This document shows, in pieces, positions 1 through 64,000 of a stretch of DNA of 64,000 bases. The stretch is from Naegleria gruberi. Its lineage: Eukaryota. The stretch's first letter is position 1. Each line of letters starts with the position of its first letter. The notes beneath the pieces were generated by a model. That model had not been told where the DNA came from. It did no database searches and saw nothing but the letters and a program-made list of their open reading frames with translations. The translations under genes were made by a program, and so were the position numbers. Location of the stretch: assembly GCA_000004985.1 (NCBI GenBank), contig GG738917.1; one strand, 5' to 3'.

Positions 1-290
1 CTCCGAGAAAAGGGTTGATTTTTCCTCCACAATTTTGGAGTAACACACTCGAAGTGGACAACAACAATTAATAATCAATTAATATCAAAAAATTGAACAA
101 GTGCATCCTCATCTAGGAGTTTTTTCAGAGAGGGTCTAAGAATCGCTCAGCATCATTAATATCTTGTTGGGATCTTTCGGAAAGTTCCAAGCCAATCTTC
201 CAACACACGTATTCAAAACAATCAAATAATATACATCCTATTGGAAATTACATATCTTCATATCAACAACAACAACAACAATAGAAAAAT

Positions 291-3200
291 ATGATTACAC
301 TGGAATTGAAGGATGATATAGAGGAATTGCTGAATGATAGTCTGTATCGTCTCGTTAAATTTATTGGATACGAACCAACAGGACACTTTATTGTGGTTTG
401 TTTTTCAATAGGTGATCAGAATCATCAGCCTTTGAAAATTAGTGATGATGAAGATGAGTTTGGATCATCAATGGGATTGGATTCACCACAGAGTGTTGTT
501 CATGTGGATTTCCTCTCGAGAAAGGTTAATTTACTTTGCAAATTATCTCCGACCCTTGATTGCTTTGGTGCTTCACTAAATTTCAATCACTCCATACTTT
601 CAATAACAACAAGTAGAATATTGTACAAAATGGTGAATAATGGAGCAAGTTTAGTGGTTACTAATAGTGATTTAAACACTTCTTCTTCATCTTCTTCATC
701 CTCATCACCATCAGCAGCAACATCATCACTGGGAATGGCTTCACAAGTTAATATACCAGGTGTTCCTTCAGTGAATAGTTATGAAAATCGTAATTTAAAA
801 GTGAATGAAACTTATCAGATAATATCTAATTTAAAGTCATTCCTTACAAAGGAGAAGGAAGGAAATTCAATATCATCATCATCAAATGGATTGACTCCGG
901 TAGCTCCTTCCATATCAAATCCTGCACTATTGGCTCAACAAGAGAGAATTGTACTTTACGAATCGTATTTTGTTGAACTAAAAACAAAAACAAAGAACAA
1001 GTAGGTATTAATTGCTTTATAATTTAGATTAATGGCTTTTTAACACAAATAACACAGATCTCCACAAACTTTATTTAAAAAGTCGGAAGCTCCACAGAGC
1101 ATTCAATTCATCCATAGTAATAGATTGAAGAATGGAAAGAATTACTTCTTATCATTTTCATCAGGATCTATTCAGATATTTACCTTCTCGACAGATCCAA
1201 AAACTGGAGCAATGAAAGGTCCACCAAAAGAAGTTAAAACGATCACTTCAAAATCTTATCCAGATGGTGATTCTCCCTCTTCATTTTCTTCATTGTTTTC
1301 ATCAAAATCTAATCAACCTAGTGAAGATAATGAAGTAATATGGTATCAATGGGATGTTGATACTCACTTATTGTATTTTATAGTTCGATCACCTTTCCCT
1401 TCTGCCAATTCATTTGGAAAAATGAATCTAGTATTATATTGTTGGAATATAGACCTTGATGGACTTCAACTCGTGTACAAATACCCAATTTTGAATCACC
1501 TCCCACCTGATCTTTTGCATTTTGGTTCTAGAGATTTCCCAGTTTCATCCATGATTGACCCAATTATATTTTCTGGAAGAAGTAATACTCTTACTCCAAA
1601 CTATTTCAATAGCTACTTTTTGGAAACATCAACCATTAGAATGCAAATTGTAAAACTTGAAAATGGTAACGATATTTTATGTATGCAATATAGAGATTTG
1701 CGACCGAGCACTCAGGAAAATGTGATGAATGTTTATATTTATCACTTTAAAGAAAAGAAGTGCTTAAAGCTAAATGTAAGTGTTTGATTGATTACATATT
1801 TGATATTGACTGAAAATTAGTTACAATCCAAACATTATCTTTTGATTAGCAAATATAAGAAGAATAATCTTATGTTATTCCTTCCAAATAAGTATTTGCA
1901 ATTAATCAAGGGAAATACCCTCTCAACAATTTTCCAATTCAACAAGAATCAATTCAATCTCTCTCTTCACAATGAAATGCCTGTTAAATTAGATGAGCCT
2001 CATCTCCTTCCAGTTTTCAGTCACATGGAAGGACATTTTATTAATATAAGAAACGGATGTGTTTTCAATTTTGACCTCATGATAACATATTTGACCAGCT
2101 CACATTGGCTCCAAATCCCTGACCTTGTTAACGATCAATTCATACCAGTTTTGGAATTTATTTTATTTAATTATCCTAAAGATGTTGCCCTACAATTTTT
2201 GAGTTATTTATTCTACAGTATGGAAAAGTCACCTCACAAAAAGAATATTCAGTTTTCCAAGTTAATTTCTCTTGGTATGAAAGAGTATATAATAGGAGCT
2301 TGTTACCAACAGGCCATTTTCAAAGGAATGGATCCAGAATTTATTTCTTTACTACCAAACAATAGACACGACTTTTATGACAGTATTTTAGGAGTAGTAT
2401 CGAGCTTGATCAAGAAGAAACAACTCAATTTAGGCTCGTTTTCATTTGACAGTCCTAGAACTGGAAGTGCAAACACTCCACAAAGCCCATCTCCCTCTAG
2501 TCCTCAACAAACATTAATTCTTAATAATGAAACCTATGAGGAATATATCAAATTTGCCATATTTTATGGAAAATCTATCAAGAATTGGAATGCAAAGAAA
2601 TGGGCCTCTGAATTTAATGCTATTTTAACAGAAGAGATGGAATTGCTATCAGAAACCATCATGTCTCAAAAGAATGAAGAAGAGAAATACTTCTTCATAT
2701 TGATGGAGTGTTTCTATACTTCCCTTCTGTTAGATTATAGACTTCCTCCTCCGGCAGAGTTCAATTTCAATTTTGTAATATCTGGTTTTAAAGCTTTGGA
2801 AAGAGATATTTTCTATCAATACTGTGATAGAGGAGTATTCGAAATTAATAATCAAGTAATTAATGCATTGTGTCAAGCGGATTTATTGACAAAAGAATGC
2901 AAGGAAGATATTCATTGCTTGAATTATTTATTGAAAATCTCAGTAGACCCTGTAAATATTTCATATGTAATTAGTCATCTAGAGGGCATTGAAGACTGCC
3001 AATTTGCAATAAGCAATTATTATCATACTATATTCTCAATTAATGCTGATGATTGGTCTGACCATGATCTCAATCAGAACTCTCTCAAGAAAATCCTAAA
3101 AAAGAAACAAAAGAAACATAACCAAGAAAGACACGAAAGAGAGCATCACTCTTTTATCAGAGACCAAATTTTAAATATTATGGGAACTAGGGCCAGCTTT

Positions 3201-3626
3201 AATTCTTCCTCATTCAATTCATCATTTGGAGCTAATAATTCAGAGTATGGATCCTTGGTTGAAGAACCAAGAAAGATTGAAGGTGATGATAGTGAAGAAA
3301 ATAATTCTGAATGTAGTGATGTCAGCGTTATTTCAGTCTCGGCAACTCATACCACATTTGCACCTTTGGTTTCTTACTTGTTGAGTATTCAGAAATTGAG
3401 CCATACAGCCTCAACAATTGTTGGTGATAAATCACCACTTTCACAGCAAGAACAACCATCAACACCAAAACAAAAGTTTGAGGATGATGAGAGCAGTTTT
3501 GTTGGAACAACACCAACTGCAATATTTTCCTCAAATCCTTTCAATTCAAATGGATTGTGGGCAAAAGAGAGGGATTATATTCAAAGTGTTGCTTCTGAGC
3601 ATTACTTGAAGAAACATTTCTTTTAA
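291..3626 (+). CDS. large hypothetical protein (about 1075 aa), 3 exons: 291..1000, 1058..1775, 1821..3626
   Basis: Three consecutive + strand ORFs join in frame through two short introns: donor GTAGGT at 1001 with acceptor ACACAG ending at 1057, and donor GTAAGT at 1776 with acceptor AATTAG ending at 1820. Phases are consistent. Contains a poly-Ser tract. No recognisable domain. Confidence 0.55.
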
Positions 3627-3635
3627 TAAATCGTC

Positions 3636-5066
3636 TTAATTAATGTTAAAACAAAAACTTGGAAATGATTTTTGAATACATTCGGTACATGTTTCATGAT
3701 ATGATGTTCCACCATTAATTATTAGGCAACCCAACTTGCCTTGTGAGAGCAGACAAATAAAGCTACCTTCTGAGCTGACATTAATATTTTCAATATTAAT
3801 CTTTTCCTTGATATTGTCGACCAGTTGACCGGTTAATTTGATATTTTCAATTTCTAAATGTGTTATAAAGGTATTACCAAGAAGGGCATCTAAATATTTG
3901 GTAGGCATGGAGGGATGGTAAAAGTTGAGGGAAAGTTTCAAATGTTTGACTGGAAGTTTTGAAATTTGATTCAGGTATTCATCAGAAATTACAAACTTCT
4001 CTTGCATACCTATTGTGAGGGAAGGTAGAATCCAGTCAGGTGAATTAATTTTTTTCAGATCTTTAAATAGTTCAATCAGATATTTGGAATGAACTTCTTC
4101 TACGAATGAAATTTCTCGAGCAGCTTTCAGTATGGTTTCACCACTTGAATTAACAGAGTGTTCCATATTAACTGGAAGAGTTAAACTCAATTTAAGTCTA
4201 TTACTATGTTTGAGAATATTATTAACGCAGCCCAAGTCTGCAAGATAGTCATCAAGATATGATATATCAATAAATGAAGGAGGTTTGAATGATAGTAAAT
4301 GTACTCCAAATACTGGAAAACTCTTCCAACACATTCTATCATGTTCTGAATATGTATAATGTTTTACCAAACTTATTATCTTGTTATGTTTTTTTCCGAA
4401 TGCAAATTTTATCAACTTGGAACATAATTTTTCATGGAAAGGTTCTGTATCATAAAAAGGATTGAATTCTTCATCATCTTGATCATTATTTTTGATAAAT
4501 ATTTTCACTGTATCATTCCATATTTTTCTAAAAACTGGAAACTCAAATCTAACATTTTTAATATCGAATACAGAAGCAGATGGTGAAAATTGATGAGCTC
4601 CTGCTGAAGTAGGTGATGCTGGTGATGAAACTCTTGATGATGGCAGTAAATTGACATATTGGCTCTCCTTGATGGAATTATTACTCGATAAAAACACTCC
4701 ACTTCCAATTTCTTCATCATGATGTTGATTATTCGAAACTCCACTATTTCTATTTCTCCTTATATTACTCTTATATTTAGTAAAAATTGATTTTTGCAGT
4801 AAAATACTCGGTGTTTCTTGTTCTCCTAGGAAATCACAAAACTCAAATATATATTGAATAGTATCAATTGTTAATAGTTTCTTACAACATTCGGCTAACA
4901 CTGCAACATCTGACAAATCCCTCTTATCTTTAGGTGATGGAGGAACTGGTTTAGTTTTCTTATTGTTTGATCCATTATTATTATTATTGGGTGATGAAGA
5001 TAATTCAACTGCAGATGGTGGTGTTGGTTCCTCATTATTTCGAATACAAATACAACTAAATCCCAT
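3636..5066 (-). CDS. hypothetical protein (476 aa)
   Basis: Long uninterrupted minus-strand ORF. N-terminus MGFSCIC (possible acylation motif), S/N-rich linker, C-terminal leucine-rich region. No recognised family. Confidence 0.5.
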   Translation of the reverse strand: MGFSCICIRNNEEPTPPSAVELSSSPNNNNNGSNNKKTKPVPPSPKDKRDLSDVAVLAECCKKLLTIDTIQYIFEFCDFLGEQETPSILLQKSIFTKYKSNIRRNRNSGVSNNQHHDEEIGSGVFLSSNNSIKESQYVNLLPSSRVSSPASPTSAGAHQFSPSASVFDIKNVRFEFPVFRKIWNDTVKIFIKNNDQDDEEFNPFYDTEPFHEKLCSKLIKFAFGKKHNKIISLVKHYTYSEHDRMCWKSFPVFGVHLLSFKPPSFIDISYLDDYLADLGCVNNILKHSNRLKLSLTLPVNMEHSVNSSGETILKAAREISFVEEVHSKYLIELFKDLKKINSPDWILPSLTIGMQEKFVISDEYLNQISKLPVKHLKLSLNFYHPSMPTKYLDALLGNTFITHLEIENIKLTGQLVDNIKEKINIENINVSSEGSFICLLSQGKLGCLIINGGTSYHETCTECIQKSFPSFCFNIN

Positions 5067-5357
5067 GATAATGATGATGATTAATATATGTACTATATAG
5101 TAAAGTCAATTATAATGATGATAATGATTATTGTTATATATATATGAACAACAATAACAACAGAAGAAGAATATAGATGATGAATTTAACCGAACCTACA
5201 GCAACAATATTCGATCGAATATATATGCTTCTATTATATAATGATTACTAGTTGTTGGTTATTGTTTCAACAATTTTTCTGCTGCCTATGAAGATAATGA
5301 AAAAAACCTTTGATCTTCAAAGCCTTTTTGTTATTGTAGATTTTTCTCCTTTCGTGG

Positions 5358-5369
5358 TTGGCGGGAAAA
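5358..5369. promoter_or_regulatory. E2F-like site TTGGCGGGAAAA, about 290 bp upstream of the minus-strand gene starting at 5066
   Basis: Matches the canonical E2F consensus (TTTSGCGC / TTGGCGGGAAA). It sits in the intergenic promoter region. This is a single motif match only. Confidence 0.25.
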
Positions 5370-5881
5370 GTTGTGGCCTTTTTTTCAAAGAGAGAAAAAT
5401 GTAAAATTTTTTGACGCTGCGATTTTTCCCAGAACTTGGTTTCGAATTGTTGTGTGGCTTTAGAATTTGATGAAGATTATTGGAAACTAACAACCAACTG
5501 CTACTGGATAGAAGAGATGTTGATGGGTTGGAGTGTGGAGTGTGTGAAGGAGTTGATGGACTGTTTTTTTACACTAAACACTTGAAAATTACAACCAATG
5601 TTTACAATGGCTAAATTGTGTGCATAGGAGGATTCGTCCAACAGAATTTTTACCCCATGAGAATGGATGTTGTGGTTTAATTTATCCTCATTGGTTGACT
5701 TTCCAAGAAAATGCACGTGACATGTTGGAATGGACTTGTGAAACGTGATTACATTTCGAATATTATTCGAAAGTGGTCATGACAAAGATTTTTAACAAGA
5801 TTCAAATTATTCATTTACAAGTCACACAAAATATTGATAATATTTTAAATATTCACACTTTCGAATAAGTTAAATAAAAAA

Positions 5882-6976
5882 TTAGAAACATTTTCTATGA
5901 ACAACACATGGTCCTACTTCCTCATATTGATCCTTACTGATTGCCAAATTTTCAAATGTTGATAAACTTCCAAGAATGCTAGCTCCAATGAAGGTCGATA
6001 TTTTCCTCTCACTAGGAGCATCCACTCTAACATTTGCACTCACAGGAGATAATGCAAAAAGTTCATGATGCAAACGATCTTCAATTCCTGGGAATAAGGA
6101 ACTTGCACCACTGAGTAGAACTCTTGAATAATAGTGGATTCTATGGAGGTCAATATCTAGTTTCATGATGGAGTTGTGGATGGCAGTGCTAAGATTTGTT
6201 TGTTCAATTTCATAGAGTTGAGGATGGAAATAAAGTTCTGGAGCTTGAAATCTTTCCTTTCCAATATCCAATTTAGTCTTGTCAGGTAATTCAAAATTAA
6301 ATGATTCCATTTCTTGGTCATAATCTTTGGCAACATAACATTTCTTTTCTTTCAAATCTCTAACAATCTCCTTCTCAGCAAATGATTCCACACCATGTCC
6401 ATTCAATTTCACTAAATTAATTAAATAATCAGTGATGTGTCTTCCACCCAATTCAATTGTTGAGCTAGCATATGGTAAAGCATTTCCTTCAAACATTGGA
6501 ACAATTTGAGTTTCTTCCTCTCCCATATTAACAACCACAGCATTTAATTTTCCAGAAGCAAAAGCACTCAATACCGAATCATTGGCCAAATAAAAACTTG
6601 GAGCATTGAAAGTTTCGAACATGATTTGTGTAATTTTTTCTCTTTCCTCTTTTGGAGTATTTAAATGTTCTGTTAAAATAATTGGAGCTTCCTCGGGAGC
6701 AACTCGTAGAGCTTCATAAAAAGTGAAGTGCCAAATATTTTCCATATAATCCCAGTTACTGATTCGTCTATTTTCGAATGGACTTTTATTATCCAATTCA
6801 CTCGAAAATCTTCCAATAATAAATTCTTTTTCAGTGGAACTACCAATTAGAGGACGTGCTGGATTTCTTGCAATGGTTGTGGGAAAGACTTCCTTTGGTG
6901 CATCTTCACCAGAAAAACCTGCTTTAATGGCATAGGAGCCATTATCAATGACAATGGCGGGTGTGAGTTCTGACAT
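5882..6976 (-). CDS. actin-related protein (Arp family, actin/Arp1-like, about 364 aa)
   Basis: The translation from the internal Met reads MSELTPAIVIDNGSYAIKAGFSGEDAPKEVFPT ... NWDYMENIWHFTFYEALRVAPEE ... IVHRKCF, i.e. actin-fold motifs throughout and an actin-like C-terminus. The ORF continues 50 codons upstream of this Met, but that stretch is not actin-like, so the start is set at the Met at 6976. Confidence 0.85.
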   Translation of the reverse strand: MSELTPAIVIDNGSYAIKAGFSGEDAPKEVFPTTIARNPARPLIGSSTEKEFIIGRFSSELDNKSPFENRRISNWDYMENIWHFTFYEALRVAPEEAPIILTEHLNTPKEEREKITQIMFETFNAPSFYLANDSVLSAFASGKLNAVVVNMGEEETQIVPMFEGNALPYASSTIELGGRHITDYLINLVKLNGHGVESFAEKEIVRDLKEKKCYVAKDYDQEMESFNFELPDKTKLDIGKERFQAPELYFHPQLYEIEQTNLSTAIHNSIMKLDIDLHRIHYYSRVLLSGASSLFPGIEDRLHHELFALSPVSANVRVDAPSERKISTFIGASILGSLSTFENLAISKDQYEEVGPCVVHRKCF

Positions 6977-7388
6977 TTTTTTTTGATTGTGAACTTTGTC
7001 ATGACAGGTTAAATAAACAACTAAAACATTGCAGACAATAGCATGTATTCCGATGTTGTCATCACATTGAATTATCTTTTCATTTTGTTTTGTATATTTT
7101 TTATTTCTGATTAAATACATATGCAATCAATCAAATTGTAAAGTATTAATAGATTAATTATTATTGTAAAGTTGTGTTTGATTTCACCATTTTGAAAGGA
7201 ATGACCTTTGAAAATCGTAACATTTTAACGAAACTAGCAATGAACACACTTTGAACTCGCTCTATTTGTTTGAAAATTTAATTATGTGGACACACCTTAT
7301 GGAAATTATTATCCTCCCGTTGTAATCTCACAATCTTTAATAAAGAGACAACCACAAAATCTGTTCTCAGAAAAACCATTGAAAAAAA

Positions 7389-7793
7389 ATGAAAACAACT
7401 CAAATCTTATTGATTGCTATTCTTGTTTCCTGTATGGTTATTTCCTACACTCAAGCATCTTCTCCAGGTTGGTTGATTAATAGAAGATACAAGGAAGAAT
7501 CTGATTATGCTGATGAATTGGCAGATGCTTTGGTTGATGTAATCCTTTCTGATAAGGTTGCACATGAAGTTAAACCAAATAATGCTGGAAAGTACAATCC
7601 TGATGAAATCTTTTATAAGAAAAGAACTAGAGCATTGGCTGATAGATTGATTGAACATATTTACACCACTTTTGATGAACCAACTCCTACTCGTCCATCA
7701 AAGAGATTCATTCGTGAAATGGCCGATAAAATAGCCTATGAAATTAAGGCAAATAACGCTGGAAAGTATAATCCAGATAGACCAGTAAAATAA
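7389..7793 (+). CDS. small secreted protein with internal repeat (134 aa)
   Basis: N-terminal signal peptide (MKTTQILLIAILVSCMVISYTQASS). Two copies of a motif, VAHEVKPNNAGKYNPD and IAYEIKANNAGKYNPD. Confidence 0.6.
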   Translation: MKTTQILLIAILVSCMVISYTQASSPGWLINRRYKEESDYADELADALVDVILSDKVAHEVKPNNAGKYNPDEIFYKKRTRALADRLIEHIYTTFDEPTPTRPSKRFIREMADKIAYEIKANNAGKYNPDRPVK

Positions 7794-7830
7794 ACCATGT
7801 TTGTTTACCATTTACGTTTTTGAATGTAAA

Positions 7831-7918
7831 CCGATGATAGCTCAGCTGGTAGAGCATGGGACTGTAGCAAGAAAAACTGTCATCCTGTGGTCGGCGGTTC
7901 GATTCCGTCTCATCGGAT
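7831..7918 (+). tRNA. tRNA-Tyr (GTA) with a 14-nt intron after position 37
   Basis: Acceptor stem CCGATGA/TCATCGG, D-arm GCTCAGCTGGTAGAGC, anticodon loop CTGTAG + intron (caagaaaaactgtc) + A, T-arm GGCGGTTCGATTCCGTC, discriminator A, downstream T-run. Confidence 0.8.
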
Positions 7919-8197
7919 AGTTTTGCCCATGTTATTATTGTTTAAGGATACAAATTCTCAATCAACAAATCAAATTCCTTTGGATATGAAGATGAATGAA
8001 CACATTTATTCCATGTTGTGAACAAGAAGCTTAAATCCCAGGGATTATCTTTGTTTTTCATCAGCATTAAAAAAATGGAATCACAACCAACCTTCATTGA
8101 TCAACCTTTGGGCAAGTGTTTAGACAGTATTTCATCAACCATAGATGATGAATTTTACTTGGTTGACTTGTCCAAATTAATCAATTAAATCAGAAAA

Positions 8198-8683
8198 TTG
8201 ATGATGAAAAAAGACCCATTCGTGCCTCCTTTTCAACACTATTCAGAACATCTCATTCCTATCCAATTGTCTACATTGGTTTCATGGAATTCTCTGAATG
8301 CTCTCTTTTATAATGATAAGATATTTCTCTATGATTTGGAATGTGGAAAGTTTGTTAGTGAAAAGCCAATAATCTTTTCGTCAAGTGATGATAGCTTCTC
8401 TTTCTCTGGCTATTGCTATGATGATAAGTGTCAAATTATTCCATTCTTGGAAGGATTGAGATTAAGAGTGTTCATTCTTAGAAATTGCAAACTTTACGAA
8501 TTGGTTTGGAAAGAGGAAGGTAATAAGATAAAACTAATTAGACACTTAGATTGGATCTCACATATTGAATTGGTTGTAAGACTGGATAATTTTGGGTTAT
8601 TGATTAATGACTTTGAAGATTCTGTTATGTTTACAATCCACAACCTTTCAACTCTTCCAATCAAAAGGAAGAAGGAGAGTTAA
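8198..8683 (+). CDS. hypothetical protein (161 aa ORF)
   Basis: ORF only. No recognisable domain. May be an exon of a larger gene. Confidence 0.3.
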   Translation: MMMKKDPFVPPFQHYSEHLIPIQLSTLVSWNSLNALFYNDKIFLYDLECGKFVSEKPIIFSSSDDSFSFSGYCYDDKCQIIPFLEGLRLRVFILRNCKLYELVWKEEGNKIKLIRHLDWISHIELVVRLDNFGLLINDFEDSVMFTIHNLSTLPIKRKKES

Positions 8684-8744
8684 GGCATATTCCAAATGTA
8701 CATTCTAATAATTTATTATATGCTCCAAAACAATTGTTTCTAAG

Positions 8745-9125
8745 GAAAGAAATGAATATCAAAAGGTTTTGACCATTTCTGATATTGAGCAAATCATCCC
8801 TCAAAAAATCAAAGACATTTTCAATGAAGAGGACTTTTTGGAAAGGTTAAGGAAAGATCAGGAATATAGTCTTTATATCCCAAGATTAATTACAGATGCT
8901 ATGATTCCTATCACTGTGGATAATCAACGAATCACCCAAGCATACCAAGTTCAAGAAGGTAGATATAATGATGTTGAAATAGTGGCAGGATTGAGGTGTA
9001 GAAACCATTTGGACAGCAAGCTCTCTGAAATTATCGCAAAAGATTACATTGAACTCGATCCAGAAGATTTCTCCAATTATCTTGGGTCTGCCATCATATC
9101 TTGGAGACAACATGTTGATATATAA
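8745..9125 (+). CDS. hypothetical protein (ORF frame opens at acceptor-like AG at 8743-8744)
   Basis: ORF only. I could not join it in phase to the upstream ORF. Confidence 0.3.
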   Translation, partial: ERNEYQKVLTISDIEQIIPQKIKDIFNEEDFLERLRKDQEYSLYIPRLITDAMIPITVDNQRITQAYQVQEGRYNDVEIVAGLRCRNHLDSKLSEIIAKDYIELDPEDFSNYLGSAIISWRQHVDI

Positions 9126-9412
9126 TAACCATATTGTGGATATGAAGGACTGTAGGAAATCCTCCAAGTTACTTCAGGTAGCTCACATAGGATTGGGATC
9201 TATTTATTCAAGTATTGATTTGAAAAAAGTTGAATTTATTGGAATATTATCATGTAAGGAGCCAAATGAAACGGAACAATGAATGTGGCTGTTCCTTTTT
9301 ATTTACGAGATCTCAAAATGGACATGTTGATTTTAACTTTTTTCCATATTTGGACATTTTCTGTTTTTGTTTACTATTGTTTTGTTTGGTTTCAATTTCC
9401 AAAGTAAAAAAA

Positions 9413-9880
9413 ATGATCAATACTCAAACTAATGACATTCTCGCACCACCAACTCAACTAATTTTCATTCAATATTTATCCTTTCTTATGGATAGTTCCT
9501 TTCACATCACCATTCCTATTATTCGAAAGCGAATTTCATTTGGTTTTGATCCAATTTTCGGTTTCGTCCCATTCGTTGGAGATTTCATATCCTTTGGTGT
9601 CTCTTGTCTAATTCTTATCATGATTTGGCGACATGGAATGTCATTTTCCATTCTATGTAGAATGGGAGTCAACATTGTACTCGATTTTCTAATAGGATGT
9701 ATTCCAATTATTGGAACAATATTTGATTTCTTCTTCAAAGCCAACAAGAGAAATTGGAAAATGCTCTGCAAATATTACAACTTTGATCCAGAAATGTATA
9801 AATTCAAGAAAGATTTTGTCGACTTGTATCGTGAATATAGAAAGAAACAACTTAACATTAATCCTCAATCAACTGTTTGA
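9413..9880 (+). CDS. DUF4112-family small membrane protein
   Basis: Motif FGFDPIFGFVPFVGDFISFGVS matches the DUF4112 signature (G-D-x-I-x-G-x-x-P-x-x-G-D), followed by hydrophobic helices. Start taken at the internal Met MINTQTN. The ORF extends upstream to 9230. Confidence 0.6.
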   Translation: MINTQTNDILAPPTQLIFIQYLSFLMDSSFHITIPIIRKRISFGFDPIFGFVPFVGDFISFGVSCLILIMIWRHGMSFSILCRMGVNIVLDFLIGCIPIIGTIFDFFFKANKRNWKMLCKYYNFDPEMYKFKKDFVDLYREYRKKQLNINPQSTV

Positions 9881-10037
9881 GTAATATGAAATTAAACTAA
9901 TTCAACTTCATTAATTGAGAATCTCCATAATTTGTCCACAACCAATCCAATTTCACACACATTATCATCACATTGTAAACCCATCTCCAACCGATAATCT
10001 CCGATCTTCGAAAATCAAAAGGAAACAACAAAAAAAA

Positions 10038-10388
10038 ATGAGCAACACATCAACAACCAACCTCGCCACACCATCATCAACAAGATATCAATCTTTTGCA
10101 GAATTTTATCCATTCTATCTTTCACAACATTCCAATCCAATTTGTAGAATTTTACACGTTGTAGGAACATTTAGTGCTGCATCAACTGGTGGTTATTTAT
10201 TATATAAAAAGAAATATCAATTGGCTCTTCCTTCCATGTTGTTGATTGGATATGGTTTAGCTTGGATTGGTCATTTCTTCTTTGAAAAGAATAGACCTGC
10301 AACATTTACATATCCACTTTGGAGTTTTATGGGTGATTGGAAAATGATGTTTGAGGTTTTGACATTCCAAAGAGGTTTAAAGGATTAA
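10038..10388 (+). CDS. DUF962 / Mpo1-like (YGL010W family) protein
   Basis: FYPFYLSQHSNPICRILHVVGT ... GHFFFEKNRPATFTYPLWSFMGDW matches the DUF962 family conserved H-x-N-x-x-N/R-x-x-H and the hydrophobic core. Start at the Met at 10038. Confidence 0.65.
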   Translation: MSNTSTTNLATPSSTRYQSFAEFYPFYLSQHSNPICRILHVVGTFSAASTGGYLLYKKKYQLALPSMLLIGYGLAWIGHFFFEKNRPATFTYPLWSFMGDWKMMFEVLTFQRGLKD

Positions 10389-10599
10389 AATTTTGTTAGA
10401 AAGTAGACGAACTTGATGATCAGCTGATTTAACAATCTCCTTCTGAACAAAATATCAATAAAAATACATATTTCATCATATCTGAATGCTGAACCAACTT
10501 TTTCACATAGTTTCTTTTTAACATACATTATCTGAAATCTGAAATATTTTTCATCATATCCTATGCTCTGCCAAGTTAAGTATCATGCTGTTGTTACTA

Positions 10600-13500
10600 C
10601 TACAATCTTTCTAATTCTTGAATTACTTGTTCTATGTTTGGTCTTTTGGACGGATAATGATTCCAACATTTGGTGATTAATTGAGTGATTGTCCAGTAGA
10701 TTTCTGCATTCTTTTCCTCATCAAATTCAATGCACCATTCTCTGCATGATTCCAAATCGTCGAATGGTATTTTTGGCCTTAAATTATCCTCACAAATAGA
10801 TCTGTGTAATAGCAATTGTGATGGATATTGATTTGGTTTTTCCATTCTTATTTTCCTTAAATAATTTTGATTGCTTGATGTGTAGGGATCGGTAGTTTCA
10901 AATAGAACTTGATATAAAATGATTGAGAAACTATAAATGTCGATGGCCTTAGCATCTGATCTTTCAATTTCCTTAATTGGCATGCTTACTTCAGGACTGT
11001 TGAAAATTAATGAACATCAATTATTATCAAATACTAACCTCATGTAATAGCATGTTCCAATGTGATTTGTGAGCGAAGAATAGGTATGCGTAGATAATAC
11101 TCTTCCCAATCCAAAATCACACAATTTACAAATGGAATGATTGTTGTGCAAGAGTACATTGGCTGGTTTTAAATCTCTGTGAACAATATAATTGGGTTGT
11201 AAATTGTGTAAATATGAAATTCCATAACAAATTTGTAGCAATAAATTCAATTTTTCTCTGATTGGACATTTCAAACTTTCATTTTGTAAATCAGACAAGA
11301 ATGATTCTAAACTTCCTTCCATACATTCCATAATAATGTATCTCTTAGTAACTCCACTAGAAATTCCATAAAAACTAATAATATTAGGGTGTCTTAATTT
11401 AGAGAGAATGGTCGCCTCTCTAAGGAAATCTTCTTCTGATATATTCATATTATTCAAATCGAATACCTTTACAGCAACTTGAATATTCTTCCAGGTTGAC
11501 TTGAAGACTGCTCCTATACCACCAGTACCCAATCTTTTGATGTTTTTATCGAGATTCAAATCTTGAAGAGGTATGAAGAATGATTCTTCCTTTTCATCTG
11601 TTAAGGAGGAGCTTGTTGAATGAGTAGTGAATGAAACATCCTCTGGTAAGAGCAATCTCTGATCCAATTGGATGTCAGTGTCAATAATTCTCTTTTGCCT
11701 ACGATATTTCGAAACAATGCAACCCAGTACAATAATAATTGCAGTAATGAAAATTATTAGAAATGAAAGAGATCCAAGAGTAGCTCCTAAAATCACATCT
11801 GAATTATCCAATTTTTGACATTGATCACCATGATAATTATTCTTACATTCACAATAGTCAGGCTCTAGGCATGTTCCTCTTCCACCACATACTGAATCAT
11901 CATTTGATGGTTTTCCAAAACAGAGTGGATATTGACATTCTCTTCCAGAATACTTTTTGGGAGTACATAAACATTGGTCCTTCTCTACACACTTTCCATT
12001 ATAAGAACCTCCACAAGAAGTGTTGGTTGGTTTTCCAAAACAAATTGGTTTTTCACAAACCATTCCAACGTAACCCTCCATGCATTTACAATTATCTGGA
12101 GAAAGACATTGACCTCTACCATTACAAACTTCTGGATTTAAACTATCCTTTCCGTAACAAAGTGGATATTTGCACTCATCTCCAATATAATTAGTACTAC
12201 AACTGCATTTGTTTGGATATAAACAATCACCATTACCTGAACATACAGAGCTATTGTAACTAGTCAATCCAAAACAAACTGGTGTACAGAGAGAGAAATT
12301 TGAATCAAGAGCGTAACCTAATGGACAACTAGGTACAAATTGTTGAATATAATTGATCTTTGCAGAATAGAGAATTCCTGTATCCTCATCCACAGTAAAA
12401 GCATGAGAGACATCCATTGCAACGGTGCGAATAGTTCCATCTTTGTGTGATATTTTCTTGACAGTATAACTGGTTATTGAAAAATAGTCAGCAAAGAAAA
12501 TATCTTCTGATTTTGTTACCTGAATGGATAGTGGATAGGTGAGTTGGGCATCTGTGGCCTTGATTCCATCCGCAATTATATTGCCACCTCCTGCAATGGT
12601 AGTAACGTATCCATTCGAAACCTTTCTTATTAGTCTATTACCAGTATCACCTATTTTCCAATATTATTAAATCTGGTATCGAGTAATTACTTACAGAAAT
12701 AAAAATCATTCTCATTAAGAGATGAAACTGCCATATTGGATGGCAAATTCAATAGGGCATCTTCATTTCTGACCTTATTTCCATTAAATCCAAATCCTTT
12801 TCCAACAATTGTACTAACTATTCCTTCAATACTAATTTTTCTAATGAGGTGGTTATAAAAATCTGCAAATATAATTTCTCCTTTTGAATTTGAAAAAGCT
12901 CCTCCTACCTTAGCAACAGCATCCAATGATTTTCCATAATCACCTATACCTCCTGCTACAGTAAGTGCTGAAAATGCTAGACTTCTTAAATCTAGGGATA
13001 ATAATCTCACTCTATTATTTGAACTATCTGAAATGTATATAGAATCTGAGTCTATGAACAATCCTTTAGGATTGAAAAACTTAATATTGTATGATGTAGA
13101 AGAATCTCCATTGTAGCCACTCTCTCCCGTTCCAATTACCATTGTTCTACCAGTAGTTGGGCTATATGAAATAATCCTTGAATTGTAAGAGTCAGCAATA
13201 ACTATTGCACTGCCATCCACTACAACTGCATGAGGATAAGATAATGATTTTAGATTCAAAAGCACTGATTTACCAGAATTAGCTCCAAATACAGTAGTTA
13301 ATTGATTGGTTATTAAATTGAAACGCTTGATTTTGTGATTGTTTGTATCGGCAATCATCAAATCAGGATAATTAACATGAATACCTTTTGGTGAATTCAA
13401 TTCTATTTCAGTAAGATCATTACTCTGTACAGTATCACCAGGAGTTCCAACACCTACAATGTTTAACAGCTTTGGATTAAGAAAGGTAGTTGCAACAATT

Positions 13501-15200
13501 CTATTATGTAATGTATCTGCTATAAAAAGGTGAGTAGAATTAAAGCTCAATCCATAAGGACCTTTAAGAGGAGATAAACTACTACCACATATTCCAACAA
13601 AATTAGATAGTGTTCCATTCTTAATTTGTCTAATGCAATGATTATCTGTGTCAGATATATAAATATCACCATTTTTCAAAACAACAATACCATTAGGATT
13701 GCTTAAATAGGACAACAAGGGATCACCAATTAAAGAGTAACCACTAATTCCTGTTCCTGCAACGTTAACCACAAAACCATCTTGTGTAATTTTTCGTATT
13801 CTATGATTTTGAGAATCAGCAAAATAAATTTCACCATTTTGTTTAAATATTCCTGTGGGATGGTTGAGTGTAGAAATATTGGAAGGAACATTATTACTTT
13901 TTTCAACGTGCTCATAATAGGCCACATAGTCACAAAGCATATTCTCTGATTCTAGGAAATTCAATTTTGAAAGAGCATCTTGACTGATAATAAGTAAAGA
14001 ATTATCATTCCTATTCTTGAAGAATTGACCAACAGAAAATGCTCTATTATTCGTGTCACTACATGTAGATTGATAGGAAAGAGTGTTCACAACTTGCTTC
14101 TCAAATGAGTAAGTTCTTAAACTTTGTAAATCAGATATGACCATTTCTTTGGGACCATCAACTGTTCGTCTCATCATTGACATGGAATAGATTGCAGTAA
14201 ATGTGAAATTATTTACATTTGCTCCCTCAATTGCAGCTCCTCCCAGAGTTAAAAAACCTTGAGAGATTCCATTTTCCACTTTAGTCACATTATTATATCC
14301 ACAATAAAATAGTTGTTTTGAATCATCGAGTGATACTAAACAAGGTCTTTCAATATTTACAAATTGAGGCGCATTGGGAGCATCAATGGAAGGATATTCT
14401 ACAAAATTGTATTCATTGCAAGCTGGTGAAGATGCATTACACTGTATATATGCATAATTTGGATAAATATAAATAATAAAGTGTAATGTTTTTTCTGATG
14501 TAATTGAATTTTTAGAAACACGTAATCGATAAAGCATATCAACAGTACGAATGTTCCTCTTTTCTGATAAATCCAATACTGAAAGTATTTTAACTGAGCT
14601 ACGTTGAGTTCCCAAATATAGCTCATTATCCATTAATTCAATTTCGTGTATTTCATCTTGATTCAATGTAGTAAATTGACTCGTCGTTCTATTTAATGTC
14701 ATGTTAAATATCTTTACAATAGATGAACCATTTGCAATAATAAACGAATCCTCATAAATAACAAAATCCATATTTACAATATTTCCAGTATAGTAAACAG
14801 TTGTATTTCCTCTCTCGGGAGATAACATGATGATTTTATCTGAAATTGACATGCCAATCACTTCATTTCCCTCACCAATTTGATGCACCACTAAATTTGA
14901 TTGTAAATCACATCCAATTCCAAAATCTCCAACACTAAATATTTCCCCTGTCAATGTATGAAATTTGTTCAATTTTGAGGAACTATCGGAAACAAAATAA
15001 ATAAACGACTTGTGCAAAATTGATGGTGCCATCAATTGTACAGGTAATGTAATTAGTGAAATGTTTGGTAAATTTCCAAGTCGAGTGCCACTATTTTGAT
15101 AAATTGGATGAAGAAATGTGTCCAGTGAGTGGACCTCACCAACCAAAACCACACACAAGAAGAAAATCACAAAAGTGGTTGTGAATGATCTTGTTGGCAT
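10600..15200 (-). CDS. receptor-type protein kinase (signal peptide, NHL-repeat beta-propeller, EGF-like Cys-rich repeats, TM, Ser/Thr-type kinase), about 1500 aa, 3 exons: 15200..12695, 12650..11039, 10996..10600
   Basis: N-terminal signal peptide MPTRSFTTTFVIFFLCVVLVGEVHS. Many NHL-type repeats (DSQNHRIRKI, DTDNHCIRQI, DTLHNRIVAT, DTNNHKIKRF, DSYNSRIISY, DSSNNRVRLL, DFYNHLIRKI, DTGNRLIRKV). These are followed by 4-5 EGF-like 6-Cys modules (C-x-G-x-G-x-C-x-x-x-x-x-C-x-C-x-x-x-Y-x-G-x-x-C), a TM helix (LGATLGSLSFLIIFITAIIIVLGCIV), and a kinase domain (GTGGIGAVFKS ... VAVK, HRDLKPANVLL, CDFGL, YMSPEV). Introns: GTAAGT at 12694-12689 with acceptor at 12652-12651, which rejoins an NHL repeat in frame; GTTAGT at 11038-11033 with acceptor CAG at 10999-10997, which restores the Y-M-S-P-E motif. 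Confidence 0.75.
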
Positions 15201-15664
15201 TTTTTTACGGTACTAAAATTGGAAGATTACTGCCCGTTCACTCCGATCAAATTTCTCACAAGGTTTATTGTAGTTATTAGAAAATCATAATTAATATCAT
15301 AAATTTAAATTACTAATCTATTATCATGTCATATCAAATTATTCCATTAAAAATGAGCAAACGAAATAGACAAGATTTTCAAAGTCATCATCAATTAATT
15401 AATTATTCGGAGGAGGAAATATTCACTAACAATAGAAGTTGTGAAACTCCAATAAGAAATATTTTCAGATGATGTTTGTTTTGAAATAATTTCCATGATT
15501 GATGATTCGTGGTTTATTTTGAATAATTGTTCCTTGATTTCAAAACAATTCTTTAATGTGATCAAGGAACGTTCAAAACTTGTTATTCAATTTAAAAAAA
15601 AATTTACAGAGAAAAGAGTTGAATTACTCATGAAAAGTCAATTTATGAAGATGTTGAATTTTCT

Positions 15665-15877
15665 AGCAATTTGCTTGACTCTATAGAAACAACCAAATTC
15701 ATAAGTGAAATGAAACAATTAACATCACTTAATATTAATTACAATCAAATTGGTGATGAAGGAGCTAAATACTTAGGTGAAATGAAACAATAAACATTAC
15801 TTAATATTTCTTAAAATGAAATTGGTGATGAAGGAGCCAAACTTATAAGTGAAATGAAACAATCACTAGAAAAATAA
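15665..15877 (+). pseudogene. RNI-like leucine-rich-repeat gene fragment (copy A, carries an in-frame stop)
   Basis: 24-aa repeats LTSLNINYNQIGDEGAKYLGEMKQ with an internal TAA. No upstream coding body. Confidence 0.55.
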
Positions 15878-15917
15878 CCTGTTTAGAGATTGTAATTATT
15901 ATTATTGGTGTACAACT

Positions 15918-16552
15918 TTAATTTTGGTGCATTTTACAGTATTCAAGCAGAGAAGGAACTTCAGTGAGAGAAAGAATCTCACAAATCTTTGGCAATACCA
16001 CAAGTGAATAAAACTCAACAAACGGCCTTGAATGAACTGAAACACTTGTCGAATATGGAATTGGATTGTTGAAAGAAAGATTTTCATCAATTTCACATTT
16101 TTCACAAATTCTCCAAGTGTCAGGCTGTGAACCAGCTTTGTCCATAGCTGAGCCAAAATGTTTCAAACAAGTTGAACATCTTACAAACTCTCCACCAGTA
16201 TGGACTGCGTGAAACTCAATCAGTGTGTATCCTTTAATGTGATACACTTTGGAGAATTTAGAAATCATAACACCACCAGAACTTCCAAAAATTAAACTTT
16301 CAGAACTGGCTAAACACTCTTGGTTGGACTTATCGTAACAAAAGTCTTCAACTTTTTCTACAAGTCCATTTTGAGTGAAATCATAGGGGTGAAGTATCTT
16401 TCCAACACTTGCACACAATGTTCCATAACCATTGAAGATATTGTCCTTCAAGAAGGATTCACTTGGAGCCCAGTCTACATAATTCTGACTGCTAGAGAAA
16501 GGAGAAGGTTTATTCTCGTCTCCTGGATACGAAAGGGTAATATTTCGTCATT
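15918..16552 (-). pseudogene. trypsin-like serine protease, partial duplicate copy (C-terminal half, truncated by gap)
   Basis: Identical to the 3' half of the 17253..18101 gene (GSSGGVMISKF ... CEKCEIDENLSF). It extends upstream into sequence that lies inside the gap of copy B. Confidence 0.6.
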
Positions 16553-16602
16553 NNNNNNNNNNNNNNNNNNNNNNNNNNNNNNNNNNNNNNNNNNNNNNNN
16601 NN
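16553..16602. other. assembly gap (50 N)
   Basis: Run of N. Confidence 0.99.
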
Positions 16603-16924
16603 TTAATTACTAATCTATTATCATGTCATATCAAATCAGAAAAAATTATTCCTTGAAAAAATGAGCAAACGAAATAGACAAGATTTTCAAAATCATCAAT
16701 TAATTAATTAATTATTCGGAGGAGGAAATATTCACTAACAATAATATATACGGAAGAGGAAGTTGTGAAACTCCAACAAGAAATATTTTCAGATGATGTT
16801 TGTTTTGAAATAATTTCCATGATTGATGATTCGTGGTTATTCAATTTAAAAAAAATTTACAGAGAAAAGAGTTGAATTACTCATGAAAAGTCAATTTATG
16901 AATGGCATTGTTGATGTTGAATTT

Positions 16925-17210
16925 TCTAGCAATTTGCTTGACTCTATAGAAACAACCAAATTCATAAGTGATGAAACAATTAACATCACTTAATATTAAT
17001 TACAATCAAATTGGTGATGAAGGAGCTAAATACTTAGGTGAAATGAAACAATTAACATCACTTGATATTAATTACAATCAAATTGGTGATGAAGGAGCCA
17101 AATTTATAAGTGGAATGAAACAATTAACATCACTTAATATTTCTGAAAATCAAATTGGTCATGAAGGAGCCAAATTTATTAGTGAAATGAAACAATCACT
17201 AGAAAAATAA
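16925..17210 (+). pseudogene. RNI-like leucine-rich-repeat gene fragment (copy B, intact 80-aa ORF 16968..17210)
   Basis: Three tandem LRR units NxNQIGDEGAKxISEMKQLTSL. It has a 2-nt difference relative to copy A. Confidence 0.5.
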
Positions 17211-17252
17211 CCTGTTTAGAGATTGTAATTATTATTATTGGTGTACAAGACT

Positions 17253-18101
17253 TTAATTTTGGTGCATTTTACAGTATTCAAGCAGAGAAGGAACTTCAGT
17301 GAGAGAAAGAATCTCACAAATCTTTGGCAATACCACAAGTGAATAAAACTCAACAAACGGCCTTGAATGAACTGAAACACTTGTCGAATATGGAATTGGA
17401 TTGTTGAAAGAAAGATTTTCATCAATTTCACATTTTTCACAAATTCTCCAAGTGTCAGGCTGTGAACCAGCTTTGTCCATAGCTGAGCCAAAATGTTTCA
17501 AACAAGTTGAACATCTTACAAACTCTCCACCAGTATGGACTGCGTGAAACTCAATCAGTGTGTATCCTTTAATGTGATACACTTTGGAGAATTTAGAAAT
17601 CATAACACCACCAGAACTTCCAAAAATTAAACTTTCAGAACTGGCTAAACACTCTTGGTTGGACTTATCGTAANNNNNNNNNNNNNNNNNNNNNNNNNNN
17701 NNNNNNNNNNNNNNNNNNNNNNNCGTCATTTGGTTGCAAATTCGTGGTGAGGGTATGAAAAACACCTTATTTGGAGAACCAGAGAAATTCATTGCTGTAA
17801 TATCAAAGAAATCAAAGTTTCCTACAGTGGTAGTAATTGGATCTCTACCAACCCAATTTTGGGTAACTGGAAACGATTTTTCCATTTGGAAATATTTGAT
17901 TGCTTTTCCTGAAAACAAAGTTTCTAACTTTTTTGGCATTCCTGAGATTGTACTGTTAATATTCCATGAGTTGCTGTACGCATTTACCTTACCAATGGAT
18001 TCAATCTCATTAGCAACGTGGCTGTTTGTAATAATTGTGTTGGGAAGAATGTAAAATCCTGATCCTGAAGCCGTTTTAGTGATCTCACCAAGTTTCTTCA
18101 T
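17253..18101 (-). CDS. trypsin-like (PA-clan, S1-type) serine protease; contains assembly gap 17674-17723
   Basis: His motif GSGFYILPNTIITNSHV, Ser motif GSSGGVMI (GDSGG-like), and a C-terminal C-x-x-C ... C-x-x-C region. There is no obvious signal peptide from the first Met. The upstream frame stays open to about 18186. Confidence 0.65.
   Translation of the reverse strand: MKKLGEITKTASGSGFYILPNTIITNSHVANEIESIGKVNAYSNSWNINSTISGMPKKLETLFSGKAIKYFQMEKSFPVTQNWVGRDPITTTVGNFDFFDITAMNFSGSPNKVFFIPSPRICNQMTXXXXXXXXXXXXXXXXXYDKSNQECLASSESLIFGSSGGVMISKFSKVYHIKGYTLIEFHAVHTGGEFVRCSTCLKHFGSAMDKAGSQPDTWRICEKCEIDENLSFNNPIPYSTSVSVHSRPFVEFYSLVVLPKICEILSLTEVPSLLEYCKMHQN
17674..17723. other. assembly gap (50 N)
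   Basis: Run of N. Confidence 0.99.
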
Positions 18102-18185
18102 GGAGAATAATCTAACAACAGCACTAGCACCTTCCGAAGCACTTTCTAATGCTTTGAGATTATCAAAATATTCTACAATGACTTT

Positions 18186-18360
18186 CAGTTAGGTGGCGTC
18201 CAAGTCGGCTGTTTATACCAAAAGACATTGAAGCAGGCATTTGGTGGATAATGTTCCTTACCAGGAGTCCTCTGGGAAGAAGTATTCTCACAAACCTCCT
18301 CCCCAGTTCGAGGAATATAACAGGTAACCACTTCAAGACGCTCTCTGACGAATCTCATTT
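18186..18360 (+). ncRNA. candidate small Pol-III-type ncRNA (about 175 nt GC-rich island ending in T8)
   Basis: Local GC of about 50% in a background of about 25% intergenic GC. It ends in TCTCATTTTTTTT. It contains a B-box-like CCAGTTCGAGG and a CTGA near the 3' end. There is no ORF. The class was not identified. Confidence 0.25.
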
Positions 18361-18770
18361 TTTTTAAGGTTACTTATTAATTGTACAAGTTCTGTAAGTT
18401 TTTTTTGGTTTTCACACAATTTATTTTCTTGTAGTGATTGTTTGGATATCTATCTTGGTAATTGTGTTGTTATTTTTTAAAACCTATTTGTATATCCTTA
18501 TTTAGAATCCTCAGCTTTGACCTCATTTTTTATGAGCTAGTCTTTTAAAATATTCCATAAAAAACGAGTAAAATTTATTCATTATTTTTAGTTCATACTG
18601 TCGATAGTTTAGATATCTTACTTGAACATTGTGTTTTTATTTTTTTATTATTCAATTTCCTTTTTTTAGAAGCCTCAGAGTTATGTCACATTCAAAAAGT
18701 TATTCCCAATAATCTGCTCCAGTGGAAACGAATGATTTGCTGATTGATCAGAAATTACATTACAAATACT

Positions 18771-20597
18771 TTACATTGATCTCTTTATTTCGTCATCAAC
18801 GATTAAGCCCCACTTTCCTTTGTGTGTTATCCAAGTAATCTTTCTTCCTTCGAGAGCCATTTTGGCATATTTTGTCTTTTTGTCCTTGTTTTGTTCGATA
18901 TAAACAATTTCTCCAATACGAACAAATCTACAGGCACCATCATTAGTTGTAATTTCATATTCAGAACCCTTAATTGTGACTGATGAAATTGTTGAGTTGT
19001 GGATAGCTTCGTGAATAGTTTTCAATTCCTCATCTGTCAATTCTTCGCCTTCAGGTCTGACAATTGCTGAATCAGAAGATTGTAAATGTTGTTGCATGTC
19101 TGGATTGACCATTTGGAATTCACCTGCTTCTCTATAACACAAACCTAAGAACATTGATTGCATAGAGTCCATATCCTTTAGTTCAAATCTCTTACCACCA
19201 GTTTCATCAGCAAGATATTGATAGAATTGATCAGCATGAGGTCTTGCCTGACATTGTACAGAGTGAATTTTGATGTGATAGTCATTAAATAATGATTGAC
19301 ATTCTTCTTGCCAGTCAATCTTGAAATATTCTGTTGCTGTGTGTGGAACTTCATCTCCAATCATAACCAAACATCTTTGAGTGAAAGCATTGTCCTTTGG
19401 AGTCCAACTTAATGTTTTTGCTTCTTTTAGAGCTAATTCATAACATTCTGCTGGGTCTAAACCACCAGTACCTTTCAAAGATTGAACAAAACTAACTATT
19501 TGTTCAATATCATTTGAAAAGTCTAATTTCTTCATCACATAGAATAAACTTGAATCGGCATAATCTCCGTGAGCAATTAAAGAAATGAAAAGTCCAGGAA
19601 CATCCTGTAATAATTTTTCACACATATTTTGCAACTTCCATTTCAAATCATCAATAATATTAATTTGTGAACCTGTAGTATCAAAGACAAAACAAATTTG
19701 AATAGCAGGTGTTTCATCAGCTGTCTTGAAAGTTCTATTTCCTTCAATGAAATAACATCCTTGTAAAACTTCCTTTAAAGTCATCTTCTTTGTTACAAGA
19801 GCATTGGTATCAAAATATTCACATTCTTCAGTTGGTAAATTGGAAATAGCCCAATGTGATGCATCAACATCACCTCTCTTGTATTCATTACCAGGTGTTT
19901 TTGCTAACAATCTTCTCAGTGCTTCTTCGTAATCAATGTGAGAACTTTGATATTCAGAGTATCTATTACCAGGAGTTCTTGTAGTAGTTGTGTGACTATC
20001 ATCTCTTGGTAAATTTGTGAGTGAAATATTTGTTGGTCTGGAAGGAGTTGCTCTTGATGGAGTAGAAGATGATGATGCTGCTGCACTACTACCAGTTGCA
20101 CGAGGAGTTACTTTCTTTGCCTTTTTGACTGGTGTCTTTTTTGGTGTAACAATTCTTTCTTCTTCACTTTCAGAAGAAGAAGAAGATTCGTCTTCACTTT
20201 CGGCTTTTCTCTTTGGTGTAGCTTTCTTCTTTGGTGTTGAAGATGAGCCTGTCTTTTTCTTTGGTGTGGATGATGAAGATGATGATGTTGCAGCCTTGTT
20301 CAATTGTCTCAAATCAATTTCACCCACTTCATAATCTTCCAAATATTCTGGCAATTTACCTCTGTTCGATCTACTAGGTGTTGTTCTTTTTTCTACAGTA
20401 GGTGTTTTCCTCTTGGAAGTAGTAGCCTTCTTCTTCTTTGGTGTTGTGGAAGTTGTTGTTGTTGTTTCCTCTCCATCATCAACCATTTGATCAGCAGCTG
20501 ATGATGATGAGGCTGCAGCGTTGTTGTTTTCTAGTTCTTCTTCATCGTGATGAGATGAAGTTGCTTGTTGTTTTGGATCACTTGAAGAGTCAGCCAT
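18771..20597 (-). CDS. von Willebrand factor A (vWA) domain protein with K/S/T-rich basic N-terminal region (608 aa)
   Basis: N-terminal 230 aa are low-complexity (KKK, TPKKK, SSSS). A vWA-like core follows, with a DxSxS-type motif ICFVFDTTGSQ and downstream hydrophobic beta-strands. Single exon. Confidence 0.65.
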   Translation of the reverse strand: MADSSSDPKQQATSSHHDEEELENNNAAASSSSAADQMVDDGEETTTTTSTTPKKKKATTSKRKTPTVEKRTTPSRSNRGKLPEYLEDYEVGEIDLRQLNKAATSSSSSSTPKKKTGSSSTPKKKATPKRKAESEDESSSSSESEEERIVTPKKTPVKKAKKVTPRATGSSAAASSSSTPSRATPSRPTNISLTNLPRDDSHTTTTRTPGNRYSEYQSSHIDYEEALRRLLAKTPGNEYKRGDVDASHWAISNLPTEECEYFDTNALVTKKMTLKEVLQGCYFIEGNRTFKTADETPAIQICFVFDTTGSQINIIDDLKWKLQNMCEKLLQDVPGLFISLIAHGDYADSSLFYVMKKLDFSNDIEQIVSFVQSLKGTGGLDPAECYELALKEAKTLSWTPKDNAFTQRCLVMIGDEVPHTATEYFKIDWQEECQSLFNDYHIKIHSVQCQARPHADQFYQYLADETGGKRFELKDMDSMQSMFLGLCYREAGEFQMVNPDMQQHLQSSDSAIVRPEGEELTDEELKTIHEAIHNSTISSVTIKGSEYEITTNDGACRFVRIGEIVYIEQNKDKKTKYAKMALEGRKITWITHKGKWGLIVDDEIKRSM

Positions 20598-21261
20598 TAT
20601 TATTGTTATTAATTGTTGTCTTTACACTATTACTACAGGGCGATAATTGTGTTGTTATCTGATGATGAACCTAGATTACAATATATTGTTGTCTCTTCAG
20701 CAAAAAATGGATTTGATGAATTTTTTTTGATTTTTATTTTTAACTTCTGTTTGAGTATTTCTTCAAAAGAGAGGAATTCAATAAATTGATGGAAATCACT
20801 CCTCAATATATAAAACGAAGTACAACTGTCATCAAGCAGCAATTTGATAAAGAAAAAGCATACTTCTTGTTCAAAAAATTGTGAAATTCATTTTCCATAA
20901 TTTAGACAAATTCTGAAACAAGGTTAATTCAATTTCGAATTGAAAATACATATTAAAACCCAATTAGATAAATGAGAGATCTTTAGCAGAGGCTGTGGAC
21001 TTGTCTTTTGAAATGACATTGAATCACCACACTCCCCAACCATTGGTTAGAAGATGAAGAGTTTTGATTGTAAAGCGTGATGGTCCATTTCCCAAAAACA
21101 AAAATTCTCCATTTTGTTACATTAATTATCCAAAATGAAAAATTTTCCACATCCAAAATAGTATGTGGAAGCGGAATCAGTTTTTTGTTCGAATCGAACA
21201 TTTCATTAGTTTTAAAAGCCGACCTGCTCTGAATTACTTGAGAATCAACAAGTAAAAGAAA

Positions 21262-23020
21262 ATGAGTGAAGTGTTAATTGCAATTTCTGTTGTCTGGTTG
21301 GCTATTGTGGCCTTCTTTGTCTTTTCAATTTATAATAATTATTTAAAAGTTAAACATATTCCTGGTTCTTTCCAATGTAAGTTTTCATTTAATTGAATGG
21401 ATTTTCTGTAATACCCAATATTGTGATATCAGTCTTTTCAACATTTAAGAGTTATCCATTGATTTCACCATTTCTTAGTTTTGGAGGTTTCAGAAATACT
21501 GAAAAATTGATGAATGATCTTGGTGATCCAAAAACCAAGACAGTTCGTATTGCCATGTATGATAGAAATATTGTTTCTATTTGTGATAAGGACATGTTGA
21601 AGGAATTGTTAGTTGTAAAGGGAAATAACTTTATCAAACAAGCTAAAATTTATGAAGGTAGGTAAACTGCGTAAATTGTCAACCAAGTGTACTCATTACA
21701 AATAATAGTTTTTAATACTTTTGGAATTAATATCCTATCTGCTTTGGATGCTGGAGGTGAAACATGGAAAAATCATCATCGCGTTGCCTCTGGTGCGTTC
21801 GCTAGCAAGAATTTGGAATTTATGGCTGATATTGCCTCAAATACTGTTGATTTAATTCGTGATTACAAGTGGGAAAAGGAAATGAAGAAAGCTTTGGATA
21901 GTGGTAATAAGGGTTTCATCTTTGATTCAAATGCTGACTTTTCTGACATGACATTAGGTAAGTTTATTCATAATAATTGTGTTGTTTATCCTTCATGTTA
22001 TAGACGTTCTTGGAAAGGCTGGTTTCGGTTTGGATTTCTCAATCTTTGATGAAAAGAGTGATGAAGGTAAAATCTTCAGAAGGTCTTTGGAGAAGATGTT
22101 CACTCTCGGTGTGATTGCTAAACGTTTCATTGGTTTGAATCCATTACTTTCATGGGCTTTCCCATTCGTTAGTAAAGTTACAGGAGTTGATGATGCAGTG
22201 AAGATCGTGAGTGATAAGCTTGATCAAATCATTTCTGAAAGAACTAAAGAAGTTGAATCAAAGGGAATTGAAGAAATCTCAACTGGTGGTGAAGAACGTA
22301 AAGATTTATTGAGTGTTTTGGTTGAGGCTAACTTTATTCAGAAAGGTGTCTTGTCTGATGCTGAACTCAAATCAGACGCTTATATATTTTCGCTTGCTGG
22401 GTTTGTATTTTAATTTTAAAACTATTTGTCCTAATTTATTATAATAGACATGAGGTATGTATTTGCAAATGTACAATTTTTTGTAATGAATTTTTTATTT
22501 GAAATTTTAGACAACTTCAACAACTTTACAATGGGTTTGTTACGAATTGTCAAAGAGACCTGAAATTCAAAAGAAAGCCAGAGAAGAAATTGATGCAACT
22601 TTAGGAGTTGGTGCTAATAGACGTGCTCCAAACTATAATGATTATCCAATTATGAATTATGTCAATGCTGTTATTATGGAAGCTCTTCGTTTGCATCCGC
22701 CAGTTGTCAATGTTTTTAGAGTTGCCAAGAAGAGTACTACCTTGGGTGAATTTGCCATTCCAAAGGATACTACCATTCACATTAACATTTTTGCTGCCAA
22801 TAGAAGTGAAAAGAATTGGGAGAAACCATTAGAATTCATTCCTGAAAGATATCCAATGGATGCAGCATCTTTTTCTTTGGATCTATCAGAAATTTGGATG
22901 CTAAGGATGTAAAGGATTCCGATTTAGATGCATCTCAAATTGGAAGAGCTACGACCTGATTTCTTAATAAGAAAATTCTCTGATAAATTTGAAATATTAT
23001 TATTAGTTCAAAACATTTGG
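21262..23020 (+). CDS. cytochrome P450 paralog, 5-6 exons (21262..21376, 21433..21657, 21709..21957, 22004..22404, 22511..about 22912, possible terminal exon 22928..), 3' end degenerate
   Basis: N-terminal TM anchor, I-helix AGF/TTSTTL, EALRLHPPV (ExxR), FIPERY (PERF-like). The heme-binding signature is present only in a shifted frame, as FFFGSIRNLDAKD, which lacks the Cys. See findings. Confidence 0.6.
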
Positions 23021-24311
23021 TTGTTTGATTTGACCACTAATATCAAAACTGTAAAGACTCTCAAGCGTTGTTTGTGCAATGTTAGAAATTGCCTCTTGAG
23101 TAAAGAAAGCTTGATGAGGTGTTACAATTACATTAGGGAATGTCAATAATCTTGTGAAGGTGTCATCCTTAATGATTTCAAATCTTCTATCTTCAAAGAA
23201 TAAATCTTGCTCAAATTCATAGACATCTTGTTAAAATTAATATTCGTAAAAATATTTTCAATAATTATCACATACCAATACCTAAACTTCCAATTTTTTG
23301 ACTCTTTAATCCTTCAATTAAATCGTCAGTTCTACATAATCCTCCTCTAGAAGTGTTAATAATCATGACACCATCTTTCATTTTAGAGATACTCTCAGAG
23401 TTTATCAAGTGTTCAGTAACTCCTTTAATTAAAGGACAATGAAGGCAAATAACATCAGAATGAGCATAAATACTATCTATATTATCAACAAACTCAATAC
23501 CCATATTGACTAATTCTGGATCTCTATAACTATCGTAAACAATTACTCTTGCTCCAAAACCCATTCTTAAACATTTGGCAACTAATTTTCCAATTTTTCC
23601 AGATCCTCCAACAATACCAAAAACCTTTGAAGACATGTTGAATCCCATTCTATTTTCAATAAAATAGGTCAACTCATCAAAAAAGGAAAAACTTACAATC
23701 CATCCAAACTAAAATCACTATCTCTTAATCTATTAAAAGCTTTATGAATTTTTCTATTCAAAGCCATAATCAATGCAATAGTGAAATCTGCAGTAGCAGC
23801 AGGGCTGTATTCAGGAACTCTACAAACTTTCACTCCAAATTCACTTGCTGCTGACAAATCAACATTGTTAAATCCAGCACTTCTCAGAGCAACACATTTA
23901 ATTCCATACTTGTGACTCAATGTCTGTAATACATTTCTATTCAAACAATCATTCACAAACACAGATACAAAATCAGAATGTTCAGCAAGTTCTACAGTCG
24001 ATTCAGTCAATCTAGCATCAACAAATTTTAAATGAAAAGGACCAGAATACGACATGAATCTTTCATAATTTGGCAAATAATCATACGGACTAGTACCTAA
24101 AACCAATCACTCAATACAAAACTTGTTCGGAAGCAATCTTACCTTTCGAATCGATCAACAATTTTGATCCAGAATAATATTGTTGAAGAAAAGAATAATC
24201 TTTTCTGAATTTTTCATTCACCTTTTCATTCAGAGCATTGAATGATTGTTTTACGTAGGGTTTCGAGCTGAAGAATGTGATGGTTCGAGAGCAACTCTTC
24301 ACTAGAGACAT
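23003..24311 (-). CDS. D-isomer-specific 2-hydroxyacid dehydrogenase (D-lactate dehydrogenase-like), 4 exons
   Basis: NAD-binding GIVGGSGKIGKLVAK. Catalytic-domain motifs: VALRSAGFNNVDL, NTSRGGL, and the terminal exon PNVIVTPHQAFFTQEA. Introns: GTAAGA at 24143 to the acceptor before GTSPYDY; one after DGL; and one after GIGM, leading to the last exon 23230..23003. Confidence 0.85.
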
Positions 24312-24769
24312 TTTTTTTAGGATTCTTTTAAACAACATGGTTCTATAAATGGATATTGGGATATTTTGTGGTGATGGGACTGTTTAAGGTATTTAATTTG
24401 GGTTGTAAACAATACTTGAATCAATTGGTTGGTATTTTATGAAGGATTTACAATATGTTATTTCTTAAATTCTCATAAATTCCATTCTTGAACTGCAATT
24501 AGATTTTTTAATCTTCCTTTTCTTTGTAATACAAATTCTTTCCTTTCATTCTTGTTGGGTGAATATAATGGCAACTCATCCAAGTATTCGTAGTCAGTGA
24601 TAGAAGAGATTGAAGGAGTTACAATAGCAAGTTCATTTCAGCTTCCAAATTCATCCGTTAATTTCAACCATCAAAAAAAAGTCTGCAAACAATAGTCATC
24701 ATCGCCAACACAAAATTAATTTAATTATAATATTGTGATTATTATCAATAACAAACAGGTAAAGAGAAA

Positions 24770-27238
24770 ATGGCCCAAATGACAAAGACTATATCAGAGA
24801 TATCTGATTTATTAGAATTGTCGGAACAAACACGTGATGTAGTATTTGATAGATACTTTAGGGATAGTACAATGGTAAAATCAACTTTGGAGCTTTTAAA
24901 GAAAGGTCTTGGTTGCGAAGCAAATATACAATCAAAGGAAAAGATGATCAAACCAAAGAAACACATGATCTTTTTGGATGATAATTATACATTCTTTAGA
25001 ATAGAGAAGAAAAAATCAAGAAAAGGAAATGGTTAGTATTGAATACGAAAAATTGAAAATTAATTGGAGTTATTATTTAAAATAGTTTTATTGAAAGATA
25101 TCAAAAAGGTTATCACTGGTAATTCCTTTACCGATTCTGGAGCTTTCTTCAAGTATGCAGAACATTTAAAATCAAAGAAGAAGGAACATGGATATAATGT
25201 TGATCGTACCATTACAATTAAATATGGATCAGCTCAAGAACAGTTAGATATTATATTTTCAAAGACAGAAGAATTTATTTCCTTCCTCGTTTCTTTAAAT
25301 TATTTGTTAAGATCTATTCACTTGAAAGATACTCCTCCGATGAGTGTTATCATGATGAGATATTGGATGATGGCTGATGAAAATAATGATAACAAATTAT
25401 CCATTCAAGAAGTCAACAAACTTTTCAAAAACTTGAATATTGAAATCAGCTTTAATTATTTAAAACAAAGTTTTAATAGATTTGATACTGACAAGAGTGG
25501 AGCTTTGGAATTTGCTGAATTTATTGAAATGTTCAAGGAAATGAATGTGATCGATGAAATTGAGGATGAATTTTCGTCATCAGCTAATTCTGCACTCATG
25601 AGCATGGAGGAATTCACTAAATACTTGAAAGAGAAACAGAACCATGTCAAAATCTCCAATTCTGAAGTAACTGAATTGATGCAGAAGAATGGTGCTGTAG
25701 AGGTTGATGGATCTCTATTCATGCCATCATTTGAATTCACTTCATATATTCTTTCTCCTGATAATTCGATTGTAAATCCAACATTGTACACTCTTCATCA
25801 TGATATGAACCAACCACTTACAAATTATTTTATTGCATCTTCCCACAACACCTATCTCTCTGGACATCAATTGAAGGGTGAGAGTGATGTCAAAAACTAT
25901 AGAAATGGTTTACTGGGTGGATCTAGATGTGTAGAGTAAGTTTTGAAATTATCGATCTTGAATCTAACTTGTACTTAGACTTGATTGTTGGAATGGAGAT
26001 AATGGAGAAGTTGTTATTTATCATGGACGTACCTTAACTTCAAAGATTTTATTTGAGGATGTTATTAAATGTATAAATGAATACGGATTCAAGACATCAC
26101 CATATCCTATCATTCTTTCATTAGATGTACATGCCGATATCCCAGGGCAAGAGAAAATGGCTGAAATTATGATTAGAATATTTGGTGATCGTCTCTTAAT
26201 GCCAAATGATCAAATATCTCAATGGCCTTCTCCAAACGATCTCAAAGGAAGAATAATTATTAAGAATAAGAAGGTTCCTTCCTCTGGTATAGTCAAGACA
26301 GAAGATGATTTTTGTGATTCTGAATCGGATGATGAAGATTTCACAGAAGTTGAGCAATCAGAAAAGGAAGAAAAACCAAAGAAACATCCAAAAGTTAAAG
26401 TTGCTCAAAAACTATCTGACATAACTGCACTAGGAACCACTAAATTGACAACCTTTGAAGAAGTCTTTAAACTCCCATACAATAAGATGTTTTCTATCAG
26501 TGAAGGAAAAGTTGAAAAGCTTTTCCAAAATGATTGTGCTAATATTATCAAGTTTAATCAGAGCCACTTTAGTAGATCTTATCCACATGGTCTAAGATTT
26601 GATTCCTCTAACTATGACCCAATTCCATCATTCATCACAGGAGTTCAAATGTCTGCCCTCAATACACAAACTCACTGTGGATTTTATAGAATTAACGAAT
26701 TCAAATTCAAAGAAAATGCCATGTGTGGATATTTACTTAAACCTAAAGTTTTGAGAGTTGCTGGAGAACCATATCCAGATGAAAATTCACCAGTCAAACA
26801 AAATATCAGTAAGTTTCTTGATTTTATTGTATTTACATATTTTAATGTTTAGAATTGAAAATTATCATGGCTAAGCAAGTTCCAAAAGCTAAGGGTGCCG
26901 ATAAGGGTGATATTGTTGATCCTTATATTAAAGTGTCAATTTTGGGTCATCCTAAAGATCAGGCATCTTTCAGTACAGCTACTGTTTGGGATAATGGTTG
27001 GAATCCAACATATAACACAAGTTTTGAGTTTGATGTTGCTGCACCTGATCTTGCCAACCTCCAAATCTCAATTTGGGATAAGAATAAGGTCTCAGCTGAC
27101 AAATTCGTTTGTGAAAACATTATTCCAGTTACTGCTCTCAGAGAGGGATCTTTAAGAAGTGTTCAAATGTATGACGAAGATATGAACCTCATTGAAGGAT
27201 GTTATGTTTTGTGTAGTTTACAAATTACTAACAAATAA
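24770..27238 (+). CDS. phosphoinositide-specific phospholipase C, delta-type (PH, EF-hand, X, Y, C2), 4 exons: 24770..25031, 25086..25935, 25979..26818, 26853..27238
   Basis: PH-like N-terminus. EF-hand region ([13 protein letters not shown]). X box [18 protein letters not shown] ... [26 protein letters not shown] box [10 protein letters not shown] ... [20 protein letters not shown] ... [12 protein letters not shown]2 domain [10 protein letters not shown]. Introns GTTAGT, GTAAGT and GTAAGT, each about 40-55 nt. Confidence 0.9.
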
Positions 27239-27327
27239 ATATTTTATGTATTAGTTTGGTTTCCAATAATAATTGATCCTCATCTCCTTGAACTATTCAA
27301 AAAAAATACAACAACCACAGAATCAAA

Positions 27328-28901
27328 ATGACAGAAGAGATCGGGTTGATTGGTTCATTCAACCAATTGTTTACACTGTCTTTTTTCAATGTATTTTTAT
27401 TGATAGTTTGTCTTGTTTCGTATTTGTTGATCCGCTACACAATTACATTCTTTACAATTTACTTTAAATTTAAACATTTACCAGGATATGTCAGTTTTTT
27501 TCCTCCTCTGATTGATAGTATGATTCATAGGAAGATTTATGTTCATCACCTTTATGATTGTGCCCTAAATTCATTCAAGAATAATCCAAGTGCTAAAGTT
27601 GTTAAAATTCAACTTGGAACTTTCAGCCAAATTCACATTTCAAATGATGAGAATTTGATTAGAGAAATCCTTGTTAAAAAGTACAAGACTGTCTCAAAGG
27701 GAAACTTGTTCGAACCAGTTGGAATATTTGGTCCGAATATTTTCTCAGCCGATTCCAATGATCCAATCTGGAGAAAGCACAGAACTCTAGCAAATCCAAT
27801 ATTCAGCAGTTCTTCTCACTTGAAGAACGTCTTTAGAGTTACTCTTGAAGAATGCAAAAAGATGATCAAATTTTGGAAATCAATTTATGGCTCAGAATCA
27901 GATGGTACAATTAGAAAGGTAAACATTAGTAATGAACTCAAATCAATAACTTTAGATGTAATTAATAGAGTTGCTTTTGATTATGATGTTGGAATTTTTG
28001 ATAAGGATGCTGCCCATAGAGATGGAATTCATGATTGGATCAATAACTTACTCAATGGTTTGATCTATAATTTCGTACTACCAAAATATTTATTGTCCAA
28101 GTCTGAATTGTTATCTGCTATTTTTATTGTCTTATTTGCTGGGTTTGAGGTATGTTATATATTCGAAACATTTAATAATCAAATTCTCTGATAGACAAGT
28201 TCAACTTCCTTAACTTTCATGTTGAGAATGTTGGCAAAGGATCAAAAGCTACAAGAAGAAATCTTGAAAGAAATCAATCAAGAAATTGATAATATCGATG
28301 ATATTACTTTTGAAATTATTACCAACAAATTACCACTCTTGACATCTTTCATTAAGGAAGTATTAAGAACCAAGACCCCAATTGGTACTGGTGGAAGAAT
28401 AGTTCTAAAGAAGAATGGTGAGGTAATTGGTGGAGTTCATTATCCTAAAGATACTCACATTGGTGTTTCTTACTATAGTCAACATTATTTTGCTAAAAAT
28501 GGACTTGATGAATTCAATCCTTATAGATTTCTGACTACTAAATCAGATAGCTCATCAAATGAATTGGAAAAATCAGACAATAATGAATTCGAAAATGATG
28601 GAAAAGGGCCAATGGGTGAATTGAGTATTAATTTGGCCACTGATAAGCTTCTTCCTTTCTCTATTGGTCCAAGAGATTGCAGTATGTATTTTAATTTATT
28701 TACAAATTAACAATTTTAATTTCTAGTCGGTAAGAGAATGGCACTATTAGAAATGAAACTAATTCTAGTATTTTTACTAAAGAATTACAAGCTCAAAGTA
28801 CCAAAAGGTCTTGAAACTCAACAAGATAGTATTAAGGAAACCTATGTTGTCACAAGAACCATCTTTGAACCATATCTAGTCGATTTTGAAACAAGACTAT
28901 A
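27328..28901 (+). CDS. cytochrome P450 (intact paralog), 4 exons
   Basis: TM anchor. I-helix AGFETSSTSL. ExxR (EVLRTKTP). PxRF (NPYRF). Heme-binding FSIGPRDC|IGKRMALLE, split by an intron at 28691-28725. Ends ETRL* at 28901. Confidence 0.85.
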
Positions 28902-28974
28902 AAACCTATTCTTTCACACACTCTTAACCAATGTTCTATTAATCACCAACACTTAATCTAAGGAAATAAAAAAA

Positions 28975-29533
28975 ATGGCAAAAACTAAACGTTACTTGGT
29001 AGGAGAGGTGGTGTGGGCTCTCAATAGAAATATTTGGTGGCCGGTTGAGGTTAGTACAACAATTATTTTCTATTTTCAAACATAGGCAGATTTGTGATCC
29101 TTCGGAACCAGTAGGAGAGCCTGTTCCTTCTGGGTGCTATGTGTTCAAATTTGCTGAAGGAAAATTTGGTTACGCTACACCCAATAATATTAAGCCTTTG
29201 GAGGAGATGACACTAAAAGAGGTATTGTGCAATTTGAAAGCCAAACCGAACAAGGATCAAATACATAGTGACTACGAATACCTAAATAACAGAAAAAACT
29301 CAAATGTAAATAAGGTAGCCACCACCAGACCAAAATTAATTGTAAATCTTTCGAAAAAGACCCAAGGCTTAGATGATTACATTGAAGTTGTGGCGCGAGT
29401 AAAGAAGAGAAAACTTAATCCAGAGGATACAGAGGATTCAGGATGGTCGGATGATGAAACAATGACAGATTCTATTCCAGAAGAAACTATCGATCCATAT
29501 GAAATGGAACAAATATTACAAGTCTACAAGTAA
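28975..29533 (+). CDS. small PWWP-domain protein, 2 exons (28975..29049, 29090..29533)
   Basis: VGEVVWALNRNIWWPVE | ICDPSEPVGEPVPSGCYVFKFAEGKFGY matches the PWWP domain core. A 40-nt GTTAGT ... GCAG intron separates the two parts. Acidic C-terminal tail. Confidence 0.6.
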
Positions 29534-29589
29534 GTTAAAGCAGTTTTCGTTTAATTGAGACCCATAGTAACAAAGGCTTTTTAGGTATT

Positions 29590-31995
29590 TTGGAACATTT
29601 TGGTATGACCTTAGCTAATTTGAAATTCTCATTGGACCGAATGGACTTGACAGACAATCACTCTATTGCCTATCAAATATATCAAAAGAATTCTGCAATG
29701 GATGTGGGTTTGAAGCAACACCTGTGTGAGTTTTTGACATCTTTCTCAACTCAATTTTCAAAGGAGTTTGAGTATTACCAAACAAGTCCTCATTATACAC
29801 ACTTTTTGGAAGGACAATACGAAGAAGCAAAAACGCTAGCTGAAAAACTATCCAGACTTACTCCAACAGAGCAACACGAAATGCTACTAACTACAACACC
29901 TCCCCTATTTTTACCACTTTTTAGATTGAAAAATATGATACAATGTGAAACACATTTTGGCGAAACGACATTCCAAGAGTATTTCGTAATGGTTTTTAAA
30001 ATGTTTCCTATTTTTTCCTTAATCAAACACCAAGGTATTTTTTTTAAAACAAGTGAAGCATTAGAATCGGATAGCTTGAGGCTTTCTCTCAACATTATGA
30101 ATAAGAAATGGGTTGAAAATGCATCAAGAATGCAACCAGATTTTGTGCTGGTACGTTACTCTCAATACAAGCACTACTTTGTAATTGGCGAGTTTGAAAA
30201 TCAAAACATTACCGCATCTACTGCTGAAGAATTTCTTTGCATTCACAAAGACACTTTAAAAGTAATATTAGAAGGACGAGCAGTTCTAAAAGACATAGCA
30301 ACCGAATTATCTGCATGTAGAGTACGTGACCAAATTAAAAAACAATTGGTAGTAATGCTGTTTTTGGCTGACACATCAGGCAGGGTGGTAGTACTAAAAA
30401 TGCGGCCAATATTCCACAAGATTCAAAAAGGGTTACATGGTATTTACTACGAGATTTCATATTCCAGGTTACTAAATATATTCAACAAGACAGACGCTTG
30501 CACATTTATGTCAGAAATCAGTAATAGTGTCAAGTATGCATGCGACTTGTTATATGACATTGATCAAGATAGTTCAATAACTAATGTCTGTGCGACTCCA
30601 ATAACTCTCAATTCCAAATCTAACTTGGCCAAATTAATCCGAATCCCAGTCAGCAGTGCAGAATTCTCAGCAGTATATTTCGAAGAGAAGGATGAAGCAA
30701 ATTTGTTAGATTTTTTGAGCAAGGAATTTCCAGATTTGCTAGTCCAGAAAGAACGAATTGTGAGGTTAAATGAGATTGGTCAAATTCACCTTCGCTTTAG
30801 TGTAGATCCAGATACTGGAAGTATTAGCATGTATGGTAATGAAGTCACTGAAGTTTATGGAAATCCCATTTATGGTTGTTACCCAATTTCAAGGAATAGA
30901 GAATTGAAGTGCCAAGTAATTACACTAACAAACTTTAAAAATGTTGAATATTACAAGGACCATTTGGAAGATGAGGACAAAGACGACCAAGATCAAGATT
31001 TCAAAAAACGACTTTCTCCTCCACCAATAAGCCAAACTACACAGAATGCAAGCTCACCTAATATATTTAAACCTCAAAGTTTTGACGACAACAATTTTGG
31101 AAAGAAAATTCAAGATGTTACATTTAAGTGTTGGGGTTTGCAAAATGTTGAGAACAAAAAAATTCACACCAGAATTTACAATTGCGATTCAGAGCAAATA
31201 ATCAGCTACATTTGCTATGGTGAAGGCACATTAATAGATGGGACTAAACCTGTGTTTGTAAAGATTCACAGCGGTCATCCAATGGAAACCTATAATGCAG
31301 AATGTGTTACAAGTTTTGCATGTGACAGAATTCAAACAGATTGCTTGGATGCTAAAAATACTATCAAAATCTACAAGTATTTCATTGAGAAAAGAAGTGT
31401 CCCTTATGAAATTTTTGGGGATATTTCCACACCATACAAGGGTTACATTACTGATGTAACAATATCAGAATTGTTAACTACTGTTGAAAATTCCATATTT
31501 TCACAAACAAAACACCTTGACGATAATGTCAAATTATTGACTTTGCTCTATGTTATGGATGGGTGCATTAGGGGTATTAATTTTATGACTAATCATCTGA
31601 AATTGTTACACAATGATATTGCCTTTAGGAATGTAATGGTAAGGGAAAATACAAACAAATCTGGCATTTCCTCTCTGATAGATCAATATTGTAATTTAAC
31701 TCTTACAGACTTGGAGTTTAAGAACGACATGAAATGTTTAGCCAAGGTCTTTATTGAATTTGTATCTTTTCTTTTTGGGAAAAATTCAAATGATTTGCAA
31801 TTACTTTCAAATATGGAACCCCATTTTGATGGAGACTTTAAAATAGTACACTTGTGGATAGTACAAACTATTGAATCGTTACAAAGTAACTGCAAAAAGA
31901 GCTTTCTTTCAGAATTTCAGGATATTAACTTCCTAAAGGTCGTACAACCTTTGGATGAGATGGTGATTGCTTTATTGCTTCGTAGCTCTAATTAA
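29590..31995 (+). CDS. hypothetical protein (801 aa) with C-terminal kinase-like (probably inactive) region
   Basis: Long single ORF. The C-terminal stretch LLHNDIAFRNVMVRE resembles the tyrosine-kinase-type catalytic loop HRDLAARN, but with Arg replaced by Asn. There is no clear GxGxxG or DFG motif. Confidence 0.45.
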   Translation: MEHFGMTLANLKFSLDRMDLTDNHSIAYQIYQKNSAMDVGLKQHLCEFLTSFSTQFSKEFEYYQTSPHYTHFLEGQYEEAKTLAEKLSRLTPTEQHEMLLTTTPPLFLPLFRLKNMIQCETHFGETTFQEYFVMVFKMFPIFSLIKHQGIFFKTSEALESDSLRLSLNIMNKKWVENASRMQPDFVLVRYSQYKHYFVIGEFENQNITASTAEEFLCIHKDTLKVILEGRAVLKDIATELSACRVRDQIKKQLVVMLFLADTSGRVVVLKMRPIFHKIQKGLHGIYYEISYSRLLNIFNKTDACTFMSEISNSVKYACDLLYDIDQDSSITNVCATPITLNSKSNLAKLIRIPVSSAEFSAVYFEEKDEANLLDFLSKEFPDLLVQKERIVRLNEIGQIHLRFSVDPDTGSISMYGNEVTEVYGNPIYGCYPISRNRELKCQVITLTNFKNVEYYKDHLEDEDKDDQDQDFKKRLSPPPISQTTQNASSPNIFKPQSFDDNNFGKKIQDVTFKCWGLQNVENKKIHTRIYNCDSEQIISYICYGEGTLIDGTKPVFVKIHSGHPMETYNAECVTSFACDRIQTDCLDAKNTIKIYKYFIEKRSVPYEIFGDISTPYKGYITDVTISELLTTVENSIFSQTKHLDDNVKLLTLLYVMDGCIRGINFMTNHLKLLHNDIAFRNVMVRENTNKSGISSLIDQYCNLTLTDLEFKNDMKCLAKVFIEFVSFLFGKNSNDLQLLSNMEPHFDGDFKIVHLWIVQTIESLQSNCKKSFLSEFQDINFLKVVQPLDEMVIALLLRSSN

Positions 31996-32191
31996 TTGAA
32001 AAAGAGTAAAATTGTCTGTTTGTACCAATATACTATATTAACACTTCAACTTTAATGTTTGAAAATACTCCCTTTGGTTGGTAAATGGATGATTGACCAT
32101 CCACTGGAAGGTGATATTTTGCGTTCTCCCTGACTGAAGATGAGCAACTTATAAGTTGGTTTTGCTTTTGACTTGATAAAAATTGGATTAG

Positions 32192-32464
32192 TCATTGTTT
32201 GTTCTTGATTTTTTCAGCTTGCTTGACTAATTTACTTCTGACTTCATTAATATGTTTTATAAGTTCTGATTCATCACCGTCTTCGAACCACACAATAACT
32301 TCTTCTTGTGCTTTATTTTCTCGTTTTTGTTCAAGTGGCACGGATTGTGTTGTGTTAGCAGATTTAATAGGAGTTAGCATTGTTTTGTTTTGTTTTGATA
32401 TTAAAAATAAATCTTGAGGTGTCAATTTCCAGAAAATTTGATCATTAAAGGTCTTGCCACACAT
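32192..32464 (-). CDS. small acidic hypothetical protein (90 aa)
   Basis: ORF only. Confidence 0.25.
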   Translation of the reverse strand: MCGKTFNDQIFWKLTPQDLFLISKQNKTMLTPIKSANTTQSVPLEQKRENKAQEEVIVWFEDGDESELIKHINEVRSKLVKQAEKIKNKQ

Positions 32465-32681
32465 CTCGGTTTCTAGTTGTTTTTGTTTCCTTCAGGTTTC
32501 TGGAAGCATTTTGAGATGAGTTAGACAATTGTGAAATTTAATGGATACCTTTATTAGGTTAAACAATTGGAAAGGATTTCAAGACAGCACTTTACAAAAG
32601 CACAATATTGGATTAAGAGAAGGAACTAACTAAGGATATAAAGAAAGAAGTCTATATGTAGTATCAATTATGATTACCGTG

Positions 32682-32731
32682 NNNNNNNNNNNNNNNNNNN
32701 NNNNNNNNNNNNNNNNNNNNNNNNNNNNNNN
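32682..32731. other. assembly gap (50 N) flanked by a duplicated sequence of about 100 bp
   Basis: Run of N. The sequence ending ...atgtagtatcaattatgattaccgtg occurs both at 32657-32681 and at 32849-32874. Confidence 0.95.
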
Positions 32732-32939
32732 AGCAAAATATTGGATTAAGAAAGCCAAAGAAGGAAATAACTAAGGATAAAGAAAGAAGTCCATATGTCC
32801 TTATCAGTCCTTTTCTGTACACTTGTGAGATGCAGAGTGGAAAGATTACATGTAGTATCAATTATGATTACCGTGTGTGAAAAGATTCTTCACAAATAAA
32901 ATTACAACAAATTATTCAATAATTATAAATTTAAAAAAA

Positions 32940-33785
32940 ATGGAGTGTTATGTTGTGGATGCTTTTACTGAAAATATTTTCGAAGGAAATCCAGCAGCAG
33001 TTTGTGTAATGAAAAATTGGATATCTGATGAATTGATGCAGAAAATTGCTGCTGAAAATAATCTATCCGAAACAGCTTTCACAGTAAAGGAAGATGATGG
33101 AAGTTATCACCTTCGCTGGTTTACACCACTCTCAGAGATAGATCTATGTGGTCATGCAACTTTAGCCACTGCTTTTGTGATTAATAATTTCTATGATTCG
33201 GAAGTGAAAATTCTCAAATTTAAAACTATGAGTGGAGAACTAGTTGTGGTTAAGAAAGAAGACTTGTTTGAAATGGATTTTCCTAGTAGAATGCCAACTC
33301 CTTTCACAATCAGTGAACAACTAATTGATGCCTTAGGAATAACACCAATTGAAGCTCATATTAGTAGAGATCTAGTTCTTGTTTTGGAAAATGAAGAGCA
33401 AGTTCTTAATGCCACTCCAAACTTTTCCAAATTGAGAGAAATACCTGATGGTTTAGGAGTCTTGATAACCTCAAAGAGTGAGAAGTATGATTTTGTTTCG
33501 AGATGTTTCTTCCCAAAATTGAATGTTAATGAAGACCCTGTCTGTGGATCTGCCCACACCAGCTTTATTCCTTACTGGTCCAATATTTTGGGCAAGAAGG
33601 AAATGATAGCCAGACAAGTCTCCAGCAGAGGAGGTAAGTATTATTTTCTTCTCCATAATACTCAATGTGTACTCTTAAAATTTCAAGGTACTCTCTATTT
33701 AAAACATGAGGGTGAAAGAGTGAAAATTGCTGGCAGAGCCGTTCTATTTTCAAAAGCACAACTTCAAATCAAATTTAATAACTAG
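32940..33785 (+). CDS. PhzF-family (phenazine biosynthesis-like / PBLD) isomerase-like protein
   Basis: MECYVVDAFTENIFEGNPAAVCV ... SETAFT ... LCGHATLA ... SRGG ... RVKIAGRAVLFSKAQL. A probable 54-nt in-frame intron lies at about 33635-33688 (GTAAGT ... TTTCAAG). Removing it restores the canonical SRGG-G spacing. Confidence 0.8.
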   Translation: MECYVVDAFTENIFEGNPAAVCVMKNWISDELMQKIAAENNLSETAFTVKEDDGSYHLRWFTPLSEIDLCGHATLATAFVINNFYDSEVKILKFKTMSGELVVVKKEDLFEMDFPSRMPTPFTISEQLIDALGITPIEAHISRDLVLVLENEEQVLNATPNFSKLREIPDGLGVLITSKSEKYDFVSRCFFPKLNVNEDPVCGSAHTSFIPYWSNILGKKEMIARQVSSRGGKYYFLLHNTQCVLLKFQGTLYLKHEGERVKIAGRAVLFSKAQLQIKFNN

Positions 33786-34476
33786 GTAACACAACCTCCG
33801 AACAAGATTATCACAACTCAATGGTGTTTTCATTTTTTTTTGAATTTTCTTCCGCCTTGTTTTTACAACTGTAAAATAAGGCGCCAGAATAAGGCTCTCA
33901 AGTCTACGTGTCACAAATCCCCACCTTAATAAACACTTTCTCTTCCAACACCACACAAATCATCATCTCTTTCTCAATAGCAAATTCCATACTTCTTTTA
34001 AGGTTCAACCAATTGATTCAATATCTTCCTCTCATCCTTGTGACCAAATTTTGATAATAAATGTGTTGCTGATGATGAAAAAATTATTTATTGAAAAAAA
34101 CAGCCACCTTCTTCTTCATCCTCTCAACATTTGGACTGTCACACAAGGCTTGCACGACCGATACACACCATACTGTCGATACAACACACAAATTTAGGAA
34201 GACTTTTTTCATCACAACCAAAACGAACAGGATTCACTCTCTCCAGCGCAATAATAGTTACTTTGTGTGGAGAATATATATTTCATTGAACAGTAAGTAG
34301 ATGAATGTGACAAGAAGTTTTCACACACACACTTGCTCCATAAATGATGACCACTATTATACACACTACTATATACATCATCTCTCTTTATCAAATTGGA
34401 ATGAATATTATCAATACAATGTGTATGCGTGACAAATTATTAATTGTGACACAATTTACAGCAACAACTTTTAATC

Positions 34477-35841
34477 ATGACAACAACAATGAATGATGAA
34501 ACAACAAGCAAAATATTGATGTCATCAAACACAATAACAGCAGCTCCACTCATAATAGATGCCAATCCACATGATCCTAATCTTGTTTTTGGTACTAATA
34601 ATTTCACAATTCGTAAACCATTTCCATACAAGAACGCACAAGGTGACATATTTTGTATTGTTTGTTGCTTGCAAAAGGGTGAATTAGTTTTTCAACCAAA
34701 AGCTAATTTCAAGGTATGTGTATTTAATGGAATATTAATGTGTGTGTGACAATTTGAATATTATATTTGGTTCAATATTGTTGCAGATTTTCAGAGAAAG
34801 AGGAGCAGTGATAGGAGAGAATTCTGATAGGTCTGCTTTAGTGGAAAAGTTATTTGGTTTTAAGAATGTTTGTGGAGGTAGATTGTGTGACTCTCACTAT
34901 CGATACAGTAAGTAATACACATTGTGAAAATCAATCTTAATATGAGCTACTCTCTTGATTTAATTACACACAAATTCAACTCTATTTTCACACCAATTTC
35001 ACACAATGCCCTACTCGACCTCTCTGGTTAATAACAAATATTCGCATGGACAATCCAACTTGGAAAACCATGGTTTGGAAATACAGTCATGAAATTCAAA
35101 AACAAATCTGCATCCAATAATGACTCACCAACCAGCAACTCAATAGATGGAGAACCAACAACAAAACGAAAGAAGAGGAAAACAGATCTCAAGACCATCT
35201 CATCATCAACAGATATTGACTCTCTTGGTAACTCTGCATTGGGAGGGATAGCAAGTGTGACCAGAAAGAAAAAGAAGGAACAACAACAGCAACAACACTA
35301 TTCCGAATTGAATGATTCCTCAACCACTGTAGATATTGCCATCAATAATGTGAATAATAACATACCCAGCAGCAATTATGGTATGAATAATAATGAAACA
35401 AACGAGAGGGAAATTGATGAACAATCAATTAATTCATCATCTTATCAAGTCATTGTGAGTGAACCAAATTCAACACAACCAATGATGAATAATTTGCATC
35501 ACACAACTTATTCCAGCACCAGCACTACCAACAATAATCATCTGTACAGAAGTAGGGATGAAATTGCACGTGAGGAAAGATATGCCACCAAGAGAAGATT
35601 TAATTTTCTTGTTCGGTTAGTAGAGGAAATGGTTGATGAAGAAGAAATTCACTATCACTATCAACTCTATTTGAGACAACAAGAAGAACTCAAGAGAAAT
35701 CCATCACTACGTTTTAATTCTACAACAACAACTACTATGCAAGGTGTAGAATATTTAGAGGAAGATGAAGATGAATCATCACTGTCATCTTCATCAAATA
35801 ATCAAGAGGAAGATCAAATCATTACAAACGAGTACCGATAA
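34477..35841 (+). CDS. hypothetical protein, 3 exons (34477..34713, 34787..34907, 35087..35841) with N/S/T-rich low-complexity body
   Basis: Exons joined in phase via GTATGT and GTAAGT donors. Small Cys-containing N-terminal region (FCIVCC ... CGGRLC) of unknown family. Confidence 0.4.
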
Positions 35842-35969
35842 AACAGTTTTGAATTAACTAATAATTATATATGAAAGGGAACAATAAATCAAAGGTTCCA
35901 TCACATTATTAGAGGGCAATTGTCAATGCCACAACTCAACCATCAACAAATCAAAAAAAATATTTGCTA

Positions 35970-37041
35970 ATGAAGAAACTAAAGAATACATTTCGCTCTT
36001 CTTCAGTTGATCCACTTGATCTTGTAGAAGCAAATGATGCTTCCATGATGTGTAAGTTATTCTCCAAGATTTTCAATGTTAAATATTTAAAACATTGTAA
36101 ACTGTGATGATAATAATTTACAACAACAATTAATCATAATTTAACATATTTAAATAGGTATGACATTGGATGAAGTAAAAGGAGAATTGGAAAAGTTGAT
36201 TGTTTCCATGCATGTTGAAACTAAATCTGATAGTAAAAACTCAGAGGAAGAAGGAGATGATATCAGTTTTAATTATGATGTGATTGGTAAGGACGTTCCT
36301 AGATTGGTTGGAAAGACCTATGTGAATGGTGTGAAAATGTCAAATGTTCCACATTTTATTGTTTCACTTATTGATTTAATTTTAAATAGAGGAATTCCAA
36401 CTGAATTACAACAACCAGGTGATAACTGTGCTGTTGATGTTCATGAATATTATAATAATTTATATGCTCAATTGAGTTCAGTGATGAAACAAAATAATAT
36501 TGTAGAGGATAGTGTTTCATTGACAAGTTATTTAAAGTCACTCTTCATGGTCCACAATCCAGTCTTTCAACTTTTGAGATCATATAATCAAAATGCTATT
36601 TCTCAACCTGTTACATATTACAAATTAATTTTACAAACAGTTCACAAACTTCAATTCCAAGATAAGGATTGGAATGTTTACTGGGACATTACAGATCATG
36701 ACATGTATGGTAAAAAGAGAACTATTTCAGTTACACACGTAAGATCTGAAAAATACCTCTCAGATAGACAAATTAAATTTAGTTTTTCATGGAGTATTAA
36801 ATTCGAATATGAACAAGTTGTTAAGAGTATTGAGGAGTATAATAGAAGTCCAGTTTCAAACTTGGAATTAATTGCCCAAAAGGATTACACTCCAGCTCGT
36901 TTAACTCAAGTCACCATGAGCTTTAATAATCTTGATGAATTCTATGAAAATGTTCCATGTGAAAATGCTTCCTTCTCCTCAAAGGAAAGTACCATTGCCT
37001 TCTTGGAATACATTTTCGAGAGCACTTCTATCAAGTTTTAA
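35970..37041 (+). CDS. hypothetical protein, 2 exons (35970..36051, 36158..37041)
   Basis: A short first exon is joined to the 293-aa ORF by a GTAAGT ... AAATAG intron in phase 1. No recognised domain. Confidence 0.4.
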
Positions 37042-37126
37042 ATGTATCATAGAAAAACTTTTGATAAACAAAGGTTTATTTACAATATTTACAAATGTTA
37101 TTGGATTTGATAATGAAATGAAGTAT

Positions 37127-37738
37127 TTAAATGATTGGTGGATTTTCGTAAATTTGGACACTATCATTATTGGCTTGAATCTTTTGTTGAATCAATGGAG
37201 GTGGTGGTTGAATGGAAATTGAATGTTGAATGGGGATAACTTCTGCAAGATGTGTTGCATCATTATTGTGGCAATCTGCTTGCTTACAATCTTGCAGATC
37301 AAAAGCTAAACTAATTTTATCTACTACAGCAATCAATTCTCTAATTTGAACTTGAAATTTAGTAAGATATTTAAAGCTAATGGTTGAAATGACATCCGTC
37401 ATTCTATCGTAAAAGTGTTGTGATCTGAAACTTCTAATAAATATTTCAAGAATTCGTTGATTGCTTGCGGCAGTGAATAGTCCTTGCAATACTTTAACAA
37501 TAATCTTGAGGAGTTTTGGTTTTTTCTTGCCTTTGCACTCTGCGATCAATCTAATAAATTGTTGTCTAAGACTTTCTGTGTACTCTAAATTGTCTTTGTG
37601 ATCGAAGAATGTTCTAATGTACCTGCATATTCTGTTCACTTCCAAATTGTAGCTTTTCTTCTCGATTGCTCTTTTCATGTGTTTGTTCAACTTTCCGACC
37701 AGTCTTCTAAATTCTTCTGAGGTTCCTTGCTGCTTCAT
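37127..37738 (-). CDS. hypothetical basic protein (about 203 aa)
   Basis: Minus-strand ORF. Start set at the Met of MKQQGTSEEF. No recognised domain. Confidence 0.4.
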   Translation of the reverse strand: MKQQGTSEEFRRLVGKLNKHMKRAIEKKSYNLEVNRICRYIRTFFDHKDNLEYTESLRQQFIRLIAECKGKKKPKLLKIIVKVLQGLFTAASNQRILEIFIRSFRSQHFYDRMTDVISTISFKYLTKFQVQIRELIAVVDKISLAFDLQDCKQADCHNNDATHLAEVIPIQHSISIQPPPPLIQQKIQANNDSVQIYENPPII

Positions 37739-37981
37739 TTTTTCAGGCTTGGAAAATGCTGCTGATGATGATAAATATAAAATTGTCTCCTTGCCAACAA
37801 CAATAAAATTTGTTTTGAATAAAATGATAAATATATTCACTTACCCTTATTTGTGTGATAGTAGAAACAATGTAACGATATATAATTTCTAAACAATTAC
37901 AATTGGGTATTGGCTGACATCAAGCTATTTAATCTTGTTGATTACTAATATTAATAATTTAAAATATATTAAATTAAAAAA

Positions 37982-40222
37982 ATGTCTTTAAACGTGGACT
38001 CACAAACAGCATCACGTGTTTCGCAATTGTATGAAGATTTAAAAACCATTCCTACTTTATCAGGTGGTTTAATTCTTCCATCGTCTTGTATTGAAATTAA
38101 TTGTACAGTCTCCGATCATCAGAATGATAAGAATATTAGTCTTTCTAAACAATATCAATTAGTAAATGATCATCAAGTTGTTGGATCTCCATATCCATCA
38201 ATTACTCCTGCTGATATTCATTTAGTTTCTACTTCTCCAAGTGGAAAGAGAAGGGCTGTTTTTAAATGTATTGCTTCTGATGGTAAACCAAATGCAAATA
38301 CAGCAGCTTTAGATTATCAAATTGAAATTTATTCTAATCAAGTTTTGCAATTGAGAATTTTGGTGAAGGATATTCATGGAAAGGTATTTACTGATGAAAC
38401 TTTTGGAAGAGTTTCTTGGTCTTCATGTGAAAACAAGTTACTCTACGTTGCTGAAATGAAACAAGAACTTGTAAAGCCATATTGGGAAAAATATAGTAGA
38501 ACTAACGACAAGCTACCTGAAAATGATAATCCATATCAATATAAGTATGATTATGAAGCTAAAGAGGATTGGGGAGAGCAAATTTTATTGAAAACTCCAC
38601 ATATTTATGAATTGGATATTTTGGTAAAGAAGGTAACTCATATTGACTTGATTCCTGCTACTGACAGTGCTGGTTCTCCACACTATCTTCCAGGATCAAC
38701 TAATTTTGTTTATACTGCTTTTGAAAGACCTGTCAGAAAGTTAGGTATTAGATTTTGTGTTCAAAGAGATGCCAAATTATTTTACTGTGACAGAATTTCT
38801 GTAAAACAAATTGCCTCAGAATATAGAGGACCAAGAAGACCAGTCTTTTCTCCTTGTGGAACAAAGTTGGCCTTTTTAGCTATTGAAAATAGTGTAAATT
38901 ATCACAATTCCACTTCCAAGTTGGTAGTGGTAAATTGGACAACTGAAGGAGCTAAGGACTCTCAAGTTATTGTAGATATTGTAGATGAAGTTAAATGTAA
39001 TGATGAAATCGAGGCAATGAACACCTTCCCAGGATTGTATAATATTGATTTGCCTCTTTCATGTTGGAGCTCTGATTCCAGATATATTGTTATGAATTCC
39101 ACTTGGAGAAGTGTCCAATCTATTGTTGTAATTGATACTCAAAAGACATCCAACAATGTTAGAAGACTCTTCAACAGTAACACTTATGAATCCTATGTGC
39201 TACTTTCTCATGAACCACAATCAAAGAAAGTACTCTACTACAAGACAACTCCAACTATGCCATATCAAATTTATGTTGGTAAATTGGATTATGATTCATT
39301 AGAAGTATCAAATATTACATTGATAGAAGATGCTCTCTCACTCATCAATACAGAGCTCAATGATAGTGGTATTAAGGAAAAACTTGAATCAATTTCTTGG
39401 AAGGTATTGCATATTCCAATAGAAAAGGGATCCAAGGTTTACATGGACTGTATCTTGTATATTCCAAAAGGTCCAAAGTCATTCGTAAATGGTTCTGGTA
39501 GTGATAAGCACAGCCTTTTATTAATCCCTCACGGTGGTCCGCATGGCTCTTGCTCAACCATCTTTGCTGCAAGATTTATTTATTTTGCTCTTTGTGGTTA
39601 TGCTGTTTTGCTTTTGAATTATAGAGGTAGTGTTGGATTTTCTCAAAGTTTTGCTGGATGTCTTCCTGGAAATATTGGTGATATGGATGTTAAAGATTGC
39701 TACAATAGTTATAGATATATTTTGGATGAGAATGTTATTCCAGTTGATGAGAATAGTGTATCTGTGTACGGAGGATCTCATGGTGGTTTCCTTTCAGGAC
39801 ATTTAGTTGGCCAATATCCATCTCAATTTAAAGCTGGCATTTTACTTAATCCTGTTATCAATCTTGCAACAATTTTCAGTGAATCTGATATCCCAGATTG
39901 GTGTTATAATGAATCTTTAGGAAATGATTACTATGATGAAGCTTGTGTCACAAAAGAAATGCTTACTCAAATGTATGATCGTTCTCCAATTGCACATGTA
40001 TCAAATGTTACTGCAGCAGTTTTATTACTTGTTGGTGAAGTGGACAGAAGAGTTCCAAAAGAACAACCAAGAGAATTCTATCATTCTCTCAGATTATTAG
40101 GAAAATGTAAAGAAGCACGCATGCTTGTTTATCCTGAGAATGATCACCCTATTGCTAAACCAAAGGATGATTTTGATTCGATGGTCAGCTCTGCTCTTTT
40201 CTTGTATAAACATTCTAATTAA
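37982..40222 (+). CDS. APEH: acylamino-acid-releasing enzyme / acylaminoacyl-peptidase (S9C prolyl-oligopeptidase family)
   Basis: 746-aa single exon. N-terminal beta-propeller region. C-terminal alpha/beta hydrolase with nucleophile GGSHGGF, plus Asp (VGEVDRRVP) and His (ENDHPI), forming the triad. Confidence 0.9.
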   Translation: MSLNVDSQTASRVSQLYEDLKTIPTLSGGLILPSSCIEINCTVSDHQNDKNISLSKQYQLVNDHQVVGSPYPSITPADIHLVSTSPSGKRRAVFKCIASDGKPNANTAALDYQIEIYSNQVLQLRILVKDIHGKVFTDETFGRVSWSSCENKLLYVAEMKQELVKPYWEKYSRTNDKLPENDNPYQYKYDYEAKEDWGEQILLKTPHIYELDILVKKVTHIDLIPATDSAGSPHYLPGSTNFVYTAFERPVRKLGIRFCVQRDAKLFYCDRISVKQIASEYRGPRRPVFSPCGTKLAFLAIENSVNYHNSTSKLVVVNWTTEGAKDSQVIVDIVDEVKCNDEIEAMNTFPGLYNIDLPLSCWSSDSRYIVMNSTWRSVQSIVVIDTQKTSNNVRRLFNSNTYESYVLLSHEPQSKKVLYYKTTPTMPYQIYVGKLDYDSLEVSNITLIEDALSLINTELNDSGIKEKLESISWKVLHIPIEKGSKVYMDCILYIPKGPKSFVNGSGSDKHSLLLIPHGGPHGSCSTIFAARFIYFALCGYAVLLLNYRGSVGFSQSFAGCLPGNIGDMDVKDCYNSYRYILDENVIPVDENSVSVYGGSHGGFLSGHLVGQYPSQFKAGILLNPVINLATIFSESDIPDWCYNESLGNDYYDEACVTKEMLTQMYDRSPIAHVSNVTAAVLLLVGEVDRRVPKEQPREFYHSLRLLGKCKEARMLVYPENDHPIAKPKDDFDSMVSSALFLYKHSN

Positions 40223-40262
40223 ACAATTTTTGATTCCAATTAAGCCATCAAATTTGATCTGG

Positions 40263-41087
40263 TTACAGCTTTGAGTATTTGCTTGCATTATTAAATAGAT
40301 CCCCCAAATGCTTTTTTCTATCTTGCAGTTTCTTATTCAAACTCTTCAAAAACTCATTCACTTGATCGAACAATTTATTCCACAATTCCACATTCTTGGA
40401 TATTTTGGAAATAAACTTCGTTTCTTTTCTTCTGATTATTATTCCTTTTGAATATTTAGATTTCTTAAGCAATATCAAGCAAATTAATAAATGTTCTATT
40501 ATTTCTTTTAGTTCCATTAAATTTTCTTGTTTTATGTATGTTTCGATATGTTGGGAGAAATTGGATTTTAATATCTCAAATAATCTTTGATTTTCTGACT
40601 TATCCAAAAACAAATATCCTCCCAAGTTGACTTGTTTCGTTTCGAAATGAAGCTCCAAGAATGTAGATGCTGGTTGATTTATCATTTTTGAAAGTAAATT
40701 GATATTATCTGATTTTAGATAATTCATTCCAACTGTGAATGGGAATTCATCATCCAATTCAAAATTATTAGACATTTTCCCACCCCCTTCCAAAAACAGA
40801 ATATTAATATTATCAAAACTAATTCTACTTTCTTTCAATTGTTGATTTATGTATTTCTCCAATATCTTTTCATTACTAAAATTCATATAAATAAATAAAT
40901 GCTTAAAACTATCATTTCTTCCGATACTATTCACATCTAAAGCTGTAGGTTCGGAATTGTATCCAATAACATATTCCAACCTTGGTTCGTAATGAGAAAT
41001 TAATTGACAAATTCTTGTTTGATTCCTCGCAAATTCCAATCCAACCACATGTGGTTGTATGATTATAAATTTGGAATTTGGGAACAT
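40263..41087 (-). CDS. hypothetical protein (274 aa)
   Basis: Uninterrupted ORF. No family recognised. Confidence 0.4.
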   Translation of the reverse strand: MFPNSKFIIIQPHVVGLEFARNQTRICQLISHYEPRLEYVIGYNSEPTALDVNSIGRNDSFKHLFIYMNFSNEKILEKYINQQLKESRISFDNINILFLEGGGKMSNNFELDDEFPFTVGMNYLKSDNINLLSKMINQPASTFLELHFETKQVNLGGYLFLDKSENQRLFEILKSNFSQHIETYIKQENLMELKEIIEHLLICLILLKKSKYSKGIIIRRKETKFISKISKNVELWNKLFDQVNEFLKSLNKKLQDRKKHLGDLFNNASKYSKL

Positions 41088-41285
41088 TGAGTGATGATTA
41101 TTTTTTTTTCATTTTTTTTTAATTAAATTAATTTTAATATTTCAAATAGGTATTAGATCTGATAATTATTTGAACGAGTATTTAAATTGAGAAATTTCTT
41201 ATATTGCTCATCATCACAATATTGCCTTACTGTTTTGGAAGTATAATTTTGGCGCCAACTTGCCTACAAATTTGCATTAAAAAAA

Positions 41286-43070
41286 ATGAGAGCAGTTGTG
41301 AGGTTATGCCCTCATCATACTTATCCGACCAATAATAATAATAATATTAATAATTCATTGAAGACCGGAAGGGAAACATCAGAGGTTCCCTCACCAAACT
41401 ATTATTATGAAGCAACGGATTTGGAACATTTTACAGTGTATGAAAATAATGTTAGGGAAAATGGAAAAACCTTCGAATGTAAACATATTTATGATAGCAG
41501 TGCAACACAATTTGATATTTTTGCTAATGAAGTAGTTCCGTTGATTGAGAAATGCTTTCAGGCTCAGGATTGTGCTGTTCTTTATTTCGGAAGTGATTTT
41601 GCTGGAAAACGATTTTCACTAGAAGGATTACCTGAATATCCAGGATTTTTCTATAGAACTATTGAGCTTTTATTTGACACAATAGGTAGGATTAATAATC
41701 TATTTCTGTTAACTTATCATTTAACCAGCTGGTGAGGATCCTTCAAACAAATGTAGACTATTTTACTCTTCCTTCACTATTGAGAAGGAAACGATATTCG
41801 ACAACTTGCCTAGTGATTCCAGTTCTCAAATAAAATTGAGAGATGATAAAAAGAAAGGAATAATAGCAGAGGGTGGAACCTTAATAGAACTGTACGATAT
41901 TCAACAAGCTCTTCAAGTTTATTATGAATCAACGTAAGTGGATTTTAGTTTCAAGTTACCAAATTTCTTAGATCAAAATTTTATAAATCCCTCTCCATGG
42001 GTCAGAATAAGCATTTAGTTATAAATATCAGGATTGATATTAGCAATGCTTGCAAATCTAATTTTACAAAAGGAGAATACGGCATTTTAAGCATGGTTTC
42101 AGTTGGGAGTCCTACAATTAAACCTCAATCTTCAGTGGAAAAGAACCAAGAAATGGAAGTAGCTAATTTTTGGGTTAACCACTTAGGTAGTTGCATGAAT
42201 TCATTACACAATTCTGTGAATCCCTCAATTCCATTTCACAAATCAAAATTTACTCTTCTTCTTAGAGATTTTCTAATGAGAAACAAGGACAGCACTTCAT
42301 TGTTCAATCTTAGCCCTCTTCATGAAAGTTACAAGTTTGTTGTTCAAACTTTAACAATATGCAACAGAATATGTAAGACAACGCCAGCTAGTGTTGAAAC
42401 GAAAAAGACAATAACCAAGAGCTCTGCTAAAACAAGTTCAGCCACAGAAAGGAAAACCACTAATTCAGATCTAGAAAAGAAAACTCAAGAAGTTGACGCC
42501 TTAACAAGAGAAAACAGAGAACTTTCTGATAAGATGAAGGCAATAGAGGACCAATTAAGGAAGATCCAAGAAAAACAAGAAAAGCAAACGATTCAAATTA
42601 ATGCTCTATCGCCAACAAAACCAAAAGACGATGATGGATTACGGGTTTCAAAAAAGATGGCCAGACCTTCTTCTTCCAAATCGATACTGAATACGAGTGC
42701 TAGCAGCGAACTAGACAGATACAGAGAGGTAATGGAAGGAACATTAACAAAGTTAAAAAACCAAATTAAATCATTGGAGATTGAGAACTCTGAGGTAAAG
42801 AAAGAAATGACTAAACGTGAGAATACATACAAGAAGAAAATCTCAGAGCTTGTAAATGATGTCAAAAGAGATAGTTATCAAAAGCAAATTCAAGAATTAC
42901 AAACTAGAGTTGAATCACTAACAAAAACTGTACACGAGCTGAAAGCACAAAAGAAAAACTTAACAGAAGGAGAAAAAATATACAGAACTCAGTTTGAAAA
43001 ATTATCAAAAGAAAACCAAGAACTAAAACAAAAACTAGGAATAGTCTCTCATTCAATTGCTTCTAGCTGA
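41286..43070 (+). CDS. kinesin-like protein with degenerate motor motifs plus C-terminal coiled coil, 3 exons (41286..41685, 41729..41933, 41972..43070)
   Basis: Motor-domain architecture is recognisable: FECKHIYDSSATQFDIFANEVVPLIEKCFQAQDCAVLYFGSDFAGKRFSLEG ... FFYRTIELLFDTI, then YDIQQA, then IPFHKSKFTLLLRDFL (an HIPYRDSKLTRLLQDSL-like motif). The P-loop is GSDFAGKR instead of GQTGSGKT, and the switch I/II motifs are not conserved. The C-terminal 200 aa are K/E-rich heptad coiled coil. Confidence 0.7.
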
Positions 43071-43332
43071 ATGAGGAAGAATATGAAGTCCACAGCCTAG
43101 ATGATGATAGTGAATTTATGAACGAGCCTAGTGAGCTACCTCCTGAAAAATCTGATCATGAAAGAAAGTTGGAAAGAGAAGTAATTTTACTGAAGGAGGC
43201 TCTGCAGTTTGCCCTCTCTCAAAAACAATCAAATCCAAACGCTTCACAACAGGGATCTGGATCAGTCAATCCTTTCAGGATTTCTAATGTTCAACCTCCT
43301 TTCTTGAAAAAAAAATAATTTAATAATTAAAA

Positions 43333-46300
43333 ATGATTAACGACAACAACCAGGAACCTCCATTAACACCTTCTCAAACGCAACATAGAAGAACACAATC
43401 GGAATTCATTCAAACTTCTCAATCATCTCCACCAGACAATATAATTAATCCATCTCCAATTTCTACTCCGATTCATTCTTCATCAACCATTGAATCCATA
43501 GAATCCGACAATAATTTCGTAACGCCAACAACTCTTATTAACAACCAAGAATCAAGTCAAAAGTCAACAACCCATCACGAAAGAAAATTTAAATCAAAAC
43601 ATTTTTCATTATTCGAATTAAATGGAAAGGAAGATAATAGTCACATCTACACACCTTCTTCATTGATATTTTATACTCCATCATCAAGAAAGAAATCACT
43701 TGTTGTTTCGAATAATAACAATCCAAATAATGATATTGATAATAATTTACTTTTAACACCCCGAGCTACAACAACTTCGACCGAAATGAGCTTGTCACCA
43801 ACACCCAAAATGAGAACAAGCTCACTTTTTGTAAAATCACCAAATACCAAAGAGAAATCACCTCATCAGCAAACATTGTCATTGGAAGAGTTTCCATTGC
43901 CAGATTTTTCAAGTTTGAGAAAATTTAATCATATTACTTTTGATCAATTTGAGATAAATCAAACAAATCAACAACAAACTAAACTAGAGAATGATACAGC
44001 GGGAGTAATTGAAGAAAGTGAACTTTTGATAGAGGATGGAAAGCCTTCAAGTGTGAGGAATGAGTTTTTTCAAAGCCCTTTGCCAAGCGTAAACGAACTA
44101 TTAACTCAAAATGTAGAGAAGAAGGAAAATACTGTAAATATTGGTCCTTATTCGATTTATACAGACACCGAGTATCCATTAAAATCTAATTCTAAAACCA
44201 TTGAAATGGTTTTCGGTAATATTACTAAGAATTTACCTGAGAATGAAAGTGGTATTACTGATAAATACTTTTATGATGGAATTAATACCATAACAAATGA
44301 GAAAGTGAATGTAATAAGTCAATTAGTTAGTGCAGAGTTTGTAGAAACATACAGAGAAAGATCGAAAAAGTTACTTTTAATAGATAATGTAACTGGAATA
44401 ATCAGATTTTTGGACGTTGCTGAAATCCAATTGAACAAAAATAATATTGAGTCTATCGATTTCAATACTGGAAACATTTCATCAGCTGGCTCAATATTCT
44501 ACATTTTCGTAGAGCCTTGTTTATTAATGTACAAAATTATTCAAAAGACTAAAATAGAGGAAAAGAAATTTTCTTACCCAATTTTATTAGAATGGTTGAG
44601 CCAATTATCTGATGGATTAGCAAATATTCATGAGCAACTTGAGACTGTGCATGGAAATATTGACGTGAACTCTATATTTTTCTCCAAACTTGAAGAAAGT
44701 ATGAAAATAGGAAACATGCTACTTATTACACCACAAATTCTTGCAAGTGCTGATCCAATGAAATCTCCAAGTATTGACAAACCAAGTGAGAGAATGTTTG
44801 AAGCCACTTCAAATAAGCCAATATATCACTCATTTACACCTCTAGACTTGGGAGGAGACAGGTATGGAGGTGTTTGTAGGTATGATTTTAAAACTGAAGT
44901 GTGGTTATTTGGCATCTTGATGATTACAATCATCACTATGAAAAATATGAATGTTATCACGCATAGCTTCTTAGACAATGACCAGTCTTTTGTTTCTTCT
45001 ATATTCCAGTTGATAAGTAAGCAATATAATGATAGATTTAGTGCACTTATTTGGAGATGTTGTCACTATGACCCAAGTTGCAGACCTAACATGAGAGAAT
45101 TATGTCAACAACTTGCTCTTTTAAAGAAATATAGAAGTATTTCTGGATCCACAACAACCAGTTCAACTTTCAATACCTCATTTTACGAAAATGATGTTAA
45201 TCAATATCAGAAAAGATTAGACGATATTCGTGTAAACATGGAATTGGGAAGTATTTTGAGCGATTTATATGAATGTGAGGATGGAGCAAGTGAAAAACAA
45301 TCTGGTAACAGATTACCAACAAGAAATAGTAACAGCTACGACATTTTACCACTATCAAGTATGGATGGCCCAGCTGTTCTTCCCTCTCTTATTTCAATAG
45401 GTAGAACAATTATGAGATACGTTAATAAGCACTACAAAATCAAAGACAAGAAAAAGAAGAAACTAAAATTAGCAACTATGAAAACAAAACTAATGAAAAT
45501 TGCACATATACAAGAAACAGAAGTTGATAACAGAAGATCTAGTAAAAAAACCTTGGAGGAAGAGTTGAAATTGAGAAACCACACCAGAGTCTTTGAACAT
45601 CAAGAAGAGGTAGATCTCAAAATACTCCAAGCTAAAATTGCCAATCAATACTCAATAATTTCAGTAATTGGGAGTGGTAGTCAGGGAACTGTCATCAAAG
45701 CATTCGATAGCCAAAATAATAGATTTGTAGCAATCAAACGTATTAGAATGAAGGATAATAATGATACCATGTTGGCCTCCAAAGAAATTTCAGCCATGTT
45801 CTCACTCAATGACAATGATAACATTTGTAAAATTTACAACTGGTTTATTTATTGTGAGAATAGAGAAGATAAGAAAATAATTACCTCAGAAAATCTTTCA
45901 GATAGTGAGGATGAGCATGATTTTGATGAGGAAGATGACGAGGAGGATGAGTACGATTTCAAGGATTATGCTAACGAGACTTGGTACATTGGAATTGTAA
46001 TGGAATATTGTTCTGAAGGAGATTTGAGAAAAGCCATGAGATACTGTAGAGAATGCAATACTTACTTTAAAAATTCAACAGTTAAAAAGTGGCTCAATGA
46101 GTTGATTTGTGCAACAGATTATATTCATAGAAGAAATTTAATGCACAGGGATATTTCTACAAAGAATATTTTCCTTCATAGCAACACTGAATTACAACCA
46201 TCTAGCACATTAATTGGAACACCTCCATCATATTTTGACGCTTGTCATGTAAAAATTGGAGATATGGGACTTTCCATAAAGTTAGAAGAACTCAATAGAA

Positions 46301-47468
46301 ATAACTCGGCTTGGGGAACCAGACGATGGATGGCACCTGTAAGTAATTATCAATTAATATTTCTAAAATCTCAATATAGGAGCAACGGTTGGGTAAAAGA
46401 TATGACTCTACTGTGGATATTTGGAGTTTAGGATGTATTGCATTAGAAATGGTTTTACAATATTCGTATTCGATGGTTGTAAAGTCAAGTAATTCAATGG
46501 ACAATATGGATCATGATATGAGACATGTGGACTATTATCAAGAAATTAAGAATAATCCTAACTTTTTGAATGATATACTAAGACCACTGGAGTCATACTA
46601 TGATGACAATATAATAGAATTCATTAAAAAGTGCCTTGTTATTGAACCATGGAAACGAGCCAAGGCTCAACAATTATATGGCCTACTCAATCAAGATATT
46701 AGATCAGTGGAGAACGCTGAGGTTCACTATGACCAGAGCCTTGAAGAGTTTCATCCATCTCCCTTCTCTGTGGAAAAGAAAGGATTGGAACAACTCCATG
46801 CAGCAACACCCACCGCTGCCAATATCCCTAACAAATTAATTGAAAATGCAAGTCTAAGTAACTTGGCGCTCTTACAAAACGAAAGGGATAAAGTGAATGC
46901 ATTGATAGAGAAAGTAGAAGAATCACAAAGTATTCGTAAAATATCCAATCCAGTATTTATAGAGCTTGGAGCTGATAACAAAAAATATACTAAACCAGAA
47001 CCAAAAGCAACCCACAAACTAACATCCACCATGACAATCGAAAGTAGAAATGTTCTCACAAGCCATGGATTAAGCACATTTTTCAAAGAAATTGAAGTTG
47101 AAGAAAATCATGAAAAAGAAAGCCAATCACTGAAAGACCACAATGAATCCTCATCAAGCAATAATGAAATGCTTCCAGAAGAATTTTCCACACAAGTTAA
47201 AAGAGGTCATGAAAAGTCACTCCACAAACTCTTGCAAAAATCAATATCTGATTGGACAACAAACGATGTAGGAATTTGGCTCATTTCAATTGATTTTAGC
47301 AAATTTGTTGAGAATTTTCAATCTCAGAATATTACCGGAAGAGCTTTATTGTTAATAAGAGAAGAAGATATGAAAGATGTGGGTGTAGTTAAATTGGGAG
47401 ACAAACTTTTATTGTGGAACATGATTCAGAATTTAAGACAACTTCACGATAGAAAGCAAAAGAAATAA
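43333..47468 (+). CDS. protein kinase with long N-terminal extension and C-terminal SAM domain, 2 exons (43333..46338, 46380..47468)
   Basis: Kinase: VIGSGSQGTVIKAF ... VAIKRI, a large acidic insert, HRDISTKNIFL, KIGDMGLS, W-MAP | E, DIWSLGC. The intron GTAAGT ... ATATAG (46339-46379) splits APE. C-terminal SAM: DWTTNDVGIWLISIDFSKFVENFQSQNITGRALLLIREEDMKDVGVVKLGDKLLLWNMI. Confidence 0.8.
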
Positions 47469-47693
47469 AAGTCCAGGCTATTCTAGAATGGCGCCAAATA
47501 TCTAATCTTTCCCGCCACATTTAAAAAAAATTCAACACAAAAAAATACCATCATATCAAACACCTGGATCATCTTTCCGCTTGTTAAAAAGACTATCATC
47601 ATCTTTTGATAATCATCAATAACCTAGATAGTACGAGCGGCCCAGGAAAAACAACAACAACACTAATTTATTATTTAAACAACACATATAACA

Positions 47694-50600
47694 ATGCACA
47701 TTAAATCTGTAACGATACAAGGCTTTAAATCATATCGTGATCAAACTTTCACTTCACAAGAATTTTCAGCCTCACAGAATATAATCGTTGGTAGAAACGG
47801 TAGTGGTAAATCCAACTTTTTCAGTGCCATCTCGTTCGTACTGAGTGAAAAGTTTAGTAAACTCAGAAGCGAAGAAAGACAAGCCTTTTTGCATGAAGGT
47901 ACAGGTAGAGGTGTCATTTCTGCCTTTGTTGAAATTGTTTTTGACAATTCTGACAACAGATTACCAACAGATAGCAAAGAAGTGGCTATTAGAAGAACCA
48001 TTGGTTTAAAGAAAGACGAATATAGAATTGATGGCAAAGCTGTGACACAACGTGAAGTATTTAATTTATTGGAATCTGCTGGTCTCAGTTCAAGTAATCC
48101 ATACTATATTGTAGAACAAGGTAAAGTCTCTAGTTTGACAACTATGAAGGATGCGGAAAGACTTGAATTGTTAAAAGAAATTGCGGGAACTAAAGTTTAC
48201 GATCAAAAGAGAGCAGAATCATTAACAATCATGAAAGATACTGAACAAAAGAAACAAAAAATTGATGAAGTTATTGAATATGTACAAGGTCGTCTTGATG
48301 AACTAGAGCAAGAAAAAGAAGAACTTAAAGAATTCCAAAAGCTTGACAAGGATAGAAGATGTGTAGAATATGCCATTTTCGAACAAGAACTAAGCGAAGC
48401 AACTAAAAATTTAGAAGAAATAGAAAAAGCTAGAGAAAGTCAACATACCCTCGCTAATCAATTGCATATGGACAAGATGCATTTACAACAAAAACTAAAG
48501 GACTACGAAAGGGATATTAAAACTGCTAAACTTCAAAAGGATACTAAGCAAAAAGAAAAAGAAATTTTAGAAAGTGAAAGACAAGACTTAATCAGACAAA
48601 GAACTAAGGTTGACCTAGAATTAAAAGACTACCAACAATTACATAAAGATGATGAAAGCACTCGTAATGACTTTGAAGAAGAACTTAGGGAAATAGATGA
48701 AAAGATCAATGATTTGAACTCACAATTGAATGATGAACTGATTCCACAATTAGATTTATTGGTTAGAGAAGAAAAGGAAATTTCTGATAAATTACAACAA
48801 AGTGAAAGAAGAATGAACGAACTTTTGAGTATCCAAGGTAGAAAGAATAAGTTTGATAATGTAAAAGACAGAAACAAATGGTTAACTGAAGAAATTAACA
48901 AATTAGAAAAAGTTAACGCAAGTTATGATGAACAAATTACAACAAGAACTTCTGATGTTAAAAAACTTAAAGAAGCACTTTCTACCTATGAAAGAACTAT
49001 TCAAGAAAAGGAAAAATCATTCTCTGACAATAGAAAGAAAATTGAACAATACCAAAGAAATTATGTAAACTTAAAGGATCGTAGAGATAATCTTACCAAT
49101 CAAAAGAAAGAATTATGGAAGGAACAAAATGATGTTGAAAAGGAAACACAAAGACTTCAAGACGAACTTGTCAGAGCTGAAAGAAAGTTAGATATGACTT
49201 TCCCAAAGTCTATTTCATCTGGTGTTCGTTCTGTAAATACTATCAAAAAGGAAAGAAATCTCTCTGGAGTTTATGGTACAGTTATTGAATTAATTAGATG
49301 TGATCCAAAATACCATAGAGCTGTTGAAGTTACTGCTGGAAATTCTCTCTACCATGTTGTTGTAGAAAATGAAAAAGTTTCTGGTGATATCATCAAAATT
49401 ATGAATGAAAGTAATGCTCCTGGTAGAGTTACCTTTATCCCACTCAACAGATTAAAAGCTTTGGACAGTGATGACAGTATTGGTACATCTGAATTCATTC
49501 CTCTTTGGAAGAAGATCGATGCTGATTCAAAGTTTAATGAAGTTGTCAAGAGTTTGTTTGGAAAGACTTTCTGTACCAAAACATTGGAAGATGGCGCTCA
49601 ATTTGCTAAAGATCACAATGTAAACTGTGTAACTCTTGCTGGTGATCAAGCTAATAGAAAGGGTACTCTTACTGGTGGTTATATTGAACAAAAACAATCC
49701 AGATTAGATTGTTGGAAACAAATCAAGGATTTGAGAAAGACATATTCTGAAAGCTTTGATAAGTCCAAGAAGATTAAGGCTTCAATTGCCACTCTCGAAG
49801 AACAACTCAACAGTTGTATTACTGATTTACACAAGGTTGAATCTGAAGTTCACAACTCTAAGAATACCATTCAATACGAACAACAAGAAATTCACAACCT
49901 TACTGTAAGAAGAGATCTTATCAAGGACAATCTTCGTTCAAACGAAGAATTGTTGGAGAAGGTCAAATCTATCCTCTCTTCCAACAAGGAAACCATCGAA
50001 TCATACACCAAGGAAAAGGATTTACCACTAGATGCTACACTCAACTCTAGAGAAAAGCAAGAACTTGAAAAGTTATCAAAGTCTGTTACTGAACTGACAA
50101 CCAAGTTACAAGGTGTCTCCAAGAACAGATTAGAAAAAGAAACCAAGAAAGAAAGTCTTAGAATTCAATTGACTACAAACTATATTCCAAGAAAGTCCGA
50201 ACTTCAAGTCTTGATAGAAACTCTCCCAACAGATAATTCTATTTCATCCTCTCATCAAACTTTAATGCAACTCCAAACTGAGAAGCAAGTTACAGAAGAA
50301 AGAATTAAAGATACAACTGAATCAGTTAAGAGACTTGATCAAGAAATTGATGAGTTGGGCGAAACCATCAGAAATAAGCAAGAACAATTGGAAACTGAAA
50401 AGTCTGAAGAAACAAAGAAATTACAAACTCTTCAAGAAAAGGCCAGTTCTCTTGAAAAACTTCTCAACAAGAAGAAGATTTGGTCTCAAAAGAAGGAAGA
50501 ATGTATTAAACAAATCAAAGAATTGGGAACCCTTCCATCAGACTTTAGAAAATATCTTGAAACTGATCAAAAGTTATTGCTCAAGAAATTGCACAATACC

Positions 50601-51386
50601 AACGAAAAGCTGAAGAAATTCGGTCATGTCAACAAGAAGGCTCTTGATCAATACGAACAATTCAGTAATCAAAAGGAAGAATTCCTGGAAAAGAAGAGTG
50701 AACTTGATAGCAGTGCTAAAGCAATTAATGAACTTATCCAAGTTTTAGATAAGAGAAAGGATGAAGCAATTGTAAGAACATTTAAGCAGGTACAAAAAAA
50801 CTTCCAAGAAATTTTCCAAAATCTTGTTCCAGGTGGTCATGCTTCTCTGTCTATGAAATATAGAAATGGTGAAGATGAAGAAGAGGAAGAAGAAGAAGAT
50901 GAAGAAGCAAAGGAAGTTGAACAATATGCTGGTGTTTCCATCAAGGTCTCTTTCATGTCAAGTGGTGACTCTGAAGAAGATCAATCATACCATCTCATGC
51001 AACAGCTTTCAGGTGGTCAAAAGTCACTTGTAGCTCTCTGTCTTATTTTTGCTATCCAACGTTGTGACCCTGCACCATTCTATTTATTCGACGAAATTGA
51101 TGCTGCTCTCGATCCTGCCTACAGAACATCCGTTGCCAATATGATTGATACTCTTTCAACGAAGGAAAAGATTCAATTTATTACAGCAACGTTCAAACCA
51201 GAAGTTTTAGAAACAGCTGAAAACTTTTATGGTATTTCATTCAAGAATAAGGTTTCTTCAATCAAATTGATTTCAAAGAACGAAGCTCTCAAAGTTTTGC
51301 AAGAAGAAGAAAGACTAGGTGGCAATCCTCAAGAAATTGAAAGACCATCGTCACCTGCAAAAGTTGATGAAATGGAAGATGAATAA
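47694..51386 (+). CDS. SMC3: structural maintenance of chromosomes protein 3 (cohesin SMC3)
   Basis: 1230 aa, single exon. N-terminus MHIKSVTIQGFKSYRDQT ... VGRNGSGKSNFF (Walker A) ... VEIVFDNSDNRLP is SMC3-specific. Long coiled coils, a hinge, and C-terminal LSGGQKSLVALCLIFAIQRCDPAPFYLFDEIDAALD (signature and Walker B). Confidence 0.95.
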   Translation: MHIKSVTIQGFKSYRDQTFTSQEFSASQNIIVGRNGSGKSNFFSAISFVLSEKFSKLRSEERQAFLHEGTGRGVISAFVEIVFDNSDNRLPTDSKEVAIRRTIGLKKDEYRIDGKAVTQREVFNLLESAGLSSSNPYYIVEQGKVSSLTTMKDAERLELLKEIAGTKVYDQKRAESLTIMKDTEQKKQKIDEVIEYVQGRLDELEQEKEELKEFQKLDKDRRCVEYAIFEQELSEATKNLEEIEKARESQHTLANQLHMDKMHLQQKLKDYERDIKTAKLQKDTKQKEKEILESERQDLIRQRTKVDLELKDYQQLHKDDESTRNDFEEELREIDEKINDLNSQLNDELIPQLDLLVREEKEISDKLQQSERRMNELLSIQGRKNKFDNVKDRNKWLTEEINKLEKVNASYDEQITTRTSDVKKLKEALSTYERTIQEKEKSFSDNRKKIEQYQRNYVNLKDRRDNLTNQKKELWKEQNDVEKETQRLQDELVRAERKLDMTFPKSISSGVRSVNTIKKERNLSGVYGTVIELIRCDPKYHRAVEVTAGNSLYHVVVENEKVSGDIIKIMNESNAPGRVTFIPLNRLKALDSDDSIGTSEFIPLWKKIDADSKFNEVVKSLFGKTFCTKTLEDGAQFAKDHNVNCVTLAGDQANRKGTLTGGYIEQKQSRLDCWKQIKDLRKTYSESFDKSKKIKASIATLEEQLNSCITDLHKVESEVHNSKNTIQYEQQEIHNLTVRRDLIKDNLRSNEELLEKVKSILSSNKETIESYTKEKDLPLDATLNSREKQELEKLSKSVTELTTKLQGVSKNRLEKETKKESLRIQLTTNYIPRKSELQVLIETLPTDNSISSSHQTLMQLQTEKQVTEERIKDTTESVKRLDQEIDELGETIRNKQEQLETEKSEETKKLQTLQEKASSLEKLLNKKKIWSQKKEECIKQIKELGTLPSDFRKYLETDQKLLLKKLHNTNEKLKKFGHVNKKALDQYEQFSNQKEEFLEKKSELDSSAKAINELIQVLDKRKDEAIVRTFKQVQKNFQEIFQNLVPGGHASLSMKYRNGEDEEEEEEEDEEAKEVEQYAGVSIKVSFMSSGDSEEDQSYHLMQQLSGGQKSLVALCLIFAIQRCDPAPFYLFDEIDAALDPAYRTSVANMIDTLSTKEKIQFITATFKPEVLETAENFYGISFKNKVSSIKLISKNEALKVLQEEERLGGNPQEIERPSSPAKVDEMEDE

Positions 51387-52100
51387 CTTTGTTTTCTTTT
51401 ACTTTTTAAATAAATTATTTGTAAATATTTACTTCAGTGATGCTCTGTCATAATCATATTTCTTATCCCGTTTCCATGATCAGTAAAATTCCAAGCAAAC
51501 GACGCTTTTGGTGAATAAAATTACTAAGCTTTGATTCCAACAAATATTTCTTGTTGAAGATTTAAGGCTCAACTTTTTCATTAACTCAAATTTTGTAAAA
51601 AAAATGACTAGAAAACCAACATCTACTAAGACATGTACCATCAAAAAGAATAGACCATCATCTTCTCAAACTCTACATGATGAAAAGGTAGATATCTTCT
51701 TTGGTTTGGTATTTCCAAATGATTCACTCCCGTTATCAAGGGTTCTCTTGAATCAGAAATTAAAGATTCAGAAAAAAAGATCCAACAATTAGAACAAAAG
51801 GTTAGCCACGTTGCTCCTAAAGTTATAAGAGAATATATTCAATGTTTGCAAGCAGTACAACATATGTTCGTAAGGAAGATATTGAACATTTAGATGTTTT
51901 ACAAAAAATAATTCCTTACTGACAGCTCTGTTTCAGGAGACGAATATGTTGCATGGTTCAATTCATTGTTCTACCGTCAAACAGATTAACCACATACAGA
52001 CATATTTGTAGCCCTTATACTTGGCGGTTAAATTAAATATTATGGAAAAATGCTCAGTACAAGATCATCTTACACCTTATGAAATTACCGAATATCTCGT

Positions 52101-52150
52101 NNNNNNNNNNNNNNNNNNNNNNNNNNNNNNNNNNNNNNNNNNNNNNNNNN
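52101..52150. other. assembly gap (50 N)
   Basis: Run of N. Confidence 0.99.
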
Positions 52151-52255
52151 TTAACTCTTGAATGAATATGAATAAATTAGTCTTAGGATTCAGAAAATTG
52201 TTTCGTTAGTAAAATGTCAAAATTGTTTGTTTTTGAGGAGTAGGTAACAATTAAA

Positions 52256-53407
52256 TTACTTCTTTTTGGCCTTCTTTTCTTTCTTTTTATAAATTGCTAA
52301 CAGTTTCTCAAACTCCTTATCATACTTGATATCAAATCCATGAGCTGTATTCACAAAAGTTTGTTCAATCTTTTCCTGTTCTTCATCTGAAAATTTAATC
52401 TCAGAATCGCTAAAATCCAACTGTCCCACCAACTCCATTTTCACACTCTCAATCTTGTTTAAATTATGTGGACACAATTCAAAATAAAGTTTCCATTCGA
52501 ATGTGTACAATTTTCTAATCATATCAGGCATGGAAGGTTTATACAGGGAACTAGTTGATGAAGAAAATTGTTTACTCTTTGAAGCCATTTGAGAAGTTGG
52601 AATGGAAGGTAAACTTGCAGAATGAGGAGTAAAATCAAAGAATTGACCAGTCACTCTTTCCTTTCTTCTATGGCAAACAGTTACTTTTCCATTCGAAGGA
52701 TCGATTATTATATCAATAAACCAAAATCCAGAATCTTTTATCATCATATTAATATATAAATTGAATTTTTGATTATATTTACCTTTGTACCTAAATAATT
52801 GTCCCAATTGTCTTTTAAGGGCAATTACACCAGGTGCTATTATAGACTGATTGCAAAATTTTAAAATAGTTAGTACAGGTGATGCTTCTCCAAAATAATT
52901 AATTAGAAATGTTTCCAATGTTTGATAATTACTAAAATTGACATTATTTTCTAATAATCGACAAGTAAATGATTGAATATTATTACCATTGACAAGACAT
53001 GATTCAGAAAGATGCGGATCATTCATAGATTGTATCTAAATATAATTCATTTAATCAATTATATGAAATCAATATATTTACCTCACTGTACAATATTGAA
53101 AGTATTGAATGAATAACTTTGGTCAATTTGTTTTCACATTCAAAATCTTCTTCTTGAATATTAGAGTTGGGTATTGGATTCTTGGTATTTGGTTCTAAAA
53201 CAGTTATCTTGTTACATAATCTTATCAAATCTTTAGCTACAGGTAGATCAATGACTTTCCTATCATACAATGACACAAACAAATTATTTTAAAAACTTAC
53301 TGTTGTGATATTCTTCTCACAGAATCGGCTGTTTCTACAAAATCCAACAAATAAATTGGTGGTGATGTTGGTGAATTTTTAATGTCCTTTGCGTGTTTTG
53401 ATCCCAT
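52256..53407 (-). CDS. hypothetical protein, 3 exons (53407..53301, 53259..53082, 53035..52256)
   Basis: N-terminus MGSKHAKD (possible N-myristoylation). Exons joined in phase via GTAAGT and GTAAAT donors. K-rich C-terminal tail. No family recognised. Confidence 0.5.
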
Positions 53408-54809
53408 TCTTATTTTTATTCGAAACTAATTTTACTAAACATAGAGTCAAAATACAACTTCCAATGATTGTTTTCTTCTTCCTGCCGATGATGATGATGC
53501 TGCTGGTGGAATATTCTTTGAAAAAAAAAAGAGTAATGAGTATCAAAGTTTGCCGTTTTTTTTTAGTTTTTGAAAATAATTGTTCTGAAAAGGCAGCATT
53601 TCTTCTTGAAAGGTCGAATGGCATACAAATTTAGAGAAAAACGTACGAAACAACTTTTTGTAAATGTGCACTGCAGTGATGATTCGATTCGATGGCTCAA
53701 TATTTATCTCATTCAAACAAATCATATTAGACTATTAGATATCATCATATAGAAGTCAACTGAAAATGAAAAAATGTAGTAACAAATACAATCATACGAA
53801 GAAAATGAAAACGTTTGTGTATTATGATAAACAGATGGATCATGTGGATGATGAAAGTTCAGTATATCCACACAATCTAGCCATACAGTTAGAAGGCCTT
53901 CCCTTTGATTTTCAATGAAAAAACGCGGGTTTTCCTTAAATTAAAATTGGAACAGCTTCAATTAAGGAAACCGTAGTGAACAGATGAAATTCATGTAGAC
54001 ACTGTGAAGGAAAATGATCCATGAAAATAAGAACTTGCTCCTTTATATTAAGTTACTGCACGAATCAGAGGAAATGAAAAATTATTCTTTATTTCGAAAG
54101 GACATGATTCTTTTTTCACAAATCGGTGACAATTCGTTATTAGAACAAGTCCCTTTTGGGTTTCCCTAATATTCCTTCTTTTTACTTACTGGGTATCACC
54201 AATTAATTGAATTTAAATCATTTAATTCTTATCAGCTCGAGTTAGTATTGGATTGCTGACAATTCAAGTCTCAGACATGTCTCATTGAATGAAGCAACGT
54301 TATTTTTCTAACGTCTTCTAAGCAATCGTACCAGAAAGCCTTGATCATCAAAATTTGGTATCGAGAGCTCTTCAGACACAACACACGACAAGATTTAACA
54401 TCGAGTTATGTTGTTGTGCTGTTTGCTTTCGACATCAACAATGTGTCTTCTCGTGTTGCTGTTGCTTGGTTCTTCATCAAATTACCAACTCCTTTTTCTC
54501 TTCTATTTTTAACGAGAAAAAAGGAACGCAACAAGTTGGCACCACACAAAGTTGAAAAAAAACCACAACGATTTTTCTCTGAGAAGATTTTACTTTGCTT
54601 CCAATACCGACAGCACAAAGACGACAATTATTGGGAGCACATTACACAAATAACAACAACACCACTTACATTCTGAACAATAGTGTTTTTTTGTCAAAAG
54701 CAACTATTTTATACTATTTAGCAAGAGAAATAGGTGTTCCATATAACCTTTATATTTTGGAGTAACATACATATATTCATAATTAATAGATAAAACACAT
54801 CAAGGAATC

Positions 54810-57353
54810 ATGTACACCACAATGATACCACAATCACAAACCACATCGTCATCACCATATAATGGGCATTCTCCTTCCTATTATTCTGATCAAAATAGTG
54901 GAAATTCGTCTAGTACATCAATTTCCTCCCCTTCCATGTACTCTTATTCATCTTCATCTAATACCTCTCCAACTTCGATAACACACTACCCAATGCAGCA
55001 AACAATGCAAAATAATGGAATGGTTTCTAATATTATGGATTTTTATATTCATGATGTAAACTTCTCCTTGCATACTAAAGCATCACCTGAATGCGAAATT
55101 CAATTGTACAGATTAACCAACCCAATGGATGCTCAAATTACTTTTGTCAACACTCACCCACAGTCAACACCTCCTCCACATCTCTCAACTGTTGTATATG
55201 CTTTACAAATCCAATTAGAAAAGTTCATGTCTCAAACAAATCAATGGGTACCTTGTACTAACGATACTCCTTCTTCAAACTTGTTTAAAGACTATGAAGC
55301 TAATGTTCTGTATAACCAAACTAATAATCAATCAATTACACAATTAATTCAAACAGATGGAAAGTCACTTTATATACAGTTACCACTTCAATTAGGACTT
55401 TTCAGTAACCAATATACTTCTATGACTTTCCGTTCCAAGTTAAATACAAGCAAGGAAAAACAAGGTTTTAAAAGAGGTGAAGTGGCAATCTTTAGAGTTG
55501 TTTTCACTCTTCTTAAACAACAACAACAATTGCATACCTATTTCCAAAATAAGTATGATTCTGTGCCGTTTGGAATAATTAACCATGGTAAAAACAGTAC
55601 AGCTGTGGGAATGTATAAAAACATTAAACTGAGCTCTATCCCTGGTACTGTTGAGTATAACATGCTCATCAAGCAACAACAACAACAAACTTACACACCT
55701 CAAATGCACAGTCCAAACAGCAGTATTTATACTACTCCGAACACAAGTGTTGGAACCAGTGATTATTCAAACAATTCTCCATATGGAGGAAATCAATATA
55801 GTGGATATAATGGCCAATCTATGGGTCTGGATGTAATTGATGAAAGTAGACAAATACAGGAAATGTTGGACATTCTGAATCAAGAAGAAGAAATGGCAAG
55901 ACAATATTACAACTCCAATTCTTCAAATGATAGTGGATCTGGAGATGATATGATGTACATGACTGACGACGAGGACATGTTCAGAGAAATTAACTCTATG
56001 GAAGATTACTTCTCTCAAAGTCAAGAAACAAACACAAGTCCTGGACAATCCGATCAAAATTATGAAGATATCAAATGGGAAGATGACCCTAATGAAGATT
56101 TCCATGGCTTTACAACTCAATCAGATTCAGCCAATGTATTCTTATGTGATGATGAATGTGATGGAATGGACTCTTACTATGCTGACTATTCTGCTCCATC
56201 AACGCAACCCCAAAGCGCAACTTTGTCTTCTGCTTATAGCACCCTTTTCAAAAGCTCAGTTGTTCCACAACCATTGGCTAGTAGTGCTGGTAGAAGTGTT
56301 GAAAGAAGAAGTCTTTCTAAACAAATGGATTCATTTGCACCTCCTCCTCCAGTTATGAGAAGTAAGGAATCTTCATTGTATTCATTGCCTCCACCATCAT
56401 CAGAATCAAGAAGTAGATCCTCCCTTGGTAATACTATTCAAGCATCAATTACTCCATCTATTAATCAATACGAAACATGGAGCAGTCCTATTGTTTCAGA
56501 TTCTCGCCAAGAACTCGTTCGTTCTGTTGCTTCTCAACCTTCTCAACCTCCAAGAATGACCTTTGGAGCTCACTATATAAGATCTGATGTTGCAGCAGAG
56601 CTCAAACAACCTGTAGAAGAAAAGAAAAAGAAGAAGCTTTCACTTGGAAAACTTTTCAAGAAGAAGGATGAAAAAGCTCCAAAAGAAAAAGAAAATGAAG
56701 AAAAGGCCAAAAACCCACTGTCCAATCAATCTCATGCATCATTCTTTGCAAACTTTAAACCAAGCACTATGGTTACACTTAATACAAATCAGTTACCTGA
56801 AAATGTGAGACAAGTCTCTAAAGTTACTCAAGCACAACAAAAACCAACAGAAGATTCTACAAGTACAGCCGAAGACGAACTTGCTGAAACACTTTCCAAA
56901 TTGAATATCAATAACACTGCCCTCACCACTAAATTTGATCCAAAGAAGATTACTTTCACTCTTGAAAAGAAAGGAAGCAAGGAAGTTTATGACTTGACCA
57001 ACCCTTCCAAAGAGAAGAAGTCCATTCCATCATTCAATCCAGGAGATGTTATTCAATTTTCAGTTAAGAATAATAATGAGAAAGAATTTATCGAAAAGAC
57101 AAACCTGATTGTGGGTACAACTATTCCAAGAAGGTCGATTGTCACATTCTCTGACAAGTCAACTGGCTTTACTCAAATGAAAGAAACTGTTGCCACAAGT
57201 CAAATAGTACAAATTCCAAATATAAGAGTAACTAATCCAACATGCAAGAAGAAGGCAAAGATTGTCACAATTGTATTATTTGTTAAATTTATCGAGTCCG
57301 GAAAAGAAAGAATTTTCACAACCAAGAGAAGAATAATGGTTGTTAATAAATAA
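54810..57353 (+). CDS. S/Q/N-rich low-complexity protein (847 aa), possibly nuclear/regulatory
   Basis: Single long ORF with poly-Q and poly-S tracts, preceded by a leader of over 1 kb lacking ORFs. No recognised domain. Confidence 0.5.
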   Translation: MYTTMIPQSQTTSSSPYNGHSPSYYSDQNSGNSSSTSISSPSMYSYSSSSNTSPTSITHYPMQQTMQNNGMVSNIMDFYIHDVNFSLHTKASPECEIQLYRLTNPMDAQITFVNTHPQSTPPPHLSTVVYALQIQLEKFMSQTNQWVPCTNDTPSSNLFKDYEANVLYNQTNNQSITQLIQTDGKSLYIQLPLQLGLFSNQYTSMTFRSKLNTSKEKQGFKRGEVAIFRVVFTLLKQQQQLHTYFQNKYDSVPFGIINHGKNSTAVGMYKNIKLSSIPGTVEYNMLIKQQQQQTYTPQMHSPNSSIYTTPNTSVGTSDYSNNSPYGGNQYSGYNGQSMGLDVIDESRQIQEMLDILNQEEEMARQYYNSNSSNDSGSGDDMMYMTDDEDMFREINSMEDYFSQSQETNTSPGQSDQNYEDIKWEDDPNEDFHGFTTQSDSANVFLCDDECDGMDSYYADYSAPSTQPQSATLSSAYSTLFKSSVVPQPLASSAGRSVERRSLSKQMDSFAPPPPVMRSKESSLYSLPPPSSESRSRSSLGNTIQASITPSINQYETWSSPIVSDSRQELVRSVASQPSQPPRMTFGAHYIRSDVAAELKQPVEEKKKKKLSLGKLFKKKDEKAPKEKENEEKAKNPLSNQSHASFFANFKPSTMVTLNTNQLPENVRQVSKVTQAQQKPTEDSTSTAEDELAETLSKLNINNTALTTKFDPKKITFTLEKKGSKEVYDLTNPSKEKKSIPSFNPGDVIQFSVKNNNEKEFIEKTNLIVGTTIPRRSIVTFSDKSTGFTQMKETVATSQIVQIPNIRVTNPTCKKKAKIVTIVLFVKFIESGKERIFTTKRRIMVVNK

Positions 57354-57469
57354 TTTTCACCTTATTGATTTAACCATGCGTTATGTAAAACGCAATCAAA
57401 CGAAATTCTACTTTGCCATGTTTAAGCTATTATTATTATACTAAGGATATATTCTAGGATTTAATGAGA

Positions 57470-57541
57470 TCCCGTGTAGTCCAATGGCTAGGATACCTGG
57501 CTTTCACCCAGGAGGTCCGGGTTCAATTCCCGGCATGGGAG
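57470..57541 (+). tRNA. tRNA-Glu (TTC)
   Basis: TCCCGTGTAGTCCAATGGCTAGGATACCTGGCTTTCACCCAGGAGGTCCGGGTTCAATTCCCGGCATGGGAG. Anticodon loop CTTTCAC. Followed by a T-run. Confidence 0.9.
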
Positions 57542-57625
57542 GATGATTTTACTTTGGAACATTATTATCATAAATGTTTATTTCTCTCGTTATTAAAGGT
57601 AATTAGAGAAAATTTGTCATTTATT

Positions 57626-58597
57626 TTACAAGGATGGTTTGATGATTGGCTTTGATGGCTTCTTGCATGTCTTTCTCTTGATACAAATCTTCTTCTTAAT
57701 TGACTTGCAACACTTCTTCTTTCCACCAACTAATTTGAATTTCTTACAAATCTTCTTTCCCTTTGAACGTTTCAAACACTTCTTATAATACTTCTTCTTG
57801 ATACATCTTGGAGGAATGACAATTGACTTGGCACAATACTTCTTCTTATTATATTTAACACATTTAGAAAGAGTCTTCTTGTGCTTACAGAACTTGATGG
57901 TCTTATGTTTGGCACAGAAGTATTTCTTCTTAATGAGACAACATTTCTTGACTGATTTTCTCTCCTTACAGTATTTAACCTTCTTATACTTGGCACATTT
58001 CTTTGCCCATGAAACAATCTTACACTTTTTAACATATCTACATTTGGCAACCTTCTTATTGTAGGAATCAACAGTGTACTTGTCACAAATCTTCTTCTTT
58101 TCACACTTCTTGATTGGAACCTTCTTGAATTTCTTACAGACCTTCTTATATCCATTCTTGAAACACTTGTTGATAATCTTATATTTGGCACAGAATTTCT
58201 TGAAACCCTTCTTAACACAAATCTTCTTAGTTCCATAAGAATCACAAACTTTCCAGTACTTCTTCTTGGCACAACCAACAATCTTATATGCATGCAAGAC
58301 ACACTTCTTTGTTGGCTTGCTATACTTGTCACATTTGGAATATTTCTTATGTTTGAGACATTTACCAGCCCCTACAATTGCATATTGATCACAGACCTTC
58401 TTTTGACCAACAAGTTTGTGTTTCAAACACTTCTTAATCCACTTGTGCTTTAAGCATTTTCTCTTACAATGCTTTGGCTTGTGATACTTGTCAACAACAA
58501 CAACTGGAGGTTTAGTTTGATAGCTGTCACTTGCTTGAACTGAGAGGACTGCAAGTAAAAGTAGAAGTGCAATTGAAAAGATTAGATTTGCTTTCAT
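57626..58597 (-). CDS. secreted Cys/Lys-rich repetitive protein (about 324 aa)
   Basis: Signal peptide MKANLIFSIALLLLLAVLSVQAS. The mature part is built of about 25 degenerate repeats of K-x-C-x-K-x-x-K/Y-K (e.g. KCLKHKWIKKCLKHKLVGQKKVCDQY). It has over 50 Cys, is very basic, and has no acidic stretches. Confidence 0.6.
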   Translation of the reverse strand: MKANLIFSIALLLLLAVLSVQASDSYQTKPPVVVVDKYHKPKHCKRKCLKHKWIKKCLKHKLVGQKKVCDQYAIVGAGKCLKHKKYSKCDKYSKPTKKCVLHAYKIVGCAKKKYWKVCDSYGTKKICVKKGFKKFCAKYKIINKCFKNGYKKVCKKFKKVPIKKCEKKKICDKYTVDSYNKKVAKCRYVKKCKIVSWAKKCAKYKKVKYCKERKSVKKCCLIKKKYFCAKHKTIKFCKHKKTLSKCVKYNKKKYCAKSIVIPPRCIKKKYYKKCLKRSKGKKICKKFKLVGGKKKCCKSIKKKICIKRKTCKKPSKPIIKPSL

Positions 58598-58914
58598 TTT
58601 TTGTTGGATAGGATAGTTCAACCATGGTGCTAATTTAAACCATTTCGAATAATTTTTCATTTGGAACAAGCTTTAAAAAGTTGGTTGTAAGGTTCCAAAT
58701 TTGGAAAGAAAATTGATTTCCCTAACCAAACCTTCAATGATTCAACTATCAACTCATCATTCCAAAAGTATTCTTATTATCAACAGATATGTTGAATGAT
58801 TTACAACCTGAACAATTTCAAGCACCTGTGAAAGACATTGCTAATGTACAAGATGGTTTTATTACAATATGACATATAAATATGTTAATGGTGTGTCTAC
58901 AATAATCAAATTGG

Positions 58915-61139
58915 TTAAACAATACTGTTCTTTAATTGAATGTCTCTAGAGAAGGAATACTTTTTGAATTCAGAAGTTTCTTTCAATCGTTCAAAAGTAT
59001 CATTAAGATTTAACATTAACTCAGTTGTTACAATATTTCTAATGAGGGACAATTTGACTGGTTGTTGATTTTCATAGATAGATACAAGTTCCTTCTTTGC
59101 TGGCGATGGAAGATTGACTTCATATTTTGAAAGAGATTGAAAGTAAGTTTCAAATAAATGTTTGAAAGTTTCCACTGTCACTAATACATCATCCTTCTCT
59201 TTCAGATTTTCTAATTCTTCATATAAGAGTGCATTTTCTAGTGAAAATTCCTTAGCGCAATACATTTTAAACAATTCCTTAAAAGTGTCATCTTTCATTA
59301 ATTCTTCCAATCTAGATTCTTGTTTAATATTATCTGAAACTGCGTTTCTCCTCTTTAAAATAAATCTTCTCCATTCCAATACAATTGCTGTTCCTCCCCC
59401 AAGACCGTATGTACATAAGCATGCGAGAGATGACAACACAGAGGTCACAACTTCCTCATAATCATACGTGAATTGAGAACAAATTGCAATCACAATGGTA
59501 ATTAACATGATACACAAGAAATAAATCAAATCAATTCTCAACCCAAATGGATCTTCAAAGGAAAGAAAATTCAACAGACCCTTATCCTTAATCTTTTTCC
59601 AGTTTAAGGCAATATCAATTAGAATTATCAAGGAACCAATATTGTTCCTAATAAAATTTGAACAGCATACATTATATTCAATTCGGCTTGTAAGGAGTAT
59701 TGTTTTTGATCAACTATATAAGGAATGCAAATAATCATCCAAATACAGGCATAGGTAAATCCACTCACAAATGAACCAATGATACCAAACCAACTGGATA
59801 CCAGAAACTTGTGAATCTTGATAGTAGTTTCGCTCTTTGCCTTTGAAAGAAATAGATAAAGATATCTGAGGTAGGAAAATCTTATTAGGGAAAATCCATA
59901 AATTCCAACAATGGCAGATAAAAAGCAAATACTCAATACATAATTGACAGATCGACATGAAAGGGTATATGATGTAAAGCTAATATTAAATACAATTATC
60001 AAAATAGGTAATGCATAAGGAGCTGTCAATCTTCTTTTCACAGATTTGGTTTTACAAACTGTCAACAAGGCCAAATAGAATAGAAAACCAATAATGACAG
60101 TAGCCCAAATAACAGACTCATACACAATCTCTGCGTTTCTATCAACTTCATTAGAACAAACATTGTACTCGTCACTGAATTTTTCATAACAATACATTTC
60201 ATTAATGGTCATGAATGAAGTTGACTGATTGTAATAATACTGAGATTGTAATTCATAATCTAAAACGTATTTTTCACTAGAAAATGGATAAAAGAGTGCA
60301 TTGTGTTTTCTAACTAGTGGAATGTCATTGAATTGATTCAGATAATAGGTAAGAAACTCCTTTTGATATCCTGAAATGTTACCGAAACCATTTTGATAAA
60401 ACATGTAACCAATATTTCTCTTGATTTCAAAATATTTCATTGTTGTATTGGTACCAATGAAATACTCATTCATTCTCTTGTAGAGCGAATCAAGATGATT
60501 TTCAATTATTGTTTAATTTAAATTAGTTTCATTATAATAAACTGAAACTGAAATAGGTACTTGAAATTCAGAAAGAAAAGAAAAGTCACTCCACTCATAC
60601 AATCCATTCCATTCCCTTTTCCTTGGAAGACTTTGTACGAAACTACGTAGAAAATCTTCACTGCTCATCACAAACACATCATACAAGTCAATTGGATTTC
60701 CAAAAATACAATCAATATATAAATAATTAAAAGTCTGTACACTTTCAGGAATAATCTTTGATTGGTTACCATTCTTATTGTACATTTCTAATTGACTTTT
60801 GAAAACTGTTTCTGTCAAGACCAAATCACTAACAAGTATTTCACTTTCGTCTTGATTATACACATTTTCAGCAGGAGAGTATGGATGAATAATCACAATT
60901 CGTTTACCATGCAAATCTAGTGGTGAGGATAATGACATCTTTGGTGAGAAGGAAAAGACTGTCAAGTAATTTAATGATGAAATAATGGACGGATGGAGAG
61001 ATTGTTTAATCATGGATTGTTTGATTTGAAGGAGAGAATGTTCTTGAAGTTGTGGGTGTTGTTGTGAGAAAGATCTATCTGTGTTAATGAGTGCTAGGAA
61101 TGAAAGGATCAATAGGAAATGAACAAGAGTTCGTGTCAT
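58915..61139 (-). CDS. 7-transmembrane receptor with N-terminal ectodomain and C-terminal RGS domain (7TM-RGS), at least 3 coding segments
   Basis: Segment 61139..60546: signal peptide MTRTLVHFLLILSFLALINT plus an ectodomain of about 200 aa. Segment 60473..59628: TM helices 1-5. Segment 59631..58915: TM 6-7 and an RGS domain (DTFKELFKMYCAKEFSLENALLYEELENLK ... FETYF). Segments 1 and 2 are joined by a GTACCT ... ACAAG intron. Segments 2 and 3 differ by +1 frame at about 59630, so the junction is unresolved. Confidence 0.65.
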
Positions 61140-61386
61140 TTTTTTTTGACTATTCAGGTGGAATTTACCCGTGATTGTTGATATTTGTTTCAATTAGTAG
61201 AGCTGCTGTTTGCCATCGTCTAATTAGAAATTTGAACTACTACCTTAACAACTGTTGTTACATAAATTCTATTATATAATACATATTCTATTACTATAAA
61301 TCAACATTAAAACATGAGAAAGGTTGCCAACACAAAGGTGCAATGGTTTAGTTACGAATTAAGGATACAATACTAGTGAATGAGAA

Positions 61387-61456
61387 GCGTCGATGGTTTA
61401 GTGGTAGAATACGGCGTTGCCATCGCCGTGACCCGGGTCAATTCCCGGTCGACGCA
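61387..61456 (+). tRNA. tRNA-Gly (GCC)
   Basis: Acceptor stem GCGTCGA/TCGACGC, anticodon stem-loop CGGCG-TTGCCAT-CGCCG, T-arm CCGGGTCAATTCCCGG, downstream T-run. Confidence 0.85.
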
Positions 61457-62009
61457 TTCAAAGATAACAATTTTTACTTTCTACATACAATATTATAATA
61501 TTGTATATAATATTGGACCAAAGCCTTAATATCATTTGTATCATTCATAAGCATTAGTTATTGCAATTCTTGATAAATATTCAATCCCTTTTTCTCCAAT
61601 ATTAATAAATTAGATCAAAGATTGGAAATTTCCTTTTATCCTTTCTTCTGACACATTTCTATTCAACGTTAAACATTCAGTTGTCGCAAATTTTGACAAA
61701 TAGATCGACTTCCTACATCTTGAACCTATGCTGAAATCAAGTTTAGTTTCGTTAAAGTTGAAGTTTTTATTTGAAATTAAATTAGCTCCTTCACTTCCCA
61801 ATTTTACATGTTTCATTTCATTTTGGAACTATATCTTAATAAATCAAAATTGAGATCAATCTTAAAAGGTTAATCTTTTCAGTTTCGAACACTTTGAAAG
61901 GTGTTTAACAGTTTCATCTCCTACCACTCCATTAATTCCCTCTATCAATGCTAAACCTGAAAGTAATTCATTTTTTCTTTTCTTCATGGAACTTTGATTG
62001 TTGTTGAAA

Positions 62010-62090
62010 ACGTTGTAAGGCGGTCTTGACCGAGTGGTTAAGGTGATTGACTAGAAATCAATTGGGGAGACCCGCACAGGTTCGAGTCCT
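62010..62090 (+). tRNA. tRNA-Ser (AGA), class II with long variable arm
   Basis: Acceptor stem GCGGTCT/AGATCGC, D-arm GAGTGGTTAAGG, anticodon stem-loop ATTGA-CTAGAAA-TCAAT, variable arm TGGGGAGACCCGCAC, T-arm CAGGTTCGAGTCCTG. Confidence 0.85.
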
Positions 62091-62174
62091 GTAGATCGCG
62101 ATTGTTTTTATTAAGGTATCACATGTTAAAGTGTGATATTATTTTGATTAATAAACATATTGTTATTGGGAAGA

Positions 62175-62247
62175 TCCCCCTTAGCTCAGTCGGTAGAGCG
62201 TCAGACTGTTAATCTGCAGGTCGGTGGTTCGAGCCCACCAGGGGGAG
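62175..62247 (+). tRNA. tRNA-Asn (GTT)
   Basis: Acceptor stem TCCCCCT/AGGGGGA, D-arm GCTCAGTCGGTAGAGC, anticodon loop CTGTTAA, T-arm GGTGGTTCGAGCCCACC. Confidence 0.85.
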
Positions 62248-63606
62248 ATTAAGTTTTGCTTTGACCTTTTGGTAAATTGAGAGGGTGTTTTACACTATGT
62301 TATTGTTAACTAATAATTCTGCCTAATAGAGGTTGTTTGCTAACTGTTTATTTCAATTGCAATATCTCTTCTTGCTGGCTTGAATTTGTTCAACATATTT
62401 AGGACTCCAGAAAAGGCAAACATTATTGAAATGAACGACTTCGATGAAAAGTGGAGTCTAAATTGTTTCCTAAAAACATGATTGGCTTTGAGTTGTTTAG
62501 GTTGACTAGTAATAAAATCATCATTTGGAACTTGTTGCGCATTTGCTTAATACCCAAGTGTAGGAGACTTGACATAAACCTCTAGAATCCTCAACCCATC
62601 TATACTTTCCTTTCTGTATTTAATTTTGTTTTTTCATCATTGTTGTTTTAATATGTTTACCAAATTCTTCTTGTTCCATAGCTTTCAGATTTTTTCGATT
62701 TATGATTCCCAGAGTGTTTTAACAAATCCTCTCTTTTCTGATTGAATAATGAATAGTTACCATGAATTTATTCAACCGAAACCTCCAGTCTCGATATCAG
62801 CATTAAAGTTGAAAATTTTAATGGTAGCAATGCTCCAAGCAAAAGCTTTCCGATCAATAAATCCATTTAGTAACAAGTAAAACCACTGGAAGATTCCTCC
62901 CAATTCATCTACCTACGCCTTCTCAAATTCTGAACCTTGTTCTTTAGAATTACTCCTCCAAAATATGAACCAACTACCAAGATCCATCATAAACTGATTC
63001 AAATATAATGAACATATCACATCATGTAGACTTTAAACGACATGCCATAGATACATCACCACAACAAAAACATGTTCTCCTCCAATAATTCCTTATCGTT
63101 CCAACAAGTGTGTTTAAATTCAAGAGCATTGAATTTAAAAAGTAATAACTATGGTCCACTCAGAATGTCTCTTGATGAGTATCCAATTTTCTTACATAGA
63201 GAAGGCAGAAACAATAACAATTAATTCCTCTATCACATCCGTAATAAACTTCATCATACAAACATGAAAGAGGATGTTCCAAGATAATCATACAGGGTAC
63301 TACAGAAAGAATGATGAAGATTTGTTTACCAAGTCACAGAAAGGAGGAAACAAGAAGAAGGAATACAAATGGAGGTTAAGAATACTTCCCTAAACTGTTC
63401 ATAACAGTAATTATTATTATACTATTCAACATGTTGTTTTAAATTAGTTAGCGATCAACCTATCGATGCTGGTAATGGCTAAAGAATACGATGAAGCATT
63501 TTTAATTTTTACTGTTCAAAAATTAGATTGTAAACAACGAGCACATAATGGTAAACCAAGTTTTAAAAATTTTGTTGAAAAAAAAATCCATTAATCCATA
63601 TTCACA

Positions 63607-64000
63607 ATGCCAAAGGAAACCGTTGACAGAAAACTCAAGAAGGACAATCCAATGAGAAAGGTCCAAATCCAAAAGCTTTGCTTGAATATTTCCCCTGGTG
63701 AAGGTGGTGATAGATTGCAAAAGGCTGCTAGAGTCTTGCAAGATTTGACTGGTCAAGCTCCAGTTTTCCACAAGGCCCGTTTGACTATCCGTTCTTTCGG
63801 TATTAGAAGAAACGAAAAGATTGCCTGTTCCGTCACTGTTAGAGGTGAAAAGGCCTACGAATTGTTGGAAAGAGCTTTGAGAGTTAAGGATTTCGAATTG
63901 AGACAACGTAACTTCTCTGATGCTGGTAACTTCGGTTTTGGTATCCAAGAACACATCGATCTTGGCTTGAAGTACGATCCTAACATTGGTATCTTCGGTA
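63607..64000 (+). CDS. RPL11: ribosomal protein uL5 (RPL11), 5' part, runs off the window end
   Basis: [131 protein letters not shown] is highly similar to eukaryotic RPL11. The codon usage is shifted to GC3-rich codons, as expected for a highly expressed gene. The ORF track only shows the antisense ORF 63523..63954. Confidence 0.9.

What the first reader, a model, noticed from the sequence alone, without database searches (positions are those of the whole stretch)
41286..43070. Kinesin-like gene with a degenerate P-loop and switch motifs (probable non-catalytic motor)
The exon structure and overall motor-domain colinearity are clear: the N-terminal beta-strand block, the P-loop position, YDIQQA, and an HIPYRDSKLTRLLQDSL-like IPFHKSKFTLLLRDFL, followed by a long coiled coil. 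However, the Walker-A motif reads GSDFAGKR instead of GQTGSGKT. SSRSH (switch I) and DLAGSE (switch II) are not recognisable. This suggests an ATPase-dead kinesin-like scaffold, though a sequence error could only explain point changes, not all three motifs.
Basis: partly seen in the sequence, partly recalled or inferred. Interest (0 to 1): 0.55.

Follow-up and report, generated by a model that had tools for sequence, protein, structure and literature searches.

The report
Conserved ATPase-dead kinesin-like gene in Naegleria
This is a real, evolutionarily conserved Naegleria gruberi gene for a kinesin-shaped protein that has lost every motif needed to burn ATP, so it probably acts as a non-motor microtubule-associated scaffold; it belongs to an undescribed family shared by heterolobosean amoebae and jakobid flagellates, and no matching N. 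gruberi protein is in the public sets searched.

Summary
The + strand at 41286-43318 encodes a spliced kinesin-like protein. It matches Pfam PF00225 at E=9e-33 over almost the whole motor profile. The P-loop reads GSDFAGKR, switch I is reduced to GQNKH, and switch II reads SVGSPT. No canonical motif can be coded anywhere nearby.

The window is the Naegleria gruberi reference genome: its SMC3 ORF matches the public protein residue for residue. Searches found no N. gruberi protein for this gene.

An exhaustive HMMER search found about 15 relatives. Named ones come from N. lovaniensis, Willaertia magna, Percolomonas (Heterolobosea) and Andalucia godoyi (Jakobida). All carry the same degeneration: RxRP becomes R(L/I)CP, and the Walker-A Thr/Ser is always Arg/Lys. 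Switch I, switch II, L11 and the neck linker are the least conserved parts. L12/alpha5 and L8, the microtubule-facing elements, are the most conserved.

dN/dS against a close relative is 0.09. AlphaFold gives a confident kinesin fold for the Willaertia ortholog, and a two-helix coiled-coil stalk for the N. gruberi tail.

Verdict: a genuine non-catalytic kinesin, and a new member of a known kind (inactive kinesins). Interest is moderate.

The parts
41286..41685 (+). Exon 1 (aa 1-133 plus 1 nt). Carries the conserved N-terminus MRAVVRLCP, the family block NYYYEATDLEHFTVYENNVRENGKTF, and the degenerate P-loop.
   Evidence: Frame and translation. Colinear with the intronless Willaertia gene. 84% identical (109/129 aa) to the ENA relative L004, with dN/dS 0.09.
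41301..41312 (+). N4 remnant RLCP, in place of the canonical RxRP. The second Arg is replaced by Cys.
   Evidence: Motif table. R(L/I)CP in 11 of 13 family sequences; the exceptions are RITP and RICQ.
41589..41612 (+). Degenerate Walker-A/P-loop GSDFAGKR, in place of canonical GxxxxGK[ST].
   Evidence: The Thr/Ser position is Arg or Lys in all 15 family sequences. The Lys position varies (K, R, D, E, V, G).
41686..41728 (+). Intron 1, 43 nt, GTAGGA..CAG, phase 1.
   Evidence: A donor at the same codon is seen in the ENA relative L004. The intron is absent in N. lovaniensis and Willaertia.
41729..41933 (+). Exon 2 (beta4 to alpha3). Carries the L8-like IKLRDDKKKG (41830-41859) and YDIQQA (41893-41910).
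41934..41971 (+). Intron 2, 38 nt, GTAAGT..TAG, phase 2.
   Evidence: An intron lies at the identical position (after YYES/YYEW) in ENA locus L002 (37 nt) and in N. lovaniensis L003.
41972..43043 (+). Exon 3: the rest of the motor-like domain (to about nt 42368, aa 334), a linker, and the coiled-coil stalk.
42000..42014 (+). Switch I remnant GQNKH, in place of canonical SSRSH. Only the His is kept.
42099..42116 (+). Switch II remnant SVGSPT, in place of canonical DLAGSE.
   Evidence: Mean pairwise identity in the family is 0.12 here, against 1.00 in canonical kinesins.
42165..42269 (+). alpha4-L12-alpha5 region. It has a family-specific alpha4 (NFWVNHLGSCMNSL, conserved Trp) and the highly conserved IPFHKSKFTLLLRD.
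   Evidence: L12 (0.47) and alpha5 (0.64) are the most conserved elements in the family.
42435..42608 (+). Stalk helix / coiled coil 1 (aa 357-414). It ends at an invariant Ser-Pro (ALSPTK, 42603-42620).
   Evidence: AlphaFold helix with pLDDT above 90. Heptad signal above the 99% null. Alignment A3.
42693..43037 (+). Stalk helix / coiled coil 2 (aa 443-557). It opens with the family box ELDRYREVMEG (42708-42740).
   Evidence: The box is conserved from Naegleria to Andalucia.
43044..43066 (+). Putative intron 3, 23 nt, GTCTCT..TAG. The acceptor could instead be at 43075 (32 nt). It could also be the site of a 1-nt indel at 43065-67. It removes the in-frame TGA at 43068-70.
   Evidence: Enumeration of frame-restoring joins. 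Not confirmed. The donor is atypical compared with three 38-43-nt GTAAGT/GTAGGA introns in this window.
43067..43318 (+). Probable exon 4 (83 aa plus TAA). It has an acidic linker, the conserved helix ERKLEREVILLKEALQFALSQ (43160-43222), and the C-terminal NVQPPFLKKK (43286-43315).
   Evidence: Aligns to the C-termini of Willaertia P0001 and ENA P0002/P0154. The related motif (K/R)KL..(D/E)L.....AL..AL is present in the jakobid members.

Best explanation
The locus is a functional Naegleria gruberi gene. It has four exons and encodes about 642 aa, or 567 aa if the TGA at 43070 is used.

Shown:
- The N-terminal 335 residues keep the complete kinesin motor fold.
- The nucleotide machinery is gone. 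The Walker-A Thr is Arg, the N4 Arg is Cys, the switch I serines and arginine are lost, and the switch II Asp/Gly/Glu are lost.
- The gene belongs to an orphan family found in Heterolobosea and Jakobida. In that family these losses are fixed and the protein is under purifying selection.

Inferred:
- The head cannot hydrolyse ATP or generate force.
- It is kept as a nucleotide-independent binding module. Its most likely target is the microtubule lattice, because the microtubule-facing L12/alpha5 and L8 are the most constrained elements.
- A flexible linker tethers the head to a two-segment coiled-coil stalk that dimerises the protein.
- Two conserved features on the tail, the 'DRYREVME' box and the C-terminal 'LxxALxxAL...PPF' module, recruit partners.

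It would then act as a static tether or scaffold on the spindle or the flagellar apparatus, the only microtubule arrays Naegleria builds (this last point is from general knowledge). Whether it pairs with itself or with a catalytic kinesin is open.
For: Kinesin identity:
- PF00225 at E=9.2e-33 over profile positions 23-323 of 327.
- A family profile scores up to 153 bits against solved kinesin motors.
- The AlphaFold model of the Willaertia ortholog head has pLDDT 87.1 and pTM 0.88.

Loss of catalytic motifs:
- Shown: - No alternative coding potential for canonical motifs exists in the window.
- Of the 150 best hits in an exhaustive phmmer search of 1.84 billion representatives, only the family members lack all three motifs.

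Selection and age:
- Named members are N. lovaniensis, W. magna, Percolomonas cosmopolitus and Andalucia godoyi.
- dN/dS is 0.09 over 129 codons that include the P-loop.
- Intron positions are conserved.
- Microsynteny with a GlfB_C-like gene holds in three genera.

Which parts are kept (family pairwise identity):
- High: alpha5 0.64, L12 0.47, post-P-loop segment 0.47, L8 region 0.37.
- Low: L11 0.09, switch II 0.12, neck linker 0.12, switch I 0.13.

Stalk:
- Heptad signal at aa 359-418 and 441-573.
- AlphaFold helices at aa 357-414 and 443-557 with pLDDT above 90, separated by a disordered linker.
- Conserved boxes in the tail.
Against: - No biochemical, expression or localisation data exist for any member.
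- The N. gruberi and Willaertia proteins still have GxxxxGK, so nucleotide binding without hydrolysis is not excluded for them.
- Microtubule binding is an inference. The alpha4 helix, the main tubulin contact in canonical kinesins, is remodelled (INxSL becomes (N/S)xW). Two of the three basic L12/alpha5 residues of kinesin-1 are not conserved.
- The architecturally similar trypanosome KIN-B does not bind microtubules (PMC10987093).
- The N. lovaniensis ortholog is more divergent and lacks the C-terminal module, so the tail functions may not be universal.
- Structural element boundaries and the KIF5B reference sequence were taken from memory.
- The fold model is for the Willaertia ortholog (46% identical), not the N. 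gruberi protein.
Confidence: 0.6

Rival explanations
1. It is the non-catalytic half of a heterodimeric motor. The dead head and stalk would pair through the coiled coil with a catalytically active kinesin. The dead head would supply a second, nucleotide-independent attachment or targeting site. Known examples are Vik1/Cik1 with Kar3 in yeast and KIN-B with KIN-A in the trypanosome chromosomal passenger complex.
For: [quoted passage not shown] The conserved boxes in the stalk suit a specific partner interface. The family is confined, as far as seen, to Discoba, the supergroup that contains trypanosomes.
Confidence: 0.25
2. The head still binds nucleotide. It would work as a very slow ATPase or a nucleotide-gated switch with non-canonical chemistry, rather than being truly dead.
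For: N. gruberi, Willaertia and two fragments keep GxxxxGK, with the phosphate-binding Lys. The P-loop region keeps 0.36 pairwise identity and the segment after it keeps 0.47. The conserved Arg/Lys at the Thr position and the conserved Cys in N4 suggest a remodelled pocket rather than a decayed one.
Against: The Mg-coordinating Thr/Ser is absent in all members. The Lys is D, E, V, G or R in most other members, and N. lovaniensis has a 2-residue deletion in the loop. The switch I serines and arginine and the switch II DxxGxE are gone and unconserved.
Confidence: 0.08
3. The N. gruberi copy is a decaying gene or pseudogene. The frame break at 43044-43070 would be a real disabling mutation.
For: The main frame stops at a TGA (43068-70) before the conserved C-terminal module. 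Restoring the frame needs an unusually short intron with an atypical GTCTCT donor. No matching N. gruberi protein was found in the public sets searched.
Against: About 1.9 kb of coding sequence is otherwise intact across three exons, with correct splice signals. dN/dS is 0.09. The downstream 83-codon frame is still open and conserved, so any frameshift would be very recent. A 567-aa product would still contain the head and both coiled coils.
Confidence: 0.05
4. The degenerate motifs are an artefact of a wrong gene model or of sequence error. The real transcript would encode a canonical kinesin.
For: None found.
Against: No canonical P-loop, switch I or switch II can be translated from any frame near the gene. 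The intronless Willaertia gene is colinear and equally degenerate. Independent assemblies from at least five other organisms show the same substitutions.
Confidence: 0.01

Closest known systems
Trypanosoma brucei KIN-B, the inactive orphan kinesin of the kinetoplastid chromosomal passenger complex
   Same: [quoted passage not shown] Similar size (624 aa against about 642 aa). Both organisms are in Discoba (PMC10987093).
   Different: KIN-B is reported to lack conserved alpha4-L12 residues as well, and not to bind microtubules. Here L12/alpha5 is the best conserved element. Homology could not be tested because no KIN-B sequence was available to the tools. No kinetoplastid-like protein appeared among the close hits.
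Yeast Vik1/Cik1 motor-homology domains, the partners of kinesin-14 Kar3
   Same: A kinesin-fold domain without a working nucleotide site, attached to a coiled coil. Known from the literature to bind microtubules.
Metazoan low- or no-ATPase kinesins: Costal2/KIF7, KIF26A/B, VAB-8
   Different: These are metazoan lineages with different tails. This is an independent degeneration. The fixed substitutions here (RxCP, Walker-A Thr to Arg/Lys) are particular to this family.
[not shown]

Membership tests
Kinesin superfamily (motor domain, Pfam PF00225) | Significant full-length match to the kinesin motor-domain profile | tested here: met
   E=9.2e-33, 114 bits against a cut-off of 29.3. Profile positions 23-323 of 327 are covered.
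Kinesin superfamily (motor domain, Pfam PF00225) | Kinesin/myosin-type alpha-beta-alpha core fold | tested here: met
   [not shown]
Catalytically active kinesins | Walker-A P-loop GxxxxGK[S/T] | tested here: not met
   GSDFAGKR. The Thr/Ser is Arg or Lys in all 15 family sequences.
Catalytically active kinesins | Switch I NxxSSRSH | tested here: not met
   GQNKH. Only the His is retained. Family identity is 0.13 against 0.58 in canonical kinesins.
Catalytically active kinesins | Switch II DxxGxE (DLAGSE) | tested here: not met
   SVGSPT. Family identity is 0.12 against 1.00.
Catalytically active kinesins | N4 base-binding motif RxRP | tested here: not met
   RLCP. The Cys is nearly invariant in the family.
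Catalytically active kinesins | Microtubule-stimulated ATPase or motility | not testable with these tools
   Needs recombinant protein.
Microtubule-binding kinesin heads | Conserved alpha4-L12-alpha5 and L8 tubulin-contact elements | tested here: inconclusive
   L12/alpha5 (IPFHKSKxTLLLRD) and L8 (RLRDDxKKG) are the best conserved blocks. However, alpha4 is remodelled and several basic residues differ from kinesin-1.
Kinesin-8 | Robust phylogenetic grouping with KIF18/KIF19/Kip3 | tested here: inconclusive
   Kinesin-8 gives the best sequence scores, but only 5-10% above kinesin-2, -5 and -14. No tree with named references could be built.
Vik1/Cik1-type motor-homology domain | C-terminal motor-homology domain following the coiled coil | tested here: not met
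   [not shown]
Kinetoplastid KIN-B | Sequence orthology to Tb927.7.5040 and association with KIN-A and Aurora B | not testable with these tools
   No KIN-B sequence was accessible. Only the architecture matches. A motif search of the paper's supplements was negative, but that test is weak.
Discoba degenerate-kinesin family (defined here) | MRxxxR(L/I)CP N-terminus. P-loop Gxxx[GSA][GA]x[RK]. (I/V)P(F/Y)HKSKxT. The (D/E)xY(R/K)(E/Q)(V/A)(M/T)E box in the stalk. | tested here: met
   All four signatures are present in the window protein and in members from Naegleria, Willaertia, Percolomonas and Andalucia.

The most novel reading that the evidence does not exclude
The family could be the heterolobosean and jakobid counterpart of kinetoplastid KIN-B. 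On this reading, a dead-kinesin subunit that scaffolds a kinesin-based chromosomal passenger or spindle complex was already present in the common ancestor of Discoba. The 'kinetoplastid-specific' unconventional CPC would then be far older than thought. A related reading, also not excluded, is that the conserved Arg/Lys at the Walker-A Thr position fills the former nucleotide pocket and locks the head in one microtubule-binding conformation.
Probability: 0.1. Interest if true: 0.7.

Novelty: new member of a known kind. Interest (0 to 1): 0.42.

Why it matters
Naegleria builds microtubules only for its spindle and its transient flagellar apparatus, and uses separate tubulins for each. It is therefore a model for how microtubule arrays specialise.

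A conserved, selected, catalytically dead kinesin is a candidate structural regulator of one of those arrays. Published kinesin surveys work from predicted proteins that match PF00225, and they drop the most divergent sequences (PMC2867816). A gene with no predicted protein would not have entered them.

The family also offers a natural experiment. It shows which parts of the kinesin head are kept when catalysis is lost: L12/alpha5, L8 and the segment after the P-loop. It also gives a possible outgroup for the origin of trypanosome KIN-B.

On the practical side, the N. gruberi reference annotation appears to lack this gene, and the N. lovaniensis model is N-terminally truncated.

Tried and rejected
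The Willaertia ortholog and unspliced window exons were used instead.
- Exact look-ups of three window ORFs and of the public N. gruberi SMC3 model found no contig. The public N. gruberi annotation around the locus could therefore not be read directly. The apparent absence of a gene model rests on two word-index protein searches that found no N. gruberi hit, although that database does hold N. gruberi proteins.
- The tail alone has no meaningful match in the PDB.
- The N-terminal half alone matches kinesin-14 best, while the whole domain matches kinesin-8 best, so no family placement was accepted.
- The AFDB50 fold library was unavailable.
- The KIN-B link could not be tested. The paper's supplements contain no full sequence, and no family motif was found in them.
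- A 15-nt intron alternative at 41934-41948 was rejected because it leads into stop codons.
- Longer frame-restoring introns at the exon 3/4 junction were rejected because they delete residues that align with orthologs.
- Literature searches found no description of this family.

Full report
**The sequence and the gene model**

The window is AT-rich (about 33% G+C) and carries eukaryotic genes with very short introns. On the + strand an ATG at 41286 opens a frame that breaks twice at GT..AG intervals: 41686-41728 (43 nt, GTAGGA..CAG) and 41934-41971 (38 nt, GTAAGT..TAG). Removing them gives one continuous frame to a TGA at 43068-70.

A 15-nt alternative for intron 2 leads into stop codons and was rejected.

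The main frame stops at 43070, but a second frame opens directly after the TAG at 43064-66. It encodes 83 residues, including ...ERKLEREVILLKEALQFALSQ...NVQPPFLKKK. These align with the C-termini of two orthologs. The frames can be joined in three ways:
- a 23-nt GT..AG interval, 43044-43066;
- a 32-nt GT..AG interval, 43044-43075;
- one missing base at 43065-67.

The donor GTCTCT is atypical, and the interval is shorter than the three well-supported introns seen in this window (43, 38 and 41 nt). I therefore treat exon 4 (43067-43318) as probable rather than proven. The product is 642 aa with exon 4 and 567 aa without it.

**Check of the observation**

The spliced protein matches Pfam Kinesin PF00225 at E=9.2e-33. 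The score is 114 bits against a cut-off of 29.3, and the match covers aa 43-334 against profile positions 23-323 of 327. It also matches 136 distinct solved kinesin sequences.

In the HMMER alignment to Plasmodium kinesin-8B:
- GSDFAGKR lies on GATGAGKT (P-loop);
- GQNKH lies on SSRSH (switch I);
- SVGSPT lies on DLAGSE (switch II).

A six-frame scan of the whole window finds no canonical P-loop, switch I or switch II coding potential near the gene. The only relevant Walker A belongs to the SMC3 gene at 47790.

**Organism**

The uninterrupted 1230-aa ORF at 47694-51386 is SMC3. The public 'structural maintenance of chromosome 3 [Naegleria gruberi]' protein is identical to it in two blocks covering 935 of its 936 residues. 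The window is therefore the N. gruberi reference genome.

Two protein searches with the kinesin-like query found no N. gruberi protein, in a database that does hold N. gruberi proteins. The gene therefore appears to be missing from the public N. gruberi gene set. I could not read the public annotation directly, because the look-ups failed.

**Relatives**

The closest named protein is a Willaertia magna hypothetical protein: 43% identity over the full length and 46% over the head. It is encoded by an intronless gene.

I ran an exhaustive phmmer search of 1.84 billion representatives with the Willaertia head. About 15 proteins or fragments scored clearly above the mass of ordinary kinesins. Those that carry names come from:
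- Naegleria lovaniensis (KAG2382489.1);
- Percolomonas cosmopolitus (A0A7S1KWE4);
- Andalucia godoyi (ANDGO_02140).

The first two, with Willaertia, are Heterolobosea; Andalucia is a jakobid; all are Discoba. The rest are unnamed metagenome or read-archive assemblies. Among the 150 best hits, the proteins lacking all three catalytic motifs are exactly these family members.

Orthology is supported by several observations:
- Intron 2 lies at the same position in an ENA contig and in N. lovaniensis.
- The intron 1 donor is conserved in a close relative.
- A GlfB_C-like gene neighbours the locus in N. gruberi, N. lovaniensis and Willaertia.

**What has changed and what is kept**

I aligned the family to five canonical kinesins. 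The family shows fixed, shared substitutions:

| Element | Canonical | Family |
|---|---|---|
| N4 | RxRP | R(L/I)CP |
| P-loop | GxxxxGK[ST] | Gxxx[GSA][GA]x[RK] |
| Switch I | SSRSH | only the His kept |
| Switch II | DLAGSE | unrecognisable |
| alpha4 | INxSL | a motif with a conserved Trp |

In the P-loop the Mg-binding Thr/Ser is always Arg or Lys, and the canonical Lys is not conserved.

By contrast, (I/V)P(F/Y)HKSKxTxLLRD (L12/alpha5) and RLRDDxK(K/R)G (L8) are strongly conserved.

Mean pairwise identity among nine full-length members, by element (element boundaries from memory of kinesin-1):

| Element | Family | Canonical |
|---|---|---|
| alpha5 | 0.64 | 0.82 |
| L12 | 0.47 | 0.39 |
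| segment after the P-loop | 0.47 | 0.35 |
| L8 region | 0.37 | 0.29 |
| switch I | 0.13 | 0.58 |
| switch II | 0.12 | 1.00 |
| neck linker | 0.12 | 0.36 |
| L11 | 0.09 | 0.31 |

Constraint has moved away from the chemo-mechanical elements and stays on the microtubule-facing ones.

Exon 1, which includes the degenerate P-loop, has pN 0.10 and pS 0.60 against a close environmental relative. That gives dN/dS of about 0.09 over 129 codons. This is strong purifying selection, and it argues against a pseudogene.

**Fold and stalk**

- KIF9: 31.5
- Chlamydomonas KLP1: 30.8
- kinesin-1: 30.2
- KIF18A: 30.1
- KIF7: 26.3
- Vik1: only 20.0

Foldseek and profile-sequence searches likewise hit every kinesin family with nearly equal scores. 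The protein is an orphan within the superfamily.

The N. gruberi tail has heptad periodicity above a 99% shuffled null at aa 359-418 and 441-573. AlphaFold predicts two long helices, aa 357-414 and 443-557, with pLDDT above 90. A disordered linker separates them and holds an invariant Ser-Pro. Two tail features are conserved from Naegleria to Andalucia: the ELDRYREVMEG box that opens the second helix, and a C-terminal (K/R)KLExE...AL..AL helix.

**Interpretation**

Shown:
- The gene is real, intact and selected.
- It has a kinesin fold.
- All four nucleotide motifs are lost, and the loss is fixed across a family shared by heteroloboseans and a jakobid.

Inferred:
- The head cannot hydrolyse ATP.
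- It is kept as a binding module, most likely for microtubules, given which elements remain constrained.
- The stalk dimerises the protein and carries partner-binding boxes.

I put 0.6 on this 'non-catalytic tether or scaffold' reading. I put 0.25 on the more specific rival that it is the dead half of a heterodimeric motor. That rival is analogous to Vik1/Cik1 with Kar3, or to KIN-B with KIN-A. KIN-B has the same architecture (PMC10987093), but it is reported not to bind microtubules.

Residual nucleotide binding is possible in N. gruberi and Willaertia, which keep GxxxxGK. It cannot be a family property (0.08). A pseudogene (0.05) and a model artefact (0.01) are unlikely.

**Comparison with what is known, and novelty**

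Inactive kinesin-like proteins are a known kind. Examples are KIN-B, Vik1/Cik1, Cos2/KIF7, KIF26 and VAB-8. Cos2 and VAB-8 are noted as atypical in PMC2867816.

This family fails the tests for active kinesins, and it cannot be placed in any named family. Its orthologs sit in databases only as hypothetical or automatically named proteins. My literature searches found no description of it. I therefore rate it a new member of a known kind, of moderate interest (0.42).

The most novel reading not excluded is that this is the non-kinetoplastid counterpart of KIN-B. That would push a dead-kinesin scaffold back to the ancestor of Discoba. I give it a probability of about 0.1. It could not be tested because no KIN-B sequence was available to the tools.

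Noticed in passing
window 47694-51386 (+): The SMC3 gene is one uninterrupted 1230-aa ORF. The public N. gruberi model (936 aa) is identical to it in two blocks (aa 1-248 and 544-1230) and omits aa 249-543. The N. lovaniensis and Willaertia orthologs (1235 aa each) cover the whole ORF. The public model probably excises a false intron.
   Followed up: partly
L003 5881-7353 (N. lovaniensis PYSW02000023.1): The annotated N. lovaniensis ortholog (KAG2382489.1, 436 aa) starts at an internal Met. The frame is open about 30 codons further upstream, to MRLVLRLCP. This ortholog also has a 2-residue deletion in the P-loop and lacks the conserved C-terminal module, so it is evolving faster than the others.
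   Followed up: partly
window 43333-47468 (+): The downstream neighbour is a large protein-kinase gene. A 41-nt GTAAGT..TAG intron at 46339-46379 splits the WMAP|E motif. This shows that introns of about 40 nt are typical in this window.
   Followed up: partly
window 57470-57541, 61387-61456, 62020-62100, 62175-62247 (+); 7831-7917 (+): Four tRNA genes (Glu-TTC, Gly-GCC, Ser-AGA, Asn-GTT) cluster near the 3' end of the window. A fifth tRNA hit of 87 nt was found by Rfam only and may contain an intron.
   Followed up: no
window 11017-12417 (-) and 12687-15200 (-): An ORF with EGF repeats and a kinase domain lies head-to-tail with an NHL-repeat ORF. They may be exons of a single teneurin-like receptor kinase gene.
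   Followed up: no
window 36160-37041 (+) and 34573-34716: A GlfB_C-like gene and a short segment (92% identity over 48 aa) are shared with the neighbourhoods of the kinesin-like gene in Willaertia and N. lovaniensis. This is conserved microsynteny, though the GlfB_C-like gene is inverted relative to the kinesin-like gene in N. gruberi.
   Followed up: partly
protein P0055 (not in the window): This is an unrelated, unnamed 373-aa kinesin from the exhaustive search. It also has a Thr-to-Arg P-loop (GQTGAGKR), with altered switch I (ALSRTH) and switch II (RMAGSE). It suggests the same Walker-A substitution has arisen independently.
   Followed up: no
[not shown]
   Followed up: partly

Follow-up and report, generated by a model that had tools for sequence, protein, structure and literature searches.

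A putatively secreted lysine- and cysteine-rich protein of Naegleria gruberi with a predicted disulfide-laddered beta-hairpin

Gene structure and genomic neighbourhood

The window analysed here is a 64,000 nucleotide stretch of nuclear DNA from Naegleria gruberi contig GG738917.1 (assembly GCA_000004985.1). Its minus strand carries an open reading frame that starts with an ATG at 58597 and ends with a TAA at 57626, exactly where a sequence-only reading of this DNA had placed it. The translation of this frame, an orthologue and further homologues point to a complete single-exon coding sequence (57626..58597, minus strand, 323 codons plus TAA) for a secreted Lys/Cys-rich protein of 323 aa. An in-frame ATG lies 21 codons ahead of the assigned start (58658..58660, minus strand). 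Translation probably does not begin there, because the N-termini of relatives consist of Met-Lys followed by a hydrophobic core and match the ATG at 58597. On contig L002, which carries an orthologue with 78% amino-acid identity to the window protein, the alignment is lost upstream of the ATG equivalent to 58597. The L002 orthologue also contains an in-frame TGA.

A second long ORF of 186 aa stays open in another frame of the same DNA (57772..58332, minus strand), as would be expected if the gene itself were an accident of stop-poor, AAG-rich low-complexity DNA. The sequence-only reading had correctly taken the 186 aa ORF for an artefact but had put it on the opposite strand, when it lies in another frame of the same minus strand. 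Out-of-frame reading of AAG-rich codons explains why its product is rich in Arg and Ser, and a similar artefact recurs on the contigs of two relatives (L001 and L002). Several observations argue against the gene being such an accident. Comparison with the L002 orthologue gave a dN/dS of 0.14 (0.11 in the core) at a dS of ~1.0, while the flanks of the gene, unlike the coding part, have diverged past alignment. The Cys columns are kept in relatives down to ~25% identity, and codon choice is marked, with AAG (80) strongly preferred over AAA (27) and TGT (29) over TGC (3). Together these data effectively refute the accidental ORF, to which we assign next to no probability, and we are nearly certain that this is a real gene for a secreted protein belonging to a real family.

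A tRNA-Glu(UUC) gene was identified by ARAGORN on the plus strand at 57470..57541, outside the gene and 84 nt past its stop codon. The tRNA does adjoin the gene as described earlier; the gene is not downstream of it, however, as the two are transcribed convergently across the 84 nt gap. None of the three related loci (L001-L003) carries a tRNA and a linkage was therefore rejected, suggesting that the proximity is an incidental, chance neighbourhood. A tblastn search of the protein against the window detected no paralogue nearby.

Composition and predicted secretion

Lysine makes up 33% of the full protein (107 residues) and tyrosine 6%. The mature protein of 301 aa contains 106 Lys, 6 Arg, 7 Asp and 2 Glu, resulting in a net charge of ~+103. 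The secreted protein is of ~35 kDa, and the pI is ~10.1. This bears out the extreme basicity claimed from the sequence, while two other counts needed revision: there are 32 cysteines rather than more than 50, and acidic residues, said to be essentially absent, are rare but present.

Residues 1-22 (MKANLIFSIALLLLLAVLSVQA; 58532..58597, minus strand) were predicted by a rule-based method to be a signal peptide with probable cleavage after VQA, before a Ser. Hydropathy averaged over 15 residues reached 3.0 at residue 6 and did not exceed 0.56 elsewhere in the protein, making this the sole hydrophobic segment. All relatives that are complete at the N-terminus have a similar hydrophobic N-terminus. 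The rule-based prediction of a classic N-terminal signal peptide agrees with the sequence-only reading. The signal peptide is followed by a flexible Pro/Lys tail (residues 23-43; 58469..58531, minus strand) with two D-x-Y motifs (DSY at 24 and DKY at 36), and AlphaFold2 pLDDT was below 50 at residues 21-43. At the other end is a C-terminal tail (residues 312-323, KKPSKPIIKPSL; 57629..57664, minus strand) with low pLDDT at 320-323. By sequence and hydropathy this tail is not hydrophobic, making a GPI-anchor signal or a membrane anchor unlikely. The window protein contains no N-glycosylation sequon and no hydrophobic C-terminus.

The great abundance of Lys and Cys would also suit a polycation inside the cell whose signal peptide was mis-called, either a metallothionein-like protein or a nucleic-acid condenser resembling histone H1 or protamine. 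We consider this highly improbable, as the hydrophobic N-terminus is kept in relatives from four species, the window protein has no C-x-C and no C-x-x-C motif, and the same Cys framework is found in relatives that are only mildly basic. The lack of both kinds of cluster (0 copies), along with the presence of a signal peptide, also places the protein outside the metallothionein-like group.

A family in Naegleria and Willaertia

Homologue searches recovered about 20 relatives, and all of the named ones are from Naegleria or Willaertia. E-values ranged from 1e-130 to 1e-9 (phmmer, hmmsearch) and core identity from 27 to 75%. An exhaustive HMMER search gave 18 representatives, with N. gruberi, N. 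fowleri, N. lovaniensis and W. magna as the named species. The N. gruberi members are NAEGRDRAFT_67458, _66117, _57793 and _76199, and the members elsewhere are FDP41_004030 (N. fowleri), C9374_009239 (N. lovaniensis) and ABK040_005866 (W. magna). Judged by these searches this is a small uncharacterised family limited to vahlkampfiid amoebae (Naegleria, Willaertia and environmental contigs). In the N. gruberi reference annotation this very gene is represented by _76199, a chimeric public model in which no more than the last 137 residues of the window protein are retained, and the present gene structure corrects it.

Pfam searches gave no hit for the protein (E <= 0.1) or for six relatives (E <= 1), and nothing relevant for four neighbouring ORFs. 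The earlier statement that the protein matches no nameable family thus holds for curated families, but a conserved, unnamed family does exist in Naegleria and Willaertia. Searches of PDB sequences with P0026, one of the long paralogues, and with two profiles of the family found no match. The literature that we searched did not mention the locus tags of the family or describe a function for any member, and nothing was found on Naegleria Cys/Lys-rich proteins, cyst-wall proteomes or wall composition bearing on the family.

Family members share ~30 Cys columns with mirrored spacing, a signal peptide wherever the N-terminus is present, and a C-terminal block of the form RC..K.C.K.S.G...C.K....GGK..C. 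The window protein differs from its relatives in having two extra cysteines (220 and 297) and a short apex, and is the most Lys-rich member (33% as compared to 12-25%). The long paralogues are 700-aa, predicted secreted Cys-rich proteins with 12-13% Lys. As the extreme Lys content is specific to a subfamily, arguments based on charge do not apply family-wide.

Cysteine periodicity

Self-comparison of the protein defined the repeat unit as a 9-residue cysteine period. Cys autocorrelation at lag 9 was 16 as compared to 3.2 +/- 1.6 in shuffled sequences, a value reached in 0 of 5000 shuffles, and BLOSUM self-similarity gave z scores of 4.6, 4.0 and 3.7 at lags 9, 18 and 27. The K-x-C-x-K motif noticed earlier is present in 13 exact copies, and Lys occupies the -2 position of Cys in 21/30 cases and the +2 position in 21/30. 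When the cysteines were held fixed, the remaining residues were only weakly periodic (z 0.8-1.7). Tandem Repeats Finder detected no tandem array in the DNA, suggesting that the repeat does not come from recent DNA expansion; direct DNA repeats were short and 63-90% identical. The repeat is thus confined to the protein level.

Predicted hairpin and disulfide ladder

The structure of the protein was predicted using AlphaFold2. In a first run, based on 13 sequences, just about half of the chain was predicted with confidence. With 20 sequences the mean pLDDT was 83.3 and 166 residues reached 90 or more; pTM was 0.36. The model contains two continuous 76-residue strands (96-171 and 186-261) together with mirrored shorter strands. 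The N-arm (residues 44-171; 58085..58468, minus strand) has 15 Cys in mirrored spacing and model strands at 47-63, 66-74, 80-92 and 96-171. It leads into an apex (residues 172-185, DKYTVDSYNKKVAK; 58043..58084, minus strand) that contains two D-x-Y motifs and no model strand, with pLDDT below 50 at residues 177-182. The C-arm (residues 186-311; 57665..58042, minus strand) has 17 Cys and model strands at 186-261, 265-277, 282-290 and 293-309.

In the pairing table each of the 15 N-arm cysteines is matched by a C-arm cysteine for which i+j lies in the range 353-357, and 15 of the C-arm cysteines are taken up as these partners, leaving Cys220 and Cys297 spare. Both are the second Cys of a CC doublet and lack a ladder partner. 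Cys220 (codon 57938..57940, minus strand) lies in a column of alignment A3 that has Cys only in the window protein and P0001, and pairwise alignment places the CC doublet in the L002 orthologue as well. Cys297 (codon 57707..57709, minus strand) lies in a column with Cys in the window protein only, the L002 orthologue having Phe.

These features suggest that the mature chain would fold back once, with residues 44-171 and 186-311 forming the antiparallel strands of one very long beta-hairpin crossed by fifteen Cys-Cys disulfide rungs ~9 residues apart. The product would be a stiff polycationic rod of ~40 nm, a length obtained from 128 residues at ~0.33 nm each. The Lys residues at -2 and +2 of each Cys would share the face of the rung. 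The ends of the rod, made of the tails and the apex, would expose D-x-Y(-K-P) motifs, and the two extra cysteines would be unpaired. We consider this hairpin-ladder topology probable.

The periodicity of the sequence raises the question of whether the hairpin is a modelling artefact. On this alternative the cysteines would close local C-x8-C loops or engage mainly in intermolecular disulfides, and the product would be a cross-linked matrix protein of the keratin-associated or eggshell-like kind without a giant hairpin. The pTM of the model and the partial confidence of the first run are in keeping with this explanation, and a near-constant period is trivially almost palindromic. For this last reason, simply looking for the longest mirrored ladder gave unreliable results for P0006/P0021 and for the long paralogues, and this approach was replaced by a test of interval lengths anchored on the alignment. 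This test gave a correlation between arm intervals of 0.775 in register as compared to 0.14 or less in shifted registers across 10 full-length relatives. In the window protein itself Cys spacing is mirror-symmetric about residues 172-185 (sum |dn-dc| = 6, permutation p = 0.00056), and it is the irregular spacings (6, 10 and 12) that reappear in mirror order.

Changes within the family follow the same register. Compensating insertions/deletions at mirrored intervals were found in three lineages (P0006/P0021, P0003 and P0011/P0025), and rung partners were lost jointly, 165 with 192 in P0004/P0005/P0024 and 44 with 311 in P0003. Among the aligned rung cells, Cys occupies both sides in 153, a single side in 12 and neither side in 5. 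Family members differ in length mostly at the apex or the open end, and the large insertions of the relatives are at the apex. The strand breaks of the model are mirrored as well, VGQ 63-65 facing VGG 290-292, VGAG 75-79 facing KGKK 278-281 and KPT 93-95 facing IPP 262-264. K/R were found at 70/120 same-face positions as compared to 44/120 opposite-face positions (Fisher p = 0.001), and hydrophobic and aromatic residues at 20/120 and 54/120, respectively.

Some observations run the other way. The L002 orthologue has lost C44 and retained C311, an unpaired loss that counts against the ladder. Cross-strand complementarity was not enriched: direct pairs included 32 of opposite charge, against 35-37 in the parallel and wrong-interval controls, and 62 hydrophobic-hydrophobic ones, against 70-75 in these controls. 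In a regular ribbon a rung period of 9 residues makes successive Cys pairs alternate between hydrogen-bonded and non-hydrogen-bonded sites; hydrogen-bonded sites are unfavourable for disulfides, so the period is odd for a ladder and at variance with ideal cross-strand disulfide geometry. The last two points would be accommodated by an artefactual hairpin. However, mirrored spacing, register-specific correlation, compensating insertions/deletions and joint losses would not be expected from local loops or random cross-links, and we judge the artefact to be improbable. Apart from the model, the mirrored Cys spacing, the compensating insertions/deletions and the paired losses all suggest the hairpin ladder. 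The cysteine-knot resemblance proposed in the sequence-only reading was not supported, as Cys pattern and model point to one hairpin with a ladder of nested rungs and no knot. The inferred pairing is strictly nested with no crossing pairs, and on this basis the protein would fall outside the cystine-knot class.

Possible function and significance

As a whole the data are best explained, though tentatively and with a little less than even confidence, by a secreted hairpin-ladder rod with an inferred matrix role. The role taken alone, by analogy of composition and motifs, is more doubtful: the protein may act outside the cell as a structural or matrix rod, either in the cyst wall or in a surface coat. 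Matrix protein and antimicrobial-like protein, both suggested in the sequence-only reading, are the two hypotheses on function that stay in play. Its Lys-lined surfaces would bind polyanionic polymers, and cross-linking would be possible through the spare cysteines and the terminal tyrosine motifs. D-x-Y motifs are found outside the strands in the tails, the apex and bulges (in the window protein and in the bulges of P0006/P0021), with other copies within strands, and the tails of relatives contain (V/I)D(S/T)YKP in tandem. The searchable literature named no protein as part of the wall or matrix of Naegleria.

The same predicted fold could also serve a very large cationic effector, secreted to act against microbes or to bind prey, a scaled-up version of a disulfide-stapled beta-hairpin antimicrobial peptide that coats, agglutinates or permeabilises negative bacterial surfaces. 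Naegleria feeds on bacteria, and the net charge of the protein would suit such a role. Cationic character and the predicted single antiparallel strand pair with intramolecular disulfides together correspond to the definition of beta-hairpin peptides in all but size (PMC13001179). On the other side, the mature protein is far longer than the ~16-25 aa of that peptide class and no processing sites stand out. The faces are mixed rather than cleanly amphipathic, with Lys-Lys depleted at lag 2, and Lys is no higher than 12-13% in family members that share the Cys framework. An effector therefore appears unlikely, although less so than an artefactual hairpin, and a matrix rod remains the preferred reading.

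The family may represent an undescribed architecture in which one hairpin of ~125 residues per arm and ~15 disulfides would make a ~40 nm polycationic nanorod, a building block or weapon of heterolobosean amoebae; we put this proposal at slightly under an even chance. PDB sequence and fold searches found no solved structure resembling the predicted ladder rod. Should the ladder topology hold, it would to our knowledge exceed every other single beta-hairpin and cystine ladder in length by a wide margin. Covalent rungs alone would then hold the shape despite almost no hydrophobic core and a charge above +100, which would be of relevance to protein design and nanomaterials. It would also offer a first handle on the extracellular matrix and cyst-wall biology of Naegleria, the genus to which the pathogen N. 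fowleri belongs.

Comparison with known systems

Antistasin-like domain proteins are secreted proteins with Cys-rich repeats reported to be specific to Naegleria and Willaertia (PMC12482156). No hit to this domain (PF02822 / IPR004094) was obtained in the protein or in six relatives using PF02822, and the accessions and sequence motifs of the family are absent from the tables of that study, including Table S3. The cyst-wall lectins of Entamoeba (Jacob/Jessie) and Acanthamoeba (Luke/Leo/Jonah) were also considered and set aside, as no Pfam chitin- or cellulose-binding domain was found. The missing lectin domain excludes those lectin families, not a location in the wall.

Plant extensins with their Val-Tyr-Lys sites, mussel foot proteins and trematode eggshell proteins are Lys/Tyr-rich cross-linked extracellular proteins. 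The family resembles them in being secreted (as predicted) and in having short Tyr-Lys-Pro motifs in flexible regions, and the window protein shares their very basic character. They show no homology to the family and have no counterpart of its Cys-ladder core, and Tyr accounts for only 6% of the window protein.

Disulfide-laddered repeats are known from granulin, a stack of beta-hairpins, and from the Tenebrio antifreeze protein, a beta-helix. The likeness lies in a regular Cys period giving a disulfide ladder that stabilises a thin beta structure poor in hydrophobic core. Both differ from the predicted rod in their stacked-hairpin or solenoid topology, in their Cys motifs and in their much smaller size, and neither was among the fold-search matches. 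The fold searches were otherwise empty, giving noise-level scores only. These included the toxin-stem hairpins of the anthrax protective antigen channel (6psn) and the epsilon-toxin pore (6rb9), which are far shorter, amphipathic, without disulfides and formed only inside an oligomeric barrel.

A further likeness is to the beta-hairpin antimicrobial peptides, which are short (16-21 residues in the listed examples), cationic and built from an antiparallel strand pair with intramolecular disulfides (PMC13001179). Protegrin, tachyplesin, gomesin, arenicin and RTD-1, with its theta-defensin cystine ladder, share with the window protein a cationic character and, on our prediction, nested cross-strand disulfides; its length sets it apart from them and no sequence relationship connects the two. 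The peptides have 16-25 residues and 1-4 disulfides at a spacing of ~2-4 residues, and many are amphipathic and rich in Arg, whereas the mature window protein has 301 residues, relies on Lys rather than Arg and would carry up to 15 predicted rungs spaced 9 residues apart.

Gene and product

The coding ORF extends on the minus strand from an ATG at 58597 to a TAA at 57626 and encodes a window protein of 323 residues; the window itself has the base composition of AT-rich eukaryotic DNA (32.7% G+C). A second in-frame ATG lies 21 codons further upstream, but the start was placed at 58597 because an equivalent Met-Lys opens the relatives and conservation ends there. The N-terminus is a textbook signal peptide, MKANLIFSIALLLLLAVLSVQA, predicted to be cut before S. 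As the sequence-only reading had held, this signal is clear: it is the sole hydrophobic stretch of the protein (15-residue hydropathy of 3.0 versus at most 0.56 elsewhere). The hydropathy scan detected no hydrophobic C-terminus, and there were no N-glycosylation sequons across the protein. The mature product of 301 residues contains 106 K, 6 R, 32 C, 20 Y, 7 D and 2 E and has a pI of about 10.1, in agreement with its earlier description as extremely basic. The same description had given it more than 50 cysteines and essentially no acidic residues, and neither survived counting. The initial picture of a secreted, cationic, Cys-rich protein of no named family was broadly right but imprecise in its details, and the observation as a whole was partly confirmed.

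Neighbouring features

An Arg/Ser-rich ORF of 186 aa at 57772-58332 (minus strand) owes its composition to AAG-rich codons read out of frame, and the same artefact was seen in two related contigs. It had been correctly dismissed as an artefact but assigned to the opposite strand; it lies on the same strand as the gene in a different frame. The tRNA-Glu(UUC) gene (57470-57541, plus strand) is indeed next to the gene, which is not downstream of it as first described; the two are convergent, with the tRNA 84 nt past the gene's stop. No tRNA was found at three related loci, and the adjacency is therefore incidental. The tRNA gene search placed four tRNA genes, Glu(UUC), Gly(GCC), Ser(AGA) and Asn(GUU), in a loose plus-strand cluster within 5 kb (57470-57541 for Glu and 61387-62247). 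An 847-aa ORF (54810-57353, plus strand) rich in Ser/Asn/Gln low-complexity tracts ends about 270 nt short of the gene's stop codon, with tRNA-Glu in between, and had no match in a Pfam search. On the minus strand, ORF 59628-60473 encodes about five hydrophobic segments and overlaps by 4 nt, in a different frame, ORF 58915-59631, which encodes one further hydrophobic segment and an RGS domain (PF00615, E = 9e-9). The pair is probably a single multi-pass-membrane RGS gene split by a short intron or frameshift.

Family and reference annotation

The homologue search proposed in the sequence-only reading recovered relatives in N. gruberi, N. fowleri, N. lovaniensis and Willaertia magna and in metagenome/SRA assemblies, all annotated as 'predicted' or 'hypothetical' only. 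Scanned exhaustively with HMMER, 1.84 billion representatives returned just 18 matches. N. gruberi contributes three paralogues and one mis-modelled copy of the window gene. This copy, NAEGRDRAFT_76199 (XP_002668872), is a chimera of an unrelated SAM/PB1 N-terminus and the last 137 residues of the window gene, its C-terminal part matching 57629-58039 (minus strand) with 98.5% identity. The window has no SAM/PB1 sequence next to the gene; its sole SAM trace was at 47226-47441, where a SAM-like match reached 40% identity. The chimeric model indicates that the window derives from N. gruberi or a very close relative and that the gene is mis-annotated in the N. gruberi reference.

Contig L002 (Logan SRR32051688) is orthologous and shared about 85% nucleotide identity, confined to the coding region. 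The proteins were 78% identical with a dN/dS of 0.14 (0.11 in the core) at a dS of about 1.0, which excludes the reading of the ORF as an accident of sequence. L002 carries an in-frame TGA at 632-634 where the window has GGT (Gly108), directly before a conserved Cys. Its ORF stays in frame past the TGA with a dN/dS of 0.09 beyond it, and the TGA may stem from sequencing error, from recoding or from the gene having very recently become a pseudogene.

In long forms of the family (700 aa) the Cys framework is retained at a lysine content of just 12-13%, and the extreme lysine content is limited to the window protein's subfamily. Long members P0016, P0020, P0025 and P0026, which include N. gruberi NAEGRDRAFT_57793 and metagenome relatives, have an extra N-terminal Cys/Pro-rich region (residues ~1-400) with repeated CP...C motifs. 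P0020 had no match in Pfam and P0026 none among PDB sequences; the region is a second uncharacterised Cys-rich module, joined to the predicted hairpin at its open end. Two further loci (L001 and L003, ENA ERZ929261) encode close family members in one metagenome sample, ERR1078381. One, P0004, is truncated where its contig stops; the other, P0024, is complete and has a tail of four KKVDTYKPP repeats. This sample therefore contains a Naegleria-like heterolobosean.

Protein-level periodicity

Tandem-repeat and direct-repeat searches found no DNA tandem repeat in the gene, and the periodicity is at the protein level and mainly from cysteine. Of the 31 Cys-Cys intervals, 14 had a spacing of 9 and 71% fell within 8-11, and Cys autocorrelation at lag 9 was 16 against 3.2 +/- 1.6, matched by 0 of 5000 shuffles. 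BLOSUM self-similarity peaked at lags 9, 18 and 27 (z = 4.6, 4.0 and 3.7) and fell to z = 0.8-1.7 with cysteines held fixed. Self-alignment, the suggested check on the repeat unit, yielded a Cys period of about 9 residues, with weak signal once Cys was fixed. The K-x-C-x-K motif read from the sequence was borne out with 13 occurrences; Lys occupied Cys -2 in 21 of 30 cases and Cys +2 in 21 of 30.

Predicted hairpin and mirror-symmetric cysteines

Given 13 sequences, AlphaFold2 made confident predictions for two all-beta regions only. With 20 sequences mean pLDDT was 83.3 (166 residues at 90 or above), and the model was one giant two-stranded antiparallel hairpin, with N-arm strands at residues 47-63, 66-74, 80-92 and 96-171, an apex at 172-185 and C-arm strands at 186-261, 265-277, 282-290 and 293-309. 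All 15 N-arm cysteines can be matched with a C-arm Cys at i+j = 353-357 (171-186, 165-192 ... 44-311). The irregular Cys spacings repeat in mirror order (C-arm interval permutation p = 0.00056), and across ten full-length relatives N-arm and mirrored C-arm interval lengths correlated at r = 0.775, versus r <= 0.14 with the register shifted by one to four rungs. Length changes on facing arms compensated in three lineages: in P0006/P0021, 6-8 extra residues in the interval of rungs 154 and 145 face 12 extra in that of rungs 201 and 210, P0003 lost Gly-rich bulges on both arms, and P0011/P0025 gained 2 residues per arm in one interval. Facing Cys of one rung disappeared jointly in two cases, 165 and 192 in P0004/P0005/P0024 and 44 and 311 in P0003. 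Length varied mostly at the apex or open end, where the hairpin is free to grow, and strand breaks in the model face one another (VGQ/VGG, VGAG/KGKK, KPT/IPP). An inverted spacing order is not obtainable by duplication, so structural constraint is its natural cause, and sequence alone supports the predicted hairpin. The predicted pairing leaves out two cysteines, C220 and C297, each the second member of a CC doublet; in the family alignment C220 is shared with P0001 alone, and it is also kept in the L002 orthologue, and C297 is found in the window protein only.

Some observations temper the model. The pTM of 0.36 is expected for a long rod, yet leaves the global shape uncertain. In an ideal ribbon an odd period makes successive rungs switch face and also switch site type, from hydrogen-bonded to non-hydrogen-bonded and back, and hydrogen-bonded sites are poor disulfide positions. 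Complementary residues across strands were not enriched versus parallel or wrong-interval controls, and the L002 orthologue lacks C44 while keeping C311. We consider the ladder topology likely.

Possible role

Positions -4, -2, +2 and +4 were taken as the same face as each Cys. K/R occupied 70/120 same-face versus 44/120 opposite-face positions (Fisher p = 0.001), and hydrophobic or aromatic residues 20/120 versus 54/120; same-face neighbours that were both Lys were rare. D-x-Y motifs occur outside the strands in the N-tail (DSY 24, DKY 36) and apex (DKY 172, DSY 177) and inside the N-arm (DQY 70, DKY 90, DSY 119). Relatives carry them in C-terminal tails built of tandem (V/I)D(S/T)YKP units, and P0006/P0021 have them in their mirrored bulges.

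We favour a role as a component of the extracellular matrix or cyst wall. Once secreted and covalently laddered, the protein would make a polycationic rod about 40 nm long (~0.33 nm for each of the 128 residues in an arm). Its lysine-lined faces may bind acidic polymers, and the two spare cysteines and terminal Tyr motifs could link it to its neighbours. Lys/Tyr-rich cross-linked wall and adhesive proteins are the model for Tyr linkage, and by this analogy Tyr-motif cross-linking may be part of the mechanism. The main rival gives the same fold to a prey-binding or antimicrobial effector, and no observation here separates it from the matrix or wall role. Literature searches on the family found no publication and no expression data.

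Comparison with known systems

The antistasin-like proteins reported as Naegleria/Willaertia-specific are a different family. A metallothionein-like protein was rejected because there are no C-x-C or C-x-x-C motifs and a signal peptide is present. The cysteine-knot likeness first proposed also failed, since the pairing expected from the model is nested. The nearest known architecture is that of antimicrobial peptides built as cationic, disulfide-stapled beta-hairpins, together with the cystine ladder of theta-defensins. Compared to hairpin antimicrobial peptides the window protein is more than 10 times longer, with rungs 9 residues apart, and membership among these short peptides was rejected on length. 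What is new is the small amoeba-specific family itself, with a Cys framework and predicted structure that point to a giant single-hairpin cystine ladder without a solved counterpart.
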